From assembly GCA_963845495.1 (NCBI GenBank), contig CAWJTH010000039.1, positions 33,676 through 65,675 of the forward strand: a stretch of DNA of 32,000 nucleotides. Reading direction: 5' to 3'. Below the pieces are notes generated by a model. The model ran no database searches and had not been told where the DNA came from. It worked only from the letters and a program-made list of their open reading frames with translations. Positions within the stretch are counted from its first letter, which is position 1. Every line of letters begins with the position of its first letter. Of this stretch, positions 1-32,000 are shown in pieces. Made by a program: the position numbers and the translations under genes. The DNA is from an uncultured Chitinophagaceae bacterium. Its GTDB lineage: Bacteria; Bacteroidota; Bacteroidia; Chitinophagales; Chitinophagaceae.

Positions 1-201
1 AAAAACATCATCTGCATTAACCGAACTATCAAATGATTGTGGTTCAATAATTTTTTCAACTAATTTGTTATGTACCGCTTTTATATGCCTTCTTGCATAA
101 ACAGTAACCTCATCGTAGGCATCATCTTGCAATAGAAGTTTTAATAGGTATCTTCCTACTAAGCTGGACGCACCTAACACTAATGCCTTTTTTTTAGCCA
201 T
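1..201 (-). CDS. NAD(P)-binding Rossmann-fold protein (atypical SDR / NAD(P)H-binding type). Only the first 67 codons are present; the gene runs off the left edge.
   Basis: Hand translation of the reverse strand from the ATG at 201-199 gives MAKKKALVLGASSLVGRYLLKLLLQDDAYDEVTVYARRHIKAVHNKLVEKIIEPQSF... A glycine-rich dinucleotide-binding loop (GASSLVG) follows the start directly. The frame stays open to base 1. It is absent from the ORF track because the window truncates it. Confidence 0.55.
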   Translation of the reverse strand, partial: MAKKKALVLGASSLVGRYLLKLLLQDDAYDEVTVYARRHIKAVHNKLVEKIIEPQSFDSSVNADDVF

Positions 202-430
202 ATTAGATTTAGTTGATACAATTATGAAAACAAACCAAGCGAATTAAATTAAAAAATTCAAATAATGATCAATATTTTTTTTGATTGCCAAAATATTTTC
301 AATAAAAAAGTATTTAATTTCTATTAATCTAAAAATAATTTAATATAGCAATACATTGTTCAACCATCTTGAAATCGAAAAATTACTGTCAACTTTGTAA
401 TACGGTATCGCTGTATTTTTACCGCATTAC

Positions 431-1468
431 ATGCAAAATCAAAACCTACATACCGATAAAGAGAACCTTTCTTCTGCCGATAAGGAATTTGAAAACAATA
501 TTAGGCCGCAACAAATTGCAGAATTTTCCGGACAACCGCAGTTGATTGAAAACTTGGTAATTTTTATACGTGCCGCAAAACTGCGTGGCGAAGCGCTGGA
601 TCATGTACTTTTCCATGGCCCGCCAGGGCTTGGCAAAACCACGTTGAGCCGCATTGTGGCCAATGAGTTAGGTGTAAAAATTAAGGAAACCAGCGGCCCG
701 GTTATTGAAAAACCGGGCGATTTGGCTGGTCTTCTTACCGCTTTGGAGCCCAATGATGTATTGTTTATTGATGAAATACATCGATTAAGCAATGTGGTGG
801 AAGAATATTTGTATGCGGCCATGGAAGATTACCGTATTGATATTATGATTGACAGTGGCCCCAACGCCCGCAGTATCCAAATTAATTTAAACCAATTTAC
901 CCTTATTGGCGCTACCACGCGAAGCGGTTTATTAACGGCACCTTTGTTAAGCCGTTTTGGCATAAAAAGCAGGCTGGAATATTACAATGCCGAAACCTTG
1001 AAAAAAATTATTTTACGGGCCGCCGATATTTTAAAAACCAAAATTAGTGTAGATGCAGCCGGTGAAATCAGCCGGCGTAGCCGTGGCACACCACGTATTG
1101 CCAATGGCTTGTTGCGGCGCGTCAGGGATTTTGCACAAGTATTGAACGACGGCATTATTGACATTGGCATTACCCAACATGCCTTAAAAGCCCTGAATGT
1201 GGACGAACATGGGTTGGACGAAATGGACAACCGTATTTTGACGGCAATTATCGATAAATTTAAAGGCGGCCCCGTTGGATTAACAACTATTGCAACTGCA
1301 GTGGGTGAAGAAGCCGGTACTTTGGAAGAAGTGTACGAACCCTTTTTAATACAAGAAGGCTTTTTACAGCGTACGCCCCGCGGCCGCGAAGTAACAGCAA
1401 AAGCCTATGACCATCTTGGCAAAAAAAAGCCAGGAACAGGAGGTATCGGTTTTTTGTTTGAAGGATGA
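431..1468 (+). CDS. ruvB: Holliday junction branch-migration DNA helicase RuvB
   Basis: 345 aa. Walker [10 protein letters not shown], Walker [10 protein letters not shown], sensor region [37 protein letters not shown] and a C-terminal winged-helix part ([10 protein letters not shown]...[15 protein letters not shown]). These are typical RuvB features. Confidence 0.95.
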
Positions 1469-1480
1469 AAACAAGCAATT

Positions 1481-1578
1481 AGCTGTGAGCTATGAGCTAT
1501 GAGCAAAGCGCCTTTTTTACACAATATAAACCTTGAAAAAAGTTCAAAAAGCTCAAAGCTACCAGCTAAAAGCTCATG
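1481..1578. repeat. Heptamer-periodic inverted-arm element A
   Basis: The left arm is agctgtg|agctatg|agctatg|agc (1481-1504). The right arm is gctcaaa|gctacca|gctaaaa|gctcatg (1551-1578). The AGCT core recurs every 7 nt in both arms. The arms are imperfect reverse complements around a 46-nt AT-rich core. Confidence 0.6.
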
Positions 1579-1678
1579 GTTAAAACGCTTTAATAGTTTG
1601 CAAAATTTATTTTCACAAAACCTTCATAAAAACCCTCTTTTTCAACGTATTTGAATTGGCAAAAAGGCTTCTTTTTGT

Positions 1679-1686
1679 TATATTTG
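1679..1686 (+). promoter_or_regulatory. Candidate Bacteroidota -7 promoter box (TATATTTG, consensus TAnnTTTG) upstream of gyrB
   Basis: Exact match to TAnnTTTG about 100 nt upstream of the gyrB ATG, with TTG motifs 20-25 nt further upstream (1650-1658). This is a motif match only. Confidence 0.35.
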
Positions 1687-1727
1687 CAGACTTTGCAAGA
1701 TTGCAGGGAATTAAAATTTGGAACTGA

Positions 1728-3761
<2,034 letters not shown>

Positions 3762-3820
3762 TTAATTGAATGCAAGGGACAAACCTCGATGTTTCAACTG
3801 ATTTTTTATAACCCAACTAA

Positions 3821-3850
3821 AAGGTTCCAATTATTTGGAGCCTTTTTTGT
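3821..3850 (+). terminator. Rho-independent terminator after gyrB
   Basis: aaggttcc (3821-3828) pairs with ggagcctt (3837-3844): 8 bp including one G-U pair. A T-run ttttgttt follows. Confidence 0.6.
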
Positions 3851-4232
3851 TTCGTAATTAATCGCCTATCACTTTCAATTAAATAAAAAGAATGAGCGCT
3901 TTTATTGCTTTATCTAAAGGGCTGTTTAAGATTTAAATCCTAAAATTTATTTACAAGAAGGGTTTATCAGCAAGTAAATAAGTTCTAAATACCTGGTTAT
4001 AAATTAATTTTCGATTTGAATTATTCGCATAAAAAAGGGAGATAAAACTAATTATCGATGGTTTTAGATAAAAAAATGCATTACTAGCCATTAATATTGT
4101 AAATTTTTACCCTTAACTGCAAGATTTATCCACACTTGAGTTTTATGTGAAAAGGTTTTCCTTACCTTTCACTTTCTAGGGCGGCAATGTTCGATTGCCG
4201 TCGTTCTCAAAATAAAAAATAAACAAAACAAC

Positions 4233-4511
4233 ATGGAAAAGAAAAAGGCTGATTCAGAAAAAAAGGCGCCTGCTGAAAAAAAGAAGGCGACCGAAAAAAC
4301 AACAGTTGACACCGACAAAATGATTAAAGCTTACTGCCTAAAAACAAAGGAAAAAAATGTTCCGATGCATGATGCGGTAGTAACCAAAACTGCAAAAGGA
4401 GGCTACATGGCTACCGGCAACGACGGTAAAGGCAACAAAATGGCCGCCATTATGGGTGAAGCAAAAGCATTGCAGGCTATTAAAGATGGTGTTGCAACCA
4501 AAGGTTTTTAA
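4233..4511 (+). CDS. Small lysine-rich protein of unknown function (K/E/A-rich N-terminal tail plus a compact C-terminal domain)
   Basis: 92 aa, starting MEKKKADSEKKAPAEKKKATEKTT..., followed by KAYCLKTKEKNVPMHDAVVTKTAKGGYMATGNDGKGNKMAAIMGEAKALQAIKDG. It sits alone between long non-coding regions and is followed by a strong terminator. A 9-bp hairpin (4180-4202) lies in the likely 5' leader. Confidence 0.6.
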   Translation: MEKKKADSEKKAPAEKKKATEKTTVDTDKMIKAYCLKTKEKNVPMHDAVVTKTAKGGYMATGNDGKGNKMAAIMGEAKALQAIKDGVATKGF

Positions 4512-4530
4512 GTTTTTTCTTGCCATTAAA

Positions 4531-4569
4531 AAAAGCCTCCGCAATAATTAAATATTACGGAGGCTTTTT
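4531..4569. terminator. Bidirectional rho-independent terminator between convergent genes
   Basis: aaaagcctccg (4531-4541) pairs with cggaggctttt (4558-4568). A/T runs flank both sides. Confidence 0.7.
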
Positions 4570-4627
4570 AATACCACCCTATTTTACAATTGAAATTATT
4601 GTGATTTAATCCAACCGTTTCAATTTA

Positions 4628-5452
4628 TTAAACTACACCAAATGGCTTTACAATAGCCAATACTGCCGCTGCTGTTAATGGTTCGTCAAATGCTTCGCTA
4701 GCATTTGCAGCCGAAATACTAGTGCCATTAATATTGGTAATGGTAAAACCAGCTTGTGTTACATTGTCTTCACCAGCATAACTTGCGGCTACACCGGCTA
4801 CGGTTGGAACCGCATTGGTAATCCAAGATTTAATGGTTGCATCACCCGTTGCTTTGCGACGAATAGTACGGATATGCGAAGCATGTCTTGCTTCAACTGA
4901 ATGGATATTTAATGCCGCTGTTAAATAGGCACCACCTTTTACAATTTCCGCAGCACGGCCCTTATATGCACGAACACCGGTATCTTCAAACGTTTGTGCT
5001 ACTGCCAAAAATGTGGCATAATTGGTCATTACATCAGAAAAAGTGCCACCTGCCGTAAAATCAAATGTAGGAACGGCTGGGATGGTTGCCCCAAGTGTAG
5101 TAAGTGTCGACTTTAAAAATGCTACGTGTGCATTTTCATGATCGCGGATAGTTGTTATCGCGGCCACATCTCCAGAGGCAATTAATCCCGATTTTGCTAC
5201 GCCTGCGGTATAAAATGCAGCTTCTAAATATTCAAGTTTCAATGCGTAAGTCAACACATCGATAGTTACAGAACTGGTTGGTTGGCCATAAGCTTTTGAT
5301 AACATGGAACCCAACGCAAATGGCACAGCAGCCAACGCAATCCTACCCCCAATTTTGCTAAACTGTTGCATAGCTTGGCGGCGGGTATCCAAACGGCCGT
5401 ATATTTCTGGATCTACATTTTCCAGCTCGTTGAAAATATTTTGTAAGTTCAT
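4628..5452 (-). CDS. Ferritin-like domain protein (Ferritin_2 / desiccation-protein type) with a twin-arginine-like signal
   Basis: 274 aa. N-terminal TRRQAMQQFSKIGGRIALAAVPFALG resembles a Tat signal. YALKLEYLEAAFYT and HSVEARHASHIR resemble di-iron ferritin-like helices. It is a paralogue of the adjacent gene. Confidence 0.8.
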   Translation of the reverse strand: MNLQNIFNELENVDPEIYGRLDTRRQAMQQFSKIGGRIALAAVPFALGSMLSKAYGQPTSSVTIDVLTYALKLEYLEAAFYTAGVAKSGLIASGDVAAITTIRDHENAHVAFLKSTLTTLGATIPAVPTFDFTAGGTFSDVMTNYATFLAVAQTFEDTGVRAYKGRAAEIVKGGAYLTAALNIHSVEARHASHIRTIRRKATGDATIKSWITNAVPTVAGVAASYAGEDNVTQAGFTITNINGTSISAANASEAFDEPLTAAAVLAIVKPFGVV

Positions 5453-5464
5453 AATTTAAAGATT

Positions 5465-6169
5465 TTAAGAAGGTAATTGACTTGCGTCGATTTTAGTTGT
5501 TACATAAGCGCCTGCTATGCTTAACACCTGCGTAGGTGTACGGCTCATTTCCAATCCATTTGATGCGGCTACAACATCAGTTCCTGCAAAACTGTTATAG
5601 GTAATCAGGTCGCGGATATAAGCCGCATGCCTAGCTTCAACCGATACAATTTTACCTGCTAAAACCAAATAATCAGCAGTTGTGATTAAGCTACCAGCAC
5701 CATTATAAGCCGAAACACCAAGATCTTCAAAAGCCATGGCTGTACCTAAAACCGAAGTGCGACTAGTAAAATCAATAGTAGAAAAATTTACGGTCAAACC
5801 TGCTATGGCACTTGATCCTAGCGCATTTTTAAAGAACTCACGGTGAGCAATTTCGTGGTTCATTATGTCTGTAAGGCCACTTTTTTCATCGGTGGTCATG
5901 CCTGAATAAGGAGTTGCAATAACTTGGGTATAAAAGGCAGCTTCTAATTGCTCAAGTGCATAAGCATAATTTAAAATGCCAATATCTCCGCTTCCTAAAC
6001 TTACACTTGTGGTAGTTGAACTTCCTGAGTCACTTTTATGACATGCAGCAGCTATTGAAACAAAGGCGGCAGAAGCGCCGAAAATTTTAAATAATTTTCT
6101 TCTTTGCTGACCAACTACTGACAACTGATCAGTGCCGGTTACTGGTGGGGAAAATGTTTCTTTTTCCAT
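5465..6169 (-). CDS. Ferritin-like domain protein, probable Tat-exported lipoprotein
   Basis: 234 aa. QRRKLFKIFGASAAFVSIAAAC combines an RR motif, a hydrophobic stretch and a lipobox-like Cys. YAYALEQLEAAFYT and VSVEARHAAYIR match the paralogue at 4628-5452. Confidence 0.8.
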   Translation of the reverse strand: MEKETFSPPVTGTDQLSVVGQQRRKLFKIFGASAAFVSIAAACHKSDSGSSTTTSVSLGSGDIGILNYAYALEQLEAAFYTQVIATPYSGMTTDEKSGLTDIMNHEIAHREFFKNALGSSAIAGLTVNFSTIDFTSRTSVLGTAMAFEDLGVSAYNGAGSLITTADYLVLAGKIVSVEARHAAYIRDLITYNSFAGTDVVAASNGLEMSRTPTQVLSIAGAYVTTKIDASQLPS

Positions 6170-6615
6170 AAAATAAAATGTTTACTTGTGAATAATAGTG
6201 AATAAAAAAATTCTTATTTGTAAACACCTACGGAAGAAAAGGAGGAAAAGGTTTTAAAAAAAAATAAAAAAACATTTATTCTTTTTATTGTTAATTGGCA
6301 CGGAATTTTAAAGTAATTGTGGTTTTGTAATAAATGGGGAATTTATTATCATTAAAATAGTTTTTATACTATTTAATTTTAACAAATAAGAATTAGATTA
6401 TTTATTTGACACTATGTTGGTAAAAGCTAACAAATAATGTTATTCCATAAATTTTATCGATATTAAAAAATTAAAATGTCTTTTTTATTTTTTAGATTAA
6501 AAAAATAAAAAATACCAAGTGTTTATTAAATAGCGTACAACTAATTAATTTAAGTTAGTTATGTGCTTAAAATAACGTTCAAAATAAAATCTGAAAATCG
6601 AATTTATCATATTAA

Positions 6616-6773
6616 ACACATAGGCACATAGGTTTGGGTTAAATATTTATTTTTGCTTACGGATGAAGTTTCAAACATAGGAAATACTAGATGGGAAGCT
6701 TCGCTTCCTACTATGCCACCTTGCAAACAGCCGTTTAAAATGGCCTGTCAAATTATCCTATGTTGCTATGTGT
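6616..6773. repeat. 17-bp imperfect inverted repeats flanking a 124-bp core inside a 766-bp AT-rich spacer
   Basis: acacataggcacatagg (6616-6632) matches the reverse complement of cctatgttgctatgtgt (6757-6773) at 15 of 17 positions. The catagg unit repeats with 8-nt spacing, and a third catagg lies at 6676-6681. An internal hairpin ggaag-cttcg-cttcc lies at 6694-6708. Confidence 0.45.
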
Positions 6774-6935
6774 TAAAAAAATATTGCATACTTATACAAT
6801 TCCAAAATAACAATTTGGGTTAATTAATGAAAACATAAAATAAAGTAAAACTAATATTGATATTAAATTTCGTACTTATATCTAAAATACAAAACTGAGG
6901 TAGAAATAATTTATTATACCTTAAGAATAAATTTA

Positions 6936-9900
6936 TTAATTCGCAATTCCAGATTGTTTTACAAATTTAATCATCCTAGTTAAAAATAAATAAATAGCAT
7001 TCATGTTATTCATTTTTTCGATAATTAAAATCCCATTTTTACCAACCTGTTTTAATTTAGCGTTATTTACTTGTGTATTTATAAATTGCAATAATTTATT
7101 AAAAGTTTCACTTTGAAAATAGGGTGATTCGGGGTTGCTTACAAAGAAGCATTTTAATTGCGAATTACGCAACATCATTTTCTCGAAACCTAGTTCCACA
7201 GCCATTTTGCGGCACCTTACGGTAATAAATAAATCTTCTACTTCGGGTGGCATTTTACCAAACCTGTCCACCATTTCATCATGAAAATTATCTAATTCTA
7301 CATCGCTATCACAATTATCTAAACGGGTATATAAACTTAAACGTTCAGTAATATTTTCTACATAACTATCCGGAATTAATATTTCCAAATCGGTATCAAT
7401 AGAACAATCTTTTACAAAATCATCTTGCTGCTGAATTTCTTCTTTAAATAAATCTTTAAATTGTTTACGCTTTAAATCTTTAATGGCTTCATCCAATATT
7501 TTTTGGTACATCTCGAAACCAATTTCAGCAATAAATCCGCTTTGTTCGCCGCCCAATAAATTACCGGCACCACGAATATCTAAATCTCGCATCGCAATTT
7601 GGAAACCACTTCCCAAGTCGCTAAATTGTTCCAATGTGCTTAATCTTTTTCTGCTATCGGCAGGTAAAGTACTTAATGGCGGTGCCAATAAATAACAAAA
7701 TGCCTTTCTGTTGCTTCGGCCAACACGGCCACGCAATTGGTGCAAATCACTCAACCCAAATTGATGTGCATTGTTAATAATAATGGTGTTTACATTGGGG
7801 ATATCGACACCACTTTCTACAATGTTGGTACAAACCAAAACATCGTATTTTTTATCCATAAAATCGAGGATGGTATCTTCCAGTTTATCGCCTTCCATTT
7901 GACCGTGGGCGAAAGCAATAGAAAGGTCAGGACATAAGCCTTGTATCAATCCTGTCATTTCGCGAAGACCGTTTACACGGTTGTGAATAAAGAAAACCTG
8001 GCCGCCACGTTCGGCTTCAAAATAAATGGCGTCGCGGATAAATTCTTGGTTAAAAACCTGCACTTCGGTTTGCACGGGTTGCCTGTTTGGCGGCGGCGTA
8101 TTAATGATGCTTAAATCTCTTGCTCCCATCAAACTAAATTGCAAAGTGCGTGGAATTGGCGTGGCGGTTAATGTGAGCGAATCGACCGTGGTACGCAAAA
8201 CTTTTAATTTCTCTTTTGCGGCCACACCAAATTTCTGCTCTTCATCAATTACCATTAATCCCAAATCCTTAAACTTTACATCTTTACCCAAAATAGAATG
8301 TGTGCCAATTAAAATATCAACCGCTCCGCTTTCTACTTTTTTTAATGTTTCCTTTTTCTCTTTGGATGATTTAAAACGATTGATAAAATCTACTGTAACG
8401 GGAAAATCTTTCAGCCGGTCGCTAAAGTTTTTATAATGCTGATAAGCCAAAATGGTAGTCGGAACCAATATGGCGGCTTGCTTTCCATCAACACAAGTTT
8501 TGAAAGCAGCACGAATGGCCACTTCCGTTTTGCCAAAGCCCACATCGCCACAAACTAGGCGGTCCATTGGACTGTCTTTTTCCATGTCTTTCTTTACATC
8601 AGCCGCTGCTTTGGCTTGGTCGGGCGTGTCTTCGTAAATAAAACTGGCTTCCAATTCCATTTGCATGTAATTATCCGGACTATGCTGAAACCCTTTCTGG
8701 GCCTTGCGTTCAGCGTATAGCTTTATTAAATCTTCGGCAATATCTTTAATTTGTTTGGTCGTCTTTTCTTTCAACTTGCTCCAAACTTCGCTGCCCAATT
8801 TGTTCATTTTGGGCACGCTTCCCTCCTTGCCAGTATATTTTGAAATTTTGTGCAGCGATGACAAATTCACGTACAACAAATCATTGTCTTTGTAGCGTAG
8901 GCGAACTGCTTCTTGCATTTTTCCACCCACTTCTACCTTTTGTAGACCACTAAAAATACCAACACCATGGTCGATATGCGTTACATAATCGCCAACCGTT
9001 AAATCGCGAAGCGTTTTTAAAGTAAGCGCTTTATTCTTACTAAAAGCTTGTTTAACGCGGTATTTGTGGTATCGCTGAAATATTTGGTGGTCGGTATAAC
9101 AAACGGCTTTTACATCCAAATCAATAAAGCCGCCGTGGATGGCAATCGGAACAGGAACAAAGTTAATTTCCGTGTTCAAATCCCGAAAGATGGAATACAA
9201 ACGCTCCAATTGCCGGGCTTGGTCGCTAAATAAGTAAATGGTAAAATTTTGGTTTTCCCAGTTTTTTAGATCGGCAATCAGCAAATTAAAATTGCGGTTG
9301 AAACTTGGTTGTGGTTTTGTGTTGAAACCGACCACGGACCATTGACGACGGACCCCAGTTGCATCGTCGTCTGTCGTCCGTCGTCCGTCGTCGTGCTTGT
9401 TAAAATGTAATGTATGCCTTTGAAAAACCTGCCTTCCTATTTCTTTCGGCTTTACAAAATCATCCCAAAGCACTTCATGTTTCGATAAAATTTCTTCGCC
9501 TTCCTCATCTGTTTTTACTTGCGCCTTGCTTCTTGATTCTTGTACCTTGTTTTCTTCTTGCAAAGCCATAAAAATCGATACATTATCTTCCTCAGCCTCT
9601 AAAATTTCTTTTACAAACTGCCAATCGTTAAACCAAATTACCGTGTTGTCGGGCAAAAAATCCATCAATGAAACCTTTTCGCCGCTTACAAATTGGGTAT
9701 CAACATTTGGGATGATGTTTACACTAAGCAAACGTTTTTCACTTAGTTGCGTTTCGGGGTCAAACAAGCGAATGCTATCCACTTCGTTGCCAAATAATTC
9801 TACCCGATATGGTTTTTCGTTGCCAAACGAATAGATATCCAAAATACCGCCGCGTAAAGCAAATTGGCCGGGCTCGTACACAAAGTCCGACCGAGTGAAA

Positions 9901-10418
9901 CCCAGCATCACAAACAGTTCCAGCAATCCGTTTACATCAATTGTTTCGGCTTGTTTAATGGAAATAGTATTGGCCGATAATTCTTTTGCCACCACTACTT
10001 TTTCAAATAAAGCCTCGGGATAGGTTATAATTAAATTATGGTTCGGCGAAGCCGCCAATTTGGTTAAACCTTCCGTTCGCAGCATTACGTGGCTGCTATT
10101 TAAAATGCGGTAATTTTTTTTGTTTTTGAAGGAAGACGGAAAATAAAAAAGATTCAATGCATTTTCCGTTAATGCTTCCAAAGTATTGTGGAAATAAGCG
10201 GCTTCTTCTTGGTCGTTCATTACAACCAAATGCGTTAATTGCGAAGCACTTTTGTGTTGAAACAAAGCATTTACAATCCACTCTTTGCTGCTTCCATTTA
10301 ATCCGTCCAAAAAAATCTGTTCGGGTTTGGCAAAAGAAAGCTTGTCCGCCAATTGAAAAATGCGGGGGTCTTTTAAATACAGTTCCTTCAGCGTATCAAG
10401 ATTCATTCGAGCCTGCAA
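6936..10418 (-). CDS. mfd: Transcription-repair coupling factor Mfd
   Basis: 1160 aa. CarD/RID-like GDYVTHIDHGVGIF; SF2 helicase motifs GDVGFGKTEVA, VIDEEQKFGV, LTATPIPRTL and LRGRVGRS; TRCF C-terminal domain. The track start is a TTG. The ATG at 10406 (MNLDTLKELY...) is the more likely start. Confidence 0.95.
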   Translation of the reverse strand: MQARMNLDTLKELYLKDPRIFQLADKLSFAKPEQIFLDGLNGSSKEWIVNALFQHKSASQLTHLVVMNDQEEAAYFHNTLEALTENALNLFYFPSSFKNKKNYRILNSSHVMLRTEGLTKLAASPNHNLIITYPEALFEKVVVAKELSANTISIKQAETIDVNGLLELFVMLGFTRSDFVYEPGQFALRGGILDIYSFGNEKPYRVELFGNEVDSIRLFDPETQLSEKRLLSVNIIPNVDTQFVSGEKVSLMDFLPDNTVIWFNDWQFVKEILEAEEDNVSIFMALQEENKVQESRSKAQVKTDEEGEEILSKHEVLWDDFVKPKEIGRQVFQRHTLHFNKHDDGRRTTDDDATGVRRQWSVVGFNTKPQPSFNRNFNLLIADLKNWENQNFTIYLFSDQARQLERLYSIFRDLNTEINFVPVPIAIHGGFIDLDVKAVCYTDHQIFQRYHKYRVKQAFSKNKALTLKTLRDLTVGDYVTHIDHGVGIFSGLQKVEVGGKMQEAVRLRYKDNDLLYVNLSSLHKISKYTGKEGSVPKMNKLGSEVWSKLKEKTTKQIKDIAEDLIKLYAERKAQKGFQHSPDNYMQMELEASFIYEDTPDQAKAAADVKKDMEKDSPMDRLVCGDVGFGKTEVAIRAAFKTCVDGKQAAILVPTTILAYQHYKNFSDRLKDFPVTVDFINRFKSSKEKKETLKKVESGAVDILIGTHSILGKDVKFKDLGLMVIDEEQKFGVAAKEKLKVLRTTVDSLTLTATPIPRTLQFSLMGARDLSIINTPPPNRQPVQTEVQVFNQEFIRDAIYFEAERGGQVFFIHNRVNGLREMTGLIQGLCPDLSIAFAHGQMEGDKLEDTILDFMDKKYDVLVCTNIVESGVDIPNVNTIIINNAHQFGLSDLHQLRGRVGRSNRKAFCYLLAPPLSTLPADSRKRLSTLEQFSDLGSGFQIAMRDLDIRGAGNLLGGEQSGFIAEIGFEMYQKILDEAIKDLKRKQFKDLFKEEIQQQDDFVKDCSIDTDLEILIPDSYVENITERLSLYTRLDNCDSDVELDNFHDEMVDRFGKMPPEVEDLFITVRCRKMAVELGFEKMMLRNSQLKCFFVSNPESPYFQSETFNKLLQFINTQVNNAKLKQVGKNGILIIEKMNNMNAIYLFLTRMIKFVKQSGIAN
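9330..9393. repeat. Heptamer-periodic inverted-arm element embedded in frame in mfd
   Basis: Arm 1 is gaccacg|gaccatt|gacgacg|gacccca (9330-9357). Arm 2 is gtcgtct|gtcgtcc|gtcgtcc|gtcgtcg (9366-9393). gacgacggac and gtccgtcgtc are exact complements. On the coding strand this region encodes HDDGRRTTDDDATGVRRQWSVVG. Confidence 0.6.
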
Positions 10419-10423
10419 ATATA
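10416..10423 (-). promoter_or_regulatory. Candidate -7 promoter box (TATATTTG on the minus strand) immediately upstream of mfd
   Basis: The plus strand reads caaatata, which is the reverse complement of TATATTTG. Its downstream edge lies 9 nt upstream of the ATG at 10406, implying a very short or absent leader. Motif match only. Confidence 0.35.
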
Positions 10424-10460
10424 GTTTACAGATAGCAATGACGGGCTTTCGTTGCGTTAA

Positions 10461-10488
10461 ATAAAAATGTCCGGATTTTACCGGACAT
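10461..10488 (-). terminator. Rho-independent terminator of the small ORF at 10520-10642
   Basis: atgtccgg (10467-10474) pairs with ccggacat (10481-10488) around a 6-nt loop. On the minus strand the hairpin is followed by ttttat. Confidence 0.7.
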
Positions 10489-10519
10489 CTTTACTAATTT
10501 TAGGCAAGCAGTAAATTAT

Positions 10520-10642
10520 TTACATTTTGTGGTGCATAGGGCGGTGATGCCTGTGGTGCCTACGATGGTGACGATGAGCTGGTTGGGCAAAAGATGCCAC
10601 TGTGAAAAGTATGGCGACTACGGCCAAGATTGCTTTTTTCAT
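10520..10642 (-). CDS. Small secreted His/Arg-rich peptide (40 aa), not in the ORF track
   Basis: Hand translation gives MKKAILAVVAILFTVASFAQPAHRHHRRHHRHHRPMHHKM*. It has a typical Bacteroidota signal peptide (..ASFAQ) and its own terminator at 10461-10488. The opposite-strand ORF 10529-10714 has no such features. Confidence 0.45.
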   Translation of the reverse strand: MKKAILAVVAILFTVASFAQPAHRHHRRHHRHHRPMHHKM

Positions 10643-10839
10643 ATTTTAAAAATTTTTGAGGTGATGAAGATAAGGGCAAAGCCATTTGCTAACAAAAAAA
10701 CATTTGTTGTTTAACCGTTGTTAACCTTAAATTAAAAAAAATTATTGATAAAAAACTTAGGTCTTTACCATAGCCAATAATTTTTGAAACGAGAACAGAA
10801 CTTATAGATTTTTGGAAACATGCCGTATTTAACATCCAT

Positions 10840-10847
10840 TACCTTTG
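10840..10847 (+). promoter_or_regulatory. Candidate -7 promoter box (TACCTTTG) directly upstream of the DsbA-like gene
   Basis: Exact TAnnTTTG match ending 4 nt before the ATG at 10852, suggesting a leaderless or near-leaderless mRNA. Motif match only. Confidence 0.3.
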
Positions 10848-10851
10848 CCAA

Positions 10852-11502
10852 ATGACCCCAACAATTTATTATATCTACGATGCATACTGTGGGTGGTGTT
10901 ATGGATTTAGCCCAGTTATGAAAAAATTATACGACAATTATAAAGAGTCGTTTGCCTTTGATGTATTAAGCGGGGGCATGATTTTGCCCGAAAAGCCAGT
11001 ACACATCAGCACTGTGGCCGAATACATAAAAGCGGCTTATCCAAAGGTGGAAGAATTGACCGGCATAAAATTTGGCAGCGATTTTCTGTGGCATGTCAAC
11101 AACCCTGGAGAAAGTGACTGGCATTTGAACAGTGAAAAATCGGCCATTGCATTGTGTATTTTTAAGGAAATTTATCCGGAACGGGCAGTTGAATTTGCTG
11201 TAGATTTAGAATATGCTTTAAATTTTGAAGGTCGTGATTTATGCGATGATGAAGCTTATCGGCATTTGTTAGAAAAATATGGGCTGGATGAAAACGACTT
11301 TTACGCCAAACTAAAAGACGAGGTTTACAAGGAATTGGCCTATCATGAATTTGAGATCGTAAAAGAATTGGGCATTACAGGTTTCCCATGCGTATTGTTA
11401 CAAGTAGATGAAACCAACTTTTATGCCTTGGCAAATGGATTTGTTGATTATGAAACCTTGGAAGAACGAATGAAAAACGTGTTGAAAGAAACGGCAGCGT
11501 AA
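10852..11502 (+). CDS. DsbA-like thioredoxin-fold protein
   Basis: 216 aa. An N-terminal CGWC (CxxC) redox motif sits in YDAYCGWCYGFSP, and a C-terminal GITGFPCVLL lies before the final helix. This is the layout of a DsbA-family thioredoxin fold. Confidence 0.8.
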   Translation: MTPTIYYIYDAYCGWCYGFSPVMKKLYDNYKESFAFDVLSGGMILPEKPVHISTVAEYIKAAYPKVEELTGIKFGSDFLWHVNNPGESDWHLNSEKSAIALCIFKEIYPERAVEFAVDLEYALNFEGRDLCDDEAYRHLLEKYGLDENDFYAKLKDEVYKELAYHEFEIVKELGITGFPCVLLQVDETNFYALANGFVDYETLEERMKNVLKETAA

Positions 11503-11545
11503 TGAGAGCTATTCATAACATAAGTATTGGGTTATAGATATTTCG

Positions 11546-11705
11546 TAGTGTCTCAGTTTGAAATTTAATGCTTGGATCGTAAAGCAAAAATTAAGCAATA
11601 CCTCCATTCAGTGTTTCTGTGCCTCAGTGGCAAACCAATATTTGCCACAGAGGCACAGAAACACTGAAACTTTTAATGCTCAAACTTCAAACTGAGACAG
11701 AACAC
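11546..11705. mobile_element. 160-bp MITE-like palindromic element, copy 1
   Basis: Outer inverted repeats are tagtgtctcagtttgaa and ttcaaactgagaca. The inner stem is about 22 bp (gtttctgtgcctcagtggcaaa / tttgccacagaggcacagaaac, one mismatch). It is close to identical to 28647-28806. The flanks atatttcg (11538-11545) and atattttg (11706-11713) match at 7 of 8 positions. Confidence 0.6.
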
Positions 11706-11935
11706 ATATTTTGCATTTGTTATTAAATTAATTTTAAATCTTATGACAAAGCTTTTTATTGGTAGTAAATAAATTCATAGCCGTATAAAATGTGTTACAC
11801 ATTTTTAATTTAAAGAAGCCATTCACATCTCCTTTCAAATATCTTTTTTACCATTATTTATGCCATGTTTATACGTTAAAAAAGGATTGAAACAGTATGA
11901 ATATGTTTCAAAATAAAAAAAGCAAGTTGAAACCA

Positions 11936-12040
11936 GTAGGAAACTATTTCTTAGGCGTAAGAAACTGTTTTGTAACCGTAGGAAATAGTTTCTTAGGTGT
12001 AGGAAATGATTTCCTGGCCCTAAAAAATGATTCTTCAAAC
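11936..12040. repeat. Five tandem degenerate 21-bp repeats, each with a palindromic core
   Basis: The units are gtaggaaactatttcttaggc, gtaagaaactgttttgtaacc, gtaggaaatagtttcttaggt, gtaggaaatgatttcctggcc and ctaaaaaatgattcttcaaac. Unit 4 contains the perfect palindrome ggaaat-g-atttcc. Confidence 0.7.
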
Positions 12041-12201
12041 TAAAATATCTCTTCAAAACAAACACAAGATAAAGTTTTGCAAATTAGAATTGAAACAAGC
12101 AGAAGACAGAGTGAAAAATTGTCATCTCTAAAAGTTATCTCCCTAAAAAATATTTGTGGAAGCAAATAATTAGAAATGATTTGGGAAAAAAATGAAAAAG
12201 A

Positions 12202-13512
12202 GTGGCTTATAGCATAGCTAATTGGTCAAATACTTATCTTTCGTTCATGAAAATCTTTCTTTTAATTCCAATATTATTGTTTCATTTCTCGGTTCAGGCA
12301 CAACAAACCGATTCGTTTTATTTGTTAAAACCCGACCGGGTTTTTGATGGCGAAACGATGCACACCGATTGGATAGTTTTGGTAAAAGGAAATAAAATAG
12401 AAGCAGTTGGCACTATGCAATTGAAACTGCCTGCTACAACAAGAATTATTGAAATGAAAGGCACTACGCTTTTGCCAGGTTTGATTGAAGGGCATTCTCA
12501 TTTGTTTTTGCACCCTTATAATGAAGTTAGTTGGACTGACCAAGTGCTAATGGAAAGCCGTGCCGAACGAACCGCAAGAGCTGTAACCCATGCCAAAGCC
12601 ACGCTGATGGCGGGTTTCACCACCGTTAGGGATCTTGGAACAGAAGGTTCGATGTATGATGATGCGGGTTTAAAACAAGCGATTGAAAAAGGTGTAATTC
12701 CTGGCCCAAGGATGATTGTAGCTACACGTGCTATTGTGGCAAATGGAACTTATCAGCCCAATTATAAAAATGCCGACCTTGATTTGCCACAAGGTGCGGC
12801 AGAAGTGGGCGGCATGGAAGAAATGTCGAAAGAAGTGCGTACTCAAATTAGTAAAGGCGCCGACGTTGTAAAATTATACGCTGATTATCGTTGGGGCGAA
12901 AACGAACAATCTGCACCCACATTTAGTATTGAAGAAATTGCCTTGGCTACGAGTATTGCAAAAAGCGGCGGCCGACAAACAGTAGCTCATGCATCAACAA
13001 AAGAAGGAATGCGCAGGGCTATTTTGGGCGGTGTTTCCACCATAGAACACGGCAATGACGGCGACGACGAAATTTTTAAATTAATGAAAGAAAAAGGGGT
13101 CGCTTTTACGCCGACGCTTGCTGCCACCGAATCTACATCGGAATACAAAGGGTGGAAAAAAGGAATTGATCTTGAACCGGAAAAGGTAACGGCAAAAAAG
13201 AAAAGTTTTCAATTAGCTTTAAAAAATGGCGTTACCATTTGCATGGGCGGCGATGTGGGCGTTTTTGCCCATGGCAACAATGCAAAGGAAATGGAATTGA
13301 TGGTAGAATATGGCATGAAACCTAGTGAGGTACTACGTTCCGCCACTTTCGTAAATGCCAATGTTTTTGGCTACGGCGACCAGCTAGGCAGTATAAAAAA
13401 AGGAATGTTGGCAGATATAATTATGGTAAAAGGCGACCCATCTGTACATATCAAAGACATTCGCAATGTGGTTTTTGTAATGAAAGATGGAGTGATTTAT
13501 AAGGAATTCTAA
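12202..13512 (+). CDS. Secreted metal-dependent amidohydrolase family protein
   Basis: 436 aa. The HxH metal motif is in LIEGHSHLF, with later conserved His/Asp positions (VAHAST, TIEHGN, GGDVG). The track start is a GTG. The ATG at 12247 gives the signal peptide MKIFLLIPILLFHFSVQAQ and is the more likely start. Confidence 0.85.
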   Translation: MAYSIANWSNTYLSFMKIFLLIPILLFHFSVQAQQTDSFYLLKPDRVFDGETMHTDWIVLVKGNKIEAVGTMQLKLPATTRIIEMKGTTLLPGLIEGHSHLFLHPYNEVSWTDQVLMESRAERTARAVTHAKATLMAGFTTVRDLGTEGSMYDDAGLKQAIEKGVIPGPRMIVATRAIVANGTYQPNYKNADLDLPQGAAEVGGMEEMSKEVRTQISKGADVVKLYADYRWGENEQSAPTFSIEEIALATSIAKSGGRQTVAHASTKEGMRRAILGGVSTIEHGNDGDDEIFKLMKEKGVAFTPTLAATESTSEYKGWKKGIDLEPEKVTAKKKSFQLALKNGVTICMGGDVGVFAHGNNAKEMELMVEYGMKPSEVLRSATFVNANVFGYGDQLGSIKKGMLADIIMVKGDPSVHIKDIRNVVFVMKDGVIYKEF

Positions 13513-13583
13513 TTTTTTCAAGATGCTGTTTTTCTACCGTAACAATTGTCATAATTTTACTTTACTATTAAATTTTAAATAAA

Positions 13584-13769
13584 ATGGAAATGATTTCTGT
13601 TAATCCACCACTTAGTAACGTACAAGTTGAATTGTTAAATCTTTTTAAAATTGAATTGCCTGATGCACAATTGCTGGAATTAAAAAAAGTGATGTCAAAA
13701 TTTTTATTGGATAAGGCAAGAGACAAAGCTGATGCTATTTGGGATGGAAAAAAATATACTGATTTGTGA
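13584..13769 (+). CDS. Small hypothetical protein (61 aa), antitoxin-like helical protein without a partner
   Basis: MEMISVNPPLSNVQVELLNLFKIELPDAQLLELKKVMSKFLLDKARDKADAIWDGKKYTDL. From memory, the pattern resembles small Bacteroidota addiction-module-component-like proteins. No downstream toxin ORF is present. Confidence 0.4.
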   Translation: MEMISVNPPLSNVQVELLNLFKIELPDAQLLELKKVMSKFLLDKARDKADAIWDGKKYTDL

Positions 13770-13814
13770 AACTACTTTAATATTCCTCAATTTTCTTTCC
13801 TACAATAAATGATA

Positions 13815-13850
13815 AATCCGTAGTTATCAAATAACTGACAACAACGGATT
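13815..13850 (-). terminator. Possible terminator hairpin downstream of the quinone oxidoreductase gene
   Basis: aatccgt (13815-13821) pairs with acggatt (13844-13850), and an inner gttat/ataac stem is also possible. On the minus strand a T-rich tract follows. Confidence 0.4.
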
Positions 13851-13875
13851 ATTAGTAATTACGGTATTCAATTTT

Positions 13876-14829
13876 CTAATTTATTTCCAAAACAACTTTG
13901 CCATTTATACCGCCGTTTGAAACCAAATCTTGCGCTTCTGCTGCTTGTTCTAATTTTAATGTTTTGGCAATGTGAGATTTGATTTTTCCATCTTCCACTA
14001 GTTTTTTTCCAAATTCTAATTTTTTGAAAGAAGGGGTTGAACTTATAAACTGTGCATGAACGCCAAATTTTTCTGCCGATGCGGGAGGCGGAGGCATTAC
14101 AATGCTGATTAAATGACCACCTTTCTTTAAAACTTCAAACGATTTGGCTTGTGTTTCGCCACCAACGGTGTCTACTACCAAGTCTGCATCTTTTACCAAT
14201 GTGGCAAAGTTTTGCGTTTTGTAATCGATCACTTCATCCGCGCCAAAGTCTTTAGCTAATTCAATACCATTACCAGACGCTGTGCCAATTACGTAAGCAC
14301 CAATAGCTTTTGCCATTTGTACCATAACGCCGCCAACTGCGCCGGCAGCACCATGTATTAATACTTTTTGTCCTTTTTCCAGTTTAGCAGTTTCTACTAA
14401 AACACTATAAGCCGTAACAATGGGCACAGCCAAAGCAGCAGCTTCGTTGATTGAAATATTTGACGGCTTTATAGCCACTTGGGCCTCGTTTAATGCTACG
14501 TATTCAGCGTAAGTTCCACCAAATGTGGTGGCGAAAACTTCGTCGCCAACTTTTAACCTTGTTACTTTATCTCCAACCGCATCCACCACGCCAGCCAAGT
14601 CTGAGCCTGGAATACTTGGAAATTGCGTAGGGATTTGATCTTTCATTGAACCCGAACGCACTTTCATGTCAAACGGATTTACCGTAATAGCACCAACTTT
14701 TATCAGCACTTCGTTTTCTTTAAACGAAGGTTTGTCAATTTCCGTTAATTTTAATACACTAGAATCGCCGTAGTTTGAGAACTGTATTGCTTTCATTTTC
14801 TTTTGTTTAACGATGTATTTGAACAACAA
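13876..14829 (-). CDS. NADPH:quinone oxidoreductase / zinc-type alcohol dehydrogenase superfamily (MDR) protein
   Basis: Starts MKAIQFSNYGDSSVLKL...; GDEVF; Rossmann motif LIHGAAGAVGGVMVQMAK; C-terminal GKVVLEI. The likely start is the ATG at 14796 (M12 of the track ORF). Confidence 0.85.
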   Translation of the reverse strand: MLFKYIVKQKKMKAIQFSNYGDSSVLKLTEIDKPSFKENEVLIKVGAITVNPFDMKVRSGSMKDQIPTQFPSIPGSDLAGVVDAVGDKVTRLKVGDEVFATTFGGTYAEYVALNEAQVAIKPSNISINEAAALAVPIVTAYSVLVETAKLEKGQKVLIHGAAGAVGGVMVQMAKAIGAYVIGTASGNGIELAKDFGADEVIDYKTQNFATLVKDADLVVDTVGGETQAKSFEVLKKGGHLISIVMPPPPASAEKFGVHAQFISSTPSFKKLEFGKKLVEDGKIKSHIAKTLKLEQAAEAQDLVSNGGINGKVVLEIN

Positions 14830-14881
14830 ATTAAACCGTAGTTAGTTGTAACAGTTTTACACGCCTTTTTATAAAAACAAT

Positions 14882-15862
14882 TTAATAATCATATACTTCA
14901 GGGTTAATTGGAAAAGGAATCCGTTCTCCTTTCAATCCGGCAATAATATTTTTAGCTGCCATTTCGGCCATTGCATTTCTTGTTTCAAATGTGGCAGAGC
15001 CGATATGCGGCAGCACACAAACGCTTGGCATATTTAATAATGGATTGTCTTTTTTCATGGGTTCGGGATTTGTTACATCTAACCCTGCACCCCAAATTCT
15101 ATTGTTTTGTAAGGCTTCAATTAAATCATTTTCGTTGTGAATTCCGCCCCTTGCGGTATTAATAAAAATGGCAGAACTCTTCATTTTATTAAAAGCGGCG
15201 GCATTAAATAATTCTTTTGTTTCTGGCGATAAACTTGTATGTACAGATAACACATCGCTGTATTGCAACAATTCATCAAACGACACATATTTAGCATTTA
15301 AATTTTTTTCCGCTTGCTCATTTCTATTTCTATTATGATAAATTATTTTCATGCCATAAGCACCAATACATTTTTTAGCCAACTCAAACCCAATCCGTCC
15401 CAAACCAAAAATACCAAGCGTTTTATTATTTAATTCAATACCTAAATTAGCTGTTGGCTGATAAAATTTCCACTCATCTTTTTGTATGGTTTTATTTAAA
15501 TAAAATGCCTTACGAGAAACGGCCAACATCAATAAAAAAGCAACATCAGCCGTTGCGCCGCTTAAAACACCAGGCGTATTCCCAATAGCTTTTTTTAATT
15601 TATTGGCAGCAGCAATATCTACATTATCATAACCAACAGAAAGCAACGCAATAGCTTTTAAATGATCGCATTCTTTTAAAAAGTATTCGTCAATTTTATT
15701 ATTGCCCACACTTAATAATGCATCGTAATTTTTACAAGTTGCTATTAATTCTTGTTGTGTTAAATCATACAATTCGGTATGTTGTGTAATTGTACATCCG
15801 GCGTCTTTTAGTAATTCCAAACCTTTATCTGGTATTACTCTCGTAACAAAAACTTTCATCAT
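14882..15862 (-). CDS. D-isomer-specific 2-hydroxyacid dehydrogenase (glyoxylate/hydroxypyruvate reductase-like)
   Basis: 326 aa. NAD-binding GIFGLGRIGFELAKK and the catalytic region FINTARGGIHNENDLIEAL...GAGLDVTNPEP...LPHIGSAT. Confidence 0.9.
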   Translation of the reverse strand: MMKVFVTRVIPDKGLELLKDAGCTITQHTELYDLTQQELIATCKNYDALLSVGNNKIDEYFLKECDHLKAIALLSVGYDNVDIAAANKLKKAIGNTPGVLSGATADVAFLLMLAVSRKAFYLNKTIQKDEWKFYQPTANLGIELNNKTLGIFGLGRIGFELAKKCIGAYGMKIIYHNRNRNEQAEKNLNAKYVSFDELLQYSDVLSVHTSLSPETKELFNAAAFNKMKSSAIFINTARGGIHNENDLIEALQNNRIWGAGLDVTNPEPMKKDNPLLNMPSVCVLPHIGSATFETRNAMAEMAAKNIIAGLKGERIPFPINPEVYDY

Positions 15863-15941
15863 TTTTATTTAATGAATTTATAAATGAATTACAATCCCAC
15901 TTTTAATAAATCAATAAAAAATTATAAAAGGCGAACTACAA

Positions 15942-17132
15942 TTAAGCTAGAACAATATTAATTTTAGTTTGTTTTCTATAGCCAACCAATGCAACCAACA
16001 AGGCTATTAATCCCCAAATTAATAATTGCGATGTTACCATATTCCAACCACCTAATTTCCAACATTGCACACCAATAAATGTACCTATTGCACCGCCGAT
16101 AAAATAAATGGTCATATAAACGGTATTTATCCTACTGTGTGCGGTTGCATCAAGCGTATAAATAGTTGCAACATTGGTAACTTGGGTTGCTTGCACGCCA
16201 ATATCTAACAATAAAACAGCAGCCATTAAAGCAGCTAAAGAAGTGGGTAAAAATTTAATTAATAAAACACCAACAATTAACATGCAAACAGTAATTACTT
16301 GCGATTTTGCGGGGTTACCTTTATCGGCCAATTTACCAAAAATAGGTGCCAATAAAGCCCCGCCAATGGCTAACAAACCAAATAAACCAATTATATTAGC
16401 ATGATAATTAAATGGCGGGTTGCTTAAATGAAACGTAAGCGTCGTCCAAAAAGAACAAAATGCGCCAAATACTAAAGCGCCCAAAAATGCCGTTCTTCGC
16501 AGTAAAGCAAACCTTGTAAATTGAATGATTGTTGATTTAAGCAATGCAACATAATTACCTTGAAATGTTTTTCCAGCAACGCTTGGCAACGAAAATTTAA
16601 TAAATAGCATGGTAATAAAAACCATCATCGCAGAAATGCCATATACGTAACGCCAACCAAACCATTCAGCAATATATCCGCTAAAAACCCTTGCCGCTAA
16701 AATGCCAATTAAAATACCGGTAAATATAGTTCCAACATTTTTTCCACGGTTTTCTGTATCCATACTAGCGGCCATTGGCAATATTACTTGTGCGGCAACC
16801 CCCAGTAAACCAATCAATAAACTCATTACATAAATACCGATAATGTTGGTAAAAAAAGAAGTGCCTAACAACACACAGATAATTGCTAATTGTAGCAAAA
16901 GAATTAATTTTTTACGGTCAGTTTTATCGCCGAGCGGCGTAATAAAAAACAGCCCTAATCCATAGCCAGCTTGTGCCAGCACCGCAATAATACCAACTTC
17001 ACTTTCTTTTGCATTAAAGCTTGCGCCAATGTTTTTTAATATGGGTTGATTATAATAAATATTGGCCACGCACACACCTGCGGTTACGGCCATCACAATT
17101 AATTGCGACTTCGTCAGACCTTTATTTTCCAT
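15942..17132 (-). CDS. MFS transporter
   Basis: 396 aa and about 12 predicted hydrophobic helices. The MFS loop motif GDKTDRKK lies after TM2, and a second half-repeat motif LADKGNPAK is present. Confidence 0.85.
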   Translation of the reverse strand: MENKGLTKSQLIVMAVTAGVCVANIYYNQPILKNIGASFNAKESEVGIIAVLAQAGYGLGLFFITPLGDKTDRKKLILLLQLAIICVLLGTSFFTNIIGIYVMSLLIGLLGVAAQVILPMAASMDTENRGKNVGTIFTGILIGILAARVFSGYIAEWFGWRYVYGISAMMVFITMLFIKFSLPSVAGKTFQGNYVALLKSTIIQFTRFALLRRTAFLGALVFGAFCSFWTTLTFHLSNPPFNYHANIIGLFGLLAIGGALLAPIFGKLADKGNPAKSQVITVCMLIVGVLLIKFLPTSLAALMAAVLLLDIGVQATQVTNVATIYTLDATAHSRINTVYMTIYFIGGAIGTFIGVQCWKLGGWNMVTSQLLIWGLIALLVALVGYRKQTKINIVLA

Positions 17133-17144
17133 AATGTGAAGATA

Positions 17145-17275
17145 GAGCTGTTAGCTATGAGCCATGAGCTGTTAGCAATTAAAAATTTGAGATTTGAGAA
17201 ATTAATTAATTTATGAAGATCACAACATGGTAAGGGCTAAAAGCTAACAGATCAAAGCTCATAGCTGGCTTTAGC
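17145..17275. repeat. Heptamer-periodic inverted-arm element B (sequence-related to element A)
   Basis: The left arm is gagctgt|tagctat|gagccat|gagctgt|tagc (17145-17176). The right arm is gctaaaa|gctaaca|gatcaaa|gctcata|gctggct|ttagc (17236-17275). It shares agctatgagc and aaagctcat with element A. The right arm overlaps the last 8 codons and the stop codon of the CDS ending at 17252. Confidence 0.6.
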
Positions 17276-18209
17276 CACCCATTCTTTAATCGCATTTACG
17301 GTATCTTCAAAAAATAATTTGTAGGTATTTTCTGTAACAAAACCAATATGTGGCGTTCCTAAAACATTGGGCAATGTTCTAAATATATGATTTTCCGGCA
17401 GCAATGGTTCAATATCAAAAACATCAAGCGCAGCGCCCTTAATTTTATTATTTTTTAAAACATTAATTAAAGCGGCTTCATCTACCAGCGGCCCTCTTGA
17501 TGTATTAATAAAATAAGCTGTCGGTTTCATTAAAGCAAAATCACCGGCATTTATAATTCCTTTTGTCCGTTCGCTTAAAACTAAATGCACAGTTATAAAA
17601 TCAGCTTCTTTAAATAGAATATCTTTTGTAACTAATTTTGCACCAGGCTTCATTTGCTTTTTCTTCCGTAAGATTAGTACTCCAAGCAATTACCTCCATG
17701 TCAAATACTTTGGCGTAAGCGGCTATTTTTTTACCGATATTTCCAAGTCCTACAATACCAATTGTTTTTCCTTTTAAATCAACGCCTACTGTTGTTTGCC
17801 AACCACCATTTTTAAAACTTATATTTTCGGAAATAATATTTCGGGCCAATGCCATTAATAAAGCCCAAGTTATTTCTGGCGCTCCGCTTGATAAATAACC
17901 TGTATTTATTATTTCAATATTTAAATCTGCAGCGGCTTCTTTATCAATCGATGCATTTCTTCTGCCAGTTGAAACAATTAATTTTAAATTAGGCAATTGC
18001 GATAATATTTCTCTTGTCAATGGTGTTCTTTCCCGCATCGCACAAATAATTTTAAAAGGTTTTAAGCGTTCGATTAATGCGGACGTTTCATTTATATGAT
18101 CATTAAAAACAGTTATTAAAATTGCATCATTTAATGTTGACCAATCAGCCATTTTTAAAGCCACATTTTGGTAGTCATCTAAAATGGCAACTTGATATTT
18201 ATTTTCCAT
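17252..18209 (-). pseudogene. D-isomer-specific 2-hydroxyacid dehydrogenase interrupted by a single frameshift (pseudogene or sequencing error)
   Basis: Two overlapping ORFs cover the locus. 17610-18209 carries the N-terminal and NAD-binding part (GIVGLGNIGKKIAAYAK). 17252-17689 carries the catalytic part (FINTSRGPLVDEAAL...GAALDVFDIEP...TPHIGFVT). The frames join sensibly as ...EEKANEA|GAKLVTKDILFKEADF if one base is removed near 17641-17650. Confidence 0.75.
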
Positions 18210-18323
18210 TGTATTGATAAGTAATTAAAAAATTATTCAGAAATTAAAGCTAAAAAGTTTAATTTAATTTAAAAAAAATCAATTAAAAAAGCCACTTCAT
18301 TAAGCGGCATTTTTTAAAATTAA

Positions 18324-19382
18324 TTAGGCTATTGTTATTTCTTTTGCTAAATATACATCTTGCACCATGTTTAAAAAATCAACGCCTTCAGCAAACGGCC
18401 TTTGAAAAGCCCTTCTTCCCAAAATAGTTCCCATGCCGCCGGCACGTTTATTTATAATTGCATTTTTTAATGAATCAACCGTGTCGGCTGCACCTTTTGA
18501 TTCGCCGCCAGAATTAATTAATCCAATGCGCCCCATATAACAATTGGCCACTTGGTACCGGCATAAATCAATTGGATGATTGGTGGTTAATTTATCATAC
18601 ATCAACGGATCACTTTTTGAAAAATTAATGGTTGTAAAACCGCCATTCACATCAGGTATTTTTTGTTTGATAATATCTGCCTGGATGGTTACACCAATGT
18701 GGTTTGCTTGGCCTGTAACATCCGCGGCCGTTTCGTAGTTAATGCCATCTTTTTTAAATGCATTATTGCGGGTATAGCACCATAAAACTGTTGGCAATCC
18801 TAAATTATGGGCTTCTTCAAACGCTTTTGCCACCTCAATAATTTGTTTGTCCGATTCTTCTGAACCAAAGTAAATGGTTGCACCAACCGCAGCTGCACCA
18901 AGGTTCCAAGCATCTTTTACAGACCCAAACATAATTTGATCATATTTAACCGGATAAGTCAATAACTCATTATGGTTTAATTTTACCAAAAAAGGGATTT
19001 TATGGGCGTATTTTCTGCTCATTAATGCCAAATTGCCAAACGTAGTTGCCACCGCATTTGAGCCGCCTTCCATTGCCAACTTTATAATATTTTCCGGATC
19101 GAAATACATCGGATTTTTGGAGAAAGAAGCACCGGCGCTGTGTTCAATTCCTTGATCGACCGGTAAAATAGATAAATAGCCTGTGCCTGCAAGCCTGCCG
19201 TGATTAAAAATGGCTGCTAAATTGCGTAATACTTGCGGGTTTCGGTTGCTTTGCAACATTATGTCATCAATGTAATTGGGCGATGGCTGGTGTAATGATT
19301 CCTTCGGAAACGTATTGCATTGATGCTTCAATAAGGTATCAGCTTCATCGCCCAACAGTGCTACCATTTTTTCAAAATTCAT
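18324..19382 (-). CDS. fbaB: Class I fructose-bisphosphate aldolase (FbaB / DhnA type)
   Basis: 352 aa, and it matches my memory of E. coli FbaB along its whole length: [70 protein letters not shown] terminus. Confidence 0.9.
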
Positions 19383-19590
19383 TTTGTTTAGCTTTTATTT
19401 TTTCTAATGTCATTTCCATTTTAAAGGTAAATGAATTGCCCGCAATTTTTATACTAACCCCATTCAGTCAGGGTGTTGGTATGAATATTAACAGTTCAAC
19501 TAAACTAAACATATTGGTTAAGGAACCGTTTAAACAAACAATCGATTATCTATTTATAATGGAAAAGTATACGCTAAATTCACAACGTCT

Positions 19591-21549
19591 ATGCTGATAA
19601 ACACGATGAACCGAAGAATTTTGATAAAAAGTGCTTACTTGTCTATTTTTCTATTGTTAACTTTTTTTTGTTCTGCACAAACCAAAGTGGTTGACAGTTT
19701 AAAAAAAACGATTCAATTAACAAGCAACAACAAAGAAAAATTGGAAGCGGTTTTTGCATTATGCGAAGCATCTGCCTCTCTTAGCATCGATACCTTTTAT
19801 TATTACGCCACCTTATCAAAACAATTGGCCGCAATGCAAAACGATCAATTGGCTGATGTAAAGGCCAATTTATATATTGGTAATGCGCTTTCTAAAAAAG
19901 GGATGAAAGACACCGTTGTACAATTGGTTGATGAAAATTTGACAAGGTTACAAACGCTAAAACAAGACAAGAGCTTACCCATCAAATTCATTATTTTAAA
20001 AGGTCGCACTTTATTGCGTGCCAATCAATTTAAAGAAGCGCTGGCCGATTTTTTTAAGGCGTTGCAGATTGCCGAAACAGTTGGCGACACGCTTTTAGAA
20101 GCGAGTGCTCTCACCCATATTGGCTGGGTAAATATGGAAATCGGCAATTTTAAAGAGGCCATCAATTGGTTTAAAAAAGCACAAAAAACAACAAATAATC
20201 CTTTGATAATGGATCAGTTTAGTGTGCTTTACGCTGATTTGGCGTCTTGTTACAGCAATATTGGAATGACTGATTCTGCACTTTATTATATAAAAAAATC
20301 AATTGATTTAGCTACAAAAAATGAAATACTAACGGCTTTGGCTAATGCGCTGAATATTGAAGCTTACACCTACATCAACCTAAAGCAATACGAGCTGTCA
20401 GAAACAGATTTTAAAGAGGCGCTGAACATCCGCAGAAAAATCGGTGATCCATTTTATATGGTTTCCGACATGGCTGAATTTGCCGGATTTTATGCCATTA
20501 TCGGCCAGCCAACAAAAGGGATTGCATTAGTTAAACAAGCCATTGACACTGCTAAAAAGTATAAATTGGAGGCAAAGCTGCCTCTATTGTATTATGCTTT
20601 GGGCGATAATTATAAAGCTGCTGGCGATTACATAAATTATAGTGCTGTTTTGGAAAAAATAATCTCTTTAAAAGATACATTATATCAAAAAAACTCGGCA
20701 GAAGTGTTAGCCGATTTACAGGCAAAATATGACGTGCAGAAAAAGGAAAACACTATTATCCAACAACAATTGGCCATTGCGCACAAAAACAATTGGATAA
20801 CAGGAAGTTTTGCCCTTTTGTGCATTACATTGGTAAGCGGCTATTTTATTTTTAAATACAGAAAGAAGAAACAATTGTTGGAAATACAACAATTGGAAAT
20901 AGAAGAAAAAAGGAAAACGATGCATGCCATAATTCATGCGGAAGAGAATGAGCGGCAACGCATTTCTTCTATTTTGCACGATAGCGTGGCACAAAAAATG
21001 GTGGTTACAAAACTTAATTTGGAGGCTTTTGAAGATGATTTTTCAGGCATGACGGCAGAGCAGCAAAAAACATACGAAAATATTTATAGCTTGGTAGACG
21101 AATCGTTTGCCGAGGTGCGAAATCTTAGTCATACGATGATGCCCAAAGAGTTTTACGAATCGGGATTGAAAGATGCGCTAAATAGTTTCGTGCAAAAAAT
21201 AGATCGCCGCAAATTAAATGTCAGTTTATATGCAGAAGGAAATTTTGAAGGCATTGATAAACATCTTGGTTTTATGATTTATCGAATTATTCAAGAATGT
21301 GTTCAAAATGCCATTAAGCATGCAAGGGCTACGCAACTATCAATTGATTTACAATCGATTAACAGCAGTATAACGGTTGAAATAAAAGACAACGGTATTG
21401 GTTTTGACACAGAAAAAGCCGGCAACGGCGATAACATCGGCATTAAAACCATGCAGTCGAGAATAGATTATTTGAAAGGCGAAATAACCATTGAAAGCAA
21501 GCCCGGCAATGGAACAATTGTTCGGTTTAAAGTGCCGGTGGCAAGCTAA
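19591..21549 (+). CDS. TPR-repeat sensor histidine kinase (HisKA_3 / NarL-partner type)
   Basis: 652 aa. It has a signal/anchor (likely start at ATG 19606, MNRRILIKSAYLSIFLLL), TPR-like repeats and a TM helix (WITGSFALLCITLVSGYFIF). The H-box is ERQRISSILHDSVAQ, and the ATPase N, G1 and G2 boxes are NAIKHA, DNGIGF and GIKTMQ...GNGT. Confidence 0.85.
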   Translation: MLINTMNRRILIKSAYLSIFLLLTFFCSAQTKVVDSLKKTIQLTSNNKEKLEAVFALCEASASLSIDTFYYYATLSKQLAAMQNDQLADVKANLYIGNALSKKGMKDTVVQLVDENLTRLQTLKQDKSLPIKFIILKGRTLLRANQFKEALADFFKALQIAETVGDTLLEASALTHIGWVNMEIGNFKEAINWFKKAQKTTNNPLIMDQFSVLYADLASCYSNIGMTDSALYYIKKSIDLATKNEILTALANALNIEAYTYINLKQYELSETDFKEALNIRRKIGDPFYMVSDMAEFAGFYAIIGQPTKGIALVKQAIDTAKKYKLEAKLPLLYYALGDNYKAAGDYINYSAVLEKIISLKDTLYQKNSAEVLADLQAKYDVQKKENTIIQQQLAIAHKNNWITGSFALLCITLVSGYFIFKYRKKKQLLEIQQLEIEEKRKTMHAIIHAEENERQRISSILHDSVAQKMVVTKLNLEAFEDDFSGMTAEQQKTYENIYSLVDESFAEVRNLSHTMMPKEFYESGLKDALNSFVQKIDRRKLNVSLYAEGNFEGIDKHLGFMIYRIIQECVQNAIKHARATQLSIDLQSINSSITVEIKDNGIGFDTEKAGNGDNIGIKTMQSRIDYLKGEITIESKPGNGTIVRFKVPVAS

Positions 21550-21587
21550 AAAAACAAAATCAGGATGCCTGTATAATTTCTTCCGCC

Positions 21588-21620
21588 AAAAAAAATAAAA
21601 CCCGGCGTAGAAACGCCAGG
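21588..21620 (-). terminator. Terminator between the convergent histidine kinase and GH19 genes
   Basis: The hairpin is cccggcgt-agaa-acgccagg (21601-21620, one mismatch). On the minus strand it is followed by ttttatttttttt. Confidence 0.6.
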
Positions 21621-21669
21621 CTTTCCAAAACTAACTGCTTATAAGAAAATCATTGAAAAAATAAAAGAG

Positions 21670-22293
21670 TTACGGGCAAAACTTTAAAACCTTTGCATAG
21701 TACGCCTTTCTAGAATCCAATCCTATCAATCCGCCGTTTATGGCTCTTGTCACCTTAGAAATATCAAGGTTGCCAACCATTTTTTTGTCAACTGCATATT
21801 CCCAACATGCAGATTTCAATGCAACATCATCTGTCAATAATAATTCTGGATGTCCAATTAGGTCAACAGAAATGCCTGTGCCGCACTTTTGATAGCTTTC
21901 CCTGCCAGTTAACTGCAGCCATCCTCTACCACGAAAATTATAGCCATCGCCGCTTGCAAAATCGCCATTGCCCATACGGTTGGCATATACGGTATTGCCT
22001 AGTTTGGCAGGGTTGTTTGCATAATCCGAAGCCTTCAATTTACCCTTGTCGCCCAGCGCATTAAACCTGGATGGCCAAACACTTATTATGCGGGCAGGCG
22101 TGGTGTACGTCATGTTCTCGGCCTTGTTTACAAATTCGCTCGATTCGTGTAAAACCTGTGCTACAAACATTTTAAATGTTGCACCGGTTACATTGAACGT
22201 TGGACAAACTTGGTTTAGCAAATCCGCAATTAAAGCACTGCGGCTAGCCGATAATGTTGTGCCACAAAGGCGTAACTGGCTACCGGTTATCAT
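21670..22293 (-). CDS. Glycoside hydrolase family 19-like protein (chitinase / phage-type muramidase class)
   Basis: 207 aa. QVLHESSEF, YANRMGNG...GDGYNFRGRGWLQLTGRESY and INGGLIGLDSRKAYY match, from memory, the conserved blocks of the COG3179-type GH19 lysozyme-like family. No signal peptide is obvious. Confidence 0.75.
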   Translation of the reverse strand: MITGSQLRLCGTTLSASRSALIADLLNQVCPTFNVTGATFKMFVAQVLHESSEFVNKAENMTYTTPARIISVWPSRFNALGDKGKLKASDYANNPAKLGNTVYANRMGNGDFASGDGYNFRGRGWLQLTGRESYQKCGTGISVDLIGHPELLLTDDVALKSACWEYAVDKKMVGNLDISKVTRAINGGLIGLDSRKAYYAKVLKFCP

Positions 22294-22478
22294 TTTAGGG
22301 TATTTTTAGGATATTGGATTATTATGGTTAAAGTTAATTCGTATTTACACAATATTGAATTACAGTTGGCAAAACATTGCTTTGAATTAGTATTTCTGGG
22401 ATGATTCTCTTTTTTCTGAGAAATATCGATACAACGGCACAATATTTTTCTATTATATAATCTATCAATAATAATTAC

Positions 22479-22673
22479 ATGGAAAAGCGAGTACTGGGTA
22501 TCATCTTAACAATTTTAGGAATAGTGGGTATCATTTATGCCGGCGTTTCGTTTATGAACGGCGGTTCGGGAAGTAAGTACATAAAAGCAATCATATTTGC
22601 AGGTATTGTAGGGGCTATCTTTTTTTCGGCTGGCATAAGCTTGGTAAGAAATACAAAGGATAGGGCGTCCTGA
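22479..22673 (+). CDS. Small membrane protein (two predicted TM helices)
   Basis: 64 aa: MEKRVLGIILTILGIVGIIYAGVSF...IKAIIFAGIVGAIFFSAGISLV. This is two hydrophobic helices with a short polar loop. Confidence 0.55.
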   Translation: MEKRVLGIILTILGIVGIIYAGVSFMNGGSGSKYIKAIIFAGIVGAIFFSAGISLVRNTKDRAS

Positions 22674-22844
22674 TTGATCATAGCAGGGAAAAACGTTAAT
22701 AAAAGCAGGAATATTTTTTGGCATCTATAAGCCGAAAATAGCTTTTCAAATTGGCCAAAAAGTTATTAAAATGCATTGTAATATCAATACGGATATAGAA
22801 ATTGCAAATAACAATATTTAAACTGATAGCTATTATTCGAAACT

Positions 22845-22882
22845 AAAAACCGTAATCAAAATTTAAATTGATTACGGTTTTT
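22845..22882 (-). terminator. Terminator hairpin immediately downstream of tRNA-Ser
   Basis: aaaaaccgtaatc (22845-22857) pairs with gattacggttttt (22870-22882), a 13-bp stem whose A/T ends allow it to act in both directions. Confidence 0.7.
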
Positions 22883-22883
22883 A

Positions 22884-22972
<89 letters not shown>

Positions 22973-23151
22973 GCTGCGAATGTAAGGAGGCAGAACTTTC
23001 TACCCAAAAAAATTGAGAACATAAAATAAAAATGATTAAAAAAAATACTGTAAACCAGTACCAGCAAGGGCTTTAGCTATTTAAAGTTTTAATTTTTTTT
23101 AGAATGGCCATTTGATTTTATAACGCAGATTTGCTTTTCCCGAATTTTTTT

Positions 23152-23211
23152 AAATAAAGAACATCCCTTTTATGAATGCTGTAGCATTCATAAAAGGGAT
23201 GTTCTTTATTT
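23152..23211. repeat. Perfect 29-bp inverted repeat (60-bp palindrome), probably a terminator for the gene at 23232-23573
   Basis: aaataaagaacatcccttttatgaatgct (23152-23180) is the exact reverse complement of 23183-23211, with a 2-nt centre. It lies 20 nt downstream of the stop codon of the minus-strand ORF. Confidence 0.7.
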
Positions 23212-23231
23212 TGATAATACCAAAATTTAGA

Positions 23232-23573
23232 TCAATTCACCACTATTCGTGGATTAACACGTAAAATCAAACAGTGTTTCAATATTAAATCTAATGCCCG
23301 CCGAGTTAAAAACCAATCGACATAAGTTGCAGTCGCATCTTCATTAACTACAAATATTTTTTTAAAATGATGCCTTACATTTATACCTGCTGCATTAAAA
23401 AGTTCCATCGCTTTTTTTACTGCTATAAACAAATTATTTCTCGGAATACCTTGATTACGAAGCAAAAATTGCATGGAATAGGCGTTGGTGAACTGAGGAC
23501 CTACACTTTGCATCTCATCCTCAACTTTACCGTCAGTTAAATTTGTTGAATGATCAAAATGAATTGCTTGCAT
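23232..23573 (-). CDS. Hypothetical protein with weak DinD / Bro-N-like (phage antirepressor N-terminal) pattern
   Basis: 113 aa. The segment FIAVKKAMELFNAAGINVRHHFKKIFVV...YVDWFLTRRALDLIL resembles, from memory, the HF..I...D..LSRYA block of DinD/Bro-N proteins. The functional call is weak. Confidence 0.5.
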   Translation of the reverse strand: MQAIHFDHSTNLTDGKVEDEMQSVGPQFTNAYSMQFLLRNQGIPRNNLFIAVKKAMELFNAAGINVRHHFKKIFVVNEDATATYVDWFLTRRALDLILKHCLILRVNPRIVVN

Positions 23574-23674
23574 TGGTAAGGATTTATGGCGATATTAGAA
23601 TTCAATCATTAGGAGTGTTTTTGCTGAAAAAATCGTGCCAAATCAGCAAAAAAGCGTCTGTTGGATAAAGTATT

Positions 23675-24103
23675 TTGTTATTGAAAACGACATTCTTTAT
23701 AATGTATTTCAATACCTTGTGTTTCAATTTTAAAGCTATGAAAGTTTATTTAACAGCATTGTTAATTGTGATTATTGGAAAATCGGCAATAGCCCAAACC
23801 GATTCTTTAAAATCTAACACCACCATACACATTTGCGCACCAAGCAAACACCAGGTATTAAATCCACCTCTAGTTATGGTTATGTCGCATAGCAAAACTT
23901 TTATTATCGCAGATTCAAACTTAAACATAATTAACCCGAGCTGGATAAAAACAATAAATGTTTTAAAAGGCGATAATGCCATAAAAAATTATGGTGAAGC
24001 TGGCAAAAACGGTGTTATTGAAATTACGATAAACGATGAAAAATATCCTGATGCTTATCAATCAATTCAAAAAGATGACATAAAAAATAGCAATCAACCT
24101 TAA
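23675..24103 (+). CDS. Small secreted protein with a TonB-dependent-receptor plug-like motif
   Basis: The likely start is ATG 23738, giving the signal peptide MKVYLTALLIVIIGKSAIAQ. The C-terminal IKTINVLKGDNAIKNYGEAGKNGVIEITI resembles the VLKG..A...YG..A.NGVI.I motif found at TBDR N-termini. Confidence 0.6.
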   Translation: MLLKTTFFIMYFNTLCFNFKAMKVYLTALLIVIIGKSAIAQTDSLKSNTTIHICAPSKHQVLNPPLVMVMSHSKTFIIADSNLNIINPSWIKTINVLKGDNAIKNYGEAGKNGVIEITINDEKYPDAYQSIQKDDIKNSNQP

Positions 24104-24138
24104 TTGGCTGATTGCTATCATAACAAATATTTATAAAA

Positions 24139-25254
24139 TTAAGACAAAAAGTTTTCTTCAATATACTGCGCTACTTTTTTCAAATCGCCGGTTTCTTTGA
24201 ATACGGCTAATTGACGGTCGGCGCCAGTGCCTTGTTCCAACATACGGCGCACATAATTTACGGCATGGCGGCTACCAAGATGGTCCACCACATCATCAAC
24301 AAAATCAAGTAATTCGTAAATCAATAATCTGGTATTCACCTCAGCTTCTTTACCAAAATCTATCATTCGGCTATCAATTCCATAGCGACTAGCCCTAAAT
24401 TTATTTTCCATGACCAACGCTTTGGGGTAAATCATATAATTTAAATTTTGCATCCGCAGCTTATACAGCTTGGCACAAATAGCTTGGAATAATGCAGCAA
24501 TGGTAATGGTTTCATCAAGCGTCATCGGTACATCGCAAATCCTAAATTCAACCGTATCAAAAAATGGGTGTACCCTTAAATCCCACCAAATTTTCTTTGC
24601 ATTATCTATACAACCGGTTTTAATTAACAAATTTACGTAACGGTCGTAGCTTTCAATATTATCGAACCGCTCGGGCAAGCCCGTACGGGGAAATTTATCG
24701 AACACCTTGCTCCTGAACGATTTATACCCAGTTTGCCTTCCTTCCCAAAACGGGCTATTGGTACTTAGCGCATACACATGTGGCAAAAAATACATGGCAC
24801 TATTGGCAATATGCATCGCCATATCGCGGTTTTCCATACCCACATGCACGTGCAAACCAAAAATAAGATTGCTTCTGGCAGCCTCTTGCAATTCGTTTAC
24901 CAGTTCGTTGTAGCGAACATGGTCGGTAATCAATTGGCTTTCCCAGTGACTAAAAGGGTGTGTTCCCGCGGCGCCCATTGTTAGGCCAAGATCGCCGGCA
25001 ATTGTTTTTATGGTCCTACGCAGGTCGGCCACATCTTTATATGCTTCTTCAATATTGGCACAAATATCTGTGCCCACTTCCACTACAGCTTGGTGCATTT
25101 CGGCCTTTACCTTGTCTTTTATAATTTTTTGCCCTTCGGAAACAATGCGTTGTTCATGGCTTTTAAGTTCCAAAGTATCAGGATCCATTACCATGTATTC
25201 TTCTTCAATCCCAATAGTAAAACGGCTATAATTAATGTTTGACATAAAATACAA
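24139..25254 (-). CDS. Carboxylate-amine ligase, YbdK / glutamate-cysteine ligase family 2 (GCS2)
   Basis: 371 aa. FTIGIEEEYMV near the N-terminus, GLHVHVG, NSPFWEG and WDLRVHPFFDTVEFRICD are characteristic GCS2 blocks. Confidence 0.85.
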   Translation of the reverse strand: MYFMSNINYSRFTIGIEEEYMVMDPDTLELKSHEQRIVSEGQKIIKDKVKAEMHQAVVEVGTDICANIEEAYKDVADLRRTIKTIAGDLGLTMGAAGTHPFSHWESQLITDHVRYNELVNELQEAARSNLIFGLHVHVGMENRDMAMHIANSAMYFLPHVYALSTNSPFWEGRQTGYKSFRSKVFDKFPRTGLPERFDNIESYDRYVNLLIKTGCIDNAKKIWWDLRVHPFFDTVEFRICDVPMTLDETITIAALFQAICAKLYKLRMQNLNYMIYPKALVMENKFRASRYGIDSRMIDFGKEAEVNTRLLIYELLDFVDDVVDHLGSRHAVNYVRRMLEQGTGADRQLAVFKETGDLKKVAQYIEENFLS

Positions 25255-25256
25255 AT

Positions 25257-25372
25257 GTGCTGATGTGCTAATTAGCTAACTAGCTAATGCACGAATTGTT
25301 ATTAATTTATTTTAAATCAATTTAAGTTTACTTTCAGGTCACATCAGCAAATTAGCACATCAGCTAATTAGC
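25257..25372. repeat. Periodic inverted-arm element C between the ATP-grasp and GCS2 genes
   Basis: The left arm is gtgctgatgtgctaattagctaactagctaatgcac (25257-25292). The right arm is gtcacatcagcaaattagcacatcagctaattagc (25338-25372). gctgatgtgctaatt (25259-25273) pairs perfectly with aattagcacatcagc (25351-25365). An alternative 11-bp register (gctaattagct) also pairs. Confidence 0.6.
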
Positions 25373-25375
25373 TTA

Positions 25376-26329
25376 TTAATAAAGCTTTTCTTTCGCACTT
25401 CCGCGTTTAATATATTTTCCCCAAGTCAAATTATCTTGTCCATCCACTTGCTCGTTGGCACGTTCTATCGCATATTTCGCCACGGTTTCTACCACCCAAT
25501 CAAAATTTTCTTGACCTACGCTTTTGATATCAGCATCGGGCGCAGGGTTGCAAAAATCAATTGCATATGGAACTCCATCGCGTAGCGCCAATTCCACCGT
25601 GTTAAAATCGTAGCCCAAATAATGGTTGATCCGGAGGACAATCTCTTCCATTTCTTTTAATTTTTCTGGTGATGGCTTAAAATCGGCCACATAACGCAAA
25701 TGGTGTGGATTGCGTGGCTCATAACTCATGATGCGAACATATTTTCCGCCCACGCAATAGCAGCGGTAATATTCTTCAAATTTAATTTCTTCTTGTAACA
25801 TCATTACCAATTGACCAGTTTCAGCGTGTTTTTCAAAAAATTCTTCCATGCTGTTTAATTGGTACACATTTTTCCATCCGCCTCCGGCGAAAGGTTTCAT
25901 GTAAGCAGGAAAACCGATGTATTTAAAAATACCGTCCCAATCGAGCGGGTAAGCTAAATTGCTAAAACTGTCATTGCTGGTATCGTCGGGCAAAGCATAC
26001 GATGGCAAGATGACCGTTTTGGGAACCGGCACATCAATTTTTGTTGCCAAGCAATTATTGAAAAATTTCTCATCGGCACTCCACCAAAACGGGTTGTTGA
26101 TAACCGCCGTTCCACAAAGCGCCGCATTTTTTAAATAAGCCCTGTAAAAAGGAACATCTTGCGAAATCCTATCGAAAATAACGGCATAACCACTTGGTTC
26201 TCCTTGCATCACCTTGTCTATTTTCACAGGCTCAGCAACAATATCGCTTAAATTTTTACTATTAATTTTTGCAACCAATGCCTCTGGGAAAGATCTTTCT
26301 TTGCCAAACATGATGCCTATTTTTTTCAT
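25376..26329 (-). CDS. ATP-grasp domain protein (RimK / glutathione-synthetase-like fold)
   Basis: 317 aa, with the overall ATP-grasp layout: N-terminal Rossmann-like part MKKIGIMFG, central FPAYMKPFAGGGWKNVY and C-terminal FNTVELALRDGVPYAIDFCNPAPD. It is co-directional with the GCS2 gene and immediately upstream of it. Confidence 0.75.
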   Translation of the reverse strand: MKKIGIMFGKERSFPEALVAKINSKNLSDIVAEPVKIDKVMQGEPSGYAVIFDRISQDVPFYRAYLKNAALCGTAVINNPFWWSADEKFFNNCLATKIDVPVPKTVILPSYALPDDTSNDSFSNLAYPLDWDGIFKYIGFPAYMKPFAGGGWKNVYQLNSMEEFFEKHAETGQLVMMLQEEIKFEEYYRCYCVGGKYVRIMSYEPRNPHHLRYVADFKPSPEKLKEMEEIVLRINHYLGYDFNTVELALRDGVPYAIDFCNPAPDADIKSVGQENFDWVVETVAKYAIERANEQVDGQDNLTWGKYIKRGSAKEKLY

Positions 26330-26361
26330 ATAGCTATTTTTAAAATTAAAAATGTGCTGAC

Positions 26362-26369
26362 CAAATATA
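26362..26369 (-). promoter_or_regulatory. Candidate -7 promoter box (TATATTTG on the minus strand) upstream of the ATP-grasp gene
   Basis: The plus strand reads caaatata, about 33 nt upstream of the ATG at 26329. This is the same octamer as upstream of gyrB and mfd. Motif match only. Confidence 0.35.
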
Positions 26370-26518
26370 TTCAGATGGATTTAGATTATCAAAAAAGAAA
26401 ATTAAACAATAAAACCATACCACATAATTATTTTCATCAGTCAAATAAAATCTTTCTTTTAATAAAGATGTCAATTTTAATTATAAATAGATAACTTGAT
26501 TTTACCTATTTATTGCAT

Positions 26519-26545
26519 AAAAAAACCGATACAATAATGTATCGG
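26519..26545 (-). terminator. Rho-independent terminator of the Q/N-rich protein gene
   Basis: ccgataca (26526-26533) pairs with tgtatcgg (26538-26545) around a 4-nt loop. On the minus strand the hairpin is followed by ttttttt. Confidence 0.75.
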
Positions 26546-26561
26546 CTTTAATAATTGAGGT

Positions 26562-27026
26562 TTATTTAGTAGCAATAATTTCCGTGTTGATCGTAATAAC
26601 CATGACCGTGGTATTGGTCGCGGTGAAAATCACGCCTGTACTGCATTTGATGATATACCGGTGCATACCTGCGGTTATATTCTTCTTGCTCGGGTGTTCT
26701 GTACCCTTGCCTTTGTGGCGCTTGGTTATAGGCAAATTCTCTACCTTGGTTATTGTAAGGTTGGGTTTGTGCGTAACCGCTGTTACCATGTTGAGCAGGT
26801 TGTGAATGGCCGTTATAACCGCTTTGATTAGATTGGTTGTAACCGCTGTTTGGTTGTTGTGTTGTTGTTGATTTTGGGCGTATTGACTATTAGTATTTTG
26901 TTGATAACCACTTTGTTGTGTAGTAGTGGTTTGATTTCTTTTTTGCGAATTATAGTTACCATTTTGCGCAAAAGTAATTACAGAAAATAAAGCGATAGCG
27001 CTTGTAAAAAGTAGACGTTTCATCAT
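26562..27026 (-). CDS. Secreted low-complexity Q/N/S/G/Y-rich protein; the reading frame is uncertain after about codon 58
   Basis: The signal peptide is MMKRLLFTSAIALFSVITFAQ, followed by NGNYNSQKRNQTTTTQQSGYQQNTNSQYAQNQQQHNNQ. After that, a second frame (open 26566-26886) encodes a compositionally matching continuation: NSGYNQSNQSGYNGHSQPAQHGNSGYAQTQPYNNQ... Confidence 0.6.
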   Translation of the reverse strand: MMKRLLFTSAIALFSVITFAQNGNYNSQKRNQTTTTQQSGYQQNTNSQYAQNQQQHNNQTAVTTNLIKAVITAIHNLLNMVTAVTHKPNLTITKVENLPITKRHKGKGTEHPSKKNITAGMHRYIIKCSTGVIFTATNTTVMVITINTEIIATK

Positions 27027-27242
27027 AATTGTTTTAAATTGTTTTTTAAAAAATCAACCCTTTTTGTTTTTTAAAGGCGTTGTATAAATAAGATGTTCGC
27101 TGGTTTCAATAGTTAATTTCAGCATCGTTAATGCTTTGCCAACAAATATTTTGGCAGATAAATGAGTTTAAAAATATCTTCCGCATATTTTCGACATTTG
27201 TAACCTACCAACAAAAACTTGTTGAACTTATAAACTTTAAAA

Positions 27243-27482
27243 ATGGAATCTGAAATTCAAAAAAACAACCCCTTGCATGGCGTTACGCTGGAAACTATTG
27301 TAACCAAATTAGCGGAGGCGTATGGTTGGGAAAAGTTGGGCCAAGAAATAAACATCAAGTGTTTTACCAGCAATCCATCTACCCAATCCAGTTTAAAATT
27401 TTTGCGGAAAACGCCTTGGGCAAGGGCAAAAGTAGAAAGCCTTTATTTATATGCCAAACGGAAAAAAATTATTACAGATTGA
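27243..27482 (+). CDS. VF530-family (DUF2132) small DNA-binding protein
   Basis: 79 aa. From memory, NPLHGVTLETIVTKLAEAYGWEKLGQEINIKCFTSNPSTQSSLKFLRKTPWARAKVESLYL matches the conserved DUF2132 core almost block for block. Confidence 0.8.
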   Translation: MESEIQKNNPLHGVTLETIVTKLAEAYGWEKLGQEINIKCFTSNPSTQSSLKFLRKTPWARAKVESLYLYAKRKKIITD

Positions 27483-27491
27483 TTTTATGCG

Positions 27492-28010
27492 TCAGTCAAT
27501 ATCATTTTCGAAACGTAAGCCATTTCGTTGCCAAGTTCTATTTCGCAACAAATAACCAATTATCTCGCCCACACATTTTGTTAGGTTTTGCTTTATTTCG
27601 AAATCCCAAAAACGAAATACAGTAAAACCCAAAGCTTTTAAATGCTCATTTACTTGTTCGTCGCGTTGCATGTTGCGTTCAATTTTTGGAACCCAAAAAT
27701 CACGGTTGGTTTTTATTTTGTCTTTTTTCGCAAGCCAATCGTAGCCATGCCAAAATTCACCATCAATAAAAACGGCTAATTTATATTTTTTAATAGCAAC
27801 ATCAGGATTTCCGGGAATGCCCTTGGAATGATTTCTAAAGCGGATGCCCTGCGTATGCAACGCCTTACGGAACATCGTTTCGGGCTTTGTGTTTTTAGCC
27901 CTAATCTTAGACATTTGTTTACTTTTCTCCGTAGTAGTATAGAAACCTGCCGCTTCTTCAAACTTGGGCACTTTAATATTTTCTGAAGAAGGATATAGCT
28001 TCGGTTTCAT
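27492..28010 (-). CDS. vsr: Very short patch repair endonuclease Vsr
   Basis: 172 aa. SKQMSKIRAKNTKPE, FRKALHTQGIRFR, IPGNPDVAI...KLAVFIDGEFWHGYDW, NMQRDEQVNEHLKALGFTVFRFWDFEI are the canonical Vsr blocks. Confidence 0.85.
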   Translation of the reverse strand: MKPKLYPSSENIKVPKFEEAAGFYTTTEKSKQMSKIRAKNTKPETMFRKALHTQGIRFRNHSKGIPGNPDVAIKKYKLAVFIDGEFWHGYDWLAKKDKIKTNRDFWVPKIERNMQRDEQVNEHLKALGFTVFRFWDFEIKQNLTKCVGEIIGYLLRNRTWQRNGLRFENDID

Positions 28011-28017
28011 GTAAATA

Positions 28018-28097
28018 CTAGTAATTAGATGTTAGTACTTAGTAGTTAGACAAAACAATTGATCCATTAACTAATAACTTATTAACCAATAGTTTAA
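28018..28097. repeat. Heptamer-periodic low-complexity element D between the DUF983-like gene and vsr
   Basis: The left part is tagtaat|tagatgt|tagtact|tagtagt|tagacaa (28018-28052). The right part has ttaac/ataac/ttaac units at 7-8-nt spacing (28066-28097). Arm complementarity is weaker than in elements A-C. Confidence 0.4.
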
Positions 28098-28105
28098 GAA
28101 CCAAT

Positions 28106-28597
28106 TTACCAGTTGCCCATTTGTTCTTTTACAATACGTTCAGGCTTTGGTGCTTCTTTGGTTTTCCAATCTTTATCGTATCCTACAAAAAAATATAGCC
28201 AAACCGTGCGGCTAAGGCGCATAATGTAAGGCATCATTAAAATAAGTATCGTTATGTCTGCGGCTAAATAATAATATAAACTATAATCTTTTATGCTAAT
28301 GCCGATCAATACATAATAAGCTACAAACACAGCAACGGTAATGGCTACGCATAAGGCATAACTCACATAACCGGTGCCATAATAAAACCCAACTTCCAGC
28401 TCCATGTATTGGCCGCACAAAGGGCACTCCTTGTGCATTTCCATGTTTTTGCTCGATTTAATTGTCAATTTATTTTTAAACATCGGTCCACGCCTGCAAC
28501 GAGGGCAGCGTAGGTTTAGCATACTTAAAAAATAATTGGGCTTACTATCACTATATTTTGATTTATCGTACAAATTTTCGTCGGCCATAAAAAACAA
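28106..28597 (-). CDS. DUF983-like membrane protein with an N-terminal zinc ribbon
   Basis: 163 aa. CPRCRRGPMF ... CPLCGQ (four Cys) is followed by two hydrophobic helices. Confidence 0.7.
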   Translation of the reverse strand: MFFMADENLYDKSKYSDSKPNYFLSMLNLRCPRCRRGPMFKNKLTIKSSKNMEMHKECPLCGQYMELEVGFYYGTGYVSYALCVAITVAVFVAYYVLIGISIKDYSLYYYLAADITILILMMPYIMRLSRTVWLYFFVGYDKDWKTKEAPKPERIVKEQMGNW

Positions 28598-28646
28598 TTA
28601 TCCTACAAAGAAACGAAATAGTGAATTGTGAATTGTGAATTTTCAG

Positions 28647-28806
28647 TAGTGTCTCAGTTTGAAAGTTAATGCTTTAACCGTAAAGCAAAAAGATTAATCA
28701 AATCTCAGTTCAATGTTTCTGTGCCTCAGTGGCAAATCAATATTTGCCACTGAGGCACAGAAACACTGAAACTTTTAATGCTCAACTTCAAACTGAGACA
28801 CTATCA
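28647..28806. mobile_element. 160-bp MITE-like palindromic element, copy 2
   Basis: The outer inverted repeats are tagtgtctcagtttgaa / ttcaaactgagacacta. The inner stem is a perfect 23 bp (gtttctgtgcctcagtggcaaat / atttgccactgaggcacagaaac). The element is flanked by identical 9-mers aattttcag at 28638-28646 and 28807-28815. Confidence 0.65.
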
Positions 28807-28811
28807 AATTT

Positions 28812-28994
<183 letters not shown>

Positions 28995-29039
28995 TTGGGA
29001 GTGGGTGCTTCTTACTCACCATTCACTATTCACCACTCA

Positions 29040-30320
29040 CTATTCTACAATCGCTTCCATTTTTACGCTTCTACTACCTTTAATTAATAAATAATTGCCT
29101 TTACTATGCAAGGCTTGCCACCATTCGGCCGCTTGCTTCGCGTTTTCAAAATATTGGTACGGATGAAAAACATGGTTAAAATCGCCACCTACCAATACAA
29201 CGCTTTTCCATTTATATTTTCCGATCAGGTCGATCAAGTGTTCGTGTTCCTTAATACTTTGTGTACCCAATTCCATCATGGCCCCTAAAAAAAGCATTTT
29301 ATTATCTGCAGGCAATTTGGCAAAGTTTTCGATTGCCGCAGCCATACTACTTGGGTTGGCGTTGTAGGCGTCTAAAATAATATGGTTGCCATCCTTTTCT
29401 ATCATTTGGCTTCGGCTATTGCCTGGTGTATAATTTTCAATGGCAGCTTTAATTTTTTCGTCGGGCACATTAAAATATTTGCCAATGGTTACTGCCGATA
29501 AAACATTATAAATGTTATAAGCTCCAACCAATTTTGTATGAATGATAAATTCAGACAAACCGTTGCCCACACTAGCTTTTAAGAACGGTTCACTCGCTTC
29601 AACCCGGCCAATTATTTCTCCCATTTTTGTTCCGTACCAATGAATTTCTGATAAACCCTTTGTCATTGTTTGGAAATAATCAAAATCATCGCAAGCAAAA
29701 GCAACGCCATTGTTTGCACGTAAAAAATCAAATAATTCTCCCTTGCCTTGGCGCACGCCTTCTTCGCTTCCAAAACCTTCCAAATGGGCTTTGCCAACAT
29801 TGGTAATCAATCCATGTGTAGGCAGCGTATAATCACAATAACCGGCTATTTCTTTTTGGTGATTAGCCCCCATTTCAATTACAGCTATTTGCGCATCTTT
29901 TTTAATTTGTAAAATGGTTAGCGGAACGCCAATGTGATTGTTTAAATTTCCTTGGGTAGTATAAGTGATATAAACCGATGAAAGCACTGTTGACACCAAT
30001 TCTTTGGTGGTTGTTTTGCCGTTGCTGCCTGTTATTGCAATAAATGGGATATTAAACTGTTGGCGATGGTGTTTTGCCAACGCTTGCAATGCTGTCAATA
30101 CATCTTCCACCAAAAAATATTGTTCATCGATGGCAAATTCCACCTCGTCAACAACGGCCAAAGATGCGCCGGCTTGCAAAGCTTGCGAAGCAAATTGGTT
30201 GCCATTAAAACTTGGCCCTTTTAAAGCAAAAAAAATATCTCCGTTTGTAATTTTCCTTGTATCGGTGGCAATTGACGGATGCTGTAAATAAAATTGATAT
30301 AAATTTTCAATAGTGGTCAT
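29040..30320 (-). CDS. murF: UDP-N-acetylmuramoyl-tripeptide--D-alanyl-D-alanine ligase
   Basis: 426 aa. The Mur ligase P-loop is ITGSNGKTTTKE. Also present are DAYNANPSSM and the C-terminal domain LLIKGSRSVKME. Confidence 0.9.
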   Translation of the reverse strand: MTTIENLYQFYLQHPSIATDTRKITNGDIFFALKGPSFNGNQFASQALQAGASLAVVDEVEFAIDEQYFLVEDVLTALQALAKHHRQQFNIPFIAITGSNGKTTTKELVSTVLSSVYITYTTQGNLNNHIGVPLTILQIKKDAQIAVIEMGANHQKEIAGYCDYTLPTHGLITNVGKAHLEGFGSEEGVRQGKGELFDFLRANNGVAFACDDFDYFQTMTKGLSEIHWYGTKMGEIIGRVEASEPFLKASVGNGLSEFIIHTKLVGAYNIYNVLSAVTIGKYFNVPDEKIKAAIENYTPGNSRSQMIEKDGNHIILDAYNANPSSMAAAIENFAKLPADNKMLFLGAMMELGTQSIKEHEHLIDLIGKYKWKSVVLVGGDFNHVFHPYQYFENAKQAAEWWQALHSKGNYLLIKGSRSVKMEAIVE

Positions 30321-30372
30321 GAGATATAAATGATTTGACAGTTCTAATTATTTGGCTCAACTAAACCGCCTT

Positions 30373-30380
30373 CAAAATTA
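30373..30380 (-). promoter_or_regulatory. Candidate -7 promoter box (TAATTTTG on the minus strand) upstream of murF
   Basis: The plus strand reads caaaatta, 53 nt upstream of the murF ATG and downstream of the gldJ terminator. Motif match only. Confidence 0.3.
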
Positions 30381-30433
30381 GGCGAGCCTCTGTTTGTTTA
30401 AGACTTCTGTACCACAAACTTGTATTTAATCTT

Positions 30434-30474
30434 TTTGAAAAAAAGAAAACCGCCCAATTGTTGGAGCGGTTTTC
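30434..30474 (-). terminator. Rho-independent terminator after gldJ
   Basis: gaaaaccgc (30445-30453) pairs with gcggttttc (30466-30474). On the minus strand the hairpin is followed by tttttttcaaa. Confidence 0.75.
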
Positions 30475-30495
30475 TTTAAATCTAAGTATTATAAT

Positions 30496-32000
30496 TTATC
30501 TTCTTTGCCTTTTTGTTGGAAAGAAATTACCAGACCTCCTACCATTTCCTTCTGGTGCACCTTGGTAATCCATGGCGCAGCGGAAACCAATGGTGCTGCT
30601 GCTTTCGTCTTCTTCCAAAAAGCGGCGTGTACCCGGGCTTAGCCAATAAGGCCTGTCGTCCCAGCTTCCACCTTTAATTACGCGGCTTTTATCGCTTATT
30701 AAAGTGGTAGTGCCATAATCATATTTCACTTCTGTAGTATCATCACCATCCAAATAGTTTAAGGCATAAGCGTGGTTGTAGTTGCGGCGTTTTGCTAATA
30801 AGCTATCGGGTTCATCTTCATAAACAGGTTTTCCGGTAGAATCTTTTTGGAATTCGCCAGCGCTATTCTTTTTCAAACGTTTAAATTCATTACCACGGAA
30901 GTAGTTGAAATCGCTACCAACCTCATAAGTCGTTGGCCTATAAACGTCTGCTACCCATTCGCTTACATTACCAGCCATATTATATAAACCAAATCCATTC
31001 GGGAAAAACGATTCAACAGGAGCGGTAATGGCTGCACGGTCGTTCAACCCCCCAGCAACACCCATGTTATCACCGCTTCCACGTTTAAAGTTGGCTAACA
31101 TAGCACCTTGCCAAGCGCCTCGGCGGTTATCGCGAAGGCCGTTATAATTGGTATTCCAAGGGTAAACTTGTTTATTTGAAATCAGCTCTTCACCGCGTCC
31201 TTTTTCGGATTTGCGGGCTTGGGGGTTATTATTTACATAACCCAAAGCAGCATATTCCCATTCTGCCTCCGTCGGCAAGCGATAATCAGATGTTAGGATG
31301 CCATCTTCCATATTTACTTGTGTACGTGGTGTACCATTGGGATTTTGTAGTTTCGCATTTTTGCTTTTTGCTGCTTGTCCTGGAGGTGGAGTAGTTAACC
31401 CAAGCAAATAGCTTTTAGTGTTAAAAGCGTCTTCACCTTTTCCGTTTAAGGTTTTAATTTCGGTTTTATTGATATAGCCACCTTGTACCAAAGCCAATTC
31501 ATTTACACGGTCGCTACGCCAAATACAATAATCATGTGCTTGTTTCCAAGTTACGCCCACAACCGGATAAAAATTATAAGATGGGTGACGGAAATAATAT
31601 TCAACATAGGGTTCGTTATAAGCTAATTCGCTGCGCCAAACCAAAGTGTCGGGCAAAGCGGCATCAATTATTGCTTGGTTTTTTGGATCAGCTTCGGGGT
31701 CAAAAACCTGACCTAGCCAATACATATATTCCCTATAATGCACGTTGGCCACTTCCGTTCTGTCAATAAAAAAAGAATTTACTGTTACACGTTTTGGAAC
31801 GTTGTTCCAATCGTTCATCACATCTTCTTGTGTGGCACCCATTGTAAAAGTACCGCCTTGTATAAACACCAAACCAGGCCCAGCCTTTACGTTTGGAGCT
31901 TTTGCCACTTGGTAGCCACCTTGGTTTTTATCATTGTAATTCCAACCAGTGGCGCCCGATTTTTCTGGCTTTTTCTTAAAAACGTTACAAGATCCCAAAA
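30496..32000 (-). CDS. gldJ: Gliding-motility lipoprotein GldJ (SUMF1/FGE-like domain family); the N-terminal signal peptide lies beyond the right edge
   Basis: More than 500 aa, open to the window edge. The window edge reads ..LGSCNVF, a lipobox Cys. FGE-sulfatase-like blocks are RLPTEAEWEYAA, YNMAGNVSEW and GGSWDD. Adjacency to murF is as I recall it for Flavobacterium gldJ. Confidence 0.8.
   Translation of the reverse strand, partial: LGSCNVFKKKPEKSGATGWNYNDKNQGGYQVAKAPNVKAGPGLVFIQGGTFTMGATQEDVMNDWNNVPKRVTVNSFFIDRTEVANVHYREYMYWLGQVFDPEADPKNQAIIDAALPDTLVWRSELAYNEPYVEYYFRHPSYNFYPVVGVTWKQAHDYCIWRSDRVNELALVQGGYINKTEIKTLNGKGEDAFNTKSYLLGLTTPPPGQAAKSKNAKLQNPNGTPRTQVNMEDGILTSDYRLPTEAEWEYAALGYVNNNPQARKSEKGRGEELISNKQVYPWNTNYNGLRDNRRGAWQGAMLANFKRGSGDNMGVAGGLNDRAAITAPVESFFPNGFGLYNMAGNVSEWVADVYRPTTYEVGSDFNYFRGNEFKRLKKNSAGEFQKDSTGKPVYEDEPDSLLAKRRNYNHAYALNYLDGDDTTEVKYDYGTTTLISDKSRVIKGGSWDDRPYWLSPGTRRFLEEDESSSTIGFRCAMDYQGAPEGNGRRSGNFFPTKRQRR

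Follow-up and report, generated by a model that had tools for sequence, protein, structure and literature searches.

S23p (PF05635) is the protein of the 23S rRNA intervening sequences, a four-helix bundle whose Xanthomonas homolog is a homopentameric toroid and whose family is akin to Avd, the accessory protein of DGRs. Intervening sequences with an S23p open reading frame (ORF) are found in Coxiella burnetii, Leptospira, and Brucella. In Coxiella, terminal inverted repeats pair into a 28-bp stem with the S23p ORF in the loop, and two to three tandem GACAGAT heptamers, varying among strains, are located in its 5′ region, immediately upstream of where S23p starts. RNase III cleaves inside the stem, where the first repeat begins (PMC4990558). 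Intervening sequences of 23S rRNA that bear S23p are viewed as selfish and of unknown origin (PMC4990558).

These intervening sequences and the heptamer repeats of cyanobacteria are two old puzzles, which have no accepted origin or function and have apparently been treated apart. The cyanobacterial STRR heptamer repeats were reportedly described by Mazel in 1990, and we know of no explanation for them since then. In 2008, Elhai is said to have reported small hairpin elements nested within cyanobacterial heptamer arrays; both reports, and the structured nif spacers that Jackman and Mulligan reportedly described in 1995, are possible partial precedents for the structures presented here. Tandem heptanucleotide repeats are known in cyanobacteria, Beggiatoaceae, and some Bacteroidetes (PMC4679880). 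Replication slippage with a preference for 7 nt is given as a published explanation for heptanucleotide repeats generally (Mrazek 2007, as cited in PMC4679880), and binding of S1 or cold-shock proteins has been proposed for the TAACTGA repeats (PMC4679880).

Here we analyzed a stretch of 32,000 nt from an uncultured Chitinophagaceae bacterium (GCA_963845495.1 CAWJTH010000039.1:33676-65675; hereafter the window), in which an element with heptamer-periodic arms (1474-1578) follows ruvB. We consider it about an even chance (probability roughly 0.5) that this element and the related loci of the window belong, as members without a gene, to a single hairpin class, with inverted arms of tandem 7-nt or, more rarely, 8-nt units, whose full-size members carry a PF05635 gene in the loop. 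We name the class IVS-like because its layout is that of the 23S rRNA intervening sequences. An earlier note on this DNA matched the repeats to no described family; that statement is outdated, as heptamer repeats (PMC4679880) and a Coxiella heptamer stem around an S23p ORF (PMC4990558) have been described. In the searchable literature, we found no account of inverted heptamer arms around S23p outside rRNA and none of gene-less derivatives filling operon spacers. Nor did we find there any paper that connects four-helix-bundle/S23p genes with heptamer repeats outside rRNA.

Results

Source and gene content of the window

RuvB, encoded at 431-1468, shares 85-89% identity with Chitinophagaceae proteins, and its best named relatives are from Phnomibacter sp. 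MR and a Hydrotalea MAG. Two Logan contigs (run ERR11523676) are identical to the window across the compared stretches and therefore belong to the same strain. Exact-sequence look-ups with the window proteins gave matches for two, both to the same strain only, so that there was no variation to compare. ORF and Pfam analyses identified ruvB, a gyrB-like gene, two ferritin-like genes, mfd, a dsbA-like gene, and vsr, together with genes for an amidohydrolase, dehydrogenases, an MFS transporter, an aldolase, a TPR histidine kinase, GH19, GCS2, and ATP-grasp-like, DUF983-like, Mur-ligase-like, and FGE-sulfatase-like proteins. The single Rfam match at or above the gathering score is a tRNA at 22888-22972; at this score, no Rfam family was found at any heptamer locus of the window, and no rRNA lies within the 32 kb. 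Ordinary terminator-like GC hairpins beside A or T runs are present at 4530-4569 and about 21600-21625, separate from the periodic loci, confirming that the convergent gene ends of the window carry hairpins of this ordinary kind, as the earlier note had stated.

The element after ruvB

The focal element at 1474-1578 (features are given without strand unless one is stated) starts 5 nt past the ruvB stop codon and ends about 200 nt ahead of the gyrB-like gene's start codon. Its 5′ arm (1474-1504) carries the units AGCTGTG, AGCTATG, AGCTATG, and AGC, and its 3′ arm (1547-1578) carries GCTCAAA, GCTACCA, GCTAAAA, and GCTCATG, with an AT-rich loop at about 1505-1546 between them. Tandem Repeats Finder (TRF) detected period-7 arrays at 1481-1504 (3.4 copies, 94%) and 1547-1574 (4 copies, 71%), which bears out the earlier description of AGCT units at 7-nt spacing after ruvB. 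The accompanying claim of inverted arms stands in part. A 25-nt arm pair with period 7 (1474-1498/1550-1574) is 80% complementary, but the stem is marginal, with an RNA fold z of -2.11 and 7 of 200 shuffles folding equally well. Because AGCT is its own reverse complement, four of every seven arm positions pair automatically. The symmetry is owed mostly to these self-complementary cores, and the focal element is the weakest member of the class.

The G-rich arm of the focal element is on the 5′ side. The strings agctatgagc and aaagctcat, which had been said to be common to the focal locus and 17145-17275, were both found at the two loci. The ruvB/gyrB neighborhood is not preserved in any of 80 related genomes, so no ortholog of the focal spacer was available for comparison. 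We read the focal locus as a real but decayed, gene-less member of the hairpin class, and nothing points to a function of its own. Near 1679, TATATTTG agrees with TAnnTTTG, which we take to be the Bacteroidetes -7 promoter consensus, and may be a promoter element.

Other periodic loci in the window

The same heptamer architecture had been claimed for six further loci in the window. Inverted arms are present at five of them and absent at 28018-28097; at 6616-6773 and 25257-25372, the supposed heptamers turned out to have a period of 8, not 7. The first of these period-8 hairpins has arms at 6612-6632 and 6757-6777 that are 86% complementary (CACATAGG twice, facing CCTATGTT and GCTATGTG) and a structured loop of 124 nt (fold z = -2.53 for 6600-6790), and it sits in a 766-nt AT-rich spacer from a ferritin-like gene to mfd. 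Its CACATAGG octamer also makes hairpin arms in Parasediminibacterium (L024, position 17180). The second, with arms at 25245-25277 and 25346-25378 (79% complementary; fold z = -4.45 for 25245-25380) made of the units GTGCTGAT, GTGCTAAT, and TAGCTAAC, occupies the spacer between the ATP-grasp-like gene and GCS2, where an arm begins at the GCS2 start codon. This hairpin is unchanged in a second contig of the same strain.

An AGCT-family hairpin with period 7 (17153-17181/17238-17266; arms 83% complementary; fold z = -5.08 for 17133-17270) has the same units as the focal element and occupies the spacer from a split 2-hydroxyacid dehydrogenase gene to the MFS gene. The period-7 hairpin at 9327-9350/9365-9388 (79%; fold z = -4.19 for 9325-9400) is coding and is located inside mfd, around residues 340-365, within a linker that differs in length among homologs. 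Its arms consist of GACCACG, GACCATT, and GACGACG on one side and CGTCGTC, TGTCGTC, and CGTCGTC on the other, with a TRF array at 9365-9392. The statement that all intergenic copies lie between co-directional genes is true in the window, but the copy at 9330-9393 lies in mfd. Moreover, six elements in co-directional spacers are not significant, because about 18 of the 25 window spacers are co-directional. At 28019-28049, on the + strand, a one-sided (TAGNNNN)x5 array reads TAGTAAT, TAGATGT, TAGTACT, TAGTAGT, and TAGAC; the region 28018-28097 has no significant inverted partner, and its fold z against shuffles is -0.04. Folding of each locus, a check proposed in the earlier note, gave z values of -4.2 to -9.7 at four loci and -2.53, -2.11, and -0.04 at the other three.

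A compound element at 28617-29044

The most negative fold z (-9.68 for 28598-29060) belongs to a compound element at 28617-29044, whose outer arms, (GTGAATT)n at 28617-28648 and (ATTCACY)n at 29013-29044, are 81% complementary and contain period-7 TRF arrays at 28617-28641 and 29016-29045. The structure is nested, with the outer heptamer arms placed around a hairpin element of about 155 nt and a 26-copy array. The hairpin element (28647-28803) has the terminal inverted repeat GTGTCTCAGTTTGAA and a core palindrome at 28709-28770. A second copy is located at 11545-11700, and the stretches containing both copies align with 89% mean column identity; the element looks MITE-like. Its nesting is comparable with that of the hairpins reportedly found by Elhai within cyanobacterial arrays. 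The 26-copy array (28812-28994), in which (CAGCGGT)13 is followed by (CAGTGGT)13 (99% by TRF), forms a one-sided bulge within the compound element. In two relatives (L071 and L078), the orthologous Mur-ligase/DUF983 spacer measures about 50-107 nt and lacks the compound element.

Periodic hairpins in related Chitinophagaceae

Two independent samples were examined, one of 80 loci surrounding ruvB in species-representative genomes (1.48 Mb) and one of 80 loci surrounding GCS2 in metagenomes (0.69 Mb), which together make 2.17 Mb. By a strict criterion, four segments of lag 7 occur in the window; shuffles give 0.2, and each other lag from 4 to 12 gives 0-1. In the relatives, 72 lag-7 segments compare with 2-28 at other lags in one sample, and 54 with 1-15 in the other. 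The lag-7 excess over shuffled controls, on which the earlier note had made its claim depend, is therefore present in the window and in the relatives, and its suggestion that a repeat-generating mechanism is involved is supported. The 2.17 Mb contain 42 hairpins whose arms have period 7 and 14 whose arms have period 8, compared with 0-1 of each in three block-shuffles. A strong inverted partner lies within 500 nt of 20 of the 70 period-7 arrays and 8 of the 15 period-8 arrays; for arrays of periods 6, 9, and 12 the number of inverted partners is 0-1, and with shuffled flanks it is 0.

The periodic hairpins are patchy, frequent in some lineages but missing in the majority, and are present at 36 of 162 loci. 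Contig L009 alone has five in 8 kb, one in each spacer of a heme-biosynthesis operon. Several unit families are found repeatedly in one genome and also in different genera, namely GTGART (GTGAAT/GTGAGT), AGCT-based units, and CACATAGG. On the other hand, the arm units differ from locus to locus and have no terminal sequence in common, and reading of the element ends by eye revealed no target-site duplication. These points count against the IVS-like reading and make copy-and-paste mobility no more than a possibility. That the window loci form one architectural class is supported.

G exceeds C in the 5′ arm of 44 of the 56 periodic hairpins (p = 2e-5; all spacer classes), whereas non-periodic inverted repeats show no G-first bias (213 vs 191). 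Since an inverted repeat reads alike on both strands, this polarity is intrinsic to the element and not relative to the genes. A transcript of either strand has the G-rich arm first and the G-poor arm last, adjoining the next gene. Such a polarity is unexpected from a symmetric process of slippage and template switching.

Association with S23p genes

Seven PF05635 ORFs are present in the 2.2 Mb, and in five to six of these seven cases, a small sample of Chitinophagaceae cassettes (n = 7), the S23p gene lies in a hairpin loop. An inverted repeat with a score of at least 12 flanks four of the seven, compared with 2 of 300 control ORFs, and a fifth PF05635 ORF, in L120, has 19-nt arms. In most of these, the arms or the flanking arrays have a period of 7 or 8; the core 12-nt arm of L122, taken by itself, does not. 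In L009, two of the five hairpins have loops of 410 nt, each with a 122-residue PF05635 ORF (E = 1e-30 and 4e-14), and the units AGTGAGT/AGTCAGT are common to the arms of an S23p cassette and to two gene-less hairpins. Four relatives have a PF05635 ORF between periodic arms at the GCS2 junction. Hairpin density tends to be higher in S23p-carrying loci (2.2 versus 0.34 per 10 kb), but this trend was set aside, as only six such loci contribute and the cassette arms are counted in.

In plasmids, a tblastn search with one such S23p protein returned 22 records, mostly cyanobacterial, with Riemerella and one Azospirillum in addition. Among 13 plasmid PF05635 genes inspected, nine lie between inverted arms of period 7-8 (Nostoc punctiforme, N. 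edaphicum, Nostoc MS1, Calothrix brevissima, Anabaena 90, Stanieria, Geminocystis, Leptolyngbya, and Riemerella). Three others are bracketed by direct heptamer arrays, and the remaining gene has neither. Examples of the arms are GGGTGTA.../...TACACCC, GGGAACA.../...TGTTCCC, and GGTGACA.../...TGTCACC, and the inverted-arm plasmid cassettes have the same G-first polarity, as read from their flanks by eye. Seven heptamer arrays lie in 50 kb of the Nostoc punctiforme plasmid pNPUN01, and five of them flank its two genes for four-helix bundles. PF05635 within the periodic-arm layout was thus found in L009, L114, L120, L122, L159, and nine plasmids. In the 32-kb window, a Pfam scan detected no PF05635 gene or remnant, and tblastn and HMM searches of the loops gave noise. 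Because the window lacks PF05635, the kinship of its loci with the S23p cassettes rests on architecture, polarity, and unit families found elsewhere.

Orthologous spacers and strand tests

The junction of the ATP-grasp-like gene and GCS2 was found in 71 relatives, with spacers ranging from -1 to more than 1000 nt. In 18 of the 71, the spacer is shorter than 40 nt; 16 of the 53 longer spacers contain a significant inverted repeat, and 12 of these 16 have period-7/8 arms, made of a dozen unrelated units. Copy number and unit variants of the arrays change from one close relative to another, as between L106 and L112. This comparison of orthologous spacers, which the earlier note had proposed, shows that copy number and units vary and that presence is variable across relatives. 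The turnover of the elements at orthologous spacers is rapid, and the elements are dispensable.

Strict periodic hairpins are distributed over co-directional, convergent, and divergent spacers (19, 9, and 4) roughly in proportion to the background (680, 273, and 267), and one perfect hairpin with 31-nt arms lies between two divergent start codons. The mRNA strand shows no wobble bias, with 15 G.T against 12 A.C mismatches on the sense strand of co-directional hairpins, and no folding-energy bias, as the sense strand is more stable in 10 of 26 hairpins. An intercistronic processing or stabilizing role, which the earlier note had favored, is not supported by these results: at the ATP-grasp/GCS2 junction, the spacers of the 71 relatives are nearly empty or hold hairpins of unrelated units, the Mur-ligase/DUF983 spacer is without an element in two relatives, convergent and divergent spacers are used, and the mRNA strand is not preferred. 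The elements are not host-conserved RNA motifs. The view that they are not plain terminators is supported, since no U-run follows the 3′ arm, the stems are 20-35 bp, and whole spacers are occupied.

Discussion

Inverted heptamer arms with the G-rich arm first and an optional S23p gene are found in operon spacers of Chitinophagaceae, a Riemerella plasmid, many cyanobacterial plasmids, and the rRNA element of Coxiella. Like the S23p-bearing intervening sequences, with their terminal-inverted-repeat stem of about 28 bp and PF05635 in the loop, relatives of the window and the cyanobacterial plasmid cassettes have a PF05635 gene in the loop of a stem. Stems of at least about 20 bp are present at 17153-17266, 25245-25378, 28617-29044, and 9327-9388, the focal stem being marginal, and tandem heptamers in variable number occupy the stem region in both systems. 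The two systems also differ. The window elements lie between protein-coding genes, and one within such a gene, instead of in helix 25 or 45 of 23S rRNA. None of the seven window loci has an S23p ORF, the arms here are longer arrays of 3-10 units with many unit families side by side, and RNase III cleavage has been shown only for the rRNA intervening sequences.

We read the window loci as relatives of the cyanobacterial heptamer repeats as well, and as selfish or neutral. Like the STRR and other long simple sequence repeats, they consist, apart from the two period-8 loci, of at least three tandem copies of a 7-nt unit, are mostly intergenic, and often lie beside start codons; in the window and its relatives, period 7 is over-represented relative to other periods and to shuffles. 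Both kinds of repeat are also sporadic, the described repeats occurring in Cyanobacteria, Beggiatoaceae, and some Bacteroidetes, where relatives often have shorter, repeat-free spacers (PMC4679880). The described units themselves, namely tandem STRR1-3 (CCCCAGT, TTGGTCA, and CAACAGT), TAACTGA, and GACAGAT, are absent from the window and from 162 related loci. The descriptions of heptamer repeats that we consulted treat direct arrays, with one inverted set among 170 in MacGregor 2015 (PMC4679880), and in comparison with the STRR and TAACTGA descriptions, the paired inverted arms, G-first polarity, and S23p cargo are features of the present elements only.

The anatomy of the elements, their patchy distribution, their turnover, their S23p cargo, and their fixed polarity were observed directly. 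The chief rival of the IVS-like reading is a purely mutational origin, in which slippage favors units of about 7 nt and within-strand template switching at a quasi-palindrome copies the expansions to the other arm, so that short spacer palindromes grow with neither element identity nor a link to S23p. At least a dozen unrelated units in one orthologous spacer are what such growth could produce, and the differences in copy number and unit variants between L106 and L112, the element in the indel-tolerant coding linker of mfd, and the arms that abut or overlap gene ends, as if growth were stopped by coding constraint, all fit it. Among long simple repeats, heptanucleotides are moreover given as the most frequent kind in many bacteria (PMC4679880, citing Mrazek 2007). 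A by-product of mutation does not, however, account for a G-first polarity of 44 against 12, for the GTGART, AGCT, and CACATAGG families that reappear at multiple loci of a single genome and in different genera, for the highly specific association with PF05635, or for extreme patchiness, with 36 of 162 loci occupied and up to five hairpins in 8 kb. We therefore consider a mutational origin doubtful, at somewhat over one chance in five.

In favor of selection by the host, the transcribed strand folds stably (z of -4 to -10), co-directional spacers are filled, arms end 4-11 nt from start codons, and the polarity puts the G-poor arm beside the downstream start. Intercistronic RNA elements of this kind would process, stabilize the 3′ ends of, or insulate transcripts and tune the relative expression of neighbors, by analogy with REP/BIME elements. 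The comparison with relatives makes this quite unlikely: orthologous junctions are not conserved, with 18 of 71 spacers below 40 nt and the others very diverse, the Mur-ligase/DUF983 spacer of relatives lacks the element, spacer classes are used at roughly background frequencies (19/9/4 vs 680/273/267), a perfect 31-nt hairpin separates divergent start codons, and there is neither a G.U nor a folding-energy bias to the sense strand, nor an Rfam family. The least probable reading, in our view, takes the arrays as sites for a protein that reads a core at 7-nt spacing, such as ribosomal protein S1, cold-shock proteins, or a transcription factor, or as phase-variable contingency tracts in which changes of copy number would switch expression. 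Constant cores do exist (AGCTNNN, TAGNNNN, and GACNNNN in the window and CGATGNC in L031), heptamer repeats at start codons have been proposed to be regulatory in Beggiatoaceae and Nostoc (PMC4679880; bioRxiv 10.1101/2022.06.06.494920), and the perfect 26-copy array at 28812-28994 should be hypermutable. But the cores vary by locus and thus yield no single motif, variation is concentrated at one unit position in only 5 of 59 arrays at p < 0.05, most arrays have just 3-5 imperfect units and are thus ill suited to phase variation, and both proposals leave the inverted pairing and the S23p cargo unaccounted for.

Under the IVS-like reading, the elements would be selfish or neutral DNA, whose arms may lengthen and shorten by slippage in the register of the unit. 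Tolerance by the host could come from the RNA. Any transcript would fold a stem of at least 20 bp, and by analogy with the rRNA intervening sequences, this stem may be cut by RNase III. After the cut, half of the stem would remain at the end of the upstream mRNA, and a short leader poor in G would precede the downstream gene. With the G-rich arm first, the C-rich arm may be shielded from Rho, and a G-poor leader would suit initiation that is independent of Shine-Dalgarno pairing.

A broader reading, which we regard as speculative and give about one chance in five, is that S23p acts in trans as a partner that binds, protects, or propagates the heptamer arms. The 23S intervening sequences, cyanobacterial STRR, possibly the TAACTGA repeats of Beggiatoaceae, and the gene-less hairpins of Chitinophagaceae would then be autonomous and non-autonomous forms of one selfish system, which would thrive in two phyla that initiate translation mostly without Shine-Dalgarno pairing. 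If the heptamer repeats and the intervening sequences are indeed linked, S23p proteins gain a candidate substrate, and the spacers of some genomes that are filled with heptamer hairpins are explained.

Other hairpin elements resemble the IVS-like class to a limited extent. REP, BIME, and REPIN elements are likewise extragenic, hairpin-forming, abundant in some genomes, and missing in relatives, their inverted unit pairs give long stems, and they are regarded as non-autonomous selfish DNA. A single sequence of 20-40 nt, mobilized by a RAYT transposase, makes up the nearly identical copies of a REPIN. In contrast, the present arms have an internal periodicity of 7-8 nt and a sequence that varies by locus, the AGCT family alone recurring in the window (1481 and 17153); among the scanned ORFs of the window, none has the RAYT (IS200/IS605-like) transposase domain. 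Unlike MITEs, the heptamer hairpins, of 60-430 nt, do not share termini. They resemble intrinsic terminators as stem-loops after a gene but have no U-run after the 3′ arm, and their stems of 20-67 nt are AT-rich, with loops of 10-450 nt. Annotators should be cautious in calling such stems regulatory RNAs or terminators of the host. Hypervariability at specific positions of the unit, as expected for telomerase-like or binding-site behavior, was considered and set aside as a general feature; it is striking in L031 and L141.

Small genes at the ATP-grasp/GCS2 junction and between heptamer arms

In seven relatives (L085, L100, L126, L130, L144, L154 and L096), the spacer between the ATP-grasp and GCS2 genes, which a period-8 hairpin fills in the window, carries a gene that encodes about 205 residues, or more in L096. 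The L085 copy encodes a putative endonuclease of the Uma2 family (PF05685), and by sequence resemblance the spacer genes of the other six may be of the same kind. In four further relatives, the same spacer holds a gene for S23p (PF05635), the four-helix-bundle 23S rRNA intervening-sequence protein. This junction is a hot spot of small, apparently selfish genes. A Uma2 gene also lies near S23p genes on the Nostoc punctiforme plasmid pNPUN01.

In two CRISPR-cas operons of cyanobacteria, on plasmids pPg_01 of Pseudanabaena galeata (L171) and pANA02 of Anabaena sp. 90 (L175), an S23p gene with heptamer arrays at its sides lies between the genes cas6 and cas4. The arrays beside the pPg_01 gene are (AAAAGCT)15 and (AAAAGCC)10, and their units belong to a family shared with the right arm of the heptamer-armed hairpin after ruvB (window 1474-1578). 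On pNPUN01, xisH and xisI immediately adjoin a heptamer-armed S23p cassette (L178 26797-28051). TAACTGA repeats and XisH/XisI have been described as alike in phylogenetic distribution (MacGregor, PMC4679880).

Unit variation and reading frames

In long heptamer arrays of relatives (L031 17169-17487 and L141 2741-2995), nearly all variation is held by one unit position (CGATGNC, NCGTTTG, AAGGNAC; p = 0.003-0.03). Such a pattern would not arise if slipped repeats simply decayed, but it is not general among the heptamer arrays.

Four imperfect 7-nt units lie within the coding sequence of mfd (window 9365-9392), an essential-looking repair gene. A single unit gained or lost would put mfd out of frame, so that the array might in principle switch the gene at low frequency. 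The 2-hydroxyacid dehydrogenase gene at 17252-18209 is broken into two ORFs that overlap (17610-18209 and 17252-17689), probably by a frameshift; the gene would then be a pseudogene, or the sequence would contain an error. Its paralogue at 14882-15862 is intact.

Other repeats in the window

One hairpin element, about 155 nt long, occurs twice: as a solitary copy at 11545-11700 and as a copy at 28647-28803 nested inside the large heptamer hairpin, in its loop. An alignment of the stretches with the two copies has a mean column identity of 89%. The element has the terminal inverted repeat GTGTCTCAGTTTGAA and a palindromic core with 28-nt arms, and it looks like a MITE. Its core had no match among the 163 other loci searched.

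Two spacers carry repeats of other kinds. Between a ferritin-like gene and mfd, a geneless AT-rich stretch of 766 nt (6170-6935, 25% G+C) contains several long AT-rich inverted repeats in addition to its period-8 hairpin. Upstream of the amidohydrolase gene, a spacer of 700 nt contains 3.7 copies of a period-21 repeat with inverted symmetry within it (11936-12013, unit GTAGGAAACTATTTCTTAGGC); 21 is three times seven, yet no period of 7 is evident in this repeat. Palindromes also surround the tRNA gene at 22888-22972 (minus strand): a perfect 18-nt hairpin (22842-22885) directly adjoins it, and a perfect palindrome with 29-nt arms and a 2-nt loop (AAATAAAGAACATCCCTTTTATGAATGCT..., 23152-23211) lies about 180 nt away.

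Follow-up and report, generated by a model that had tools for sequence, protein, structure and literature searches.

A translated heptanucleotide-repeat hairpin in a variable loop of Mfd from a Chitinophagaceae bacterium

Within the mfd gene of the Chitinophagaceae bacterium analyzed here, a 64-nt stretch is at once periodic, palindromic, and translated. Its position raises the question of whether it is a mobile element caught in frame inside a conserved repair gene, a nucleic acid structure that serves the cell, or passenger DNA that the protein tolerates. An earlier note on this locus took it to be a palindromic repeat that had colonized the gene in this lineage only. We examined the element within the window, that is, the whole 32-kb stretch of DNA that was analyzed, and compared it with the mfd loci of Chitinophagaceae relatives (handles beginning with L).

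The element and its host gene

The host gene and the parts of the element are as follows.

6936 to 10418, minus strand: mfd (transcription-repair coupling factor), the host gene, recognized from the ORF list and translation and from Pfam and PDB matches
9366 to 9393, minus strand: 5' arm in the mfd sense, (GACGACR)x4, read as DDGRRTTDD through all three frames
9358 to 9365, minus strand: 8-nt spacer (gatgcaac when read in the mfd sense) that separates the two four-unit arms of the earlier note
9329 to 9357, minus strand: 3' arm in the mfd sense, a degenerate inverted copy, TGGGGTC CGTCGTC AATGGTC CGTGGTC G, encoding GVRRQWSVV

The mfd ORF is intact, at 1160 aa when counted from TTG and 1156 aa from the ATG at 10406, which is the probable start and the position at which a database protein 100% identical to the window Mfd (P0001, 1156 aa) begins. 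The UvrB_inter, CarD_TRCF_RID, DEAD, Helicase_C, and TRCF domains all score above Pfam cut-offs within this one intact protein, so that the UvrB-interaction, RNAP-interaction (CarD_TRCF_RID), superfamily 2 translocase, and TRCF domains that mark membership of the Mfd/TRCF family are present without exception. Mfd chains in the PDB match it with E values of ~1e-190 to 2e-190, and its closest homologues and loci come from Ferruginibacter, Phnomibacter, Ginsengibacter, and other Chitinophagaceae.

The element itself occupies 9329-9393 as an imperfect inverted repeat, each arm of which is formed from four 7-nt units. On the forward strand, these read gaccacg gaccatt gacgacg gacccca at 9330-9357 and gtcgtct gtcgtcc gtcgtcc gtcgtcg at 9366-9393. 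The two arms of exact 7-nt periodicity that the earlier note had described at 9330-9393 are thus present, with a GAC or GTC in register every 7 nt, although the individual units differ. The pairing it had singled out also holds, gacgacggac (9344-9353) being 100% complementary to gtccgtcgtc (9383-9392), and over the full 25-nt arms (9329-9353 and 9369-9393) complementarity is 80%. Tandem Repeats Finder independently delimits 4.0 copies of period 7 at 9365-9392.

The periodicity withstands shuffling. Lag-7 identity over the 64 nt is 0.614, compared with 0.269±0.067 in 5000 dinucleotide-preserving shuffles (maximum 0.561), and because none of the 5000 reaches the observed value, chance periodicity is ruled out. 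The lag spectrum peaks at lag 7 (0.61) and lag 14 (0.54), and this level of lag-7 identity is attained at only four places in the 32-kb window, the other three of which are intergenic. A role for chance low complexity or faulty assembly is extremely unlikely on wider grounds as well: the sequence apparently comes from an uncultured metagenomic assembly and repeats can be mis-assembled, but a sequencing read is much longer than the element, the mfd ORF is unbroken, and 7-nt arrays recur at the same place in mfd across dozens of independent assemblies that include isolate genomes and complete chromosomes.

As previously proposed, the element is translated in frame. As a 7-nt unit is not a whole number of codons, successive units within an arm fall in different frames until all three have been used, and the product is the peptide HDDGRRTTDDDATGVRRQWSVVG (ORF residues 342-364), which adjoins FNTKPQPSFN on its N-terminal side. 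At the nucleic acid level, the RNA is predicted to form a stem-loop with 7 unpaired nt at its tip and to fold with -37.6 kcal/mol in the mfd sense (z -3.9 relative to shuffles) and -32.5 kcal/mol in antisense (z -3.2); the corresponding DNA fold is weaker (z -1.75). The stem is not followed by a T tract, which rules out an intrinsic terminator inside mfd, and a promoter and terminator scan of 8900-9900 placed no feature at the hairpin. At gathering thresholds, Rfam matches nothing in the window at the element, its sole match being a tRNA at 22888-22972. No target-site duplication is seen at the element, the 26 window ORFs scanned contain no transposase or RAYT domain, and the GACGACN unit has no further copy in the 32-kb window.

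Variability of the Mfd loop across Chitinophagaceae

The element makes up nearly the whole of a loop directly before the conserved QPSFNR block. In an AlphaFold model of the window Mfd, which is of modest overall quality (pTM 0.44), this loop comprises residues 335-355 (ATG numbering) between strands 331-334 and 356-360, with pLDDT <50 at residues 340-346. Because residues ~239-410 stay unaligned to E. coli Mfd in single-sequence and profile searches, the domain location is read only from offsets and the AlphaFold secondary structure, which would place the loop at the end of D1b or at the D1b/D3 junction. The end of the 3' arm (SVVG) lies in the predicted beta-strand 356-360 and is aligned with a conserved hydrophobic I/V position; hence, the element is not a simple insert.

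At 25 aa, the loop of the window Mfd exceeds the medians of 12 aa among 90 distant Mfd representatives and 17 aa among 119 close homologues; loops of the minimum length, 11 aa, contain no repeat. The objection that distant orthologues might hold a segment of the same length therefore fails, and the insertion of ~20 residues proposed at aa 342-363 is real as an expansion. It is neither unique to this lineage nor a clean insert, given the conserved alignment of its SVVG end: the same loop is filled with 7-nt arrays in at least 20 of the 82 relatives, where they are built from other units.

On sequence comparison, this loop is the most indel-prone point of Chitinophagaceae Mfd. In an alignment of 120 homologues, it forms a ragged low-complexity block beside the invariant QP[SA]FNR, and HMMER alignments to distant Mfd proteins are interrupted at this very point, the best stretch beginning at residue 354-362. 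Within clusters of Mfd proteins that are >90% identical, all internal indels fall at the loop, except for one single-residue gap upstream near the segment termed site A below, and the loop contents can be wholly unrelated (for example, SPNGKEETILF, TGNIQYSIFNIQF, and ISSAPPATNNDQRSIISF). Over 82 loci, the density of 7-nt tracts is 2.44/kb at the loop, 0.023/kb in the rest of mfd, and 0.035/kb outside mfd, an enrichment of ~70-100x over background. The period is specific: in 1.46 Mb from Chitinophagaceae relatives, there are 27 tracts at lag 7 and 0-5 at every other lag from 4 to 15. A second variable segment of mfd carries a fainter version of the same signal.

9516 to 9560, minus strand: site A, a degenerate 7-nt run, NNNCAAG x ~5, part of a disordered stretch

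Lag-7 identity at site A is 0.53, pLDDT is <50 at residues 293-306, and in relatives this site carries 7-nt arrays at 0.44 tracts/kb.

A locus so changeable at the population scale could conceivably act as a contingency switch, in which adding or removing a single 7-nt unit would shift the reading frame, turn Mfd off, and so modulate mutagenesis. Phase variation in other bacteria is driven by simple repeats within coding sequences (as PMC4679880 summarizes), and 7-nt units shift the frame unless they change in threes. We nevertheless regard such a switch as very unlikely. The array is short and interrupted, with four imperfect units per arm, which suppresses slippage; the ~200 full-length homologues examined are all in frame; and the truncated cluster members lie on short contigs, where they are indistinguishable from assembly ends.

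Two patterns of change are visible at the loop. Among close relatives, the contents shift gradually, unit by unit: L036, L027, and L050 (~97% identical Mfd) carry ACGATCA-like, GACGACA, and GACAACA arrays, respectively, which differ by periodic substitutions between conserved flanks. A GACRACR arm in the same reading phase is found in three clades (the window, L027, L066, and L068), with the (GACGACR)n arm in this phase giving D-D-G-R-R/Q-T-T, a distribution more easily explained by an array that is old or recurrent than by one recent insertion. Across the 1.46 Mb of relatives, every GACGACN array lies within mfd and runs in the sense orientation.

The second pattern is outright replacement. 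The closest relative, L081 (86% aa identity), has no clean empty site; instead, its loop holds a different two-armed 7-nt hairpin with an unrelated unit, and L085, from a third clade, holds yet another. These hairpins fold far beyond shuffles (z -5.0 in L081 and -7.2 in L085), and their mismatches are without exception A.C when read on the sense strand and G.U when read on the antisense strand.

Conservation of an arm-loop-arm layout in three lineages with unrelated sequences, together with mismatches that look as if pairing on one strand were selected and complementary arrays at sites A and B in L065 and L075, raises the possibility that the hairpin works as a nucleic acid, in mRNA, an antisense transcript, or single-stranded DNA, for instance as a pause, processing, or regulatory site. 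We consider this improbable. The strand favored by folding is inconsistent, being sense in the window and antisense in L081 and L085, and most relatives have one arm or none: a reverse-complement partner accompanies only 8 of 36 mfd arrays, as judged against reversed, non-complemented sequence, a control that says nothing about units whose sequence is the same in reverse, such as GAACAAG. The 11-aa loops are repeat-free, and L082, the next relative, shows no significant fold at the loop. The element lacks both a terminator-like tail and an Rfam match, and the A.C/G.U asymmetry could stem from avoidance of T and of stop codons on the coding strand.

Heptamer arrays elsewhere and the origin of the element

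Outside mfd, the window contains three intergenic elements of related build.

1481 to 1574, no strand assigned: hairpin between ruvB and gyrB with arms (AGCTRTG)x3 ... (NNNAGCT)x4, from Tandem Repeats Finder and sequence
17140 to 17270, no strand assigned: second AGCT-type heptamer hairpin, from lag-7 periodicity
28611 to 29045, no strand assigned: composite element with outer inverted arms (GTGAATT)x3 at 28611-28641 and (TCACYAY)x4 at 29016-29045

The architecture of the hairpin at 1481-1574 is that of the mfd element, and the likeness to intergenic elements that the earlier note had pointed out extends to all three. The composite element encloses a palindrome and the array (TCAGCGG)13(TCAGTGG)13 at 28812-28994, and its arm unit matches the mfd hairpin of L081, with 14 identical nt (aaatagtgaattgt) in common between that hairpin and the arm at 28611. 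The same unit also recurs at separate loci within single genomes: AGCT-type hairpins lie at 1481 and 17140 in the window, GTGAATG hairpins at 5790 and 9011 in L068, GTCCACN hairpins at 5165 and 9765 in L031, and the GAACAAG hairpin unit occurs twice in L063. Nor are translated arrays confined to Mfd, as the inter-domain segments of a 585-aa protein in L068, which by eye reads like a 2-oxoacid dehydrogenase E2, read TTDNGQQTT, encoded by GACAACR units.

A separate G+C-rich palindromic repeat is dispersed among the relatives. Its 18-nt core, GGGGGAGATAGAGGGGGC, lies in frame at the mfd loop of L066, L068, and L078, and outside mfd in six other loci. In-frame colonization by a palindrome, for which the earlier note had cited Rickettsia, can be seen in relatives at this very loop, and precedent in repair genes outside Rickettsia has been published (PMC3733652).

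These observations bear on whether the mfd element is a discrete non-autonomous mobile palindrome, akin to a Rickettsia palindromic element (RPE), a REP/REPIN, or a MITE, that was inserted once as a unit in this lineage. The recurrence of same-unit hairpins at several loci per genome, the stretch common to L081 and the window, the dispersed GGGGGAGATAGAGGGGGC repeat, the wholesale replacement of loop contents between nearly identical Mfd proteins, and the occurrence of REPs inside uvrA, uvrB, uvrD, polA, and recBCD (PMC3733652) are all in keeping with it. Against it, the GACGACN unit is single in the window and, as described above, restricted to mfd and to one orientation in relatives, where many arrays are single-armed and close relatives change unit by unit; neither a target-site duplication nor a transposase or RAYT gene accompanies the element. 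The loops of same-unit hairpins are moreover unrelated, including those of the AGCT-type pair at 1481-1574 and 17140-17270, so that what they have in common is the 7-nt unit rather than an element consensus. Single insertion of a mobile unit is thus a possibility with some substance, yet an unlikely one.

The reading we prefer, to which we give a probability of roughly 55%, is that of a passenger heptanucleotide-repeat hairpin, residing in a permissive surface loop of Mfd and turning over there under a filter of frame, stop codons, and peptide. Chitinophagaceae genomes are pervaded by a class of 7-nt tandem arrays, mostly in inverted pairs, of which the element is a local representative, and it is most likely tolerated passenger DNA; its neutrality for Mfd function, like the mutational steps behind it, is what we infer from these comparisons. 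Slipped-strand events would gain, lose, and homogenize 7-nt units; inverted duplication or template switching would make and maintain a second arm; and arrays elsewhere in the genome would occasionally be copied into the loop. Translation of an arm yields a hydrophilic, low-complexity peptide with a period of 7 aa, (GACGACR)n giving DDGRRTT. Selection would act as a filter only, passing lengths that are a multiple of 3, arrays with no stop in any frame that is read, and hydrophilic peptides compatible with the loop, whose last residues must still supply the hydrophobic strand position.

Two observations sit uneasily with passenger DNA. The arm-loop-arm layout has been kept in the window, L081, and L085 while the sequence was replaced, a pattern more suggestive of whole hairpins inserted repeatedly, or of selection for pairing, than of in situ drift alone, and tolerance alone does not explain a hot spot of ~100-fold. 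A more active process is therefore conceivable, though we hold it to be doubtful: Chitinophagaceae could possess a means of making or copying inverted 7-nt arrays whatever their sequence, with the mfd loop as its strongest target and the hairpin as a non-neutral feature. The layout may then be maintained as sequence is replaced, with pairing preserved on one strand, and the mfd hairpin may either be produced time and again by an enzyme that targets hairpins or be a structure under selection for its part in Mfd biology, such as a site that is difficult to transcribe and so feeds back on expression of the very factor that removes stalled RNA polymerase.

If the passenger picture is right, heptanucleotide arrays are scattered through the genomes of Chitinophagaceae as they are through those of cyanobacteria, the arrays being mostly hairpins here and also supplying coding sequence for the loops and linkers of proteins. 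This loop of Mfd would amount to a natural experiment, in which one position of a conserved repair protein is refilled repeatedly with unrelated repeats, even between proteins of >90% identity. This would make both the origin and spread of such repeats, a question open since STRRs were described, and the constraints on their translation tractable by comparative and population genomics. In practical terms, the loop offers a strain-level marker and disrupts Mfd sequence alignments, and heptamer arrays yield spurious ORFs and domain matches.

Comparison with known repeat systems

Like RPEs, the mfd element is an in-frame palindrome at a permissive surface position of an intact conserved gene. RPE families, however, are ~100-150 bp long with a family-wide consensus and many copies, whereas the mfd element is 64 nt, has a 7-nt unit as its only consensus, is single-copy in the 32-kb window, and resides in a different phylum. 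The MITE pattern of terminal inverted repeats with a target-site duplication over 70-300 bp also does not fit an element of 64 nt whose flanks are only weakly similar (GTTGAAAC / GTTAAAAT). The small dispersed repeats (SDRs) of Nostoc, very small sequences that lack a recognized transposase, were reportedly described by Elhai and colleagues in 2008 as entering both conserved genes, in frame, and tandem heptamer arrays. SDRs are defined 21-27 nt sequences, however, whereas the repeating entity here is the heptamer array itself.

GTAG- and CGTC-tagged REPs are found in frame in ORFs, many of them in the replication and excision-repair genes named above (Di Nocera et al. 2013, PMC3733652). They are usually extragenic and downstream of genes, mfd is not among the genes listed, and G.T pairing in their stems was taken as a sign of transcription (PMC3733652). 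REPs measure 20-40 nt and have a conserved terminal tetranucleotide and no 7-nt periodicity. In the mfd element, CGTC is found repeatedly, in each case within the unit GTCGTCC and not as a separate tag at the end, and the stem, at ~25 bp, exceeds the typical size. The high copy number and extragenic placement of REPs are likewise missing from an element with one copy in the window and a unit restricted to mfd in relatives. The G+C-rich repeat in mfd of L066, L068, and L078 is closer to REPs than the window element is.

Our literature searches for heptamer repeats in Chitinophagaceae or Sphingobacteriia returned nothing relevant. TAACTGA direct repeats have been described in Beggiatoaceae, Cyanobacteria, and five Bacteroidetes (MacGregor 2015, PMC4679880), with Chitinophagaceae absent from the taxa reported. 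They are mostly intergenic, sometimes sharing a spacer with other heptamer arrays, and occasional copies lie inside ORFs at peripheral or permissive positions, giving a peptide with a 7-aa period (PMC4679880), much as in the case described here. They differ in having a single defined unit, in often directly preceding start codons, and in being almost never inverted (PMC4679880), whereas our arrays comprise many units, in inverted pairs, and return to the same internal position of an essential-pathway gene.

The class to which the mfd element belongs most resembles the cyanobacterial heptamers known as short tandemly repeated repetitive (STRR) sequences or long simple sequence repeats (LSSRs), with which it shares tandem 7-nt units, several unit families per genome, and many mostly intergenic loci. 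Vioque is said to have noted in 1997 that STRRs inserted in the RNase P RNA gene extend a helix. As relayed in PMC4679880, the most frequent class of LSSR is that of the heptamers, with slippage put forward as the mechanism (Mrazek 2007). The mfd element is repeated head to tail in 7-nt units and is more periodic than chance; recurrence of one unit at several loci is seen for the AGCT-type and for several units in relatives, with GACGACN single in the window. It is not an STRR in the strict sense, the host belonging to the Bacteroidota (Chitinophagaceae) and not to the (heterocystous) cyanobacteria. In contrast to STRRs and LSSRs, the Chitinophagaceae arrays are short (3-5 units), typically form hairpins as inverted pairs, and are translated within a conserved protein, concentrated ~100-fold at a single loop of Mfd.

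The repeat in mfd and the loop that it encodes

The mfd gene of the window encodes all Mfd domains and matches solved Mfd structures with an E value of about 1e-190; its product is identical to a 1156-aa database protein (P0001). The earlier note had described a palindrome with a 7-nt period inside this gene, translated in frame with the ORF intact, and both points are borne out: the peptide HDDGRRTTDDDATGVRRQWSVVG spans ORF residues 342-364 and immediately precedes FNTKPQPSFNRNF.

6936..10418, minus strand: mfd ORF, containing the element
within 9330-9393, plus strand: arm 1, gaccacg/gaccatt/gacgacg/gacccca
within 9330-9393, plus strand: spacer between the arms, gttgcatc
within 9330-9393, plus strand: arm 2, gtcgtct/gtcgtcc/gtcgtcc/gtcgtcg

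A repeat finder delimits two 25-nt arms with 80% complementarity (9329-9353 and 9369-9393) and a perfect 10-nt complementary core (9344-9353 with 9383-9392), and TRF returns a period of 7 with 4.0 copies. Lag-7 identity is 0.614, compared with 0.269±0.067 in shuffled sequence, and the periodicity survives shuffling, since none of 5000 dinucleotide-preserving shuffles reaches this value. Identity that high is found at just four places in the window (1448-1512, 9327-9393, 17135-17216, and 28780-29042), the three outside mfd being intergenic. As RNA, the element folds with -37.6 kcal/mol (z -3.9) in the mfd sense and with -32.5 kcal/mol (z -3.2) in the antisense; folded as DNA, it reaches a z of -1.75. 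The element as observed is real, and we give almost no weight to an artefact or a chance arrangement.

In an AlphaFold2 model based on an alignment of 47 sequences (mean pLDDT 65.8, pTM 0.44; residues counted from the ATG, i.e., ORF numbering minus 4), the element segment is predicted to form a loop (residues 335-355) flanked by strands 331-334 and 356-360, with pLDDT below 50 at residues 340-346. The 3' arm ends in SVVG, which lies inside predicted strand 356-360 and matches in the alignment a conserved hydrophobic I/V of relatives. A second variable stretch, site A (residues 293-306), is likewise modeled as disordered. Residues from about 239 to 410 found no alignment to E. coli Mfd in sequence searches, and the domain position is therefore taken from offsets only, which would put the loop either at the D1b/D3 junction or where D1b ends. 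With distant Mfd proteins, HMMER alignments are typically interrupted at the loop and resume, as a second stretch, at residue 354-362.

Loop length and heptamer arrays among relatives

Homologues of the window Mfd belong to Chitinophagaceae (Ferruginibacter, Phnomibacter, and Ginsengibacter). Measured from '...HF' to 'FNTK', the loop comprises 25 aa in the window, 11-59 aa (median 17) in 119 close homologues, and a median of 12 aa in 90 Mfd representatives with 39-64% identity. The proposed expansion thus holds, at about 13 aa over the distant median. The proposal that the segment is unique to this lineage does not: in clusters of Mfd proteins sharing more than 90% identity, the loop accounts for the internal indels, with the exception of a single gap of one residue close to site A, and loop sequences are unrelated to one another.

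Among 82 relatives' loci read as DNA (L handles), the Mfd loop is 7-nt periodic in many, with units that differ among loci.

Heptamer units at the Mfd loop
ATATTCA: L003
CAACGAT: L028, L046, L060, L063, L070, L079
GACGACR: L027, L066, L068
GACAACR: L050
AACGAGA: L065
AACAAGA: L075, L076
GTCAACW: L058

At least one 7-nt tract is present at the loop in 20 of the 82 loci. Tract density reaches 2.44 per kb at the loop and 0.44 at site A; the remainder of mfd has 0.023 per kb and sequence outside the gene 0.035. Period 7 stands out in these genomes: across 1.46 Mb it accounts for 27 tracts, and the other lags between 4 and 15 give 0-5 each. In L036, L027, and L050, whose Mfd proteins are about 97% identical, the array carries unit-wise periodic substitutions between conserved flanks, which is a signature of array homogenisation. 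GACGACN arrays occur in relatives in mfd only and in sense orientation every time; their codon phase is identical in the window, L027, L066, and L068, which represent three clades of the Mfd tree, and encodes D-D-G-R-R/Q-T-T. A 585-aa protein of L068 (14501-16258, minus strand) resembles by eye the E2 component, with its lipoyl domains, of a 2-oxoacid dehydrogenase. Its inter-domain segments (TTDNGQQTT and TTDHRPQTTDNGQQ) come from GACAACR heptamers, the unit family also present in the L068 mfd loop; such arrays are therefore linker-coding DNA elsewhere too.

In the sister lineages L065 (8447-8465 and 8613-8653) and L075 (10829-10848 and 10993-11031), the site A array (TCGTTTC) and the loop array (GAAACGA) are reverse complements; separated by about 150 nt, they make up a long-range inverted repeat across a conserved coding block of about 50 aa.

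Two-armed hairpins and other palindromes at the loop

The mfd DNA of the closest relative (L081, 86% aa identity) aligns at 81-82% on either side of window positions 9328-9455 but not across them. At the same site it carries a two-armed hairpin (11020-11107) with the unit GTGAATN/CACCATT. The window has this unit, including 14 identical nt, in its intergenic arms (28611-28641 and 29016-29045), and it recurs at two intergenic places in L068, of which one separates convergent genes. A third such hairpin (AAATCCC/GAAATTT) fills the loop of L085 (P0030). A reverse-complement partner lies within 450 nt for 22 of 44 arrays outside mfd and for 8 of 36 in mfd, and two AGCT-type hairpins in the window have unrelated loops. 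Judging from these sequences, what the copies share is the 7-nt unit, not an element consensus. A discrete mobile element that arrived by a single insertion is, beside this pattern, an unlikely source. We favor, with a probability of roughly 0.55, a heptanucleotide-repeat hairpin carried as a passenger in a loop that is permissive and hypervariable. Its 7-nt units would turn over by slippage-type changes, by template switching or inverted duplication, and now and then by copy-in, with selection doing no more than filtering out frame loss, stop codons, and peptides incompatible with the loop.

The main tension for this reading is that the window, L081, and L085 retain an arm-loop-arm layout despite unrelated sequences, which would suit a hairpin under selection. 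In L081 and L085, moreover, every stem mismatch reads A.C in the mfd sense and G.U in the antisense, and strong pairing is restricted to the antisense strand (z -5.0 antisense vs -1.6 sense in L081; -7.2 vs -1.3 in L085), whereas in the window the sense strand folds slightly better. The pattern may reflect selection on structure, but the asymmetry could equally be a by-product of avoidance of T and of stop codons on the coding strand; we regard a selected hairpin as improbable, and a phase-variation switch as more improbable still.

The passenger reading concerns a loop that other palindromes also enter. In-frame G+C-rich stem-loops lie there in L087, L035, L048, L053, L072, L029, L066, L068, and L078. 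In the last three, mfd contains an exact copy of the core GGGGGAGATAGAGGGGGC, which also occurs at eight non-mfd places (L013, L023, L038, L049, L050, and L074); the repeat is thus dispersed, and its fuller form is G+C-rich and palindromic.

Occurrences of CCTCCCC-NNNN-GGGGGAGATAGAGGGGGC
L023, 995-1150
L050, 1930-2075
L027, 1005-1160
mfd loop of L066, L068, and L078

In L023 and L050, an inverted pair of the repeat encloses an A+T-rich core of about 85 nt, conserved between the two, and looks MITE-like. The single copy in mfd is read in frame as FPPPAGEIEGA, and palindromic colonisation of the Mfd loop therefore does occur in Chitinophagaceae. Of the earlier interpretation, expansion and in-frame colonisation of the loop in the family are retained and uniqueness is lost; the family-wide hot spot is of more interest than the single instance in the window.

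In L023, the GGGGGAGATAGAGGGGGC repeat adjoins a heptamer hairpin (1161-1235). The two stem-loops of L087 (P0027), gcgggcgggcttcggcagcccgccc and cctgccttcggctttcgggcagg, are translated AGGLRQPALAG...LPSAFGQA and are another hairpin class at the same loop.

Further repeats in the window and known repeat classes

28611-29045: composite intergenic element, downstream of a Mur-ligase-like gene
17252..17689 and 17610..18209 (overlapping, 17252-18209), minus strand: split D-2-hydroxyacid dehydrogenase gene, jointly one 2-Hacid_dh/2-Hacid_dh_C protein
11936-12013: intergenic tandem repeat (TRF), 21-nt unit x3.7, GTAGGAAACTATTTCTTAGGC, upstream of an amidohydrolase gene
25340-25372: intergenic tandem repeat (TRF), 16-nt unit x2.1, CACATCAGCAAATTAG

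In the composite element, outer inverted heptamer arms surround a perfect-looking 40-nt palindrome (tgtgcctcagtggcaaat...atttgccactgaggcaca, about 28724-28763) and a very homogeneous array, (TCAGCGG)x13 then (TCAGTGG)x13 (28812-28994), which generates spurious ORFs, one of which (28729-29094) even matches Pfam LbR_Ice_bind. Arm 2 of the mfd hairpin (CAATGGTCCGTGGTC) has 13/15 identity to a run of TCAGTGG units. A frameshift, pseudogene formation, or a sequencing error accounts for the split dehydrogenase gene, whose 3' end abuts a heptamer hairpin (17140-17270) and which has an intact paralogue at 14882..15862. Downstream of mfd, an unusually long (~770 nt), very A+T-rich spacer (6170-6935), in which Rfam has no match, contains the inverted pair cacataggcacatagg (6617-6632) and cctatgttgctatgtg (6757-6772), 124 nt apart, with a small hairpin, gggaagcttcgcttcc (about 6694-6709), between them.

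Among the long simple-sequence repeats of prokaryotes, heptamers are the commonest, with slippage as the proposed mechanism (Mrazek 2007, as summarised in PMC4679880), and heptamer arrays are known from Cyanobacteria and a few Bacteroidetes, now and then inside ORFs (PMC4679880). Palindromic repeats read in frame have been reported elsewhere (PMC3733652): REPs in genes for excision repair and recombination from several phyla, and RPEs in Rickettsia. In our literature search, incomplete in coverage, neither 7-nt-array hairpins in Chitinophagaceae nor this Mfd hot spot turned up. By the defining features of each class, the window element does not appear to belong to the RPEs, the REPs, or the MITEs; it behaves as a translated array of the STRR/LSSR kind, the cyanobacterial-type heptamer tandem repeats.
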